The notes under the pieces: model-generated
The model's input: the letters and a program-made list of their open reading frames with translations, nothing else
Database searches by the model: none
What the model was told of the DNA's origin: nothing
Assembly (NCBI RefSeq): GCF_039654945.1
Contig: NW_027361677.1
Span: 5,394,001-5,458,000, forward strand
DNA length: 64,000 nt
Reading direction: 5' to 3'
Source: Dendrobates tinctorius
Lineage: Eukaryota
Translations under genes and position numbers: made by a program
Shown: piece by piece, positions 1 to 64,000 of the stretch
Numbering within the stretch: position 1 is the stretch's first letter
Layout of the letters: each line of letters opens with the position of its first letter

Positions 1-742
1 CACCTCCTGCCCTTTAAGGCCTCCCAGTATCCGGTCAGCAGGGCACTGGCGCGGCACCTCCCCCAGGAACCCTCCCGCGACCTTCCCCCGCATGAACCGT
101 CCCCCCCCCCCACCGCCTCGGGTACCGCGCGTCCCCCCGGATCGCCGCGCACACGCGGCGCACACTAGGAAGGCGGCCGGCACCCGACTTCCGGTTTTGG
201 CGTTCCCGGCCCCGCCCCTTCCACCGCGTCACTTCCGCCGCGCGTCAGAGGCCGCGGGAGCGCGCGGAAAGGAGCCGGCACGGCGCCCCCGGCTCCGGTA
301 TGCCCGCCGCCCCCATGCGCGCCAGCCTGCGCTTGGCGACCGGACGCAACTGCCGACCTGGCCGGAGGGGGTTTGAGACCGGACCCCGGGGGAAAACGCT
401 CAAGGAGGGGCCTGCATACATACCTGGTGCCCGCATTCTGAAGACGGCTGTCCACCGGACCCTTTGCTCCGCCTGCTCTAACCACTGCCGTGGCGACCTA
501 CCCGGCCCCACCGTGGCGCTTCCAGGTACCCCGAGCTTGACCGAGGTAGGAGATCCCCCCGCTACCTGAGTCGGTCAGCCGGCCTGGGAATCCCTCGACG
601 ACTCCATGATGGACGATCTGAAGGAAGTCCCGTCCTCTAGGAACAGGAAACCAACTGATGCGTGGGAGAGGTGCCGCCCTTTTGTATCTGTAGGTTTCCT
701 GTTCCTGAAGGGCGGATCCCCTCTCTCAGGTGGTGCTGTCAT
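1..742 (-). mobile_element. 5' end (left ITR and GC-rich leader) of a DIRS retrotransposon that continues beyond the window's left edge
   Basis: 640-742 closely matches the reverse complement of the left terminus of the DIRS at 37975-38093 (GGAAACCAACTGA...TAGGTTTCCTGTTCCT...GGCGGATCCC...GGTGCTGTC). Confidence 0.8.
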
Positions 743-897
743 TTAGATACTCCAGCATTCGTGGGTCCCTTTCCAGGGCGGGAAGTAGCTGGCAAAATTT
801 GGTTTTATGACATGGATCTAATGACGTGGCAACCCAGTAGTCAGCATTATTCCTAATCATTACGATACAGGGATCAGATAGTGCAGCAATAAGGCAC

Positions 898-3275
898 TCA
901 TATGTCGGGCTCTACCATGAGGTGTTGGTGGCTGGGTAACAATGAGCCGCGAACAACCCCAACAACAAAGGGAAGATTATCCTCTTCATCTGACAGTTGC
1001 TCGCCCATCACCTCTTCATCCTCCATTTGTTCCTCAGATCTTGCACCTTTGATAACAGTTTGTCTGTTACCACCAGCTCCCTCCCTCGATCGCAGTAATC
1101 CACCCTCCCTTGGCTCCCGCCTGTGTGACGACAGTCTTGAACTTTGAGACAAAGATATCCCTTCTTCCCTTCCGCATCCTCCTCTGCTTCCGCCTCTTCT
1201 TCTGGGACCATCATCACCTCACGCAGGCTATTCAACGTCTGCTCCAGCATAAAAATGATCAGAATAGTGATGCTGATGACGGCAGCGTCAGCACTAACCA
1301 TCTTAGTAGCCATTTCAAAACTGTGCAGAAGGGTGCCGAGGTCCTTAATCTGTGCCCACTCTGTAAATGTGATATGCGCCACCTCCGTACTGCATTGGCC
1401 GAGGCCATACAACATGACATACTACGTCTCCAAAGCATATCAATGTTAAGAGTGCCTGATTGCGGTGAGCCCTGGGTGGTGGGGATTCGCTATGCACTGT
1501 TGGAACGTGCGTCTCTTGAAGACAGAGGTTGAGGGCACAGGTGGAGATAGAGGAGGAAGCAGAAGCAGTGGAGGACGTGTTAAATATAGAGGTTTGGCCT
1601 GCAAGCCTTGGTGATTCCAAGACTTGTGGAGCAGCGCCTGTCCCCACAGCCACCAGTCACCCAGTGCCCAGTCAGTGAGATGTAACGCCCTTGGCCATGC
1701 TTATTCTTCGAAGTGCCTGTGGTGGAATGCTCCCTGGCAGATAAAGATTTAGTTAAGAAACAGGTGATGTCTACGACATGCTGGTGTAACACAATCACAG
1801 CTTTCTTAGAAAAATAATGGCGACTGGATAATTGGTACTGGGGGACTGCGACGGCCATCAGCTTTCAGAAACCGTCGGTATCCACCAGATGGAAAGGCAG
1901 CATTTCCATGGCCAACAGATTAGAGATGGTGGAGTTCAACCCCTTAGCTTTGTCATGCGTACGAGGAAACAATCTTTTCCATGACCACAACTGCGGTACC
2001 GTGGGCTAGCTGCAGTGCTGTGAGAGGGCGGCGTACGGTGAAACAGACAAACTGCTGGACCGTAATAGAGGTGCAGGCGGAGATGTTACTGTGGATTGAG
2101 AAATTTGTGGTGTGATCGTTCTCTGAGATCGGTCAACAACGGCAGGCATGTCCGCTTCCGTTACAGCTGAAGGCGGCCTCTCAGTCAGCGTGACTGGAGC
2201 GGGTAAAGAATCCAAGGTTCTACGGTTAAAGACCTGCATCTCAATAGTTGAAACGGTAACAGAGAAGGAGGAAGAAGCAGCAGATGCGATTGATGGGGTG
2301 GCTGATGGTGGATGATGTCCGCTGGTCCACATTTTTTGCGCAGTGGGATTCCCACACTAAAGCATGTTGAATGCGCATGTGAAGGTTCATACATGTAGTA
2401 GTCAATTATTGCAGTTTTTACCTCAACTCAGTATTTTTTTTGCAAAGTTGGCCAATTTACATGAGTTGGCTCATCCTTTCCAGTGTCAAAAAAGGCCCAG
2501 ACTAGGCAACCCTTGCCACCCCTGCAAGCTGCAGACCTGCAGACGCTGCTGGTCAGAGGGACAGTTTTGGCTGAGGATGCATTGCTTGTCATGGCTGCAT
2601 CACTACACTACATGCCAACGACGGACGGCGCAACGTAACCTTCTCGTTTTCCTCCTCAGATGACCTGCTCAGCTGTGTGCCTCTATGTTCACGCCAACTG
2701 AGATCTAACACCTCATCATCATCCTCTGTGCTATCACATAACTGGCCATAGGAGTTACTCTCCTCCTCTTCTTTCCCTGACAGCACAGTACTGTCCACGT
2801 GAGCCTCAGATATGAGTCTCATCAGGATCACCTACCCCCCAGGGGTTAATGTCTGATGACGAGGGTCAGGATACTGTTCGGACTGTACTTCTTCCTGCCC
2901 GGATCCAATTTGGGTGTGGGTGCAGGTTTTCTCATCTTGACGCGGCAAAGATTTTAAGTACACTTCTGATGACCATGGTTTAGATTGTATGAACATCTTT
3001 TCAAAATCACCTGTGATTCCGTGCAGTCAGTTGTACGGTTGGATACTTGGGACGCGGGGGGGAAGCAAGGGGAATTTAGGTGCCACATCTGTGGACTGTA
3101 TTGGGTGTGATGTTGAGGAAGAGGAGGAGGAGAGTCCACTTGAAGCTGCATTTGCCATCCACTCAAGTACACGCTCTTTCTGGCCATCATCGACAAGGTG
3201 AACCACTGTGCGGCTGCCAAAGAAAGCTAGTGGCGTAGCCCGACCAGTAACAGAAGCGGTCAGTTGTATTTGCAT
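898..3275 (-). pseudogene. Fragmented ZBED/hAT-like transposase
   Basis: ORF pieces 'PQYQLSSRHYFSKKAV..LHQHV', 'GQGRYISLTGHWV', 'WAQIKDLGTLLHSFEMATKMVSADAAVIS'; BED-finger-like remnant near 2340-2480; many frameshifts. Confidence 0.75.
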
Positions 3276-4332
3276 AGGACATGACGTTGCTTCACTAGTG
3301 CTTTCACATACATTACTGCCTACCCCATGTACACCTTGAAAACCAAGCCCAATTCCCCTTCCACCATGGCCTCACTTTTTCCCCAGTCATGTTGCTCAGA
3401 CAGTGTGGTTGGACTGGAGCGCAGTATTAGCAACAAAAAATTAGATTTTAAACTCTGTAGAGGTGGTGCAAACAGTTGAATTCAGCGACAGTAAATTCCA
3501 AGGTGAAATATAGCGTGCTGTATCACGTTAGTCACAGAAAAAAAGAGGGATTTTTGGGTTCTTACCGTAAAATCTCTTTCTTGGAGCCTTCATTGGGGGA
3601 CACAGATTACCATGGGTGTATGCTGCTGCTGCTGCTAGGAGGCTGACACTATGCAAAACAAGAAAATTAGCTCCTCCCCGGCAGGCACCAAGTACCTCAG
3701 TTGGTGAGAAAGTAGTAGGAGAAGCAACCAAAACTCTCAAAAATATGTACCAACCAAACAAGGGACTCGAAAACCCAACACGGTAAAACTTAAACAAGGA
3801 GGGAGCCGTGTCCCCCAATGAAGGCTCCAAGAAAGATTTTACGGTAAGAACCCAAAAATCCCTCTTTCTTTATCGCCTTATTGGGGGACACATTACCATG
3901 GGACGTTCTAAAGCAGTCCTGAAGGTGGGAACAGCAATAAAGAACGAGAAGGAAGGGCTTAGGTAGGCCGACGAGCTACCGCCGCCTGCAGCACCTTCCT
4001 ACCAAAAGCTGCATCAGAGGAGGCCTGGGTATGAACCCTGTAGAACCTCGAAACGTGTGCAAAGATGACCAGGTCGCGGCTCTGCAAAGTTGTCGAAGCC
4101 TGGTGTCGAACCGCCCAAGAAGCCCCTACAGCCCGGGTGGAGTGGGCTCTCACTCCCGGAGGGGGCTATTTCTCCAGAAGGCGGTAAGCTCCCAGAATGG
4201 TAGAACGAATCCAGCAAGCAATTGTGGATTTGGATGCCGGAAGCCCTTTTCGGTGACCTTCAGAGATGACAAGCAGGGAATCGGATTGACGAAACGAAGC
4301 GGTTCTGGCAAAGTAAACCCGCAAGGCTCTCA

Positions 4333-5286
4333 CTACATCCAGATTGTGGAGCGACTTTTCCAGGAGGGTGGACAGGCGCAGGACGAGGGAAGGAAGATAT
4401 CCTCATTAATGTGGAAAGGGGATACCACCTTAGGAAGGAAGTAGGGAACTGGCCTGAGAACGACCTTATCCTGATGGAGGATAAGGTACGGGGAACGACA
4501 GGACAAAGCCGCCAGCTCAGAAATTCTCCTAATGGATGTAATGGCGATCAGAAAGGTTACCTTCCATGAAAGAAGGCACAGAGGGATGTCCTGAATAGGC
4601 TCGAACAACGCCTTTTGAAGAGCGCCGAGAACGAGATGGAGATCCCACGGATCTATTGGCGAATGATGAGGAGGCGCCACGTGGGCGACTCCTTGGAGAA
4701 AGGTTTTAACTTGCGGCAAGGGGGCCAGATCCCTCTGGAAAAGAATCGACAGAGCAGATACCTGGCCCTTGAGGGTACTGAGGGACAGGCCCGCATCTAA
4801 GCTGGACTGGAGGAAGCCAAGAATGGATGGAATGGAGAAAGACAACAGGAAAACATTGTTATCCCCGCACCAAAGTAAAAAAGCCTTCCAGTACCGATGG
4901 TAAATGCGAGAGGAGGCTGGTTTCCTAGCTCCGATCATGGTTTGAGTGACCCTGCTGGAAAAACCTGATTCTCTCAGAATCGCGGCCTCAACGGCCATGC
5001 CGTTAAACTCAGAGACTGAGAATTCTGGTAGTAAAGGGGGCCTTGAGAGAGAAGATCTGGACGATCTGGAAGCCTCCAGGGAACGTCTGCGAGCATGTTC
5101 ACCAGTTCCGCGTACCAAGGGCGTCTTGGCCAGTTTGGAGCCACTAGAATCACTGGTATACCTTCTGATTTTATCTTCTTGACCACCCTTGGGATCAAGG
5201 CAAGGGGCGGGAAAAGGTAAGGAAATTTGAACTGGGACCACGGAATTACTGTATTTTTCGGACCATAAGACGCACTTTTTTCCCAA
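4333..5286 (-). pseudogene. DIRS tyrosine recombinase, frameshifted near the C-terminus (continues 3959-4153)
   Basis: 'LSTLKGQVSALS', 'AITSIRRISELAALS', then 'RAHSTRAVGASWA' in the next frame. Confidence 0.9.
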
Positions 5287-6090
5287 AAAATTTTGGGGGA
5301 AAGAGGGGGGTGCATCTTATGATCACAATATACTCACCTCCAGGGCTCTGCGGTGCGGTGGTGGCAGCGGGCCGTGCTCCGGTGCAGGGGCGGCGGCTCC
5401 GCCGGCATTTCCTCCCCCGAGATTTCGGAACGAGATCTTAACCCGCCCATGCGCCATCCCCGGACCGGCGGCCATCTTCCCGGCGTCCATGTTCCCGGAG
5501 GCCACCGCAACATGGCGGCGGCCAGCAGGGGATGTGCGGGGGGCCTCCGGGCTTGGAGGAAATGCCGGCGGAGCTGTCGCCCCTGCACCGGAGCACAGCC
5601 CGCCGCCACCACCGCCCCGCAGAGGCCCACCTGCCCCAGCCTCAGGACAGCTGCCCCAGCCTCAGGACAGCTGCCCCAGCCCAGCTGCCCCAGCCTCAGG
5701 ACAGCTGCCCCAGCCCCAGGACAGCTGCCCCAGCCCAGCTGCCCCAGCCCCAGGCCAGCTGCTCCAGCCCAGCTGCCCCAGCCCCAGCCCAGCTGCTCCA
5801 GCACAGCTGCCCCAGCACAGCTGCCCCTTCCCCAGCACAGCTGCCCCTTCCCCAGCACAGCTGCCCCAGCACAACCAACCTGCCCCAGCACAGAGCCGCC
5901 ACCGCACGAGCATGGACCACTGAATGACCCCTCTGACTACTCCTCCACCTGTGCCGGATCCCTTCCCAGGTACGCTGAATTCGGACTGTAAAGACGGACC
6001 CCCATTTGACACATTTTTTTCCCCTATTTTCCTTCTGAAAATTGGGGTGCATCTTATGGTCCGGTGCATCTTATAGTCCGAAAAATACGG
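5249..6090. mobile_element. Tc1/mariner-pogo-type MITE inserted in the DIRS methyltransferase-like region
   Basis: TIRs CTGTATTTTTCGGACCATAAGACGCAC / GTGCATCTTATAGTCCGAAAAATACGG, TA on both sides, DIRS reading frame resumes across it; internal CAGCTGCCC array 5630-5890. Confidence 0.9.
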
Positions 6091-9000
6091 TACCAGGGCA
6101 TCGCAACCGACGGCTAGAGGGTCCCTGGACCTGGCTACGAAGCAAGGGCCTTTGTGATTCATCCGCGATGCCATGAGATCGACGTCCGGGGTGCCCCAAC
6201 GCTGGCAAATCTGATTGAAGACTGGGGTGAAGGGACCATTCGCCCGATGCTAGGCCCTGGCGACTTAGAAAATCGGCTGCCCAATTTTCCACCCCTGGAA
6301 TGTGGACGGCGGAGATCGCCGGAACATAACGCTCTGCCCAACGCAGAATCTTTGCAACTTCTGTCATTACTTGCCTGCTGTAAGTACCGCCCTGATGGTT
6401 TATGTACGCCACGGCCGTGGCGTTGTCCGATTGAATGCGAACTGGTTTGCCCACGAGAAGAGGCTGCCAGCAGAGTAGGACAAGAAAGATCGCTCTGATC
6501 TACAGAAGGTTGATGGGAAGCAGAGTCTCCTGGGCATTCCAGCGTTCTTGGGCCGTTTTCCGATGGAAAACCGCCCCCCATCCTAGAAGACTGGCATCGG
6601 TGGTGATGACTTGCCACTGAGGCGGTAGAAAGGACCTTCCCTGGAGAAATGACGACGGTAATGTCCAACCAAGTCAGGGATTGCCTTACTCTGAGAGGCA
6701 GGAGAATGGGGCGATCCAGAGATACAGAGGTCTTGTCCCAGGCTGAAAGGAGGGACAGCTGGAGAGGGGGCGAGTGTGAAATTGTGCGAAAGGCACTGCT
6801 TCCATGGAGGCTAGCATCTTCCCCAGGGTCCTCATGCAGGTCCGAAGGGGAATGGGCCTTGAGCGTTTCAGAGGTCGGATTCCCTTGCAAAGGGCTGAAA
6901 ATTTGTCCCTCGGTAGAAACACCCGGGCTAGATTCGTGTCGAATTCCATGCCCAAAAAGGTCAGACGCTGAGTAGGGAGCAGGATGGACTTCTCTTTGTT
7001 GACTATCCATCCGAGGCGGTCGAGAGTACCCAGGTTTATCTAAAGACTCTGAAGGCAGTCTTGGCGGGACGAGCCCTTGATCAAGAGATCGTCCAGATAA
7101 GGGATGATGAGGATCCCCCTGGAGCGAAGGATGGCCATGACTGTCGCCATCACCTTTGTGAAAACACAGGGAGCGGAGGCTAGGCCGAAGGGAAGTGCCG
7201 TGAACTGATAGTGATTTTCCTGAATCGCGAAGCAGAGGTATCTTTGATGTTGCAAACAAACAGGGATGTGAAGATAGGCATGTCCACAGAGCAGAGGAAC
7301 TCTCCGGGTTCCACTGAGGCTATCACTGAGCGCAGGGACTCCATCTTGAAGTGGAGGATCCTCACGTGGCGATTGAGCAACTTGAGGTCCAAGATTGGAC
7401 GAAGGGAGCCGTCTTTTTTCGGGACTACGAAGAGATTAGAGAAACAACCTGAAAACCGTTAGTTTGAAGGAACGGGAACGATAACTCCGGCGGAAAGAAG
7501 GGAGGAGACGGCCTGAAGGAACCCTGGAATCTGGGACCGCTGTCTTGGGGGGACGAGACAGGAAGAAGCTTCTGTTTGGGGGAAAGGAAAATTCGATCTA
7601 ACCGGATACGATGATTTCCCTGACCCAAGCGTCGTCAACGGATAGCCATGCGTCCCTGAAAAAGGAAAGTCTGCCTCCCACCCTGGAAGAATTTACAGGT
7701 GGGGGTGACCCGTCACTTGGATGAAAATCTACCGGACCGGGAGCCTGAAGACCTGGAGGGCTGACCTCTTGATATCCAGCGGGGAGCAGGTTTATATGAT
7801 GGTTTTCTCCGGTCTCTGGAAGCGGAGGGCCGGTCCTGCTGAGATGAACCTTCTGTGGAAGATAAGGGGCGAAAGGACCTAAACGGCCGAGAAGCTTTTC
7901 TGTTGAAAAACCTTCTAGGCCGGGACTGAGGAAGGGAGGTACTATTACCACCAGTGGCATCCGAAATTATCTGATCCAGCTTGGCGCCAAAGAGCCTAGA
8001 GCCGTGAAATGCCAGATTGGTGAGCGACTTCTTAGAAGTGGTGTCCGCACTCCATGACTTCAACCAAAGGATGCGGCGTATGGCTACAATGTTGCTGTTA
8101 GCTCTTGCTATGCACCCGGCCGCGTCCAAGGAGGCGGCCAAAAGGTATTTACCCGCATGATTAATTTGGCCCGCTCATCCTGCGGGGCTGCAGCTAAGAT
8201 GCCCTTGCAAAGAATTTTGGCCCAAGCTGAAATGACTTTCGCCACCCAGGCGGAGGCGAAAATAGGACAGAGAGGCGCCGGATGCCTCAAAAATTGACTT
8301 AGCCAGCAATTCTGTCTGTCTGTTGGATCTTTAAGTGAAGCCCCGTCCGGAAGAGACAGAACCGTCTTAGAGGAGAGATGGGAAACTGGTGGATCTACGT
8401 CGGGAGCTTTGGTCCATTTTGTGAGTAGATCCTCATCGAAGGGGTATATCACATCCAAGTACTTTCGGCCTGAAAAACGTTTCTCAGGGTGTTCCCAGTG
8501 TTTGGATAAGGAAATATCGAACTCCTTGTGATTAGGAAAGGTTCGAGAGGGAGGTTTCGCTCGCTTAAAGGAAACAGAGCATTCCTGAAGATGTGCTTTT
8601 TCCTGTTTTATTTTGAGTGTTTGGAAAATAGCCGATATGAGACTCTCAACCATGTCTCGTGTTTTAGACATGTTGTCTGCCTCTGAGTCAGATCCCGATT
8701 GGGAATCATCGTCTGACCTAAGGTCGTCTTCTGATGAAGGAGATGAGCAACGTAGCCTAGGAGAAGCGGAAGGACCTTGTGAGCTGGAAGAAGAGCCGGA
8801 CAGAGCCCGCTTCCTAGAACTCCTACCCGGTCTGTCCGTCTGAAGGTCGCGGTCAGGTGCATGTGACTCACCATGAGAGGCGGTCGGCACACAGGTGGCT
8901 GTAGATAGCTGAGGTAAACGTTCTAAGCCCTGGAACAGGGACTGAGAAACTTTAGTCAGGTCAGAGACTGACTGAGACATAGCAACGGCCCACTCTGGGG

Positions 9001-11529
9001 GAGAGGGAGTGCTCTCATTACGGGGCTCGGTGTGCTCCTGAGGGGCAGACATAATAGAAGGGCTGCAGGACGGACAGAAGGGAGACGACTGACCTGATGC
9101 CCACTTCTTTTTACAGCGCGCGCAGGCGTAGTGAATAGCAATGGGTCTGGAACAGAGAGCCCTTGCAGGGTTGAGCATGTGTGTAGTCTGAGGCAGTATG
9201 TGTGCAAGAATCTGATAAGCAACTGCCACGGGGAGCTAATAGTGGCCTCAGGAAAATAGCAGAGCAGGGCCTACCGAAGTTCAGATGTGCAGCAGGACGC
9301 CGCTGTGTCCCGCAAACAGAGATCTGATGAAGGGAGAGAACGATATCTGCAGAACGCCAGGATACCGATAGCGGTGGGCGGGGCTTAACGGCAGCACTGC
9401 GTGATTGGATAAAGACCCGAGGAGGCGCGGTTAGGAGTCGAAGCCTGACGGCGTCAAGGAGAAAGCAGCCCTGTGATGGGCTAAAAAAAGGCGCGAAGGA
9501 AGCGCACGCAGAGCGGGAGGAGGAAGCTTTCAAAGTGAAAGTGAACACCGCGTCTCCTACCCGAGTCTAATAACCGGCGGCGCACCCGTGGGCCCGTGAG
9601 GCCGCAGAGTTAATAAAGGTACCGAGACTACCGCTGCCCACGGACCCCACCGCTGACCCCCCCATGATGCGTACATCTGAAGCAGAAAGGGGGAGGGAAA
9701 TTCAAACAGGGGTGGTGGAGATGTACCCGATGCGCCGACCATGATAGCTTCCAGGTGGAATGAATGTAGGGCGGAAGTTTGAAACCGGGGGGGCTACTAG
9801 GGGAGCCTGTGGGACGGCTGCAGGATCAGATTTGGTCCATGCTTGAATGCGGGGCTGGCGGGGACATTCAGACAGCTTACCTGACGTCCTGAAGAGGATG
9901 ACCGCAGGGGCCCACGAATAGAGAGCAGACCGCTGGGAGAAAGAATCCTCTGTACCCGCACCATGTCCGCACGGTGCAGAAGACGGCGCCAATCTCTTGT
10001 TAAGAGGGGGAAACGTCACCGCTGGTGACCGCCGTCTTCCTCTCAGCCCTGTCCCGGGAGAGGGGTGAGGAGGGGAATCGGCTAGGACCGGCCACCTGTC
10101 ATCAGCCCTAGCACCCAAGGGTGATAGGGGAAAGGTCCTGCCTGCGGTACTGAGAGTTGCGATGTGGGTAACACCACACTGCTCGCTCAGCCGCTTGATA
10201 TGGGAAAGCAGGATGAACTGACACCCTGTTTCCCGATGCCGAATCTGAAAAATAAATGGAAAAACATTAATACACACAACAAAACCCTAAAAAGGAAGTT
10301 AAATGCAGATCTGGGGAGATACCGGTCCGCCTCCTACAGACACTATGCACAAACTGAGGTACTTGGTGCCTGTCGGTGGGTGTATACAGCCAGGGAGGAG
10401 CTAATTTTCTTGTTTCGCATAGTGCCAGCCTCCTAGCAGCAGCAGCATACACCCATGGTAATCTGTGTCCCCCAATAAGGCGATAAAGAAAGATATTTTC
10501 TTTGGAGCATGGATCAGGCCTCTATAACACACAAGATGCTACAAACTCTTCAAAGTCAGGTCCCTTACTGTGTGACATTAATAACAGAATTTATTAGTGG
10601 CCTCTGGATCAGGCCTCTACAGCTTAATATCAACCCAAACAAATGACAAAGTGTGACACAGCGGGTTGTCTAACTTTTTGCAACCGAAATTTTGTTTTAA
10701 TGTGCCTTAGGTCTACAGACAGGTTACTATCACCGCCACAAAATGACATTCAGCAACAGGAAAAATGATATATTTTTTCTTTTTATGTGCCTTAGGTCTG
10801 AAGACAGTTTTATTTCACCACAGCACTAAATGACAAGGTGGGATACAGGAGGCTGTTTAATATTTTTTCACTAGCTACATGTGAATTAGAATGCTATACT
10901 CATGCATGGAGCACAATAGAAGCAGTGCACAACATGTTCCCTGCTGGATTTCTTTGTGGACCTCAGTATGGCCAAAAGAAAAAAAAAAAAAAAAAAAAAA
11001 GGGCTGGAAGGTAAAACAGGATTTTTTGGGTTGCTTACCGTAAAATCTGTTTCTCGGAGCCTTCATTGGGGGACACACACCCATGGTCTCTATGCTGCTG
11101 CCACTAGGAGGCTGACACTATGCACAAAAAAAGGTTAGCTCCTCCTCCGCAGTGTACACCCCACCGACCGGCAGGAAGTTCCTCAGTTAGTGAGAAAGCA
11201 GTAGGAGAAGTAACAGAATAGATTGAAAGCAGAACAAACAACTCAACTGTAACAAACCGACAAACATAAGAACAGGAGTTGTAGAACATGGGAGGGTGCT
11301 GTGTCCCCCAATGAAGGCTCCGAGAAACAGATTTTACAGTAAGCAACCCAAAAAATCCTGTTTTCTCGTTCGCCTTATTGGGGGACACAGAGACCATGGG
11401 ACGTCCCAAAGCAGTCCCTGGGGTGGGAAACAAACTTCCATCAGGCCAGTGGACTCGCCACCGCAGCCTGCAGAATCCTTCTACATAGGCTGGCGTCCGC
11501 CGAAGCGTAGGTGTGGACCCTGTAGAATT

Positions 11530-14256
11530 TCACAAAGGTGTGAACCGATGACCACGTTGCAGCATTGCAAAGCTGCAGCGCGGAAGCTCTGTGGCGCACC
11601 GCCCAGGAGGCACCCACCGCCCGGGTAGAGTGCGCTCTGATCCCTGGAGGGGCCACTCGATGCTTGACCCGGTATGCCTCCAAAATTGCCGATCTGATCC
11701 AGCGCGCAATAGTGGCCTTTGAGGCTGGGTGATGAACAGAGAGTCTGACTTCCGCAATGAAGTCGTCCGGGCTAGATAGACTCTCAATGCCCTGACTAGG
11801 TCCAGCTTGTCCAAAGACCGCTCCCGAGGGTGAGCTGGGCTCAGGCAGAAGGATGGCAGAACAATGTCCTCATTGAGGTGAAACGAAGATACCACCTTCG
11901 GAAGAAAAGAGGGCGGAGGCCGCAGAACTACCTTGTCCTGATGAAGGACCAAAAAAGGAGAGCGGCAAGAAAGTACCGCTAATTCCGACACGCGCCGGAT
12001 GGAGGTAATGGCCACCAGAAAGGCCACTTTCCAAGAAAGGAGGGAAAGGGAAACGTCCCTGAGAGGTTCAAAAGGAGGACCCTGCAGAACCTGAAGAACC
12101 AAATTAAGATCCCAAGGATCCACGGGAGCTCGGTACGGAGGAACCGTGTGAGCCACACCCTGGAGGAAGGTTTTGACCTGGGGCCGGGAGGCCAGCGTTT
12201 TCTGAAATAAAATGGACAGTGCCGAAACTTGACCCTTCAAGGAACTGAGAGCAAGCCCCGCATCCAGCCCTGCCTGAAGAAACGCCAGAATAGAAGGGAG
12301 CGAAAAAACCGAGGGCGCGATGTCATTGGCCTCACACCAGGAGAAATAGGCTTTCCAAGTACGGTAATAGACCTTCGAAGAAGAAGGCTTTCTGGCGCGG
12401 ATCATGGTATGAATTACCCGATCAGAGAATCCTGCCCGTCTCAAAACCTCGGTCTCAACAGCCACGCCGTTAAAATTGAGCGACCGAGAATTGGGGTGGC
12501 AAATCGGGCCTTGAGACAGCAGATCTGCCCGTCGGGAAGCTTCCAGGGGGCGTCCGCGAGAAGGTTGACAATGTCTGCGAATCAAGACCTTCTGGGCCAA
12601 TTCGGGGCGATGAGGATGACTGGAATCCCCTCTGCTTTGATTTTCTTCAACAACTTGGGAAGAAGAGGCAGAGGAGGGAACAGGTAGGGGAGCACGAACT
12701 GTGACCAAGGGACGGCCAGAGCGTCGGCGCCCACTGCCAGAGGGTCCCGAGACCTGGACACGAATTGTGGTACTTTCCTGTTGAGGCGAGATGCCATGAG
12801 GTCTACATCCGGGGTTCCCCACCGACGGCAGAGCAGATGAAACACCTCCGGATGTAGGGACCATTACCCTGCCGCAAGACCCTCGCGGCTGAGGAAATCG
12901 GCGGCCCAGTTGTCCACGCCGGGAATGTGAACCGCGGAAATCGTTGGAACAAAGGTCTCTGCCCATTGAAGAATTCTGGACACTTCCGCCAGGGCTGAGA
13001 CACTCCGTGTCCCCCCTTGGCGGTTGATATACGCCACCGCTGTGGCATTGTCTATCTGAATCCTGACAGGCAGGCCCTTGAGGCGCCTTTCCCAGTGGAC
13101 GAGAGCTAGATGGATCGCCCGTATCTCTAGGACATTGATCTGCAGAGCTGATTCCTGAGTCGACCATCGACCCTGAACAGTGTGATTGCGGAACACTGCA
13201 CCCCAGCCGATGAGGCTGGCGTCCGTAGTGACAATCTGCCAGTGAACGGGAAAAGACCGCCCCAAGAGAATGAGGGGAGACGTCAACCACCAGTTGAGAG
13301 ACCGCCTGATCCGGCAGGAAAGGCGAACCGGACGATCCAGAGACAGAGCCGACCTGTTCCACCCGGACAAAATGGCCTGCTGGAGTGGCCTGGCGTGAAA
13401 TTGGGCAAAGGGAACTGCCTCTATCTCCGCCACAATCTTCTCCAGGACCCTCATGGCTGACCTGAGGGATGGAAATCGTGTGATCTGTAATGATCGCACG
13501 CCCTGCTGCAGGGAAAGAATCTTGTCTTGTGGGAGAAATACCCTTGACCGACGAGTGTCGAACAGAAGGCCCAGAAACACAAGGCGTTGAGTAGGGACCA
13601 GACAGGACTTTTCCCGGTTGACGATCCACCCAAAACTGGACAGGGTGTCTAGAACGATCGCCACACTTAGGCGGGCCTGTTGAAAGGAGGGGGCCTTGAT
13701 CAGGATATCGTCGAGGTACGGAAAAAGAACGAGACCTCTGATCCTCAACAAGGCCATCAACGCCGCCATAATCTTCGTGAAGACTCTGGGAGCGGTGGCG
13801 AGCCCGAAAGGAAGCGCGACGAACTGGTAATGTTCGTGAAGAATCGCAAACCGCAGGAACTTCTGATGTCCGGGAAATATGGGCACATGTAGATAGGCAT
13901 CTTGGATGTCTATGGAACCCATGAATTCCTGCTCCTCCATGGAAGCAATTACCGAGCGAACTGACTCCATCCGGAAGTGGCGAAGGCGAACTCTCTTGTT
14001 GAGTAACTTGAGATCCAAGATGGGTCGAACTGTCCCGTCCTTTTTCGGCACCACAAACAGGTTTGAATAAAACCCTGTGAAGCGTTCCGATTCGGGAACG
14101 GGCACAATCACCCCGGAACTGAGAAGAGAGGTGATGGCCAAACCGAACCCCGGGACCAAGGCCGGATCCCTCGGCGGACGGGATTGTAAGAAACGATCCC
14201 GTGGAAGAGAAATGAACTCTATTTTGTATCCTGTTGATACAACCTCTCTGACCCAA
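11530..14256 (-). CDS. DIRS ORF3, tyrosine recombinase with a long N-terminal extension overlapping RT; C-terminus frameshifted into 11441-11683
   Basis: YR motifs 'TSIRRVSEL', 'LDLVRALRVYL'; 'RAHSTR...FVKFY' in the adjacent frame after a deletion. Confidence 0.88.
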   Translation of the reverse strand: MGQRGCINRIQNRVHFSSTGSFLTIPSAEGSGLGPGVRFGHHLSSQFRGDCARSRIGTLHRVLFKPVCGAEKGRDSSTHLGSQVTQQESSPSPLPDGVSSLGNCFHGGAGIHGFHRHPRCLSTCAHISRTSEVPAVCDSSRTLPVRRASFRARHRSQSLHEDYGGVDGLVEDQRSRSFSVPRRYPDQGPLLSTGPPKCGDRSRHPVQFWVDRQPGKVLSGPYSTPCVSGPSVRHSSVKGISPTRQDSFPAAGRAIITDHTISIPQVSHEGPGEDCGGDRGSSLCPISRQATPAGHFVRVEQVGSVSGSSGSPFLPDQAVSQLVVDVSPHSLGAVFSRSLADCHYGRQPHRLGCSVPQSHCSGSMVDSGISSADQCPRDTGDPSSSRPLGKAPQGPACQDSDRQCHSGGVYQPPRGDTECLSPGGSVQNSSMGRDLCSNDFRGSHSRRGQLGRRFPQPRGSCGRVMVPTSGGVSSALPSVGNPGCRPHGISPQQESTTIRVQVSGPSGSGRRRSGRPLVTVRAPLPVPSSASSSQVVEENQSRGDSSHPHRPELAQKVLIRRHCQPSRGRPLEASRRADLLSQGPICHPNSRSLNFNGVAVETEVLRRAGFSDRVIHTMIRARKPSSSKVYYRTWKAYFSWCEANDIAPSVFSLPSILAFLQAGLDAGLALSSLKGQVSALSILFQKTLASRPQVKTFLQGVAHTVPPYRAPVDPWDLNLVLQVLQGPPFEPLRDVSLSLLSWKVAFLVAITSIRRVSELAVLSCRSPFLVLHQDKVVLRPPPSFLPKVVSSFHLNEDIVLPSFCLSPAHPRERSLDKLDLVRALRVYLARTTSLRKSDSLFITQPQRPLLRAGSDRQFWRHTGSSIEWPLQGSERTLPGRWVPPGRCATELPRCSFAMLQRGHRFTPL

Positions 14257-14327
14257 GCGTCCTCTACTGAGGCGAGCCAGACGTCGCTGAAGAAGAGAAG
14301 TCGACCTCCCAATTGGAAGGGACCCAC
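12864..14327 (-). CDS. DIRS reverse transcriptase/RNase H; MT-like tail frameshifted into 12582-12845
   Basis: 'FYSNLFVVPKKDG..RPILDL', 'LPFGL..APRVF', YLDD, 'TTDAS..GWGA', 'HIPGVDNWAADFLSR'. Confidence 0.93.
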   Translation of the reverse strand: MGPFQLGGRLLFFSDVWLASVEDAWVREVVSTGYKIEFISLPRDRFLQSRPPRDPALVPGFGLAITSLLSSGVIVPVPESERFTGFYSNLFVVPKKDGTVRPILDLKLLNKRVRLRHFRMESVRSVIASMEEQEFMGSIDIQDAYLHVPIFPGHQKFLRFAILHEHYQFVALPFGLATAPRVFTKIMAALMALLRIRGLVLFPYLDDILIKAPSFQQARLSVAIVLDTLSSFGWIVNREKSCLVPTQRLVFLGLLFDTRRSRVFLPQDKILSLQQGVRSLQITRFPSLRSAMRVLEKIVAEIEAVPFAQFHARPLQQAILSGWNRSALSLDRPVRLSCRIRRSLNWWLTSPLILLGRSFPVHWQIVTTDASLIGWGAVFRNHTVQGRWSTQESALQINVLEIRAIHLALVHWERRLKGLPVRIQIDNATAVAYINRQGGTRSVSALAEVSRILQWAETFVPTISAVHIPGVDNWAADFLSREGLAAG

Positions 14328-14343
14328 GGGAGACCGATGGTAG

Positions 14344-15591
14344 TCATGCGGACGTAGACCGTCCAGATCTAGATCTGGACGGTCTTCCCTGGGAAGAGTG
14401 GGACCGCCAGGACGGAGTGGGCCTGAAGGAAACCTTCTTTCTTTCCTGACGTGCCTGTGGCCTTTGCTGGTTGGAAGGGTTTTCCGCCGTATTGAAACGG
14501 CGGAAAGTCCGACAGGGACGAAACTGACGCCTTGGAGGAGGTCTGCGAGGCTTGGAGGGGAGAAGAGAACTCGTACCTCCAGTAGCGTCCTTAATAATCT
14601 GATCCAATTGTGATCCGAAGAGACGCACTCCCTGAAAAGGCAGATTGGTCAGAGACTTGTTAGAGGACAAGTCCGCCTGCCAGGCCTTGAGCCAAATTGT
14701 ACGTCGGATTGCCACGATGTTACTTGACGCCTGAACTGCGCAAGATGCGGCATCCAAGGAGGCAGAAAGCAGATAATCCCCCGCATGGGAAATCTGATTG
14801 GCGAGATCGGCCAAATGCTCTGGTCGTGCCTTATCCAGAATGCCCTGCCGAAGGTCATCTGCCCAAGTGGATATGGCCTTTGCTGCCCAAGAAGAAACAA
14901 AGACTGGACATACCGCTGCTGATGCCGCTTCGAAGGCAGATTTTGCTAGAGATTCTATGATCCTATCATTAGAATCTTTTAGCGACGCCACCCCTGACAG
15001 CGGAAGGACCGTATTATTAGAAAGTCTGGACACGGGAGGGTCCACCGAGGGAGAAGCGGCCCAGTTGTCCGTGAGCTCTTTAGCAAACGGGTACAGCACG
15101 CCGAGACGCTTTCCTCTTTGAAAGCGTCTGGTCGGATCTTCTCTCTCCTTTGTAAAAATCTTTCCAAACTCAGAATGGAAGGGAAACACCCTGGATGGTG
15201 TTTCCGCCCGTCTGGACGAAACCTCCTGATCTGAGGATTTCGCAGGGGCGTCAGCGATGTCAAAGGTATGGTGAATCGCGGCAATGAGGTTTTGCACCGT
15301 AACCTTCATGTTCGCATCCTGGTCCGAATCCAGCTCTAAGACCCCTTCCGATTCCGAAAGCGCTTCGCCTGACTCGGGGGAGGAGGCCCGAGAGGGAGAC
15401 TGCTGGGGACTATGGGGTGAGGTAGGACGAGGGGAGGACTCCGCCTGGAGGTCCTGCCTGGGCCTCTTGCGACTGCCGCTGGCTGGGTCAGATGGGACGT
15501 CCTGAGACGTGCTGGGTCCCGCCGAAGCTCCCAAGGGCAACTTGTCCAGAACGGCTACTAGGGACTGAGACACCTTGATGAGGTCTGCCAC
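14344..15591 (-). CDS. DIRS ORF1 (gag-like), N-terminus damaged
   Basis: 415 aa; 'PSVDPPVSRL', 'IRRTIWLKAW', 'LPFQGVRLFG..LD' shared with ORF1 of the other DIRS copies here. Confidence 0.85.
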   Translation of the reverse strand: MADLIKVSQSLVAVLDKLPLGASAGPSTSQDVPSDPASGSRKRPRQDLQAESSPRPTSPHSPQQSPSRASSPESGEALSESEGVLELDSDQDANMKVTVQNLIAAIHHTFDIADAPAKSSDQEVSSRRAETPSRVFPFHSEFGKIFTKEREDPTRRFQRGKRLGVLYPFAKELTDNWAASPSVDPPVSRLSNNTVLPLSGVASLKDSNDRIIESLAKSAFEAASAAVCPVFVSSWAAKAISTWADDLRQGILDKARPEHLADLANQISHAGDYLLSASLDAASCAVQASSNIVAIRRTIWLKAWQADLSSNKSLTNLPFQGVRLFGSQLDQIIKDATGGTSSLLPSKPRRPPPRRQFRPCRTFRRFNTAENPSNQQRPQARQERKKVSFRPTPSWRSHSSQGRPSRSRSGRSTSA

Positions 15592-17499
15592 TGACTGTGA
15601 TTAAGAGGAGGCCCAACCCGGCATGGGGGGCTCACTCGCCCCTGGGGCTATGGATGGCTCCTGAGCGGTGTCGGGCTGGACGCAGAGCGGGTACGATCAG
15701 ACAGCGTTGGACATAGTGAAAAGAGAGGCAGTGCAGGCCGGTTGGGGGACAGAAGGCAGAGAAGGGTGTCAGTCTGCAGGTGCAGAGCTACTCACGGTCC
15801 GGTGTCCCCAAGGACGACGCTCTCTGATCTGGCTGCAGGATGAGGCCAGGCCAATCCGGCTGAAAAAAGGCCCAGCGACCGAAATCCGGCAGGGAATGAG
15901 GTCTGGCTGGCAGGCTGAGAAGATGGCGACCACCAGGGAAAGGGCGCGCTGCCAGAGGGAGAAGAAGGGCGGAGCTCGCCGCAGAGATCCCCTTAACACC
16001 GCCCGCTGTCCAATAGCAGGCTGGTGTGAGGCAAGGGGGCTGGGAAGGCCTAGGACGGGCGGGAGAGAAGCCCGCTTAGAAGAAAGGGGCAGGGGGCGTG
16101 GCCGCGACGCAGCGGTAGGCCCGAGATGAAGCCGGGGCCTAAATTAATAGCGCCGGCCGCCTGTCAGCAGGGGGTCGGCGCGGAAGATGCGCCGCAACAC
16201 CGGGCCGCGTCCCTGCTTCCCACAGCCCGACCCCTGTATACCCCTGCCGGGATGAAGAAGAAACGGGAGGGGGGGGGGCGCAGAACAAGGCCCGAAGGAA
16301 AAGGGGCCTTCATGGATGCGGCGACCGCGGGGAGAAGCGGGCGCGCAGGCCCTACCGTGGTCCCCTGGCGACCGCCTTAGGATGAAAACGCCGGGGGACC
16401 GCTAGACCGCATACTCACCCAGGCCGGGGGCCACAATAAAGGTACCTGAGAATCCCACGCTGTCTGTCGTCTTTATGGAATCCACGCCTCGTCCAACCGT
16501 CAGGCTCTGGTAGGCGAGATGGTGGGAGGCGGGGGGCAAGGACCGTCCGTATAGCTGGCACGCACCTGTGCGAGGCTCCTGGTCCTGCCGCGGAGACCTA
16601 TGAGGATACGGGGTGGCAGTACACGCCGTACTCATAGTCTCTTTGTGGGAGTACGGATGTGACTGTTCACTCCGTATCCCTCCGAAACCTGTAAAGGAAC
16701 GACGCACGACGAGGTAGATAGGGGTCTAATAAAAGACCCGTGTCCACCTCCTACTGACACTAAGCTAAACTGAGGAACTTCCTGCCGGTCGGTGGGGTGT
16801 ACACTGCGGAGGAGGAGCTAACCTTTTTTTGTGCATAGTGTCAGCCTCCTAGTGGCAGCAGCATACACCCATGGTCTCTGTGCCCCCCAATAAGGCGAAC
16901 GAGAAATTTTTACAGCCACACTGGACATTATCTACCTACAGTATCTGACTGATATACAACCACCTAACTAACTAGCTAAAATCTTGCTGTTAACAGCGCC
17001 AGCGTCAGGAGCAGCCTCTCTGCGCGGTTACAGTGTCAAAATGGCGCTAAAACAATATATCCGCTATTTATATGGAGAGGGACATGTGATTTCAGCAGCC
17101 AATGACAAAAGCCGTTGTGTCAGGACATTGTGGGTGTTTCCTGCGCCCTGATTGGCTAGCCGCAACGTGCACACAAAGTTAGGAAAGGGAAAAAAAAAAA
17201 AAAAAAAAAAAAAAGACTTCTGTGCTGTATTTTTAAGAACACCGCACCTCTGGGTTCTGTAAACCCCCTTCCCATCAAACACGTGCCAAACACTCATAAT
17301 CTACCACCATTATCGTTGCTATAGTGCGGAATATATTTTGGTGGCAACGCAAACATTTTTCCGCACTGTTGCCGATTTTATGAAATTTTGCTCGGATTTA
17401 CGATCAAGAGTCCGAATGTGCTATATTCGTGCCGAATTTATGTTTGGCGATCGTTTTCTGAACAAATTTGCTCATCTCTAATTATCTGTATTTTTTTTA

Positions 17500-21124
<3,625 letters not shown>

Positions 21125-22117
21125 CTAGAACGTTGGACATGTCGCAGCTGCGTGATCAGGAATCCCGATTTTCTCCATCCTCTTTCTGCAGAGTGCCGAG
21201 AGGTCCTCTACCCAAAATTATCTGGGAGAAGGATCCATGTCTCCAATGCAGCACTGAAAAAAAAATAAGAGGGTGTCAGTGCAGGCAGCATTGAATACAA
21301 GACAGACGTATAAACTCATGTTATGACCATTTATTGCAAAACCGCCCTATAAATGACTGAAGTGCATCATACCATTGCCATGTCTGACTGTGCGATGACG
21401 TAGCGGAAGGCTCGTCCGACAGAGGATGGATGAATCAGCTCAGATACCAAAGCAGCTTCCATCACAGCACAACCGGGGGGCTGACAAGGCATCACTCATT
21501 TCCATAGGTCCTCTGATATCAGAGTAGTCGCAGCTATTTTTTGGGGAGTGGTTGAATAATTCTGCAACCCATTTTGTTTTTTCTTTTAAAGTGGATCTGT
21601 CATCAGATTTCATAAACTCCATGAATTATTAAATGGACCTGATGAGCCCTCCCGGCCTCACTGACAACTGCACCTTGTACTGAGCAGTGCTAGACCTCAG
21701 CAGCAGTAAGGAGGAGGGACACTGAGGAGCCGTCAAACAAGCTAGGTAGGTAGACATTTGGTTTCTCTTTCATAAAGGATTATACAGCCATTCCAATATG
21801 ATTTTTCAAAAGAAATACACCTGCCTCATCAGGTTCACGATCTATATATTGTGTGTAGTTTGTATGATTTCCATTTTTGTCATTTTTCACCGTTTTTCCT
21901 TTCCAAAGGGGCTAATCAGAGTAACCCAACTGCAATTCTCTGGGAAATACCTACAGCACCAGAGACAATTCCAAGCAATAAACCATCATGTGAATATCAT
22001 TTTCATATGGCAAATGCCAACTTTTACCCCAATCAAAAATGCAATAAACAATTTGGGATTTTCAATTCTATAACAAAAAAAAAAAAAAAAAAAAAAAAAA
22101 ATTACATTAGAACATGA

Positions 22118-22692
22118 AGTCAATATAGAATCACTGCACACGTAAATTATGCTTTAGTGAGATTTTTTATTTTATTGACGGTGATGAAGCGACAGCTGAC
22201 GTTTCGGCCTAACAAAGGCCTTTATCACAGTCGCCTTTTTGAAGTAGAGTTTCGGTAGTCACCGGTTAATAATTTATCACTGCTAGGCAAAATTTCATGA
22301 GAATGTGGATTGTCCAGTGTGGCCAATGGTCCAGGTGCCAGAGGAGCAGAAATCCTAATGGTATGGCAGGGAATCATTGGTGGCACAGTGGGGGATGCAG
22401 GCACCGCCGTGGATAATCCACATTCTCATGAAATTTTGCCTAGCAGTGATAAATTATTAACCGGTGACTCCCGAAACTCTACTTCAAAAAGGCGACTGTG
22501 TGATAAAGGCCGTTGTTAGGCCGAAACGTCAGCGGTCGCTTCAACACCGTCAATAAATTAAAAAAGCTCTCTAAAGCATAATTTACGTGTGCAGTGATTC
22601 TATATTGACTTCATACTTACGGGACCAGAGGCTCCCTTTCACTAGCACCGTATATTCAACTTCCTGGCCGTGTGCTAACCATTCTTTATATC
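22118..22692 (+). mobile_element. Penelope-like element end with inverted duplication and long target-site duplication
   Basis: ~200-bp inverted repeat 22114-22312 / 22413-22613; TACATTAGAACATGA duplicated at 22103-22117 and 22693-22707; hammerhead-like TGATAA-AGGCC..GGCC-GAAAC-GTC in both arms. Confidence 0.65.
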
Positions 22693-22715
22693 TACATTAG
22701 AACATGACAGACTGG

Positions 22716-25700
22716 AAAAAAGGAGATTTTGGTGTACTCACTGTAAAATCTCTCTAAGCCTCTAATTGGGGGACACAGAACCATGGGTGTTATGCTGCTG
22801 TCCACTAGGAGGCGACACTATGCATAATCTGAAAAAGATTAACTATGGCTCCTCCTCTGCAGTATACACCCCTGGACGGCGTCAGCCTTCTCCAGTTTTG
22901 TGCAAAAGCATTAGGAGGAACATAAACAACATAACCATGCCTATAAGAAGGCCACTATGTACGAGCTCAAAGAACAATATGAGAACTCAACCGTAACAAC
23001 TGCCCGTAAGGGCAACAGGGTGGGAGCTGTGTCCTCCAATCAGAGGCTAAGAGAAAGAGATTTTACGGTGAGTACACAAAAATCTCCTTTACTCTGTCGC
23101 CTCATTGGGGGACACAGAACCATGGGACGTCCCAAAGCAGTCCCTGGGTGGGAAGCAATGGACGAATATTGTGCTAGCAGGTCCCTAAACTTGGGCCACT
23201 GCCGCCTGCAGAACCCGTCTACCCAGGCTCGCATCCGCTGAGGACTGGGTCTGAACACTGTAGTGTTTCGTAAACGTGTGTAGGCTAGTCCAAGTGGCCG
23301 CCTTACACACTTGTTGTGCCGAAGTCTGGTGCCAAATGGCCCTGGAGGCCCCTAATGCCGGCGTAGAGTGTGCCGTGATACCAGCCGGAAGAGAATTGTT
23401 AAGGCGGTAGCCTCTTGTATGGTGGACTTGATCCACCTGGCAAGGGTAGCTTTGGAAGCTGGCAGACCCTTGCGAACGCCTTCCGGAAGAAGGAAAAGGG
23501 AATCCAACTTCCGGAAGTGTGCAGTCCTAGACACGTATATACGCAATGCCCTGACGAGGTCTAGCGTATGCAGAGCCTTCTCCACTCTATGAACCGGAAC
23601 CGGGCAAAGGGATGGCAGTGAAATTTCCTCATTGAGGTGGAAGTTGGACACAACCTTCGGAAGGAAGGATGGGACTGTACTGAGAACCACCTTGTCCTGT
23701 TGAAAGGCTAGGAAGGGCCGTCTGCAGGAGAGTGCTGACAATTCAGACACCCTGCGTAGCGAGGTGATTGCCACCAGAAAAACCACCTTCTGTGACAGAA
23801 CGCGGAGTGGGACTTCCTTAAGGGGTTTGAAAGGTGGTGCCTGCAATGCTGTCAGGACCAGGTTCAGGTCCCACGTTTCCAGTGGACGTCTGTAGGGGGG
23901 GGAACTAATCGGGAAACTCCATGGAGAAAAGTCCTTACTTGCGGCTTGTTAGCAATACGCCTTTGGAAAAGCACTGAAAGCGCTGACGCCTGGCTCTTAA
24001 GCGAGCCTAGGGATAGCCTGGCTTCCAGGCCCGATTGAAGAAAACCAAGTACCTTTGGGAGGGAATAAGTGAGTGGGACCTGTCCGCGAGATTCGCACCA
24101 GGTAAAGAAAGCTCTCCAGGTACGGTAATAGATCTTGGCGGAGGCTGGCTTCTTTGCCCTGATCATGGTCGTAATGACATCCGGTGAGAGCCCTGCCTGG
24201 GTTAGAACCCAGGTCTCAAGGGCCACGCCGTCAAGTTGAGAGCCCCTGAGTTCTGATGGTAGAACAGACCTTGTGACAGAAGGTCGTGACGGTCGGGGAG
24301 ACGCCAGGGGGCATCTGCTGTAAGTTGTACGATGTCGGCATACCATGTACGTCTGGGACAGTCCGGCGCGATCAGGATGGTTGGAACTCCCTCTTGTTTG
24401 ATCTTCCTCACGACTCTGGAGATCAGGGGGAGGGGTGGAAAAATGTACAGAAGCTGGAACTGGGTCCAGTCTTGAACCAGGGAATCCGCTCCGAGCGACC
24501 GGGGGTCGCGTGTCCTGGCCATGAAATTGGAGACCTTGGCATTGAGATGGGATGCCATTAGGTCCACGTCCGGGGACCCCAGCGATGGCAGATCTGGTGA
24601 AAAATTTCGAGATGGAGAGACCACTCCCCCGAGTCCATTCCTTGTCTGCTGAGGAAGTCGGCTTCCCAGTTGTCCACACCCGCAATGTGGACCGCCGAGA
24701 GTACCGACCTAGTGTCTTCCGCCCAGTGGAGGATATAAAAGACTCTCAATGCCAGGAAGAAGGCCCGAATTTCCAGGATGTTGATGGCCAAAGTCGCTTC
24801 CACTGGTGACCACTTGCCTTGTGCCCTGTGATGTAGGTGCACCGCACCCCAACCTGTCAGGCTTGCATCCGTGGTCAGGACCTTCCATTGACCTGAGAGA
24901 AATGATTTTCCCCTTGCAAGCGAAGTTGGCTTGAGCCACCAGTGTAGTGACCTCCTGGTTGATGATGTTAGCCAGAACGCCCTGTCAAGGGAGAAAGGAT
25001 TCCTGTCCCAGGACTTGAGGATAGCTAGTTGAAGAGGCCTGAGGTGAAACTGGGCAAATGGCACCGCCTCCATTGCTGCTGCCATCCTGCCGAGGACTCT
25101 CATGGCAAACCGGAGAGATCGGGGGGGGGGGGATTGCGGAGGAGTATGTGAACTACCAGACGGAGAGCCAGTGCCTTGTCCCTAGGAAGGAGCACTAGCC
25201 CCCTGGAGGTGTCGAATAGCATCCCCAGGAAGGTCAGAGACTGACTCGGGGTAGTCGATGACTTTTGCAAGTTGACTAACCAGCCCAGGCGACTCAGTGT
25301 CGATTGTGATTGAGACGCTGACCTCGCAGTCCTTGAAGGTAGAAGCCTTGATGAGAAGGTCGTCCAGGTATGGAACGACTACAATGCCTCTGGAGTGTAG
25401 AACGTCCATGGTGGCTGCCATGATCTTGGTAAACGTTCTGGGAGCCATGGTGAGTCTGAACGGGAGAGTAACGAACTGGTAGTGGTCCTGGTTGATTGCG
25501 AACCTGAGAAATCTTTGATGGGCGGGAGCCATTGGTATATGCAGGTATGCGTCTTGTATGTCTATGGAGGCGAGATATTCTCCCTGCTCCATGGACACAA
25601 TGATGGACCGAAGGGACTCCATGCGAAAATGACGAACCTGTACATATTTGTTGAGTTGTTTTAGGTCTAGTATGGGCCGGACGCTGCCTCCTTTCTTGGG

Positions 25701-28700
25701 GACTACGAATAGATTGGAGTAGAACCCTCGGAAGCGTTCGGTCATGGGAACCGGTACTACGACTCCTGCTTGAAGGAGAGAGGAGACTGCTTGGTGGAAG
25801 GCACGAGCCTTGTCTCGACGGAACAGAGAGGAAGAACCGGTTCGGTGGACTGGAAGTGAACTCTATCTTGTATCCGGAAGACACTATTTCCCTGACCCAT
25901 CTGTAATAGGCAGCCAGACTTGCTGAAAGAGTAGAAGTCGTCCACCTACTGGTGGGGTGTCTTCCGGAGTTCGTGAGTCATGATGAGGCGAAATTCTGAG
26001 GTTTTCCTCCTTTGGGCTTTGCCAGGACTGCTAGGTCCTGTCCGGCCTCTGCGCCGCCGTGGGTTGTCCCTGCGTGGAGAGCGGTTACGATTTTGTGCTG
26101 GGCGCAAGACGGACCAGCCCGAAGAATTCCGAAAGGATCGGAATAGAGCTTGGTTTCGCAGTTTAAACGTGCGTTTAGGTTTTAGTTGAGGGAGAGAGGT
26201 ACTCTTACCCCCAGTGGCGTTGGATATCATTGTGTCCAACTTTTCAACAAAAAGCCATCCAGAGGTACGGGAGATGCGTGAGGGACTTCTTTGAGGCCGC
26301 ATCCGCTTTCCATTCCTGCAGCCAGAGGATACGCCGAATTGTGATGGCGTTCACTGCTATCCCCGCTACACCTCTTGCGGAGTCCAGGGCTGCATGAAGC
26401 ATGTAATCTGCTACCACTGCTATTTGAACCGCTTGGTCAGACAGCTCAGGATTTGAAGCTTGGAGGCCAGCATGCAATTTTTTGGCCCAAGCCAGAATGG
26501 CCTTGGCCGCTCAAACTGAAGCGAACGCGGGGGCCAGGAAGGCCCCTGCCGCTTCGAAAACTGAGCGAGCCATGCGTTCTACCTGCTGGTCTGCTGCGTC
26601 CCTGTGGGTTGAGCTATCTGGCAGTGAGAGGAGGGTCTGTGCTGCTAGCCTAGAGACTGGGGGTCCACTTCGGGTGGATCTGTCCACTGCTTGGTGTCCT
26701 TTTGTGGGAAGGGGTACCTAGCCTCCAAATATTTGCGATTGGCGAATTTCTTCTCAGGCTGCGAAAACTGCTTAGTAAGGATCGCCTGAAATTCCGGGTG
26801 ATTAGAGAAGACCTTAGGTGGCTTCAGAACACTTTCAAAGCAAATCTTGTGTTCTGGGGCTTCCGGGGTTGGATCGGAAATATCCAGCACCCAATGGATG
26901 GAAGAGATTAGGTCCTCAACCAGCGCTGTATTGCTAGGGGGACAAGGGACCAGAGACCTCTAAGTTTCGTTGTCTGAGTCGGAGTCACAGATGCCTTCCG
27001 AATCCTACGTATCGCTGAGGCGCTCCCTGGTGGGTGAGCTGGGGCGGAGGTCTCCTGTAGTCGGGGGTCGCTGTGGAGATCTGCGTTGTCTGTCTCTGGT
27101 AGGGGACGGTCTAGGTGACCTGGAACTACGGTGTCTCTCCCTAGAGGGGGATGACCGTGTGCTATGGGATGACGCAGATGAACGCGACCTGTGGGTCCGC
27201 TTAAGTCTGGGAGAGCCAGAAACGGCCTGTCCCTGAGTGGAGCTGTCCCTTTGCTGGGTAACGCTCATAGCCGAGACATGACCCTGCAGAGCCTGGAGTA
27301 ATGTGGAGGTTAGGTTATCTATGAACTGCGTCATAGACTGCGACATCTGGGTAGCCCATTCTGGCGTGGTAGCATCCGCTGAAGCATTGGTAGGAGCCTC
27401 TTGGGGTTCTGACCCAGTATTCTGGATACAGTCCCGACAGTGGGGGTACGTGCTGCCAATGGGGAGAGTGGTTTTGCAGGCTGTACAGAATGCATAAAAG
27501 CAGTCCTGCCTGATTCTCTTGCAGCTTGAGCCTGGCATAGTGCACAAAGTGTGGAAGGGCAGGCTATGGGAGAGCCCTACAGGGGTGGATATGCAGGGGA
27601 AACCTATAGGAGAGCCTTACAGGGAATCCGGATTCACAGCCGAGCAAAAAAACCCGAGCTGTGATCTTACCCCACCAGTGTGCCCCTAGGTCCAGCCCCG
27701 AAGATCCACAGTCCTGTGCCCCCCGAAGACTGGCTGGCGTGGTGCTGCTGATGCCTGCGTCAGAAATGTCCGCCGAGAGGATGAGGAGGGAGAAGAAGGG
27801 GGCGGAGAGCTGAGAAAGAGCGCACGGAGATGTGTAAAAACGCGCCCTTTCTGCCTCGATCCGCCCCTTCTATGACACTGTAGAGTGTCATATTTGCCAT
27901 CCGGGGGACGGGCCGGGGGGCGAAGAGGAGGCGGCGACCTCAGCTAGGCCGAAGCCGCGGCTTAAATTAGATATCGATGCCCAGGAAGGGCTCCAGGCCG
28001 GTGCGGTAGTCTTGCAGGGGGTCGGATCTTAACCGGACCCCCCGGATTGAAAGGCAGGCTAGCGGTGGGGCCACAATCTGAAGCGGGGCCCTGTGATGGG
28101 TCCCCCTGAGGAGCTATGTAGCTGGTGCTGCCGCAGAGACAGGGGCGCAGGGAGCCCTGTCTCTGTATGTGCCATGCCTGCCCGCACTCCCCCCCGGCCC
28201 CGACAGGAGTCCGCAGCTGGGCTGGGTTCCCTGGATACAGTGAGCTGCAGATTACCGTGGTACAAACCCTACCTGAGGTGTCTCAACCTAATACCCCCAG
28301 AGGGGGATTAGGGAGGGTGCTGCTGTCACCATCAGGGGGCTTCTTCCTCGCCTCGACCTCAACCCAAGACCAAAAGGAATTGGGGAAGGAGGGGGGTCTC
28401 AACTTTGAGCCAGCACCCGCTGGACTGGGGAAGGAGCGACATGGGGAACAGCCATCTCTACTTCAACCGGGCACCCCATAATAGGGGACCGAGGAAGGAG
28501 CCATGCCGGGAGTCTCACAGGAGACCCTCTTTACTTCATCTGTCATCCGGGAAAAAACGGAGTGGAAAAAAAAAAAAAATCTTTAGGTGTGCCTCCTTGC
28601 GACACTAAGCAAAAACTGGAGAAGGCTGATGCCGTCCAGGGGTGTATACTGCAGAGGAGGAGCCATAGTTAATCTCTTTCAGATTATGCATAGTGTCGCC

Positions 28701-28759
28701 TCCTAGTGGACAGCAGCATAACACCCATGGTTCTGTGTCCCCCAATGAGGCGACAGAGT
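22716..28759 (-). mobile_element. Full-length degenerate DIRS retrotransposon in an RSPRY1 5' intron
   Basis: ITRs ~22765-22900 vs ~28610-28759; ICR ~23028-23128; gag 25946-27547, RT 25182-25745 (YLDD), RNaseH 24558-25103, MT 24202-24624, YR 23185-24685, all frameshifted. Confidence 0.95.
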
Positions 28760-28954
28760 TATCTACATTAAGAGGTTACCTAGGACTTAAAAACCAACAT
28801 CAACCATGAACTAATAACTGATAGATACCAGTTTACGCCTCTGCAGCTCCAGCACAGACACTGTGGTGGTCTCAGCCGGTCCTTATTTAATCACTTGCGC
28901 CGAATATCCACATAACCGCTGGAGTCAATCATAACCCTCAGCGCCGTATCATAC

Positions 28955-29012
28955 CTCACGAAACTTGGTGGAGACAGTGGAACGATCGCACGGATGTACA
29001 GACATGTAATTG
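28955..29012 (-). other. RSPRY1: Candidate 58-nt 5'UTR exon of RSPRY1
   Basis: Acceptor TTTTTTTGCAG| and donor GAG|GTATGA on the - strand, between the promoter and the first coding exon. Confidence 0.45.
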
Positions 29013-29188
29013 CTGCAAAAAAATAGACTGGGACTGGTGGGGACCATCAGAGTGTTTGTCCTTAAGCTTAGGAAAAAAAAAAAATGGAATATATATATTT
29101 GGGTGAGATTTTTTAAGAAATATTTATTAAGAATATCCATCATCAACTATGGGAGGTCTGCAGCGGAAATATCCAGAAGAATGTACAT

Positions 29189-29706
29189 AAAGGGTTATTC
29201 CCATCCCACAGATGGGTACTGTCGCATAGTCCTTGTAAATATAAGCCCTTTTCCATTTTACCGCTTAATAAAATTTGCAGCCTTACTTGAGATATTAACA
29301 CTTTTCTTTACAGCTTGTTACCAAGGAGACCGACCACCGCTGCTGTCTAGATTGTAAGCAGTGAGATGAAGCTGCCCGGAATTGGGAGGTAACAGCGATC
29401 CTGGCCACAAAACCTCAAAACAGTGCTAACAATCCCGATAGAAAAGAGCTTATAAAGACAGTGCACGAGCTGCCGTCTCGCCGCGGTGGTCGGTCTCCAA
29501 GGTAACGAGCTGTAAACGAAAGAAAAAACAGAAGTGTTAATATCTCAGGAACGGCTGAAAATTTTAATAAGCGGTAAATTGCAAAACAGAACGCTGCGAC
29601 AAGATGGGAATGACTCAAACATGGACAGCTCAAGTCCGGCCTTTGATAGTCAGAGGGGGGTCCAAGTGATGACCCCCATCTATACTGGGCTAGACAACCA
29701 CTTTAA
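29189..29706. mobile_element. Palindromic Kolobok/T2-like MITE
   Basis: TAAAGGG...CACTTTAA ends; internal inverted arms 29258-29340 / 29482-29578. Confidence 0.6.
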
Positions 29707-29743
29707 AAGGGATCCTTGAGCCTTCGCCGCCCTAAACTGACCC

Positions 29744-30112
29744 GCTAACAATGGCGGGTGACACATGGGGGGTCCACGGCCGGTGACGCCGTGTCCTTAC
29801 CGTGCAGTACAGGGTGCGCTAACAATGGTGGGTGACACATGGGGGGGTCCATGGCCGGTGACGGTGTGTCCTTACTGTGCAGTACAGGGTGCGCTAACAA
29901 TGTCGGGTGACACACGGGGGTGCATGGCCGGTGACGCCGTGTTCTTACCGTGCAGTACAGGGTGCGCTAACAATGTCGGGTGACATACGGGGGGGTCCAC
30001 GGCCGGTGACGCTGTGTCCTTACCGTGCAGTACAGGGTGCGCTAACAATGTCGGGTGACACACGGGGGGGTCCACGGCCGTTGACGCTGTGTCCTTACCG
30101 TGCAGTACAGGG
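29744..30112. repeat. ~74-bp minisatellite, 5 copies
   Basis: GCTAACAATG..GGGTGACAC...CCGTGCAGTACAGGGTGC recurring at about 29744, 29818, 29893, 29966, 30041. Confidence 0.95.
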
Positions 30113-30301
30113 GGCACCTGTGAGCTCAGGCCTACTCATGTAATGTCCCAGCAGCACAGGGGATGATGTCCTCCTCACCTCTCACGCCTCATCTGCAGGA
30201 CAAAGAAGCAGGCGACACAATGAAGGGCTGGGCACCTGCCACGCTCTGCTGCACCCCTCCCCCAGCACTGGGATACATGTATATACCCAGCAGCCTCTCA
30301 C

Positions 30302-30796
30302 CGTTATACGGCTCTCGCACTATACCGCGCACTTCCTGTTTCCTTCGCCTCTCTGTCTCTCTGGTGTAGTAGACAAGACCAACCGTGACGCCACCAGCCG
30401 GGAAGTGAGTTGTATTTTCTGCGCATGCTCGCAACCTTCTTTCCCTTCCGCTGAAGCCGGGACGGCCATCTTTACTTAGACGCGCTGCGATTGGTTAGTG
30501 TCTCCAGACAGGCATGCTTGGATTGGTTGATAGGTGACGTCAGCAAGGATTTCATTAGCGGGTTCTATGTAGTAAGGCTGGTGTTGATTGGCTGGAAGCG
30601 CTCTCGGCTGTACTGTAGCTTGTGCTGGAGAGAGAGCAGTGCAGAGGAAGGCATCGGTAAGCGGCGGGGGGCTGCAGGGGTCACCCAGGGCAGAGCAGGG
30701 GTCGGGGGGTCTGGTCTAGAAGCCATTTGTGGTCTACTGTGCTGTTACGTCACCCTCATGGCTGCTTGTTGTAGAACTACAAGTCCCAGTGCATGA
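30302..30796. promoter_or_regulatory. Bidirectional RSPRY1/PSME3IP1 promoter with both non-coding first exons
   Basis: Outward-facing donors (- strand ACG|GTGAGA at 30302; + strand TCG|GTAAGC at 30656); ETS (CACTTCCTG, GGAAGTG), NRF1-like TGCGCATGCT, YY1 GGCCATCTT, three ATTGG boxes, CRE TGACGTCA, ZNF143-like AACTACAAGTCCCAG; CpG-rich. Confidence 0.85.
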
Positions 30797-31357
30797 AGCT
30801 TGGGAAAAGTTTGTTTAACCCCTTAAGAACTGGACAATTTTTTGTTTTCGCTTTCTTATCTTCTTCTCCAAAGAGCCATAACTTTTTTTTTTTTCTTTGG
30901 ACTTTTGATTGGCGCGATTTGTTTCCTGCGCTGGTGAATGGCGGAAACAAATCCCAATGGTGAAAAAATAAAACGCACCATTCCGCCAAGTGGTTAAACA
31001 GCAGCAATCGGAGGGGGGCTCTGATCGCTGCTTGTGTAGGCGGATACCAGCCGTGTGCGGCGCTGCCTCGCTCCATGCACCAGTGTAATGGTGCGTCATG
31101 GAGCAAGGAGGGGGCGAAACGTTTGTGCCGTTATTGCCGTGCTTTCCTAGTATACACAGTACGTGCATAGGGCACCCACAAAAAAGGGTGGTCCTAAGCA
31201 CATAGTTTTATCATCACCCCCTCCCCCACTGCTAGAAAAGGGGTGCACACGCTGGCTGCTCTTCTGTGCAGTGGGACTGATCAAAGCCCCCAAAATGCAA
31301 GACCCTAAAAAGACTAACGTAGCTGTGAGATGGAGCCCATCGCATTTAAAGGGAACC

Positions 31358-32149
31358 TGTTGTGAGTTCATTTTCCCCTTCATTACTGAGGCCCGAGGAA
31401 CTCCCTCTTCTGGTAAAGAAAGGTAGTGAGCTTGATTATCAAACACCAGAGGCTGATGATGATGACTGGCTGAGTGGAGTTACTGACTGGATATAATGCT
31501 GCCGACGCCCTTCTGCCCTGCGGGTGATTTCTCTGTGGGATCCTTGGAGACCAGTCTGAATTCCTGCTCCTCTAAAGCTAAGTTTGCTGCTCGGCCTTTT
31601 GCTTTGGTGCTTTGACTTTGTTTTGCTTTGTTTTTCTGGATTTCTGCCATTCCCTGCTGGGGTGTGCTGAATTCATTTAGCTCTGTCTTCTGAAATTACC
31701 TGAGTGCTGATTTAGTTTTTGAAGCCTAGCTGCTTCAGGGCCTTTTTCATATCAGCTTGTTGGCTTATGTCTTTGATAGGGTTTTGGCAGATTGCAGACA
31801 GCAGCCTTCCTGTCCTTTCCTATCTAGGTAGTTTTGGGCCCCGGCTTTGCTCAGTCTATCTTTCTGTCTGTGTTAGTATTTTCATCTTGCTTCACCGTCA
31901 TTATATGTTGGGGGCTGCCTATTGCTTTGGGGTCTGCTCTGGGGCAGTTTAGATTTCCCCTTTCTTTAGGCCTATGTAATTCTCCGGCTGTGATCGAGGG
32001 GTCTAGGGCATCGTAGGAACCCCCCACGGCTACTGCTAGTTGTGTTGATAGGTTCAGGGGTCTGCAATCCGATAGCTGCCAACTTCTCTGGTTTTCTGGA
32101 CTTAGCTTGTATTTCTGCTTTTGCCTCCTACGGTGACTCATTCGTAACA
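31358..32149. mobile_element. Solo LTR
   Basis: TGTTGTGA...TCGTAACA termini; GGAACC duplicated at 31352-31357 and 32150-32155. Confidence 0.85.
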
Positions 32150-32213
32150 GGAACCTGTCACCACCAAAAACACTATTTACCTGCAGTTATAGGGTTAATC
32201 TACAGGGAAATAG

Positions 32214-32472
32214 TAGTGATGAGCGAACGTACTAGGATAAGATGTTATCTGAGCATGCTCGGGTGCTAACCGAGTGACTTCGGCACGCTCAAAAAATACG
32301 TTCAAGTCCTCGCGGCTGTTGGATAGCCACAAGACTTGTGGGGATTGCTTGTATGTTAGGCAATCCCTGCGTATGGTGCAACTTTCGAACAGCTGCAAGG
32401 ACTAGAAGTCACTCGGTTAGCACCCGAGCATGCTCAGATAATACCTTATCCCAGCACGTTCGCTCATCATTA
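32214..32472. mobile_element. hAT MITE, largely palindromic
   Basis: TIRs TAGTGATGAGCGAACGT / ACGTTCGCTCATCATTA; 8-bp TSD GGAAATAG / GTAAATAG. Confidence 0.9.
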
Positions 32473-32788
32473 GTAAATAGCGTTACAATCCTGCCTGGCT
32501 GGAGCAGCGGCTACAGGGAGAAAATGCCCATCTATCCTCCTTGTACCTGCAGTCACCGGTCACTATATCGTGATTGATCGCCCGCTTTTTAGCATGTCTG
32601 TGCAGCGTATGTACCGCGCCTACAGTATAGTGATTAATGACTGTTGCCGCTCCTGGTACCGCTCTGACGCCTGGAAATGAGCAGCTACAGGTAGACGATG
32701 GCTTCATTTTCTCCCTGTAGCTGTTGCAGATCACCATCATACCTGCAGGGTAATAGTGTTTTAAGGATGTGACCGTTTTCCACCTTAA

Positions 32789-33147
32789 GGCTATGTTCAC
32801 ACGTTGCGTTTTTTTATGTAAATTTTAAGCTGAGTTTTACAGCGCCAGTAAAAGCTATGAGATTTCAGAAATCCCTTGCACACATATGACTTTGTTTTTG
32901 CCTGACTGAATTGGAAAAACGGCTGCGTTTTTCAATCTGCAGCTTGTCCCTTCTTTCAGCGTTTTTTTTTTTCACCCATAGAAAGCAATGAGTTTCAGGT
33001 TTCGCTTAAACCTTTTTCAGAATGGACAAGAAACAATGAAAACGCAGCCAAACTTGCCTTTTGTGAGCAGCTTCTTTACTGCCAAGAGAGCAGCTTTTTC
33101 CTGCAGGAAAACAAAAACTAGCAAAAACGCAACGTGTGAACAGAGCC
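32789..33147. mobile_element. PIF/Harbinger-type MITE
   Basis: TIRs GGCTATGTTCACACGTTGCGTTTT / AAAACGCAACGTGTGAACAGAGCC; TAA on both sides. Confidence 0.85.
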
Positions 33148-33790
33148 TAAAAGTGGCCTGCAAGGTCATGGGCACACAGGCCGTTTCTGCAGCAAATTGG
33201 CAGCAGTGGTCAATTTTCGGGCAGAAAAAAAAAAATTAGGATCCAAATTTAGTTGTAGATCTGCAGAGTAATCCCTGAGTTTGCTGCAGAGTTGCAAATT
33301 TTTTACATTGAAAATTAAAATAGCAGATTTTGATATTCATATGTGACTATAAGGCGTGTTCACACATAGCTTAAATGCTGCATTTTTTGGCAGTAAATTG
33401 GCAATTAACAGTTCAAGCAAAGGGGATGTGATTTCATGAAAACGCATGCCCTCTATGCACGTAAGGACGCCGTTGGCATTCTGCTGACCATATTACATTC
33501 TGCATGGCGAGTACTATATGGCGGCATATTCATTCTTTGTGGAACACATTGTTGGACTATATCAGTCCATGCACCATCGGTGTAAAGGAAAAACTCAATC
33601 CCTATAATTGGAACTTCAGTTGATGTATTGCATGGTCGTGCCAGTTACATGACATGCAATGGTATTTTAAGTGCAGAAATGGAAAAAAAAAAGTGTAAAA
33701 TTTGCATTAAATGTAAAGGTAAAGCGCATTAAAAATATCTATATAATCTATAGCACAATCATGGTTCTTGTTTTTCCGCAGGGGTTCAGA

Positions 33791-36362
33791 ATGGACGGAC
33801 GTGAAGGGGATCTGGTTATGAACAAACGATTTGTAACAGAATCAGAAATCGAGGAAAGACGAAAAAAAAGGCAGGAAGAATGGGAAAAAGTGCGGAAGCC
33901 CGAAGACCCCGAAGGTAGAATGGGAAGAATGACTGATCCTCCTTAATATGGGGGGAAAAGAAATGTATGTTTTTACAATGAAAGAACCTCCCTGGTTTAT
34001 TAACCAGCACGCCCAATGCTTTCACTGAGCTAGCAAAATGAATAGTCGGCCATGACGTCTATGTACCTTGATGACAGAGGGGGAGCAGGGAAAGCGGGGT
34101 AGGGGGAGCAGGGCAGGAGAAAAAAAGACCCAAACCCACTCCCTATAACTGTGTTTGCTGCTAGAGATGAATTTCACTTCACAAGAGGCAGAAGTTACAA
34201 AGCTAGTGGACAGATCCTTATGGGGATTTTTAGGGTTAAAGATACCATGATTTGTGGATGAACTTTGTATCTTATCAAGGGAGATCACATGGACTGTAAT
34301 TACGGGGAATATTTAATATACATTTTGTTTTTTACATTTCTCTCCATTTATAACTTTGTATGTGAATTCCACTTGTTATTTTTTATTATTCTCATCATTC
34401 ATACCAGAGTGCCCAGAGGAGGTTTATGACCCACGGTCTTTATATGAAAAACTTCAGGAACAGAAAGAAAAGAAACAACAGGAATTTGAAGAAAAGTTAA
34501 AATTCAGTAAGAATCTTTTTCATTGTCCTGCTTTACCCTGTGACCGTCACATCGGTGATGGAGCGACAGCTCAGCCAGCGGACCCCTCTAGTTTTAGCAA
34601 GCAGCTGGGACCTCCGCCAATCAGACCTTATAACATGTCAAAAGTTGAAGTTGAAAAACTCCAGCTCCAGATCAGTGACAATACTGTAAATATTAGAGGG
34701 ATTGTCCACCACTTTCAACTTGTAATAGGCCATGGGTGGGAAAATAAATGATTAGCTGCAGCCTTCACATTCTGTCCGAGCGCTGCAGCCAATCAGTGGC
34801 TGCTGATTGGCTGCAGCAGTCATATAATTACCTCACTCACACTGCCTGCCAGATCCCAGCAGACTATGGGGGATCCAGTACTCTGCTCTGATCTGGAATA
34901 TTAGTATATTCCCACACCCTCCCCCTTTTTTAGCTTCAAAATAAAGGACAATCCCTTTAAAAAAAAAAATTGTCTTCTCCTTGTACTACTTCTTTTTTTT
35001 TTTTTTTTTTTGTAGAAAATATGGTTAGAGGTTTGGAAGAAGATGAATCGAACTTTCTTTCCGAAGTTTCAAGGAAACAAGAGTTGCTGGAAAAGCAAAG
35101 GAGAGATGAAGAACGAAAAGAATTAATGGAATTTAGAATATCCTTTAATAAACGAACTGTTGAGAAAGTGATATTAAACATCTACGCTTGGTAGCAGCCA
35201 TTAAGCAATGCATAGGGCCACAATATTTCAGCCTGCATGTTGCTTATATCTTGCTAATGCCTTATACGAGGATTTTAGCCGACTGTGCGGGGGGTGGCGG
35301 ATTTTAGCCGACTGTGCTGGGGGTGGCGGATTTTAGCCGACTGTGCTGGGGGTGGCGGATTTTAGCCGACTGTGCTGGGGGCGGCGGATTTTAGCCGACT
35401 GTGCTGGGGGCGGCGGATTTTAGCTGACTGTTGAGATGAGAATGAGAAATGAACATGTCCAGATGGCTAATGAAATACGCCATGTGATGTGTATATCTTA
35501 CGACCTTTCCTTCATTGTTTTGTAAATACATGCTTCACTTTTAAAAACTGATTCTTAATTGCCTTGGCCCACAATGCACGGACTATAGCCAGCACATCTA
35601 CAGAAAATAAGAAGAGGGAGACCGAGAAGAAGCCACTGACAAAACCCCCCGACAGCAAGAATAAACTTTCTCAGTCCAAGTTGCTGGCAGGAGCCGTGCG
35701 ACACAGAAGGTTAGCATGAATGGCTCAGTGATTATTTATTTTTATAAGGTTTATGCTGAACCCATACAATCGGTGGGATAACTTCCCGTTCCTGAGACCA
35801 GGGCTTGGGCAGTCTCCACCTCCACTCTACTAAGAGCCCCTTTTTTAGGGATCGGTTCGGATTCTCAACAATCAGGGTAATATCCCCTGTCTAATCCCTA
35901 TTAGGTGTTTGGTTTTTTTATTTGCACATATTTACGTGTAATATCTATTATTTTTAGTAATTCTGAAATCTCCAGCGCAAAGAAATTAAAAGTTGAGCAG
36001 GAACAAGAAACGTTAAAAGGTATGTCTTTTATTAATATGGTAGTTTCTGTTGTGATAAGTGGTCCACCCGTAAGTGGCTCCTTGTATATTAGGTGTCGGC
36101 CATATTTTCAGACCTTGCTTACATACAATGGTATTTTGTGTTTTCAGAGACCCACTCCAGCCCTGCCGACAGCTCCTCTACCACCTTTGCCCGAGTCCAT
36201 TGCCCTCCAGCCTCCATCTGTATTGGAATCTTACCCGGTCTCGGCGCCTATTCAGGAAGCAGCGATTCCGAGTCCAGCTCGGACAGCGAAGCCATGATAA
36301 ATAACATGGGGAAGATTGTCTCCTCCGTATTTCGCTCAGGCACGTTCCTTGATGCTCCATAA
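33791..36362 (+). CDS. PSME3IP1: PSME3-interacting protein (FAM192A/NIP30/PIP30); coding exons 33791-33914, 34408-34506, 35016-35137, 35573-35709, 35958-36019, 36148-36362
   Basis: Spliced translation [49 protein letters not shown]...[10 protein letters not shown]...SKLLAGAV...[22 protein letters not shown]...FLDAP* matches the recalled protein; all phases compatible. Confidence 0.97.
35138..35572 (+). other. PSME3IP1: U12-type (AT-AC) minor-spliceosome intron
   Basis: 5' ATATCCTTT, branch-site-like TTCTTAAT at 35552-35559, terminal AC at 35571-35572; removal restores an in-frame homologous protein. Confidence 0.92.
35270..35431. repeat. 29-bp minisatellite, about 5.5 copies, inside the AT-AC intron
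   Basis: GGATTTTAGCCGACTGTGCTGGGGGYGGC tandem units. Confidence 0.95.
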
Positions 36363-37014
36363 AGTGCGTCCGTAGTCCAGGAATAATTGCTCTCTGTATT
36401 CCCAGCAGTGGTGCCATCTGCTCACATGTAGAATATGGACACAGTCTCTGCATATAACCTGCGGAGCACCCAGACATCATACCCACTTACCACCCATGAG
36501 AATATCTTTCTTTTGTGCAGTGCGTTTTTAAGCTTAAGAGCTTATTAAAGCAATTAAACTTGGAGATGTGTGCTCGTGTCATCTCGGTTACAACTGCTCC
36601 TTCACTTGCTAAATACATCTGACAACATTGAGATTCTTCTTCATGGTGTTTATCAGGGCTGTGAAGTCGGTAAGCCAAACCTGCGACTCCGACTCCTCAA
36701 TTTCCCTTACACCGACTCCACCATATATTGCTTATATTTAAGTGAAAAATTTATTGTAGTACAATGTGAACATCAGACATTTAATCATTTCTATGATACA
36801 ATAATCAAGATATTTAGACAGAACATAATATATATTTATTGAAATACAACTTTAGAACACAAAAAACTGTAATAAATTGTAAATATGTAATACACTATGT
36901 AACATCAATTACATATATACAGTGTGTGTGTATATATATAACACTATGTAATAATCTATGTAAGTGGCAAAAAACAGTTTTCCACAAAAACATACTACAT
37001 AACATTTGTGCAGT

Positions 37015-37803
37015 CTATGAATTTGTTGTGAGAAATAGTATCGCCTCCATCAGATCCTCCTTCATAGATGACCTCAAATCTGACCTAATAATTTTAAGGC
37101 CAGAGAACAACCTATCTACACTAACTTGGGTTGGAGGCAAAGCCGTAACCACATGGGCAACATCTCTAACAATTTCCAAGTATAAAGGAATTGCCTCGTG
37201 CACAGTCAGTTTTGATGAATGGTTGAATTTTTCTTTTTCTTTGAGAGCAAGTGAAACATTTTGCTGAAATATGGTCAATCTGCTTGCTATAGGTGACGGA
37301 GTGAAATCTTTTTCCTTGCAGCAATGCTTTGCCTGCTCCATATCATACAAATACTTGTCAAAGTCAAACTCCTCATCTGATGAGGATGAAGATATGGCAG
37401 CAGTAGCACTGTCAGGACCCAAGTCCTCTTGCGCCTGGCAGTCCTCCTGTAGGCCACTCATCCTAACTGCTACCTCAGTCAGAGCTTCTTTTCTTTTAGT
37501 AAGCTGTTGATCATCAAGCAATATACGATGACTCGGGTCCACATAAACAGCTACCAGAAAAATTTTATTTTACAATAGCTGTGTCTCTCTCCGTTTCATT
37601 GAAACAGAAATGCCATCTGCGATTAAATCTCCTCTTTGGGACAGGCAAAATAGCAAGTTCTTCCACTCCCTTATGAAAATGCCAGGAGTTAAATCCTCAG
37701 CTTGTAATTTTTTAGTCACGGTACGTAGGTGATTAAGCAATTCCTTCAATTCAGCCACCTGTGTCCGTTGACCTTCATTTAGGGTTACCTGAGGGTTCAC
37801 CAT
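37015..37803 (-). pseudogene. hAT transposase C-terminal remnant (dimerization domain)
   Basis: 'ALPPTQVSVDRLFSGLKIIRSDLRSSM' hATC-like motif; ORF broken near 37545-37570. Confidence 0.85.
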
Positions 37804-39186
37804 ATCTATAAGAAACGGTGTTAGCCAGGATCAAAACTGGGGGGGGGGGGCAGAACCTCATACTGTTCCACAGAATCTCATACTGCTCGCCTCAGCTGCT
37901 GCAGAACCTTATACTGCACACCCCTACACTTGAAAATAAAGCCTGCACCTTAAGATGTGGTGAATGCAGTCTATTTTTTACCCTTCGCCACGACAGCACC
38001 CACTTGGAGAGAGGGATCCGCCCATAGGAACAGGAAACCTACAGAGATAAAAGAGGGCGGTCCACCTCTCCCCCTCAGTTGGTTTCCTGTTCCGATGGGG
38101 AACCGCAGGATACGCTACAGCTTACCTGGGCCAAGGAACCGCCTGTGCAGTGTCTGCGAGAACGGCAGGGGTTCTGGTCCAGAGGCAGCGACGGGGGAGT
38201 GCTGGAATCCGGCTCCCTCCTCGGCTGGTATGGAGTGCAGAGACACCGGTACCGGGTGGCGCCGACCGGGGTCTGTCTGGGGTAACATGACACCGGGCAG
38301 GAGGATCCATTCCGGTCCATGTGGGGGCGCAGGAAACGGCAACCTCCAGCGTTCCTAGAAGGCTTCAGCGTCCAGGAGGACGCACATGCAGAGCGGCAGG
38401 ATGTGGTAAGGAGGAACTTCCGGGTTACCGGAGGTTCCTCGACTCACAGCGCACGCGCGGATGGGCGGCACCGCAGGCATAGAGGCGCTCCCCGCCCCCT
38501 CCAGCAGAGAGAAAAAAAAAAAAAGCGATTCAATCTGCGCAAGCGGCTAGTGTCAGCGCCGATGCGCATACTAATGAGCCGCAAATAGGCGCACCTGGAG
38601 GGGGAGGTACCAGGTATGAAGGGGCTTACAAAAGGCCTGGGGCGCAGAGATATGGCGTGCAATCATGTCTTCACCGAGACAGGACACGCATCCCCAGGCA
38701 GGCGACGCAGCAGCAACCAAGGACCATACAAGACGAGGGTCCTCGGATCGTAGCCACAGAAGCCACGCCAACAAGCCTCCTTCGCAGCCTGAGCCGGTAC
38801 CTACAGCGTCCCGGGGTGAGTGGACGTCGCTCTGCCTATCAAGCTGATAAAATGTCTCTCTCTCTCTCTCCCTCTCTACTCTCTCCCCTGCCGTCATCAT
38901 ATCTCAGGCAAAAAGGAAGGAAAAATCAAAAAATAAAGAGTGCGCCCTGTGTGCACGTCCGTTACCGGAATCTTACACAAAAAGGCTATGCAAAAAATGC
39001 ATTAATGAGACGGCAAAACAGGCATCAGCCGTAGACATAAGGGCCATAATTAGGGAAGAGCTACAGGCCCTAAACCAGAGCAGGCCCTCTAATATCGAAA
39101 CTACCAAACCAGCGGTTGTAGACACCGATGAGGGCGAAGTAGTCTCAGATAGTTCCAACGCATCCACATCAGCATCCTCATCAGAG

Positions 39187-40113
39187 ATGGAGGGCCGCTG
39201 CTGTTTTCCTTTAGATCACATGGATAATCTAGTCAAATCCGTGAGGAATACAATGGGATGCACGGACACAAAGGAGCCGCAGACGACTCAAGAAATCATG
39301 TTTGCAGGTCTGACGGACAAAAAGAGGAGAGTTTTTCCAGTTATTCCAGCAATAAAAGCGCTGGTTAAGAAAGAATGGGAGAGACAGGACCAGAGAGGGT
39401 ATCTTCCCTCAACCTCAAAAAGAAGGTACCCCTTCGACGACGAAGAGTTGTCGACATGGGGTAAGGTCCCAAAGGTAGATGCGGCAGTGGCCTCCGCCTC
39501 AAAGCAAACGGTCTTACCAGTGGAGGACACGGGCATTTTAAAAGACCCGCTTGACCGCAAAGCTGACGCCTCTTTGAAGAGGGCATGGGAAGCAGCTACC
39601 GGCACATTTAAACCGGCAATAGCTAGTACCTGCACAGCTCGTTCTATGCTGGTCTGGATCGATCAACTAGACCAGCAAATAGACCAGAAGATCCCTAGAG
39701 ACAAACTACGAGCCGCCATACCACTAATCCGCGGTGCAGCAGCATATATAGCGGATGCTTCGGCTGATTCCTTACGTATGGCAGCCAGAACAGCGGGGTT
39801 GGCTAATAACGCCAGGCGTAGCCTGTGGCTTAAAAGCTGGAGAGGTGACACTCAGTCCAAAGCAAAACTGTGTACCATTCCTTGCGAGGGTGAGTTCTTA
39901 TTTGGAAGAGCCTTAGATGAAATCCTTACGAAGGCAAAAGAAAGGAAAAAAGGATTCCCTAACCCTCCTCTCCCATTTTATAGGAGGGCGTTTAGGAGAA
40001 GACCCTTCGGCCGGGGAAGATCAGCGGAGAATCAAAACCGCTGGGCCACAAAGGAAGGAAAAGGCAAAGGTGCCATGTTTAGGGGATCCTCCTTCCGCAG
40101 GGACAGGAACTGA
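39187..40113 (+). CDS. DIRS ORF1 (gag-like); frame extends upstream to a CxxC..CxxC motif near 38940-39000
   Basis: 'PKVDAAV', 'LKDPLDRKAD', 'ARRSLWLKSW', 'IPCEGEFLFG..LD'. Confidence 0.88.
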   Translation: MEGRCCFPLDHMDNLVKSVRNTMGCTDTKEPQTTQEIMFAGLTDKKRRVFPVIPAIKALVKKEWERQDQRGYLPSTSKRRYPFDDEELSTWGKVPKVDAAVASASKQTVLPVEDTGILKDPLDRKADASLKRAWEAATGTFKPAIASTCTARSMLVWIDQLDQQIDQKIPRDKLRAAIPLIRGAAAYIADASADSLRMAARTAGLANNARRSLWLKSWRGDTQSKAKLCTIPCEGEFLFGRALDEILTKAKERKKGFPNPPLPFYRRAFRRRPFGRGRSAENQNRWATKEGKGKGAMFRGSSFRRDRN

Positions 40114-40464
40114 GGAGCCGGTCCCTCCAGTAGGAGGGAGACTAAAAAATTTTTTCCGAGAATGGGAGAAAATTACGGCTAGCCCTTGGGTCCTAGGCAT
40201 TATCAGAGACGGGTTAAAAATAGGATTCCATCATATACCCCGTAATTCTTTGATTATAACATCCTTCAGCTCACCAATCCAACAGCAGGCCCTGGAAGCT
40301 GAGATTCGGAATTTACTGGACAAAAAAGTTTTGGTCCATGTGCCTAAGGGGCAAGAAGGGAGAGGATTTTACTCCCCTCTCTGATATCTAAACCAGACGG
40401 ATCGTTCCGGACAATAATCAACCTGAAAAAATTAAATTCATTCATAATAAATCATAAATTTAAG

Positions 40465-42006
40465 ATGGAATCCATAAGATCCACGATTAAGCTCCTCTTC
40501 CCCAATTGTATGATGGCAGGCTTGGATCTGAAGGATGCTTATTATCATATTCCCATCCATTCCAGATATCAGAAATACCTCAGAGTGGCGGTCCTTCTCG
40601 ATGGCAAGATACAGCATCTCCAGTTCACAGCCATGCCATTCGGCATTTCCATCGCACCACGAGTATTTACAAAGGTGATGCTGGAAGTGATGGCTTTTTT
40701 ACGCCAGAAGGACACACTAATAGTACCCTATCTGGATGATTTTCTGATAGTTGGAAATTCATCTCGACAATGTAGTGATCGAGTTGCTGATACAATCTTG
40801 TCCTTACAGGCCCTAGGGTGGATAATAAACTTCAAAAAGTCCAGAATCGAGCCGCAGTCTGTTCAGTCTTTCCTGGATCTCGAGCTAGATTCCATAAGCC
40901 AAAGGTGTCTGCTGTCGCAGGTAAAAATCTCAGCAATTAAAAAGAAGGTTAAGATGGCGATACGTCGGCCACACATGTCTTTAAGGGAAGCAATGTCCCT
41001 TCTGGGATCCCTTACTGCCTGCATCCCGGCAGTTCAGTGGGCCCAGTTCCACACGAGGACGCTACAATACCAAATTCTTTTAGAGGAGTCCCGTGACCGA
41101 GGGAATCTGACAAAGAAAATCACGCTGTCCCAGGAGGTCCTAACATCCCTTGCGTGGTGGCTAAAGGACGATAACCTAACGGCGGGAGTACCTTGGGTTA
41201 TAACACCCTCCCGTATAATTATCACGGACGCTAGCCTCACAGGATGGGGAGCCCATATGGGGAATAACTTTGCCCAAGGCCTATGGGATATAGGTGAAGA
41301 TAAGGATTCGTCAAATTTAAAAGAGCTAAAGGCAGTTTATCATTCATTATTTTATTTTCTTCCACAGTTACAAGGGGAGGACGTGAGAATCCTTTCGGAC
41401 AACACCACCGTAGTCGCTCATCTGAACAGACAAGGCGGAACTCGATCGGTCACCTTAATGTCTTCCACAAGAAGAATTTTATCCCTAGCAGAAGAACATT
41501 TGTTGTCTCTCTCAGCCCTCCACATAAGGGGAAGAGACAACGTGGAGGCAGATTTCCTAAGCCGCCATACACTGCGGCAAGGGGAGTGGTGTCTAAACCG
41601 GGGAATATTCACACACATCGTGTCGCTTTGGGGTCTTCCCCAAATAGACCTCTTCGCCACCAGAAAAAACAGGCAAGTGCGGAGGTTCGCCTCTCTAAAT
41701 GTGTCAGACAGTCCGGAAATTCTGGATGCCCTCCAGGCCCCGTTGCAATTCAAACTGGCATATGCGTTCCCACCAATCATACTACTACCGCAGGTGATCA
41801 GGAAAATCAGAGCAGAGGAAGCACGAATAATCCTAATAGCACCATTCTGGCCCAGGAGGCCGTGGTTTTCATGCCTGCAAGCGATGTCAGTAACAGATCC
41901 ATGGGTGCTTCCCTCAACCCCCAGGCTCCTCTCACAGGGACCTTTTTTCCATCCTCAAGTGGGCAGTCTCCACTTGACTGCCTGGAACTTGAAAGGGAAA
42001 TGTTGA
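40465..42006 (+). CDS. DIRS RT/RNaseH/methyltransferase-like ORF; N-terminal part in another frame (~40120-40384), frameshift near 40380
   Basis: DLKDAY, MPFG, YLDD, TDAS..GWGA, SDNTT, ADFLSR, IDLFAT, YAFPP. Confidence 0.93.
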   Translation: MESIRSTIKLLFPNCMMAGLDLKDAYYHIPIHSRYQKYLRVAVLLDGKIQHLQFTAMPFGISIAPRVFTKVMLEVMAFLRQKDTLIVPYLDDFLIVGNSSRQCSDRVADTILSLQALGWIINFKKSRIEPQSVQSFLDLELDSISQRCLLSQVKISAIKKKVKMAIRRPHMSLREAMSLLGSLTACIPAVQWAQFHTRTLQYQILLEESRDRGNLTKKITLSQEVLTSLAWWLKDDNLTAGVPWVITPSRIIITDASLTGWGAHMGNNFAQGLWDIGEDKDSSNLKELKAVYHSLFYFLPQLQGEDVRILSDNTTVVAHLNRQGGTRSVTLMSSTRRILSLAEEHLLSLSALHIRGRDNVEADFLSRHTLRQGEWCLNRGIFTHIVSLWGLPQIDLFATRKNRQVRRFASLNVSDSPEILDALQAPLQFKLAYAFPPIILLPQVIRKIRAEEARIILIAPFWPRRPWFSCLQAMSVTDPWVLPSTPRLLSQGPFFHPQVGSLHLTAWNLKGKC

Positions 42007-43019
42007 GATCAAGAGGGTTCTCGGAGGGACTAGTCAATACACTCCTACAAAGTCGGAAAATAACAACGACGAGAATTTATACCAGAGTATGGAGAAAATT
42101 CCTAGAGTCCCACACAAGGCCTGAGTCTGGAGGAATCCTGATTACGGCGATCCTAGAATTCCTACAGAAAGGAAAGGAATTAGGGCTAGCTGTCAACACA
42201 CTAAAAGTTCAGGTGTCAACTCTAGGGGCCCTCTATAGCTATAATGTGGCAGGCAATAAATGGATAAGCAGATTCATCGCGGCATGTGAGCGGAGCGAGC
42301 CAGTACACATACCTAGAGTCCCTCCTTGGGATCTGAACCTGGTTCTGGAGGCCTTAACACGTCCGCCTTTTGAACCCTTAGATTCAATTTCCCTTAAACA
42401 CCTATCCTTCAAAACAGCACTGCTAGTTGCACTAACCTCAGCCAGAAGAGTTAGTGACATACAGGCACTTTCAATAGATCCCCCTTTTTTAGTGACGTTA
42501 CAGGATCAGCTAATATTAAAACCAGATCCCTCATACTTACCAAAAGTAGCAGGGAGGTTTCATAGGTCACAAGAAATCCATCTCCCTTCATTTTTTAGTA
42601 ACCCTTCTACTCCAGAGGAAGAAAGATTCCATACACTAGACGTTAGAAGAGCAGTATTACAATACATTGAAAGGTCTAGCAGCTGGAGGAAGAGTAGGGC
42701 TCTATTTGTTTCTTTTCAGGGCCAAAAGAAGGGATGTGAAGTTACAAGGGGTACCCTGTCTCGTTGGATCAGAGATGCGATTGGGCTGGCATACTCAGAG
42801 AGCAATGAGAATCCTCCGGAGGGTGTCAGAGCACATTCAGCCAGAGCTATGGCTTCCTCTTGGGCAGAAAGGGGAGACGTCGCAATCGAATCTATATGTA
42901 AGGCGGCAACCTGGTCTACACCCTCTACTTTTTATAATCACTATAGGCTTGATTTATCATGCTCATCTGACCTAGCCTTTGGTAGAGCGGTCCTCGGCAC
43001 GGTGGTCCCTCCCAGGTGA
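41586..43019 (+). CDS. DIRS tyrosine recombinase, apparently intact
   Basis: 'SARRVSDI', 'RAHSARAM', 'AATWSTPSTFYNHY' (R...HxxR...W...Y catalytic set). Confidence 0.93.
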   Translation: MVSKPGNIHTHRVALGSSPNRPLRHQKKQASAEVRLSKCVRQSGNSGCPPGPVAIQTGICVPTNHTTTAGDQENQSRGSTNNPNSTILAQEAVVFMPASDVSNRSMGASLNPQAPLTGTFFPSSSGQSPLDCLELEREMLRSRGFSEGLVNTLLQSRKITTTRIYTRVWRKFLESHTRPESGGILITAILEFLQKGKELGLAVNTLKVQVSTLGALYSYNVAGNKWISRFIAACERSEPVHIPRVPPWDLNLVLEALTRPPFEPLDSISLKHLSFKTALLVALTSARRVSDIQALSIDPPFLVTLQDQLILKPDPSYLPKVAGRFHRSQEIHLPSFFSNPSTPEEERFHTLDVRRAVLQYIERSSSWRKSRALFVSFQGQKKGCEVTRGTLSRWIRDAIGLAYSESNENPPEGVRAHSARAMASSWAERGDVAIESICKAATWSTPSTFYNHYRLDLSCSSDLAFGRAVLGTVVPPR

Positions 43020-43924
43020 AGGTCTCTGAAAGTCTCTCCAAGTGGGTGCTGTCGTGGCGAAGGGTAAAAAGCCGGATTACTTACCGGTAATGCTCTTTTA
43101 ATGAGTCCACGACAGCACCCGTTCACTAACCCTCCCTAGAAGTTAACATAATGTATATACACCTTCTTAGTTGTGAAGTTAATAACTTAGAATAATTGGA
43201 TAATATAATGGCCTAATATTTGGCAGTCCTCCTGGTACTCTGAAATCCAACTGAGGGGGAGAGGTGGACCGCCCTCTTTTATCTCTGTAGGTTTCCTGTA
43301 CCTATGGGCGGATCCCTCTCTCCAAGTGGGTGCTGTCGTGGACTCATTAAAAGAGCATTACCGGTAAGTAATCCAGCTTATTCCAACTATCAATTGATGT
43401 TGATGTGTTACTGAAGGCGAGCAATGCCTGTCCTGGGCATCCTTAAGGCAGCTATGAGGTGTACCTGACTGGTGCTAAAAAAAAAGAGTGCTATTGTTTG
43501 TGCTACCCAGCTTTCGTTCTTTTTGGTACAGATAAGATATGGATAGACAGATATGGATAAATTAATAGAGCAGATTTCTAATCTGCTTTTGCTATTGAAA
43601 ACATCTATGAGCTCAAAAGCTGATCTGCTTTTGCAGCTGAAAACGTATCCTCAAAAAACGCAGCAAAAACGCTGTGTGTGAATGTAGCCTTAGATGAGGA
43701 ATAGAACAGCCATTTATAGGACATTTCATAACTTTCCCAAATTCCTATGAAAAAATATTCAGCACATTCTGCATTGAACTACTGTACCCAATTTATTATA
43801 TATTTTCGGAGTCGGACCATTTTATTCCGACTCCACCAAAATAAGCTCCGACTCCACGACTCCGACTCCACAGCCCTGGTGTTTATACATATCTGTGGTG
43901 TCCAATGCATTGAATAGGTATTCA

Positions 43925-44660
43925 TGCCTCATGGGTCATTGTCCTGCATGAAGGTGAACCTACACTCTAATCTCGTAAGCTGCAAAAGACTTAAAGGTTT
44001 TCCTCTAGGATTGCCATTTTATTTAGTTCCATCCATCTTCCCTTCAGCTCTGAGCAGCTTCCATGCATCCCCAACAGCATGATGCTGCCACCACCATGTG
44101 CGATGGTGGTGATGGTGTTTTAAGGGTGAAGTGCAGTGTTCATTTTCCACCACACATAGCATCCTCTATTTACTCCTATAATGTCTACTGTAGTCTCATT
44201 GGACCAAAGCACCTTCTTCCACATGATCGATGTGTCCACTAAATGTCTTTTTGCAAACGGTACTTCTTGTGGCTTTTTTTTGCCCCTCTCCCATAAGGGC
44301 CAGATTTGTGGAGTATGAGACTAATAGTTGTCTTGTGGACAGATTCTCCCACCTGAGCTGTGGATCTCTGCAGCTCCTCCAGAGTGACCATGGGCCTCTT
44401 GTTTGCTTATCTAATTAGTACTTGCTTGGACTGTGAGGTTAGGTGGACGGCCATGTTTTGGTAGCTTTATAAGTTGTGCCATATTATTTCCATGTTTAGA
44501 TGACTGACTGTCAGGTGTTCAGAGCTCAGGGTATTTTTTTCATAACCTAACCCTGCTTTACTCTTCTGCACAACTTTATCCCTGACCTGTCTAGTGTGCT
44601 CCTTGTTTTTCATGATGGTGTTTGATCAGTAATGTTTTCAGACAAACCTCTGTGGCCTTC
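43925..44660 (-). pseudogene. Decayed Tc1 transposon fragment
   Basis: The - strand of 44067-44098 encodes HGGGSIMLLG (Tc1 HGGGSIMxWG motif); flanks look like eroded Tc1 transposase. Confidence 0.75.
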
Positions 44661-44805
44661 ACAATGTATCTACCTCTAATTCCTACATAGAAATATAAAA
44701 TAAGTGCAAGTTTTTTGGACTTGGAAGTAAAACATTTTGTATCATATATGCTTGATAATTTAGGGCGCCCTTTATTCTTATATCATTATTTTAAGGCATT
44801 GTGAT

Positions 44806-45942
44806 CTACAATGGCAGTATAAAATCTCGTGACTTATCCTTCTGCTCTGCCTCTGAGTTCATGAACTGGTACCTAAAAGCAGTCAAGGCTTCCTTACAAA
44901 CGTCCTGAATTTGCCTGACTTTCGGGAAGGGTAGAACGTTCCTCCAAACTTCCGATACGTTTCGTGCATTTCTCGGAGTGGTTTCGAAGGCTTCCTTTCG
45001 TTTGCCTGGTCCTTCCCCATGAGTTATATCGTAGATCCATTGACTAAGATGGTCCATCAATTGTAAATTTGCAAATTTATACATCTCCTCCACTTTTTCT
45101 AATGGATTTCTCACCAGATCTTCATACCTGACCAGCATGTATTTCCCTTTTAGGAATGGAGGAGGTTTGTGGGTGGCCGTTTTGTACATAATAACGTGAC
45201 TCTCACAGATTTTCTGTAAGACCTCATAGTTTGTGTCATTTATCTTCGTGCCGTTCGTGTCGAGGACGATGCCATTGTCCCCCGCAAGAGCTCTTGGAGC
45301 CTGTCCGCGAGACTTGCCGACCGCTCGAGGGTCTCGTACCAAATGAAGAATTTTCATTTTTAAGGAAGGGTCTTTGAGAAGAGGATAGAGCACCGTGATG
45401 TCCAAGAATCGAAGCTCTTTCACAACAATGTGGCTGTATTTTTCACATGCCTCTTCCACTTTACTAAAAGAATCGTTTCCGCAAAGTTTCCTACAAGCCA
45501 TTCCATTTGTGATGTTGGAACGAGAAAAGGAATAGCACGCGGGGGGTGAACAGAGAGCTTTGTTGGAATACCAATGGAATAGATTCAAAACTTTCTTCTT
45601 ATTTTCTATGTATGTATCAAACACAGACATATCGCATTTAAAGACCGATCGGACCATGTCGCTTACGGCCATGTGAAGAACGTGGGCACTGTAGCGCGGT
45701 AGGGTCTTCCATATGTGCCAAGCCGGCTCCATCAAGTAGAAGACATCAGGGTGCTGGCTAAAAATCTGACCTAAGAGCGATGATCCAGACCTCCACGTGG
45801 AAAGGATGAGAAGATGAACCTTCCTCAGCTCTTCGATAGTTGGTGAATTAACATATGATTTTTGGTGTAAATTAACCAGGAAAATGATTTGTAGGAATAT
45901 TACTACAGAAATTAAACAGCCCATCACCCTTATCCTGGCCAT
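44806..45942 (-). CDS. N-acetylglucosamine-6-O-sulfotransferase, CHST4/5/6 family, single coding exon, 378 aa
   Basis: Type II TM anchor; 5'-PSB 'STWRSGSS'; 'HPDVFYLMEPAWH'; 3'-PB 'LVRDPRAV..SR'; 'VRYEDLVRNP'; splice acceptor at 45963-45975 just upstream of ATG (ACCATGG). Paralogue not resolvable by eye. Confidence 0.93.
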   Translation of the reverse strand: MARIRVMGCLISVVIFLQIIFLVNLHQKSYVNSPTIEELRKVHLLILSTWRSGSSLLGQIFSQHPDVFYLMEPAWHIWKTLPRYSAHVLHMAVSDMVRSVFKCDMSVFDTYIENKKKVLNLFHWYSNKALCSPPACYSFSRSNITNGMACRKLCGNDSFSKVEEACEKYSHIVVKELRFLDITVLYPLLKDPSLKMKILHLVRDPRAVGKSRGQAPRALAGDNGIVLDTNGTKINDTNYEVLQKICESHVIMYKTATHKPPPFLKGKYMLVRYEDLVRNPLEKVEEMYKFANLQLMDHLSQWIYDITHGEGPGKRKEAFETTPRNARNVSEVWRNVLPFPKVRQIQDVCKEALTAFRYQFMNSEAEQKDKSRDFILPL

Positions 45943-46587
45943 GGTTTCCAAATTACCTCTTTCTGTAAAAAAAACAAAAACACAAATTTAGTTAAATCAA
46001 TTAATAAGAATAAATTGTAAACTGCAAGTTACAAAGGTATACTAGATAAAATGTTAGTAAATCATTAATGTACAAAATCAACCACAACATTTGACACTTC
46101 TATCATCGTCCCCTCCCTAGTCAGGGCCTATCGCTAGGGTTAGGCAGGGATTAGGGTCCTGCTTGGCAATAGGTGCGAAACCTAATTAGGGACGTCAGGA
46201 AAGACAGGGTGTTCTTAGATCTGCCTAGGGGTCTCCACTCCCCCCTTCCCTAGTGTTTGGGCCTCCCCTCCCTTTTCCCGTTGTGCACCTTGCTTCTCCC
46301 TCACCCAGCGTGACTGTGAGTTACTGATTTATTTGAATATACTGTGTGATTATTTTATTTGGCACACAAGCCTTCGAAACGATATAGATTGAAAACAAGA
46401 CTAAAAATCTGGACATTTGGAGAAATAGTATTCAAAAGCTCAGTAGGAATCAAAACTAAATGGATAGAAAAAATGGAAATTGTCACGTTTAGGCTGCGCT
46501 GCGGTAATGAAGAGCCTTGGGATTACAAATTGTTTTTTATTAATACCAACGCGATTTTGCACCGAACCGGCGCCTTTGTCAAGGCAT

Positions 46588-47971
46588 AAAAACAGGATTT
46601 CTGGATTGCTTACCATAAAATCTGTTTCTCGGAGCCTTCACTTGGGGACACAGAAACCATGGGTGTATGCTGCTGCCACTAGGAGGCTGACACTATGTAC
46701 AGAAAAAGGTTAGCTCCTCCTCCGCAGTGTACACCCCACCGACCGGCACTAATTTCCTCAGTGAGAAAGCAGTAGGAGAAGTAACAAAATAGAGTAACAA
46801 CAGAACAGACAACTCAACTGTAACCAACAACCAACAGAAGAACAGGAGTTGCAGAAACATGGGAGGGTGCTGTGTCCCCCCAATGAAGGCTCCGAGAAAC
46901 AGATTTTACGGTAAGCAACCCAAAAATCCTGTTTTCTCTATTGCTTCATTGGGGGACACAGAAACCATGGGACGTCCCAAAGCAGTCCCTGGGGAGGGAG
47001 AAGCAAACTTCCATTAGGTCTGAGAACTCACCACCGCCGCCTGAAAGATCCTTCTGCCTAGGCTGGCGTCCGCCGAAGCGTAGGTGTGGACCTTGTAAAA
47101 TTTGGCAAACGTGTGGATCGAAGACCAGGTTGCAGCTTTGCAAAGCTGCAGCGTGGAGGCTCTGTGGCGCACTGCCAAGGAGGCACTCACTGCCTGGGTA
47201 GAATGAGCTCTAATTCCAGGAGGGGGCACTCGATGCTTGACCCGGTAGGCTTCCAAAATTGCTGATCTGATCCAGCGAGCAATAGTAGCCTTGAAGGCCG
47301 GCTGACCTTTCCGCACACCATCTGGAATGACGAAAATTGAGTCTGTCTTCCGCAAGGGAGCCGTCCTAGCCAGGTAGACCTTCGTCGCCCTGACCAGGTC
47401 TAGCTTGTTCAAGGAGCGCTCCAGAGGGTGGATTGGACCCGGACAAAAGGATGGGAGAACAATGTCCTCATTTAGGTGGAAAGTGGACACCACCTTAGGG
47501 AGAAAGGAAGGCGGGGGCCGCAGGACCACCTTATCCTGGTGGAGCACCAAGAAAGGGGGGCGACAAGAAAGAGCCACCAATTCCGACACACGCCGGATGG
47601 AGGTGATGGCCACCAGAAAGGCTACTTTCCAGGAGAGAAGAGATAGGGAGACTTCTCTGAGAGGTTCAAAGGGTGACCCTTGAAGAGCCTCCAGGACCAG
47701 ATTGAGATCCCATGGATCCACGGGAGCGCGGTACGGAGGTGCCGCATGAGCCACTCCCTGAAGAAAGGTCTTGACCTGCGGACAGGAGGCCAACGTCTTC
47801 TGGAAAAGAATTGAAAGCTAAACTGACACTAAGCTAAACTGAGGAAATTAGTGCCGGTCGGTGGGGTGTATACTGTGGAGGAGCTAACCTTTTTATGTAC
47901 ATAGTGTCAGCCTCCTAGTGGCAGCAGCATACACCCATGGTTTCTGTGCCCCCCAATGAAGCGATAGAGAA
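46588..47971 (-). mobile_element. Internally deleted (1.4 kb) DIRS: both ITRs, ICR and 3' part of YR
   Basis: Same family as 11012-16906; YR ORF 47014-47793 with RAHSTQ; joins directly to the left ITR near 47815-47840. Confidence 0.92.
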
Positions 47972-50641
47972 GCCCAAGTTACTCTGATGGGTAACTTGTT
48001 AAGGGTTATTGTGAGGACACAGCATTGTATCTTAATTAACCAGACACCTATTTTTAGTGTTTCTTTCTGGTTGGTCAAGAAAACAGACTGATAAAAGGGT
48101 CATGGAAAAATGATATTTGCTGATATGTTGATTACACATTGTCCAGGCCAGCTAGTTTGTTTGTTGACTTTTAAAATAGAGAGGAAAAACTATGCAAATA
48201 GATTAAATAATCAAATAATGTGACTTGCTCTCATCACCATTCTTCACTTTTACCTGTGAATACTGGAGGAAGGACATTTGTTAGCTATAAAAAGAGGTTA
48301 CATGCCTCCGTATGAGAGAGGCAGATGTTCAGTCAAAACATCCAAAGGACCAGAGACTCTTTACAGGACAGCACCCCAGACATCATGGCTCCATCATGAG
48401 GAACAGAGATTTGACATTCTACAGGATGCCAGCTTAGGGGATCTTGGGCCCGGCTGGAAGAATACAGATTCTGCTCCATTGCCCATCACTGACTCAAGGA
48501 TACATTTGTGAAAGCCAGTAATGGGACCCTGTGGTCGCCTGGCTCCATGGACATGTTCGGAGAAGCCAGGCTGTGACCCTCAACTGGCCTTGTACCTCAA
48601 TGGACTGTCATCTTCCTAAGCTTGTTGTTACCTTCTCTCTGTGCATGTCACAGGTGGGATAGTCGTCTGCGGAAGCTGAAGCCAAGGTTGTGACCTTCCA
48701 GTCAACTGGCGTTGTACCTAAATGTATTGTCACCGTCCTAAGCTTGTCATTACCTCTTCTCTTGCAATAGGTGGTAGTAGTCGGCCCTGGAAGCTCTGAA
48801 GTCAAAGCTGCTCTTGTCCCAGCGAGTCAGCGGCAGGGTGAGACTCTGTAATGTGGACCATCTTGGGTATTTTGCTAGGACTGTGCTACGTGTTATCTGC
48901 CCGTTCGTGGTTCAATAAAGTATTGCTACTCTGTTTTACCCTCACCCTGTTTTGTCTGAGTAGCATTATGCCCACGGTCATGATCATCATTCTACAGTAT
49001 ATGCTCAATATGATGCATGTAGGATACAACTATTCAATATTGTCCAGTTTGGCAGATTTCATGTACTATATATGGGTGTCTAAAAGGAGTTTCCGAAGAT
49101 CTATGCTCCCTAGCTGCAGTTTGTTTAAAAAAAAACAAAAAACCTATAGCTTTAACCCCCTCCCCAGGTCCAGCACTGAGTCTACTGAGTCTCCACCACT
49201 GCTCCCGGTGTCTGTTACTGTCTGCAACACTAACGCCATATCAAAAGCACTGCAGCTAATCAGCTCAACTTAAGCAGAGCCTTTTGAGCACGATAATTGG
49301 CTGCAGCGATGTCGACGTGACGTCAGCAATAACAAGCAGAGGGAGAAGCTGCAGAGACTCAGCGCTGGACCTGAGAAGGGTGAGAAAAGTGCTGTTTGTT
49401 TTTGCAACAAACTGCAGCCAGAGGATGGATTTTTCTAAAATTCCTTTAAGATGCTGAAATGGAGATAAACTAGGGATTATAATTGTGAAAAAACAGTATT
49501 TAACTGAGGTCCAGGGGTGGACATATCATTGGTGCAGCATGTGCAGCCACACAGGGGACCAAGAGGTGAAAGGACTACTTGACTGCAAAAGTGAACTCAT
49601 CGATCTCTGATGTGCACGGAGATTTTTCAGTTTTCCCTTGGCAGATGGTGTTGTGGAGAGATAGGGGTCAGGGAGTTTGAATTGTAATACCAGGCCATAT
49701 TGTTCTTCATCAGATAAGGCAGAGACATTTGGCAGCGGCTTTTTAAACTTTAAAAATATATGAACGCTGGTCCAGTTATAAATATGGGGATGGCGGGAGA
49801 AATAACTTTTTGTCAGATAAGTGCTCAACTAATATGTGTATGTCCAGCTTAAAGGGAATCTGTCAGCAGAATCTACTCTCCTAAGCCATCCATATTGGCA
49901 CGTAGGTCATAGGAAGCTGAACAAAATGATATTTTGATATCTGCGATCTGATGTTTTATTGCAGAGAAATCCACATTTTTCTTAATATGTAAATGAGCTC
50001 TTAAGATCTATGGGCTGGACATAGATCTCCCTGAGAATCTGCCTCCAGAACTTATGGTAAATGAAAGGAGACATTAATAAAGTTAGACATGTAATGACTG
50101 ACAGTCCGCTCTTCTGGTCCTTTTGCCCCATATTAATAGACCAATGCTAATACAGTATATAGCCATGATAACTGAACTATCTTGTTATAGATAGGGCATT
50201 GGGGCCCACGAACTTCAAGTTAGGCTACTGGAAGCAACAAACAAAATGTATAAAAGAGGTCACAGGTACGGGGGTAAATAATTCAGTAATAGTCTCAACA
50301 ATGGTCAAATGTGATTGGTTTGTTTATGCATTGTATACAACACAGAAGTAATTGATCAAAGATGTAGGTGTATACTGGCCAATAATATACTACAATGTTA
50401 GCGGATAAAAGGATGTCTAAGGGGTAACGGCTCTCCTTGTGTAGCAGGTCAAGCTGGCATAAGGAGACTTATAGGCCATGCAATGTTGCTCTGGGAAATT
50501 ATATATGCAAATGGTCTCTTTGAGGAGGAAGAGGATTTGAACTATAGTGACTCCTAATGGAAGTAACCAACCTAAAAGTCAATATCAATCCTTTAACAAG
50601 CCTTGCCACATGACTTAGTGTCTGGCTTTGGTTGTATCCTA

Positions 50642-50686
50642 TTTGCAGACAAGTGTTTCAGGGTGTTTTCCCCTCCTTAGTGCAAA
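50642..50686 (-). ncRNA. Degenerate minimal hammerhead ribozyme
   Basis: TTTGCA CTAAGGA GGGG AAAACA CCCT GAAAC ACTT GTC TGCAAA. Confidence 0.6.
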
Positions 50687-50863
50687 GCAAGAGATTTGGA
50701 TGGATGAGAAGCTTCTGGTAGGATTTTATGTGTTAATGTCTCTCCTTGTGGAGAGTGCCAAGTTGGTGTAGGGTCTTACACCGACTTGGCACTCTTCACA
50801 ATGAGAGACGTTACTCCTTATAGTCTCTTCAGAGGACTCTCATCCAGCCAACTAATATCTTCC

Positions 50864-50908
50864 TTTGCACTGAAGAGGGGCAAACACCCCAAAATATGTG
50901 TCTGTAAA
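50864..50908 (+). ncRNA. Degenerate minimal hammerhead ribozyme
   Basis: TTTGCA CTGAAGA GGGG CAAACA CCCC AAAAT ATGT GTC TGTAAA. Confidence 0.6.
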
Positions 50909-51289
50909 TAGTCTCTGGTTAGACTTGTATCCTGTGGCAAGGCTTGTTAAAGGGTCGATATTGACTTTTAGAGGTAATATGTCTAATAGAAGGCAATAGA
51001 GTTTAAGTCCTCTACCTAAGTTAAGTGGACGCACGTTTTTACATTAGCACTCCACTTCTAGTGTATGTGAGAAATGTCACGTCACATCATGTAGCAGCTA
51101 CGGGTAGGAAACTGTCTAGGGACACTGAGCGTCTCTGCGCTTCTCATGGCGACAAGCATGCAAACAGAAACTGGCCAGATGGGAATGATCATGTACCAGG
51201 CAGCCTACAATCAAGGCAGAGGACAGGGCATTAGGATCTTGCATAGATCTTCCTGTAGAAGTTCTCGGGTAAAGGAAAATAAGGACATG

Positions 51290-51540
51290 TACGAGAGGGA
51301 CAGATGAAAAGAGACAGAAAAAGAGAGAGAGATAATGAGGAAGACAGAGCGAGAGAGAGATAAGGAGATAGAGATAGTTAGAGAGAGAAAGGTAGAAAAA
51401 GATATATAGATAATAGAAGATAGATAATGGATAAATAATAGATGATAGAAGATAGACAATAAATAGACGATAAAGAAAGACAGAATCAGAGCTACAGAGA
51501 GAAAGAGAAACATAGAGAGCGATATAGAGATGGAGAGAGA
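51290..51540. repeat. GA/GATA-rich low-complexity tract
   Basis: Degenerate AGAG/AGAT runs. Confidence 0.9.
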
Positions 51541-52419
51541 CCATTGTACAGCACTTCAGTTCCCTATTGACTTCTATGGGGTTCAGATTCAAGTTTGGTA
51601 GAGTTCTGGTACAGGAACTGCACTTTGGACTAAAGTTCGGTTGAATTTGATGACCCCGAGCATCCAAGGATCCGCTCATTCCTACACACAACCCAATGAT
51701 CCTTTGACTCCCCTTCATGTCCTGACATTTCTCCATACGGAGGGCAGGTCTAGTCCATATAGAAGGTCATCACTTTTCCCACTATTATCCTTTATATCAT
51801 GTCGCTTAGACCTGCCATAAAAGTGTTCCTAGATCCTAAGAGTGAGGGGTCAGGGGTTATAGGATAAACCAAGGGCCCTCAATTGGCTCCTTCCGTATTC
51901 TCCAGGGAGGGTGACAGCCTTTGCCTGCCCAATTTTCCATCGAGCCCTTGACATTTTTTCTACCCCCCCATTAAACTTATATACAATTACATTACAACAA
52001 GGAAGACCTAAGAATGACAGATACTTGTAGATGTTACAAAAAGGAAAGTCATTTGTGTGACCAATAACAAATAATTAATTGAATGAGACAGGGAACATAT
52101 ATGAGATGTGTTACCTTAGATGCAGGCGTTATCCGCTCTTATAAGGATGCATGTTTCCACCTCTGCACAGCGCTGTATACACTGCATGACGGGCACGGTG
52201 TACAGCAGGAGATGGCGGTGCTGATGCTGTGCATGCGACCAGATCACCTGTGTGACTATGTATGGCAGCGTGTGACAGGGGCGGTAACAGAGGAACAGAT
52301 GGCAGTGTATTCCCTGTGGGTGCAGATATAAAGGATGTTGCTTTATCTTTGTTATTTTTAATATATTATCAGATAAATTTGCTTCTTTCACCTCCTGGGT
52401 TGATCATTCATTCTCAATG

Positions 52420-53900
52420 CATGTTATTCACTGAAATATTACATCCCTGTGATAGGAGATGACAGTTGGTGCTTTTAAAATTCTATGGAGGGGAAGGAGC
52501 TAGAGACGGACATTCCGGTGCAAGTTCACCTGAAAAACAGTTACAGTTCTTCATAGAACTTTATAAGCACCAACTGTCATCTCCTATCTCAGTAATGAGA
52601 AAGTCTGTATCATTAAGATATTACATTACTGAGATAGATGACAGCTGGTGCTTTTAAAATTCTATGGAGAGGGGAGGCGCTAGAGGCAGACACAGACATT
52701 CTGCCGCAAGTTCTCATGAAACGACAGTTACAGTTCTCAATAGAAGTTTCTAAGCACCAACTGTCCTCTCCTATCTCACTAATGAGACAGTCTGTATTCA
52801 CTGAGCTATTACATTACTGAGATAGATGACAGTTGGTGCTTTTAAAATTCTATGGTAGGAGCTAGAGACAGACATTCAACTGCAAGTTCTCCGGCAAGTG
52901 AGGCAATGTTCATACTTTCAGTATTTGGTCAGTATTTTACATCAGTATTTGTAAGTCAACACCAGGAGTGGGACAATCAGAGAAAAAGTATAATAGAAAC
53001 ACGTCACCACTTCTGGATTTATCACCCACTCCTGGTTTTGGCTTACAAATACTGATGTGAAATACTGAATATGTCAATGTGGAATACAGTCCTCCGTAGA
53101 ACTTCATGAGCACCAACTGTCATCTCCTATCTCAGTAATAGGAAAATCTATATTCACTGAAATTTTACCCTTGGTTTGCAAATGGTCAGTCCCGAGGAGA
53201 AAGAACGAAATTTGTCTGACAAGAGATAATGGGACAATTCATCAAAGCTTTTACGCCAGAAGATTGTCATAAAAACTTTGAAAAGTCGTCATTTTTAGTG
53301 GAAAAATTTTGCAACTTTTGGCATTTTCATGCCAGTTTGAGCAAAGCTGGAGAGCAGGAAGAGACGCGGCTATGGCTGCTCGTCAATTTTGTTAAAAATG
53401 CTGGCATTTTGTACTCTAGAAATCCTACTCCAGTCCCAGAATGGAGAATCATGCCACTCAGAAGATGCACCAAAATCTTTAAGTGGTGTGCGCCTCTTGG
53501 TGAATTTGGCACCCAGTAGCCCAGCAAAACTGGCGTAGTGTGAGAATGCACTATGCCAGTCTGAATTAATCAGCCCCAAAGGTTATTGAGTAAACATTTT
53601 AATTTTATTTTTCATAAATCAGTAGGACATGAAAAATAATAAACTTTGGAATAGATTTTATCGGAGAAATCTGCTTCTATCTCTGCAATGATTGATCATT
53701 TATTCTCAATTCACACAAAACAGTGTCTTCAGTAATTCCAGATTTCCCCAGCACTGAGATATGAGATGACAGTTAGTGCTCATAATGTTCTATGGATCTT
53801 GTAGCAGAATGTCTGTTTCTGCTTTCATTTCCTTCCTCCTCTTCATAAAAGATTATAAGCACCAACTGTTATTTCACATCTCATCAATGAGAAAATCTGT
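52420..53900. repeat. Cluster of about four ~170-bp foldback units, interrupted by two Harbinger-like MITEs (~52900-53080, ~53231-53578)
   Basis: GAGATGACAGTTGGTGCT...AGCACCAACTGTCATCTC arms repeated at ~52455, 52630, 52818, 53760. Confidence 0.75.
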
Positions 53901-54615
53901 CTTCACTGAACAAAGATTTTACCCATTAAACGTCAATCAAGGAGGAGAAAAAAAAAAGCAGATTTCTCTGATGAGAAACATTACAAAGTTGCTTATTTTC
54001 ATGTGTAGTTTTGATTTATATAATGAAACATTAAAATGAATGTTAATCTTTAGTAAATGGCAGAGATAACACTTTTCTAAATGATATTCCCAAAATGTTT
54101 TGTTTTTTTTTTTAAATTGATCCATTGCTAAATGGAATCTGTCAGCAGATTTGTGCTATGTAATCTGACAGCAGCATAACGTAGGGACAGAGACCCGGAT
54201 ACCAGCAATGTGTCACTTAGTTTACAGGGTGCAGCAGGTGTGATAGAATCACAGTTTCCTCTGCAGCGGATCTAGCAGGACTCGGAATGCTGAGCTCTGT
54301 ATAGCCCTGCGCACATCACTGATTAGCAGCTTTCTGTGTACACTGTGCATAAAGCTGCAAAGATTCATTTTGTCATAATGGGTTAAACCTTAAAAGCTAA
54401 ATATTTTTCGCACAAGGTACAAATAAGGGCAGGGTGAGGGAGGTGTCCAAAATAATTTCTCAGTGCTGTGACTTCTTCAGGGTCATGCAGAAATAGCCAT
54501 AAAAAGGGAAACAAGCAAATACTGTGACTTTTTATGTTACTATTTTTTATTCATGCTTTCATATTCGGCAGCAAACATTGTAACAATGGGGTATTATTGG
54601 TCGTGGGTTCATCTT

Positions 54616-57600
54616 CTACAGGGTCCTTTTCAGGAAATCCACCAACAAATGATGAGGAAATCCAAAATCCAGCTGGACTATTAAATAACCCTTCAAAAAT
54701 GGAAATAAAAGTTTATTTGAGACAGATTCATGGTATATGATGTACTGACCAACATAACGCATTTACAGCAGTATTTATTTTTTTTCTCGACCTTTCACAA
54801 AAATTTTCACGTTGAGCTGACCATACAACAGAGCAGAATAAAATATACATTTGTAAAAATGTTGCCAATTCATCGCGGAAATATTAGCAATCAAAGTATT
54901 TGACAGCTAATGAGTTAACGTTTATTAAGTTCAAGTGGGTGTTATTAAAGAGTTTTCACTGGTGGGGTGTCTTTATTCTCCCTGTATGACACTGCCCAAT
55001 CATAATCAGGCAGCAACATACAGGAGAGAAAGAACACGCCCCCACAATAGCTCAGAGCAGCTTTTTCAGTGTGTAAGGTGTAATAACAGCCTGCTCCTAT
55101 CTCACTGCAGACACTATTACATTGTGTGTCCAGTTGAACGTGAAACAAATGATGAAAGTGTCTCTGGCTTTTATTTTCCTTGCATATATAATCACCATCC
55201 ATATTTTTTATGTTTATTTATTTTATCCAACTTCAGTCACATCTAAACATTTTTCCCCCCATTCATTATAGCAAGTTAGGACATGTGATCCCTAGTATGA
55301 CAACCAGTTCAGTACATGTACTAATATGTAGACAGGAAGAAACCAGGGATAATGTAGATGGGACCTACTGAAGCTGCAGCACACGGGATACACAGAGACC
55401 CATCTGAGTCAGTGGAGTACGAGTCCACAGACTTTTGATTGGGCCCATGTGTGCTAACGCAGAAGCTGCACTTCACAGCGGTGTTTTGAGTTACCCTTGG
55501 GGGTCTCAGGACATTGACCCCCACCATATCGTATCACATTTCACACTGTATAAAGTATTAAAGGGTACCTATCATTACATGTAATTTTTTAACTGAAACT
55601 GCAATACCAGACAATGTCTCATGGACAAGAGTGGTGCTGTTTATAGGCAAAAAAAGTCCTTTAATAACTTTAATATTACATTGCACTTACCTCATGTGGG
55701 ATTATTTCAGGATTTATGATTTCAAATAAATTTAGGCTTTTACTGTTCATCAGGGATGTCAAAGCCGACTCCAAACCTGCAAAAATACTCAAAAGATGTT
55801 AAAAAATCCACAACACCTCATCCTACAGTAACAGAGACAAGCACCATCTTTGTTCCTACTATTGTGAAATAGTCCCACACATTGTACTCAGTTAATAACA
55901 ATTACTTGTAATAAATATATTAAATATTAATGTATAATGGCAGCCAAAACATTTGTCTGACCGCCTTACTGTCTTCCAACAATAGGACAACTTTTACATG
56001 TTGTCAGTCCAAACTAATAGTAGGTCCAAAACACAGAAGCGGTGCGAATAAATCCATCAGAATTCTTTCAACTTTTTGGCATTTTTTTTATGCCATACAT
56101 TTAATGTCTTGTGCTTTTTTGTCATTTTAAACATCTGTTTTTTTTTCACGTGTCCTCCTGGATGGAGGAAAAGCCCATTGTAAAATGACCATATGCCTTC
56201 AGGGATTTTCCCATTGAAGACATTAGTGGGGTGGTCTCACCTTCTTAAATAGGTAAAATTGATCAGTACTTGTGAAAACAAATCACATTGCAATTTACTT
56301 GTTAAAATTATTCTTCTGCGCTGTAAAGGTAAAGCTGACTCATATTGCAACATTGGAGAGCGAGCGCACAGTTCGGGACATGGGTACCATACTGCTGGTC
56401 CAAGCTGTCAATCTTCCAGAGCTCACCGCTCCTGGCAAGCAGGAAGCTGGGAGTCAGGGGAGCTGTGGGCTCCTGAAGATTGAATGTAAAAACAGCCCCT
56501 TTAATGGCATATCCATAGATGTGTCACGGTTTCTACATTCACTGTGACCAAGGAACGCTGTGAGTGACAGCTCAGCCGCCCTAGGGGATCTGGAGTGTGC
56601 TGGACTGTCGGTTTTGTGAGTGACAGTCCAGGTATCCAATCTTATGCTGGGGTGTGCTGGGTTGGTAATAGTTTGATTGACAGCCCTGCTGCGCACTCTG
56701 GTTTAGTCTGCAGGCATTTCCTCAGGTGCCTCCCATCCCTAATCATTTGCAAGGCATTTAGCTGGCTAGCTGCTAGTAGTCTGTGTCGGTTGTAGATTTG
56801 CTTTAGGTAAGTGTGTGTGCTTGCTCTGTCTCTTGCTGATGACCCTGAGTTTTGTTGTGACTACTTTTTTGGAATTCCCATTCTGCTTTGGAGTACCCTC
56901 CTGGTATTTGACTCCGAACTGTTACCTGACCACGCATTTGTATCACTCCTCAGTACTACGAACCCTCCTGGTATTTTACCCCGGACTGTTACATGACCAT
57001 GCATTTGTATCACCCATCTGTACTACAAGCACTCCTGGTATTTGCCCTGGACTCTTACCTGACCATGCTTTTGTATCACCCCTCTGTGCTATGAGCCCTC
57101 CTGGTATTTGACCCAGGACTGTTACCTGACCATGCTGTTGTATCACCCCTCTGTATTATGAGCCCTCCTGGTATTTGACCCCGAACTGTTGCCTGACCAC
57201 GTTTTTGTATCACCCCTCTGTACTACGAGCCTTCCTGGTATTTGACCCCAGACTGTTACCCGACCATGCTTTTGTATCACACCTCTGTATTACGAGTCCT
57301 CCTGGTATTTGACCCCGAACTGTTGCCTGACCACGCTTTTGTATCACCCCTCTGTACTACAAGCCTTCCCGGTATTTGACCCCGGACTGTTACCTGACCA
57401 CGCTTTTGTATCACCCTCTCTGAACTATGAGCCTTCCTGGTATTTGACCCCTGTTACCTAACCACGCTTTTGTAATACCACCTCTGTTCTACAATCCCTC
57501 CTGACTACTTTCCCTCATATTCTATACTGTACATATGCCATATGTTTTGCCCTGTGCATGTCGTCCAATAATTGCTAATCCAGACTTACGTTCCATTATA

Positions 57601-60600
57601 GCTTGAATCCCAAATTCAGACACCACAGTCTGGAGAAATTGTTTAATCTGTTCTTTGTTCTGTAGGAGAAATATACATTTCTAAGTTATATGCTGATCCA
57701 TACAGTACCAGGTATAACCCTATTCTGTGCTTAATATCCTGAGAACAGATCTGCGGATAATAGAGGGTCCTTGTATAAGTTGCCAAATCGGAATATGGAG
57801 ACTTAGAGAAGGCAAAATTGGGAAAAATTGTATACACATAAACTATCCTCAAAAACGTAGAAAGCTGGCTCTCCAATGCCACCTATAAGAGGGTTATACC
57901 CTATAAGTCAATTATCAACCCATTAATAAACCTTACCAATAGACTTAGCCAAACCAGAGATTTCTCCAAAACTAAAACACACCATCCACAGACAGTGCCA
58001 TGAATGTGGACATCCCGTGGTGTCATAGTCAGTGGTGAACTCTGAGCTTAGTAAATTGCACAATTAACATGAATATTCCATAAGACTCCATTAAGAATCT
58101 GTACAACAGGAAACTCTTAGGGCTTATCATGAGCGTTTTTTAAGTCATTTTCTTTTTTTTTTTACTTTGTTGGGTTTTTTTGTGCCAAAGTCCTCAAAAT
58201 GGGGCACACAGTTCATGAATTTTGCCCTAAATCAAAAATGGTCTTTTTTTTTTTTTACTTTACCATTTTTGTGACTTTTTAGTTTTTTTTTTTGTTTGTT
58301 TGTTTTTTTAAGTGTCAGGGGTCATTTCAATACATTTGCTGCAAATTTTTTTTTAACTTTTCGATAAGTCGCAAATGATGACTCAGGCTGAAATACCTAG
58401 ATACGCTAAGCCAAACTCACAGCAACAAACTTAAAAAAAAGACAACATATGTGAACATATAAAAATTAGACTTAAAGGCGCAAATGGAAGAGGAATTTGA
58501 TGCAAACCAAGAAAAAAAACAAAAAAAACAGATCCACTCTTGCAAATATGAATACAAAAACTTATGAAGTACTGATGCATCCTGTTTCATCATATATCCG
58601 TATTACAGATGTATGAAACACTGCACGCTCATATGAGAGACCTCATTTACACGTAAGTGTTTTTAGTAGTTCATCAGTATTTGTAAGCCAAAACATTAGT
58701 GGCTACAAAACACAGAATATATGTTTTTCTCTGTGGTCTAAGTGATAAAGTTTCTCCTTGTGGAGAGTGACATGCCAAGCCTGGAATGTCAGAGTGAGGA
58801 GACTTAAAAGCCATGCATGCTCCTCTGGGAAATTAAATATGTAAATTGTCTCTTCAGAGAGAACGAAGAATAGAACTCTATAGTGCCAGCTATTGGATGT
58901 AGCAAACCTAAATGTAAATATCGATCCTTCAACGAGAATGGCCATATGACTTAGGATAAAAGCCAAACAAGGATCTCAATTTGCAGACACATGTTTCAGG
59001 GTGTTGCCCCTTGTCAGTGCAAAGTATGAGATCTGATTTGGCTAGGTGAGAGTCTCTGGACTGGGGTCTAAGGCAGAGTTCCCCAACTCCAGTCCTCAAG
59101 TGCCACCAACAGGTCATGTGTTCAGGATTTCCTTAGTATTGCCCAGGTGATGGAATTATTGCCTGTGCAGGTACTCCAATTATCACCTGAGCCATACTAA
59201 GGAAATCCAGAAAACATGAACCATTGGTGGCTCTTGAGGACTGGAGTTGGGGAACACTGGTCTAAGGGATAACGTTTCTTCTTGAGGAGAGTGACATGTC
59301 AAGCCTGGCATGTCAAAGTGAGGAGACTTAAAAGCCATGCATGCTCCTCTGGGAAATTATATATGCAAATTGTCTCTTCAGAGAAGCAGAAGACTTGAAC
59401 TCCAGTGCCAACTATTAGAAGCAGCGATCCTAAAAGTGAATATCGACCCTTCAACTTGACATGTCACTCTCCACAAGGAGAAATGTTACAAATTGGACTG
59501 CAGTCCAGAGCCTCTCACCTAGCCAAATCAGTCCTCATACTTTGCACCGACGAGAAGCAACATCTCGAAACACTGTTTGCAAATTGAGATTTTGGTTTGG
59601 CTTTTATTGTAAGTCATTGTCATGATGTGACTATAGAGTAACTAGGGCTGTGGCGTGGCCCTTAATTTAGTCCCTCAAGCAAAAGGGGCCCTAGGCTCTC
59701 CCTGTCCCCAGGTTTACCCCTGATGGTGGGGATGCCTGGGTCACGTGCCTCGCTCAACTACTGCACCAAACTAATCTGATCTCCTCCACCACCCAAGGAA
59801 TAGGGGGGCAGAAGTGAAAGAGTTAACACAGAAAAGACAGACGCCCCGTCACACAGTCCTCACACAAGAATAAAAAAAACACTAAGGTACAAGAATAAGA
59901 AGGCTGGGAGGCAGAGAAACTACATGAAACAACAAAGGGGAAGGAAAAGGTTTTCAACAAAAACTGCACACAACACTCACAGAGCAACCACCAGAAATAC
60001 CTGGATATGTCCACCTCTCCAGACCATTGGTAAGACAAGCTATAGCTGGCACTATCTGAATAGTCCAGGACATATATAGGGGAAGAGAAGAAATAAGTAT
60101 TTCTCCCACAGCTTGTGACCAAGCAGTATTACAACCTAACCCAGCAGAGATTTAACTCTTGGTAACTTGTCTTTGCTTCAACGCCAAAGTCTCCCTGCAC
60201 TGATTACAGCCATTAGTGAAGTTACAAGGAAGAGTGCCAGAACCTATAGATTCCCCAAACCCTGATGCCGCCATCACAGCTGGCGATGTTTGGAAAAACC
60301 TCCTTGTGACAGTCATATTGCAAGGCTCGTTAGAGTCGATATGGACTTTAAGGATAATTGCTTCCAATAGGTGGCGCTAGAGTTCAAGTCTTCTTCCTGT
60401 CTAGTTTTTTACCATACGTTTTTTTCGCAATTGACCTGTGAAAATTGTCATAGGCCTTTTTTACACCCATGTATTTCATATATCTTTAATACAGATCCAC
60501 AGTAGTCAAATGTGCTTATTATATTAAGGAAGCCTTGGTCTCCTTTCAGCTGAATGTATTATTACAGGTTGGTAGTGCAGATCAGCAATCTGGACGTAGA

Positions 60601-63600
60601 ATTGAACAGGATGCAATTTTTTTTTGCATTAGTATTTGGATTTATGACTATTATTTTCTATTATATAATATCTAATATATTATGTACTTACCATAGAAAC
60701 CGACAGGGAACTTCTGACATTTTTAATAGAAACTCTGATACCAAGAAAAAAAAAAAAAAAAGGAAAAGGGATATTAAAGTTTGCATTAAACCATCTAATT
60801 TTAAAAAATGAATAAAATTAATAAAAACACTTGATGTCAATACTCAGAAAGCGTAAATGCGAAATCAGGGGTGACTAAAGCATTAAAAACTGCACCACAT
60901 ATCACTATATGGTGTCGGTGCTTTGTTTTCCTTATATACAGCTCTATTCCCATGATTCCGTAGGGATTTTCCAATTTTTGGAAAACTTTTGTCTCCCAGC
61001 TGCAGTTTATTTTATAAAAAAGCAAAAAAATGGTGCTTTACCCTCCCAGTGTATATGATTGTCTGCAGTGCTACAGCGCAGCAGCTTAATCGGTGAGCTC
61101 AGCAGCTCTGGCGGCACAAGCTGTTCAGAGCCGCTGAGCTTTGATGACTTTTGAAGTCCCAGGAAAATGTCACTTAGCAGTCCATATAGCAGCTATATGT
61201 CCCACAATTCTATTGGCATCTAGTAATAAAAATTTGTAAAGGACCACGTTAGATACATTTTTGTATGGAAATATTGCGGTCATTTTGCGGCCCACGAATT
61301 GGGTACGGTATTTGAAATTGAACTCACAGAGGATTAGACGGGTGCAACTTCAGTTTTTTGTCTCCATACGAGGCCTGGACGGCGGTAACAGTTTCCTGCA
61401 ATAAAAAGAAACAAGTTTTATTTTCTTCCGCCGCAATATTACTTCTTGGCAAGAGCACGATATTTTACATATCTCTGCCGACCCCGCCATACACAGGCCA
61501 AACGCGCCTTGTGGGGGCCTCACTCCTCTGCAAAAGGTTCTGTTTCATTTTTTGGTTATTGTATCCTGCCTGCTTATTCGTTAATGATCCCCGGATATTT
61601 TTCTGCTATACTTATTGCTTATTGGTGACTGCAAACTGAAAGCCTCATCCAAAATTACATTACATCTTTCTGGGGGTCAACACTAAAGAGCAGGGAGATT
61701 CCTAGTACTCTGCTCTCAAATTGTGGCATGGAGCGAAAAAGTAACACAATCTAACTGTAAAATGTAGAGATGGTGTCTCATTTGATTGTAGAGTTGCATG
61801 AAAGGATAAGGAAATATGCAATTTACTTTGATGGTACAGTAAAATATGGATTCTTAAAGAAAAAACGTGACATGTGCACATACCATTACATGAAATATTT
61901 TATAATGCTACACTCATTACAACTGGAGAAATAGGGATTTTTGTGTACTCACCGAAAAATCCTTTTCTCTGAGCCAATCATTGGGGGACACAGGACCTTG
62001 GGTAAGCTGTACTCAGCCTCTGGAAGAAAGCTTAACTCCTTCTCTGCGCGTATGGGCTGCAGGTGCAGAGAAGGCGTATAATATGCGCAGAGAAGGGGGT
62101 TAAGCTTTCTTCCAGAGGCTGAATACAGCTTACCCAAGGTCCTGTGTCCCCCAATGAGGTGTAAGAGAAAGGAATTGTTTTCTAGAAGTCTTCTATCAGA
62201 TGACTTGAGTGTCCTCTTATGGGGTTCAGTCCTCCTTATACTCACCGTTTCAAAATATAAATCAGATGCAGAAGTGGTGCTTATGTGGACCGCGACAGAA
62301 GAGGTGACCATCGTGCCCTTTGGTGTAATTTTGATTCTCGGGGCTGTGAGACTCCACACTTTTGCAGAGATATCGCTAGCTGCATGTTTGTGGAGAATCT
62401 AAGAGATAAAATAAGCACATTTACTGAGTTATATTTCTGGATATCGAACAAAAAAGACATCCCGGGGTGTCTTTCAGCAGGGCACCCCTGCTGCCTGCCA
62501 GTTTATGGTGGTGCTGGGCAGCAGATCTGATGACCCACTTGAAATTGTATAGTGCAAACCTCCCTATATGTGCACTAGCAGTGACTTATTCCATATTATT
62601 CCTTATTCCTAGAAAGGTAGGAAATTTCAAGCATTCAGTTATGACCATTTCTATTTCGCAGTGAAATGGCTGCATAAATTGGACCGAGATCAGAACGCAA
62701 TGCACGGACTGGCCGGCGGCTCTCCCGACTTGAATGTGACAGTCAGGTATGGACTGGGACTGAAATTCAGCCCTGGCTTTTGCAATCACACAGGCCCATG
62801 CTGTCCCCATCTCCAAGCACCAGATGGGATATATTACTAATATTACCCTGGATGGAGGAAAGGAAGATTTACTACAAGATCAATATTTCTAATAATACCC
62901 GTGACTTGCTGGGGTATGTGACGGAGTCAGCGACTTTGTGTCACAACTTTTAACAATATGGGTGTCTTGAGAACATCGATTCTGTTAACAACGTAGCAGA
63001 CAAGGCATCCCATGACCAGACAGGCCCTTCTGGCATTTGCCAGAATTGCCAGATGGCCAGTCCGGCACTGGTGACAGTTTCAAATATGTCTATGTGGCTG
63101 TCAAGCTCAGGTCAGGAGAGCCGCTGGCCAGTCCGTGCACTGCCTTACGATCTTAGTCCAGTTTATATGGCCGCCTGACTGCACCCTCAGTGTAATATAC
63201 TGTAGATGGGTACCAGAAAGTTATTAAAAAAAACTAAAAAAAGCCTTTTCTTGTCATTGTTTTCCAAACTTTTTGGTTTATGAGTAAACTTTTTAAGGCT
63301 AGTTTCACAACTTATTTATGGTACAAATATAGACCACAGTTTCACGAACCAGCCACACGTCTCCTGACCTGCACTCATCATCCTCGTAGGCATACAGTAT
63401 ATGAGGCTCATATATGTCTATGAAGATGGACGGTTTCCGGTCAGGAGACACGCGACCGGTCCCAGAAAATGCGATCCATGAATGTCGGACGTGTGAAACT
63501 GGCCTTAACATGACTCTACAATAAGACATTTCTATGCCTGCAAAGAAAAGACATCCACTTGTTTAGGTTGTCATACACATTGGATAACTGTCATGTAAAT

Positions 63601-63987
63601 GCTTGCCTTGCAATGATGGTGGCCTTCCATTATTAGCTCCATATCTTCATTTTAGGTCTATGTAAATGCTTTCATGCCCCCCACCCACCAAAACAAAAAG
63701 TATTGACTAACCAGAAAAATTATGTCTATTTGTAAGGTTTCAGGGCATAGAGGCTCCTTCATCAGGCAAGTTTACACATTAATGACTGAGACATTACTTT
63801 AGGCCTATATTTGGTTAAATACTAAGACGAGATCCCCTTTTAAGCTCATATTTGAACATATGATGTCCAGCTCTGTGGAATATGACATGTACTTGTAGAA
63901 ATATGTAGCATGATTATTGCGCATACTTGTAGTTACCTCTCGTAGGATTTCCTGATGGGACGCCTCGTTATCATTCTGAAGGATATC
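54616..63987 (-). CDS. CETP: Cholesteryl ester transfer protein, last seven coding exons: 63987-63937, 62398-62246, 61395-61328, 60734-60692, 57659-57590, 55776-55691, 54690-54616
   Basis: Spliced C-terminus ...VTAVQASYGDKKL...[71 protein letters not shown] parallels recalled human ...[53 protein letters not shown]; all GT-AG, phases compatible; AATAAA at 54546-54551 (-). Confidence 0.95.
56895..57503. repeat. ~67-bp minisatellite, about 9 copies, possibly within an LTR-like element starting TGTCACGG at 56522
   Basis: CCTGGTATTTGACCC..ACTGTTACCTGACCA.GC.TTTGTATCACCCCTCTGT repeated every ~67 bp. Confidence 0.93.
58980..59023 (-). ncRNA. Minimal hammerhead ribozyme with one core substitution
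   Basis: TTTGCA CTGACAA GGGG CAACA CCCT GAAAC ATGT GTC TGCAAA. Confidence 0.7.
59074..59259. mobile_element. hAT MITE
   Basis: TIRs CAGAGTTCCCCAACTCCAGTCCTCAAG / CTTGAGGACTGGAGTTGGGGAACACTG; perfect TSD GTCTAAGG. Confidence 0.93.
59541..59583 (+). ncRNA. Degenerate minimal hammerhead ribozyme
   Basis: TTTGCA CCGACGA GAAG CAACA TCTC GAAAC ACT GTT TGCAAA. Confidence 0.55.
59618..60311. mobile_element. Solo LTR
   Basis: TGTCATGA...TTGTGACA termini; 5-bp TSD GTCAT; host repeat resumes across it. Confidence 0.88.
61929..62170 (-). mobile_element. Miniature DIRS derivative made only of the two termini
   Basis: Arms CATTGGGGGACACAGGACCTTGGGTAAGCTG...TCTCTGCGC (61979-62053) and the reverse complement (62082-62156), with DIRS-type asymmetric outer ends. 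Confidence 0.85.
63296..63504. mobile_element. Harbinger-type MITE
   Basis: GGCTAGTTTCACA ... GTGTGAAACTGGCC with TAA/TTA flanks. Confidence 0.65.
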
Positions 63988-64000
63988 CTGAATACAAAAA

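Follow-up and report, generated by a model that had tools for sequence, protein, structure and literature searches.

Two decayed insertions of a hammerhead-bearing non-LTR retrozyme family in the genome of the frog Dendrobates tinctorius

The analyzed window, a stretch of 64,000 nucleotides from Dendrobates tinctorius (contig NW_027361677.1, positions 5,394,001 to 5,458,000), contains two ancient two-armed insertions, at 50416-51017 (insertion 1) and 58731-60402 (insertion 2). Each is built of partial tandems of a repeat unit lying on opposite strands and abutting 5' to 5'. The insertion 1 locus is near-palindromic. In insertion 2, the minus strand carries about 1.6 tandem units and the plus strand about 0.75 unit in inverted orientation; the insertion is interrupted by a MITE, with an 8-bp target site duplication, and by a repeat of ~700 bp. 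Four hammerhead motifs are found in the 64 kb, at 50642-50686 (-), 50864-50908 (+), 58980-59023 (-) and 59541-59583 (+). The individual features, with positions in the family unit, are:

50416-50773, minus strand: minus arm of insertion 1, family positions ~249-329 and then 1-286, with a site A-type outer end; holds hammerhead copy 4
50642-50686, minus strand: hammerhead copy 4, with G5 to A and C11.1 to T
50777-51017, plus strand: plus arm of insertion 1, family positions ~249-329 and then 1-164; contains hammerhead copy 3
50864-50908, plus strand: hammerhead copy 3, with G12 to A, C15.2 to T and a 1-nt insertion in loop 2
58731-59073, minus strand: outer unit of the minus arm of insertion 2, family positions 1-292 plus the last ~45 nt of the upstream unit
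58958-59047 (core 58980-59023), minus strand: hammerhead copy 1 with extended helix I, G8 to A in the CUGANGA box and C11.1 to T
59074-59259, no strand assigned: 186-bp hairpin MITE within the minus arm, terminal inverted repeats starting CAGAG
59260-59455, minus strand: inner, 5'-truncated unit of the minus arm of insertion 2, family positions 93-296
59456-59617, plus strand: plus arm of insertion 2, family positions 244-329 and then 1-80; holds hammerhead copy 2
59517-59605 (core 59541-59583), plus strand: hammerhead copy 2 with extended helix I, U4 to C and a damaged helix II
59618-60320, no strand assigned: unrelated dispersed repeat of ~700 bp in the plus arm, matching dozens of other contigs at 66-85%
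60321-60402, plus strand: end of the plus arm of insertion 2, family positions 85-168, outer 3' end near site B

The outer unit at 58731-59073 is 82-86% identical to dispersed copies, and on its outer (3') side it terminates near position 290, an end of the site A type, as judged by BLAST against natural old and young units. The inner unit includes a direct repeat 90% identical to 58734-58878, while the inversion of 59456-59617 relative to the minus arm, with its 5'-to-5' joint, is supported by four inverted repeats as well as by unit BLAST. Inverted repeats and unit BLAST likewise support the two arms of insertion 1 and the plus-arm end at 60321-60402. Family sequence resumes at 60321, immediately after the inserted repeat. 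The MITE does not belong to the ribozyme family: the 8-bp duplication GTCTAAGG lies on either side of it, at 59066-59073 and 59260-59267 (random pairings give such a direct repeat of 8-9 bp with P=0.007), its inverted repeat has 78-nt arms that are 88% complementary, and the length of the duplication would be compatible with the hAT type. In the window, the repeat itself is free of ORFs of at least 90 aa; the sole such ORF inside the span of insertion 2, at 59823-60122, sits within the inserted ~700-bp repeat. For both insertions, the repeats at the edges amount to 5-6 bp only, not better than controls; the insertions are too old for target duplications to be recovered. The window copies also share a duplication of more than 10 kb, including the surrounding DNA, with three other places.

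The first-pass annotation had described 58735-60400 as a tandem repeat family of ~330 bp. The family is real and about 1.6 tandem units are present, yet there is no satellite-like array, and two-armed insertions are found instead. Consistent with this, Tandem Repeats Finder detects no ~330-bp array in the window, since interruption, divergence and the small number of units prevent such a call. The period itself is borne out by intact natural tandems outside the window, where it measures 329 bp (for example at 2103, 2432 and 2761 of locus L006).

The hammerhead motifs were detected with a covariance model, R1, built from 27 copies outside the window with the window copies excluded, and run over the entire 64 kb with filters off. 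The top four matches coincide exactly with the four sites already noted by the first-pass annotation: 58958-59047 on the minus strand (94.7 bits, E 1.7e-22), 59517-59605 on the plus strand (82.3 bits, E 3.5e-19), 50842-50928 on the plus strand (40.1 bits) and 50639-50691 on the minus strand (34.5 bits). The next matches are unrelated hairpins, none of them above 25 bits. As had been proposed, each copy carries its own lesion and none is intact: an invariant core base is altered in every one, namely G8A in copy 1, U4C in copy 2, G12A in copy 3 and G5A in copy 4, and copy 2 has additionally lost the GUC cleavage triplet through a 2-nt deletion. Because a fixed core base is mutated in each, none of the four should be expected to cleave. 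The changes at C11.1 and G12 are CpG transitions, in agreement with the earlier reading of some lesions as CpG decay. The consensus reconstructed in that annotation is near-identical to the majority of the older copies in the alignment, TTTGCA-CTGATGA-GGGG-CAACA-CCC(C/T)-GAAAC-AC(T)GT-GTC-TGCAAA, except at loop III, which in older copies is mainly of 5 nt (ACTGT or ACAGT), the proposed 4-nt ACGT being a minority form.

A scan with the Rfam hammerhead models, which the annotation had suggested as a check, yielded no match in the window, either at the gathering threshold or with E up to 10, and none at the intact-copy loci L006 and L048 with E up to 1. These models appear blind to the hammerhead form with a weak helix III. 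As intact control copies are also missed, the silence of Rfam is not evidence against the motif, and the identification consequently relies on the motif descriptor and on the resemblance to published amphibian motifs. Two other groups of Rfam hits were discarded as spurious: miRNA-like hits in the window, which arise from the MITE hairpin, and 'whalefall-1' hits, which arise from two hairpins within the unit.

At the family level, the ribozyme shows the canonical type I core (CUGANGA...GAAA...UH), with a helix I of 6 bp, a helix II of 4 bp and a very weak helix III; beyond an internal loop, helix I is extended by 14 further pairs. By the definitions of PMC4209133 this is a canonical metazoan type I hammerhead, and not the 'minimal', Penelope-type form assumed by the first-pass annotation. 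In the 27-pair structure, 93.5% of the cells pair, compared with 14-52% when the partners are slid, and the CUGANGA and GAAA boxes are retained; covariation is weak in this very uniform family, with three pairs changed on both sides, a level reached by 41 of 500 shuffles, and a covariation score of 0.080 versus 0.071. Regarding energetics, computation gives helix III alone 0 kcal/mol and no fold, whereas two hammerhead copies pairing through helix III reach -8.4 to -11.7 kcal/mol; in the monomer, the active fold (-7.8) is outcompeted by an alternative one (-13.6). These values suggest a requirement for dimers, and for axolotl and newt motifs of like build the same dimer dependence has been found experimentally (PMC7229834). 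In Xenopus, eight of nine predicted retrozyme dimers failed to cleave in vitro (bioRxiv 10.64898/2026.07.22.740005).

The family extends throughout the genome. The initial search returned 5,309 candidates, the scored copies being spread over many contigs, and the intact 33-nt core pattern, with at most one mismatch, gives 2,661 genome-wide matches versus 0 for the reversed pattern. Complete hammerhead motifs are recovered in natural copies by descriptor scan. Each unit, with a GC content of 46%, carries a single hammerhead motif, and the arms contain up to 4.4 units. At about 50 loci inspected with 1.5-kb flanks, same-strand hammerheads are spaced by 326-332 bp or a multiple thereof, with no ORF between them. 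Two subfamilies, old and young, have majorities that differ at 32 of 275 columns (11.6%); within the hammerhead, the difference is confined to 1 of 45 columns, located in loop 2. In the young units, ATTTGCAT at m177-184 and TTCCCAGAGGAGCATTGCGG at m196-215 represent a candidate octamer and a candidate Staf-like site. Of the snRNA-type promoter (octamer/DSE and PSE) associated with newt satellite 2, no PSE was established. There is no fixed difference between old and young copies within ATTTGCAT or m196-209, and the conservation of the two sites in decayed copies is unremarkable (ranks 36 and 120 of 278). In sequencing runs guessed to be RNA (assembled contigs of unverified type), word depth is high over the repeat and nil over its flanks, a pattern to which low-coverage DNA would give rise alike. 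Sequencing runs of related species contain the family as well.

The ends of the copies are highly regular. In young insertions, direct repeats of 11-15 bp occur at the edges in 10 of 19 cases, compared with about 5 bp in controls. The 5' ends of young copies are variable, while their 3' ends are located at either m284-286 or m183-190; in old copies, the corresponding 3' ends are o284-292 and o177-189. These two fixed ends, sites A and B, lie about 95 nt apart, one per arm. Site A on one arm is combined with site B on the other in 9 of 12 young and 6 of 7 old two-armed insertions, that is, in 15 of the 19 outside the window, and no A/A or B/B pair was seen among the two-armed insertions examined. 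At both window loci, a site-A end is matched by one that stops some 10-20 nt short of site B (o164 and o168). The orientation is equally constant: all nine close opposite-strand pairs among the core-pattern matches run minus-then-plus with abutting 5' ends, as do both window loci. The insertion targets are AT-rich in several cases. Collectively, the thousands of copies on many contigs, the target duplications and the 5' truncation uphold the earlier proposal of a dispersed retroelement family, and support a non-coding, hammerhead-bearing family spread by retrotransposition, of which the window copies are decayed members.

Newt satellite 2 was reportedly the subject of work by Epstein and Gall in 1987. 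Together with Rtz330 and Rtz353 of the axolotl, it is among the salamander non-LTR retrozymes treated by Cervera and de la Pena (2020, PMC7229834), in a study reporting such elements in axolotl and other amphibians. Their defining traits are the lack of LTRs, PBS and PPT, a GC content below 50%, target duplications, where present, longer than 4 bp and the expression of linear and circular RNAs of unit length (PMC7229834). More recently, Li, Clavereau and Pollet found retrozymes in seven of seven amphibians sampled, Xenopus frogs included (bioRxiv 10.64898/2026.07.22.740005). The present family, with a non-coding tandem unit in the range of ~170-400 bp, one type I hammerhead in each, a GC content of 46% and target duplications of 11-15 bp, is a new member of the amphibian non-LTR retrozymes; the first-pass suggestion that the family may not be described is overly optimistic as regards the kind, which is already published (PMC7229834; bioRxiv 10.64898/2026.07.22.740005).

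The resemblance to the salamander elements extends from the ~330-nt non-coding unit with one type I hammerhead to the detail of the ribozyme: a helix I of 6 bp, a helix II of 4 bp, a helix III needing a second copy, a 5-nt loop 2 (CAGUA or CAACA in the frog family, CACUA in Ax353) and the GAAAC-ACGU-GU stretch, which is a minority variant in the frog. GC content below 50% and target duplications above 4 bp are likewise common to both. The octamer ATTTGCAT and a TTCCCAGA-type site stand ~115-150 nt upstream of the next ribozyme in the frog unit, and the arrangement in Ax353 is similar by eye. In contrast, helix I reads UUUGCA/UGCAAA in the frog family and CCUCA/UGGGG in axolotl, and the frog loop III is mostly of 5 nt, resulting in an A.A or U.U mismatch in the middle of the dimer helix. 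Furthermore, the frog family numbers thousands of copies and not ~10^5, and the salamander retrozymes are those for which RNA circles have been shown. The likeness to newt satellite 2 is judged on size and ribozyme build only, through the axolotl constructs printed in PMC7229834.

The Xenopus non-LTR retrozymes include REP4, Penelope-6_XT-like and Neptune-like families (Li, Clavereau and Pollet 2026, bioRxiv 10.64898/2026.07.22.740005). They share with the present family a frog genome, short tandem or monomeric dispersed units (amphibian mean 316 bp), a type I hammerhead and a proposed dependence on Penelope-like elements. None of 16 published Xenopus retrozyme primer targets matches the family, the Penelope-like loci or the window, so that, judged by these targets, the family is probably distinct from the published Xenopus ones. 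The argument for Penelope also differs: in Xenopus it came from the sequence similarity of pseudo-LTRs, with local amplification by unequal crossover proposed, whereas here it comes from the insertion architecture, no similar pseudo-LTR having been found at 30 GIY-YIG loci.

Penelope-like insertions are described as a partial tandem accompanied by an inverted copy, truncated at its 5' end, and by a tail on one side (PMC8557442), and a Penelope-like enzyme was shown to cleave and extend both strands, with two internal RT start sites delimiting the tail (PMC11167929). The young copies exhibit this same Penelope-like signature, including 5' truncation, partial tandems, an inverted 5'-truncated copy at the 5' end and an extension on one side only; AT-rich targets in several cases and, by inference for the frog family, two internal RT start sites are further points in common. 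Unlike these elements, which measure 3-4 kb, the frog unit has 329 nt and no ORF, its tail is ~95 nt instead of the 30-40 nt described, and its ribozyme is canonical with a loop-bearing helix I, the Penelope min-HHR having a long helix II. In L1 twin priming, too, both target strands prime RT and opposite arms are joined at their 5' ends. L1 arms, however, are adjacent, non-overlapping parts of one RNA. In the frog, the inner end of an arm bears no relation to where the other arm starts, and the arms begin at fixed internal sites instead of a poly(A) tail. Twin priming of this kind, on a single RNA, was rejected, since site-A arms show no clustering of their inner ends at site B.

These regularities bear on where the units come from. 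If they were solo or paired pseudo-LTRs of an autonomous Penelope-like element, and the window its broken ends, a Penelope-like architecture (PMC8557442) would follow naturally; hammerheads do occur in Penelope-like pseudo-LTRs (PMC4209133), and Penelope-like ORFs are numerous in this genome, with open frames up to 855 aa. However, the hammerhead spacing of 326-332 bp or its multiples at ~50 loci leaves no ORF in between, and the ribozyme has the canonical retrozyme form, whereas metazoan Penelope-like elements typically carry the min-HHR (PMC4209133). A Pfam GIY-YIG search gave 5,686 candidates in the genome; the 30 loci examined, with their 1.5-kb flanks, show no unit similarity and no hammerhead by BLAST, nhmmer profile, two descriptor scans or R1, the profile and covariance searches of the 30 Penelope-like 3' regions likewise yielding nothing related. 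At the ~50 unit loci and the 30 of 5,686 GIY-YIG candidates, no units flank an RT + GIY-YIG ORF or resemble its ends. This origin is quite improbable. An ordinary satellite, propagated by unequal crossing-over and segmental duplication and bearing a hammerhead-like motif as a non-catalytic relic, is the most improbable of the readings considered. Such an origin would suit the dead window copies, their duplication within a segment of more than 10 kb, the weak covariation and the failure of most Xenopus constructs to cleave in vitro (bioRxiv 10.64898/2026.07.22.740005), but it does not account for copies dispersed on many contigs in short arrays of no more than 4.4 units per arm, for target duplications of 11-15 bp with defined 3' ends and variable 5' truncation, for the retention of every core base in thousands of copies, or for subfamily differences that spare core and helices.

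A closer competitor concerns the copying step. Rolling-circle RT of circular monomers is the general proposal for retrozymes, and circles have been shown in axolotl (PMC7229834); the tandem units would then be laps of one circular monomer RNA, and neither a linear multimer as template nor dual-strand priming of the Penelope-like type would be required. The near-identity of neighboring units in some arms (0 differences over 286 nt in the L050 minus arm, 2 over 329 nt in L006), the terminal redundancy of the arms and the axolotl circles themselves (PMC7229834) are in line with this. On the other hand, adjoining units within an arm of L041 differ by 25 positions versus 4 across arms, and the plus-arm units of L050 differ by 5-8, both in a small sample in which later change is possible. 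Rolling-circle copying alone would also leave the two fixed 3' ends, one per arm, and the constant 5'-to-5' inversion unexplained, and a Penelope-like enzyme accepted unprocessed RNA in vitro (PMC11167929). It is regarded as unlikely, although it is by a good distance the most credible of the three.

The preferred reading sees in the window two old and now dead insertions of a non-coding 329-nt retrozyme that cleaves as a dimer and is mobilized in a Penelope-like manner; as a whole, this reading is considered highly probable. In this life cycle, the working unit would carry one type I hammerhead with CUGAUGA box, GAAA box and GUC site, whose helix III is too weak alone. Transcription would yield multimeric RNAs of the family, in which the near-palindromic helix III sequence ACAC(N)GUGU is predicted to let neighboring ribozymes pair and cut after GUC, freeing 329-nt monomers that may be circularized. 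We infer that a Penelope-like reverse transcriptase/GIY-YIG endonuclease copies the family RNA into the genome: it would nick both target strands, and on each of them RT would begin at its own internal site, the two sites being about 95 nt apart. Such dual-strand internal priming would account for the partial tandems, for a second arm that is inverted, 5'-truncated and abuts the first 5' to 5', for the tail on one side only and for target duplications of 11-15 bp. The window copies would later have lost their ribozymes by point mutation, partly through CpG decay, been hit by the MITE and another repeat, and been carried to three other places in a duplication that took in more than 10 kb around them.

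A more specific proposal, put forward tentatively and with rather less than even confidence, is that priming is coordinated, one strand always starting RT at ~285 and the other at ~190, which would leave a ~95-nt tail on exactly one arm of every two-armed insertion. If general, this would constitute the first structural evidence, independent of sequence similarity, for Penelope-like, dual-strand and internally initiated mobilization of animal hammerhead retrozymes; if true, it would speak against a model in which circles are copied by a rolling-circle process and unequal crossover follows, and would imply a strand asymmetry in the choice of start site that is absent from the in vitro Penelope-like system.

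In practical terms, the window copies are to be masked as a retrozyme family and taken neither for genes nor for active ribozymes. The genome, with thousands of intact, recently inserted copies and clean target duplications, offers a good natural data set for the mobilization of animal retrozymes, which has been posed as an open question (bioRxiv 10.64898/2026.07.22.740005). Two candidate RT start sites are mapped and amenable to bench work. Three features suggest Penelope-like machinery working on both strands of the DNA: 3' ends that come as a fixed pair, an inversion that is always 5' to 5', and a tail confined to one side.

Four hammerhead ribozyme motifs had been placed in the window by the first-pass annotation, and all four are present at the claimed coordinates and on the claimed strands. 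The entire 64-kb window was scanned, with filters off, using R1, a covariance model of the hammerhead region built from 27 motif-region copies on other contigs of the same genome, with the hammerhead structure imposed on the alignment. The best four hits are precisely these sites:

58958-59047, minus strand: hammerhead copy, R1 94.7 bits
59517-59605, plus strand: hammerhead copy, R1 82.3 bits
50842-50928, plus strand: hammerhead copy, R1 40.1 bits
50639-50691, minus strand: hammerhead copy, R1 34.5 bits

All remaining R1 hits in the window score at most 25 bits and are unrelated hairpins; weak false hits arise from the hairpin-forming units of a 187-bp tandem (52425-52889, 2.6 copies), which is unrelated to the hammerhead family, as is a 67-bp tandem array at 56896-57503 (9 copies, 85% match). 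Invariant core bases are mutated, a different one in each window copy (G8A; U4C with loss of the GUC triplet; G12A with C15.2U; G5A), and the hammerheads in the window are dead. Among the lesions, the C11.1-to-U and G12-to-A changes are indeed CpG transitions, as proposed. The ancestral consensus drawn from these copies is near-identical to the majority of the aligned older copies except in loop III, where most of them read ACUGU or ACAGU and a minority ACGU.

Helix I of the family motif has 6 bp and, past a small internal loop, 14 further pairs; helix II has 4 bp and a 5-nt loop; CUGAUGA, GAAA and a GUC site are all present. Under the definitions of PMC4209133, in which a long helix II and a short helix I mark the min-HHR found in Penelope-like elements, the motif is, as judged from its sequence, a canonical metazoan type I hammerhead, so the label "minimal" does not hold. 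PMC7229834 prints motifs of axolotl retrozymes to which it is closely similar. In computed folds, helix III alone does not form (0 kcal/mol), a duplex of two ACAC(N)GUGU stretches has -8.4 to -11.7 kcal/mol, and in a single motif an inactive alternative fold (-13.6) outcompetes the active one (-7.8). This predicted behavior fits the dimer requirement demonstrated for the newt and axolotl motifs (PMC7229834). In the hammerhead structure 93.5% of the cells pair, with both-side changes in just three pairs; the uniformity of the family leaves covariation support weak. Rfam gives no hammerhead match in the window or in intact copies alike, and its silence is therefore uninformative for this motif.

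With the window unit as query, the genome assembly (6.36 Gb, 830 contigs) yields 5,309 first-look candidates. The scored copies are spread over many contigs and, paralogues excepted, share 82-86% identity with the window unit. Complete hammerheads are present in the better-preserved copies, and a natural tandem on another contig (L006) carries three identical motifs at exact 329-bp spacing. A 33-nt core pattern, with two loop positions left free and at most one mismatch allowed, matches the genome 2,661 times, versus 0 for the reversed pattern; most of these matches fall in a young subfamily with 96-100% identity among its copies. The majorities of the old and young subfamilies differ in 32 of 275 columns, the hammerhead contributing 1 of its 45, in loop 2.

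The window itself is not an array: Tandem Repeats Finder detects no tidy tandem array of the family there, and what remains of the tandem description is partial tandems inside two two-armed insertions. Two separate loci of common design emerge when natural reference units are mapped onto the window and the result is combined with the output of the repeat finder:

50416-51017, near-palindrome: locus 1
58731-60402, minus arm then plus arm: locus 2

At locus 1, both arms start at unit position ~249. The minus-strand arm of locus 2 holds ~1.6 tandem units, with a 186-bp hairpin MITE inserted at 59074-59259; at ~59455 its 5' end meets that of the plus-strand arm (~0.75 unit), into which an unrelated ~700-bp dispersed repeat is inserted at 59618-60320. 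At both loci one outer end lies at site A (~m285 of the young reference unit) and the other ~10-20 nt short of site B (~m190), at o164 and o168 of the old reference unit.

The MITE has 78-nt inverted arms, 88% complementary, with ends CAGAG...CACTG, and the 8-bp target duplication GTCTAAGG on either side suggests membership of the hAT superfamily; it is also the source of spurious miRNA-like Rfam hits (mir-616, mir-5892). The ~700-bp repeat is non-coding, has dozens of copies on other contigs at 66-85% identity, and may be flanked by AGTCAT. At least 53500-64000 of the window has three further copies in the genome, at 93-98% identity:

contig C5, ~25.49-25.50 Mb: paralogous copy
contig C67, ~8.37-8.39 Mb: paralogous copy
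contig C48, ~1.425-1.438 Mb: paralogous copy, from which window 59119-61033 is absent

Together with the window, they may represent a segmental duplication present in four copies, or else homeologous regions if the genome is polyploid. Since the whole neighborhood is copied, the dead family repeats are older than that duplication.

Of 19 independent insertions that are young or fairly young, 10 carry duplications of 11-15 bp at their edges, versus ~5 bp in control pairings. The 5' ends of young insertions are scattered; their 3' ends, with duplications trimmed, fall at two places, 284-286 (site A) and 183-190 (site B), and those of older copies at o284-292 and o177-189. Roughly two in three young insertions are two-armed. 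The order is always minus-then-plus with abutting 5' ends, in 9 of 9 close opposite-strand pairs drawn from the core-pattern matches and in both window loci. An A end on one arm accompanies a B end on the other in 9 of 12 young and 6 of 7 old two-armed cases, and no A/A or B/B pair is seen among the two-armed insertions examined (12 young, 7 old, 2 window).

This architecture matches the published hallmark of Penelope-like insertion, in which copies are truncated at the 5' end, tandems are partial, a 5'-truncated copy is inverted and a tail is found at one end only (PMC8557442). In the only in vitro study of a Penelope-like enzyme, both strands are cleaved and extended, and reverse transcription starts at two internal positions, the interval between them forming the tail (PMC11167929). 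Many Penelope-like ORFs are present in the genome, the longest open frame reaching 855 aa. Searching for their GIY-YIG domains gives 5,686 first-look candidates; some lie in open frames of 754-855 aa, and on contigs C39 and C345 they are densely clustered, with dozens of copies in ~3 Mb. No Penelope-like element with ends resembling the family unit was found at 30 GIY-YIG loci with 1.5-kb flanks, and the enzyme is therefore assigned on architecture alone. Adjoining one Penelope-like ORF on contig C31 are 52 nt (L064:1345-1396) like 7SL/Alu-type sequence, not taken as human DNA, which score 30.8 bits (E 0.049) against the Rfam mir-1268 model.

Within the ~95-nt tail lie two adjacent conserved hairpins (~m233-268; window 58750-58801 and 59274-59325), one with a 6-bp stem and a GCAA (or ACAA) tetraloop. 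They may serve the reverse transcriptase as a structure to bind or to start from; Rfam "whalefall-1" hits to them are spurious. Neighboring units of the same arm are identical in some cases and clearly different in others, so in this small sample the template could be either a multimeric transcript or a circle. Units within one arm of an insertion elsewhere in the genome (L041) show 25 differences, versus 4 across its arms, and another (L050) has identical units in one arm and 5-8 differences in the other, which hints at heterogeneous multimeric templates.

An octamer, ATTTGCAT, followed by a Staf/ZNF143-like site, TTCCCAGAGGAGCATTGCGG, occupies m177-215 of the unit (window ~59335-59372), ~115-150 nt upstream of the next hammerhead. 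The pair is present in young units, and its conservation is unremarkable in decayed copies. It is reminiscent of the promoter of snRNA type that has been reported from newt satellite 2; the printed unit of axolotl Ax353 has a comparable pair. In several small runs under the same species label and a related one, the young dimer has high word depth and its unique flanks none; these runs are assembled contigs whose RNA status is guessed, and low-coverage DNA would give the same pattern.

The family is like newt satellite 2 and the axolotl retrozymes in the size of its unit, the build of its ribozyme and the predicted need for a dimer. The non-LTR retrozyme class, amphibians included, was defined by Cervera and de la Pena (PMC7229834). 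Li, Clavereau and Pollet found such elements in 7 of 7 sampled amphibians, including three Xenopus species, and argued for a Penelope-like origin from pseudo-LTR similarity, leaving the mobilization mechanism explicitly open and ascribing arrays partly to unequal crossover (bioRxiv 10.64898/2026.07.22.740005). The primer targets of their families have no match to the D. tinctorius family, which, from this sequence comparison, is therefore probably distinct. The reading as a dispersed hammerhead retroelement is supported, with a canonical motif, two-armed insertions and a known kind as corrections. The suggestion that it may not be described fails for the kind, already reported in frogs; the family itself may be new, as may the argument from insertion architecture for Penelope-like mobilization. 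The interest lies in this family-wide insertion signature, not in the window locus.
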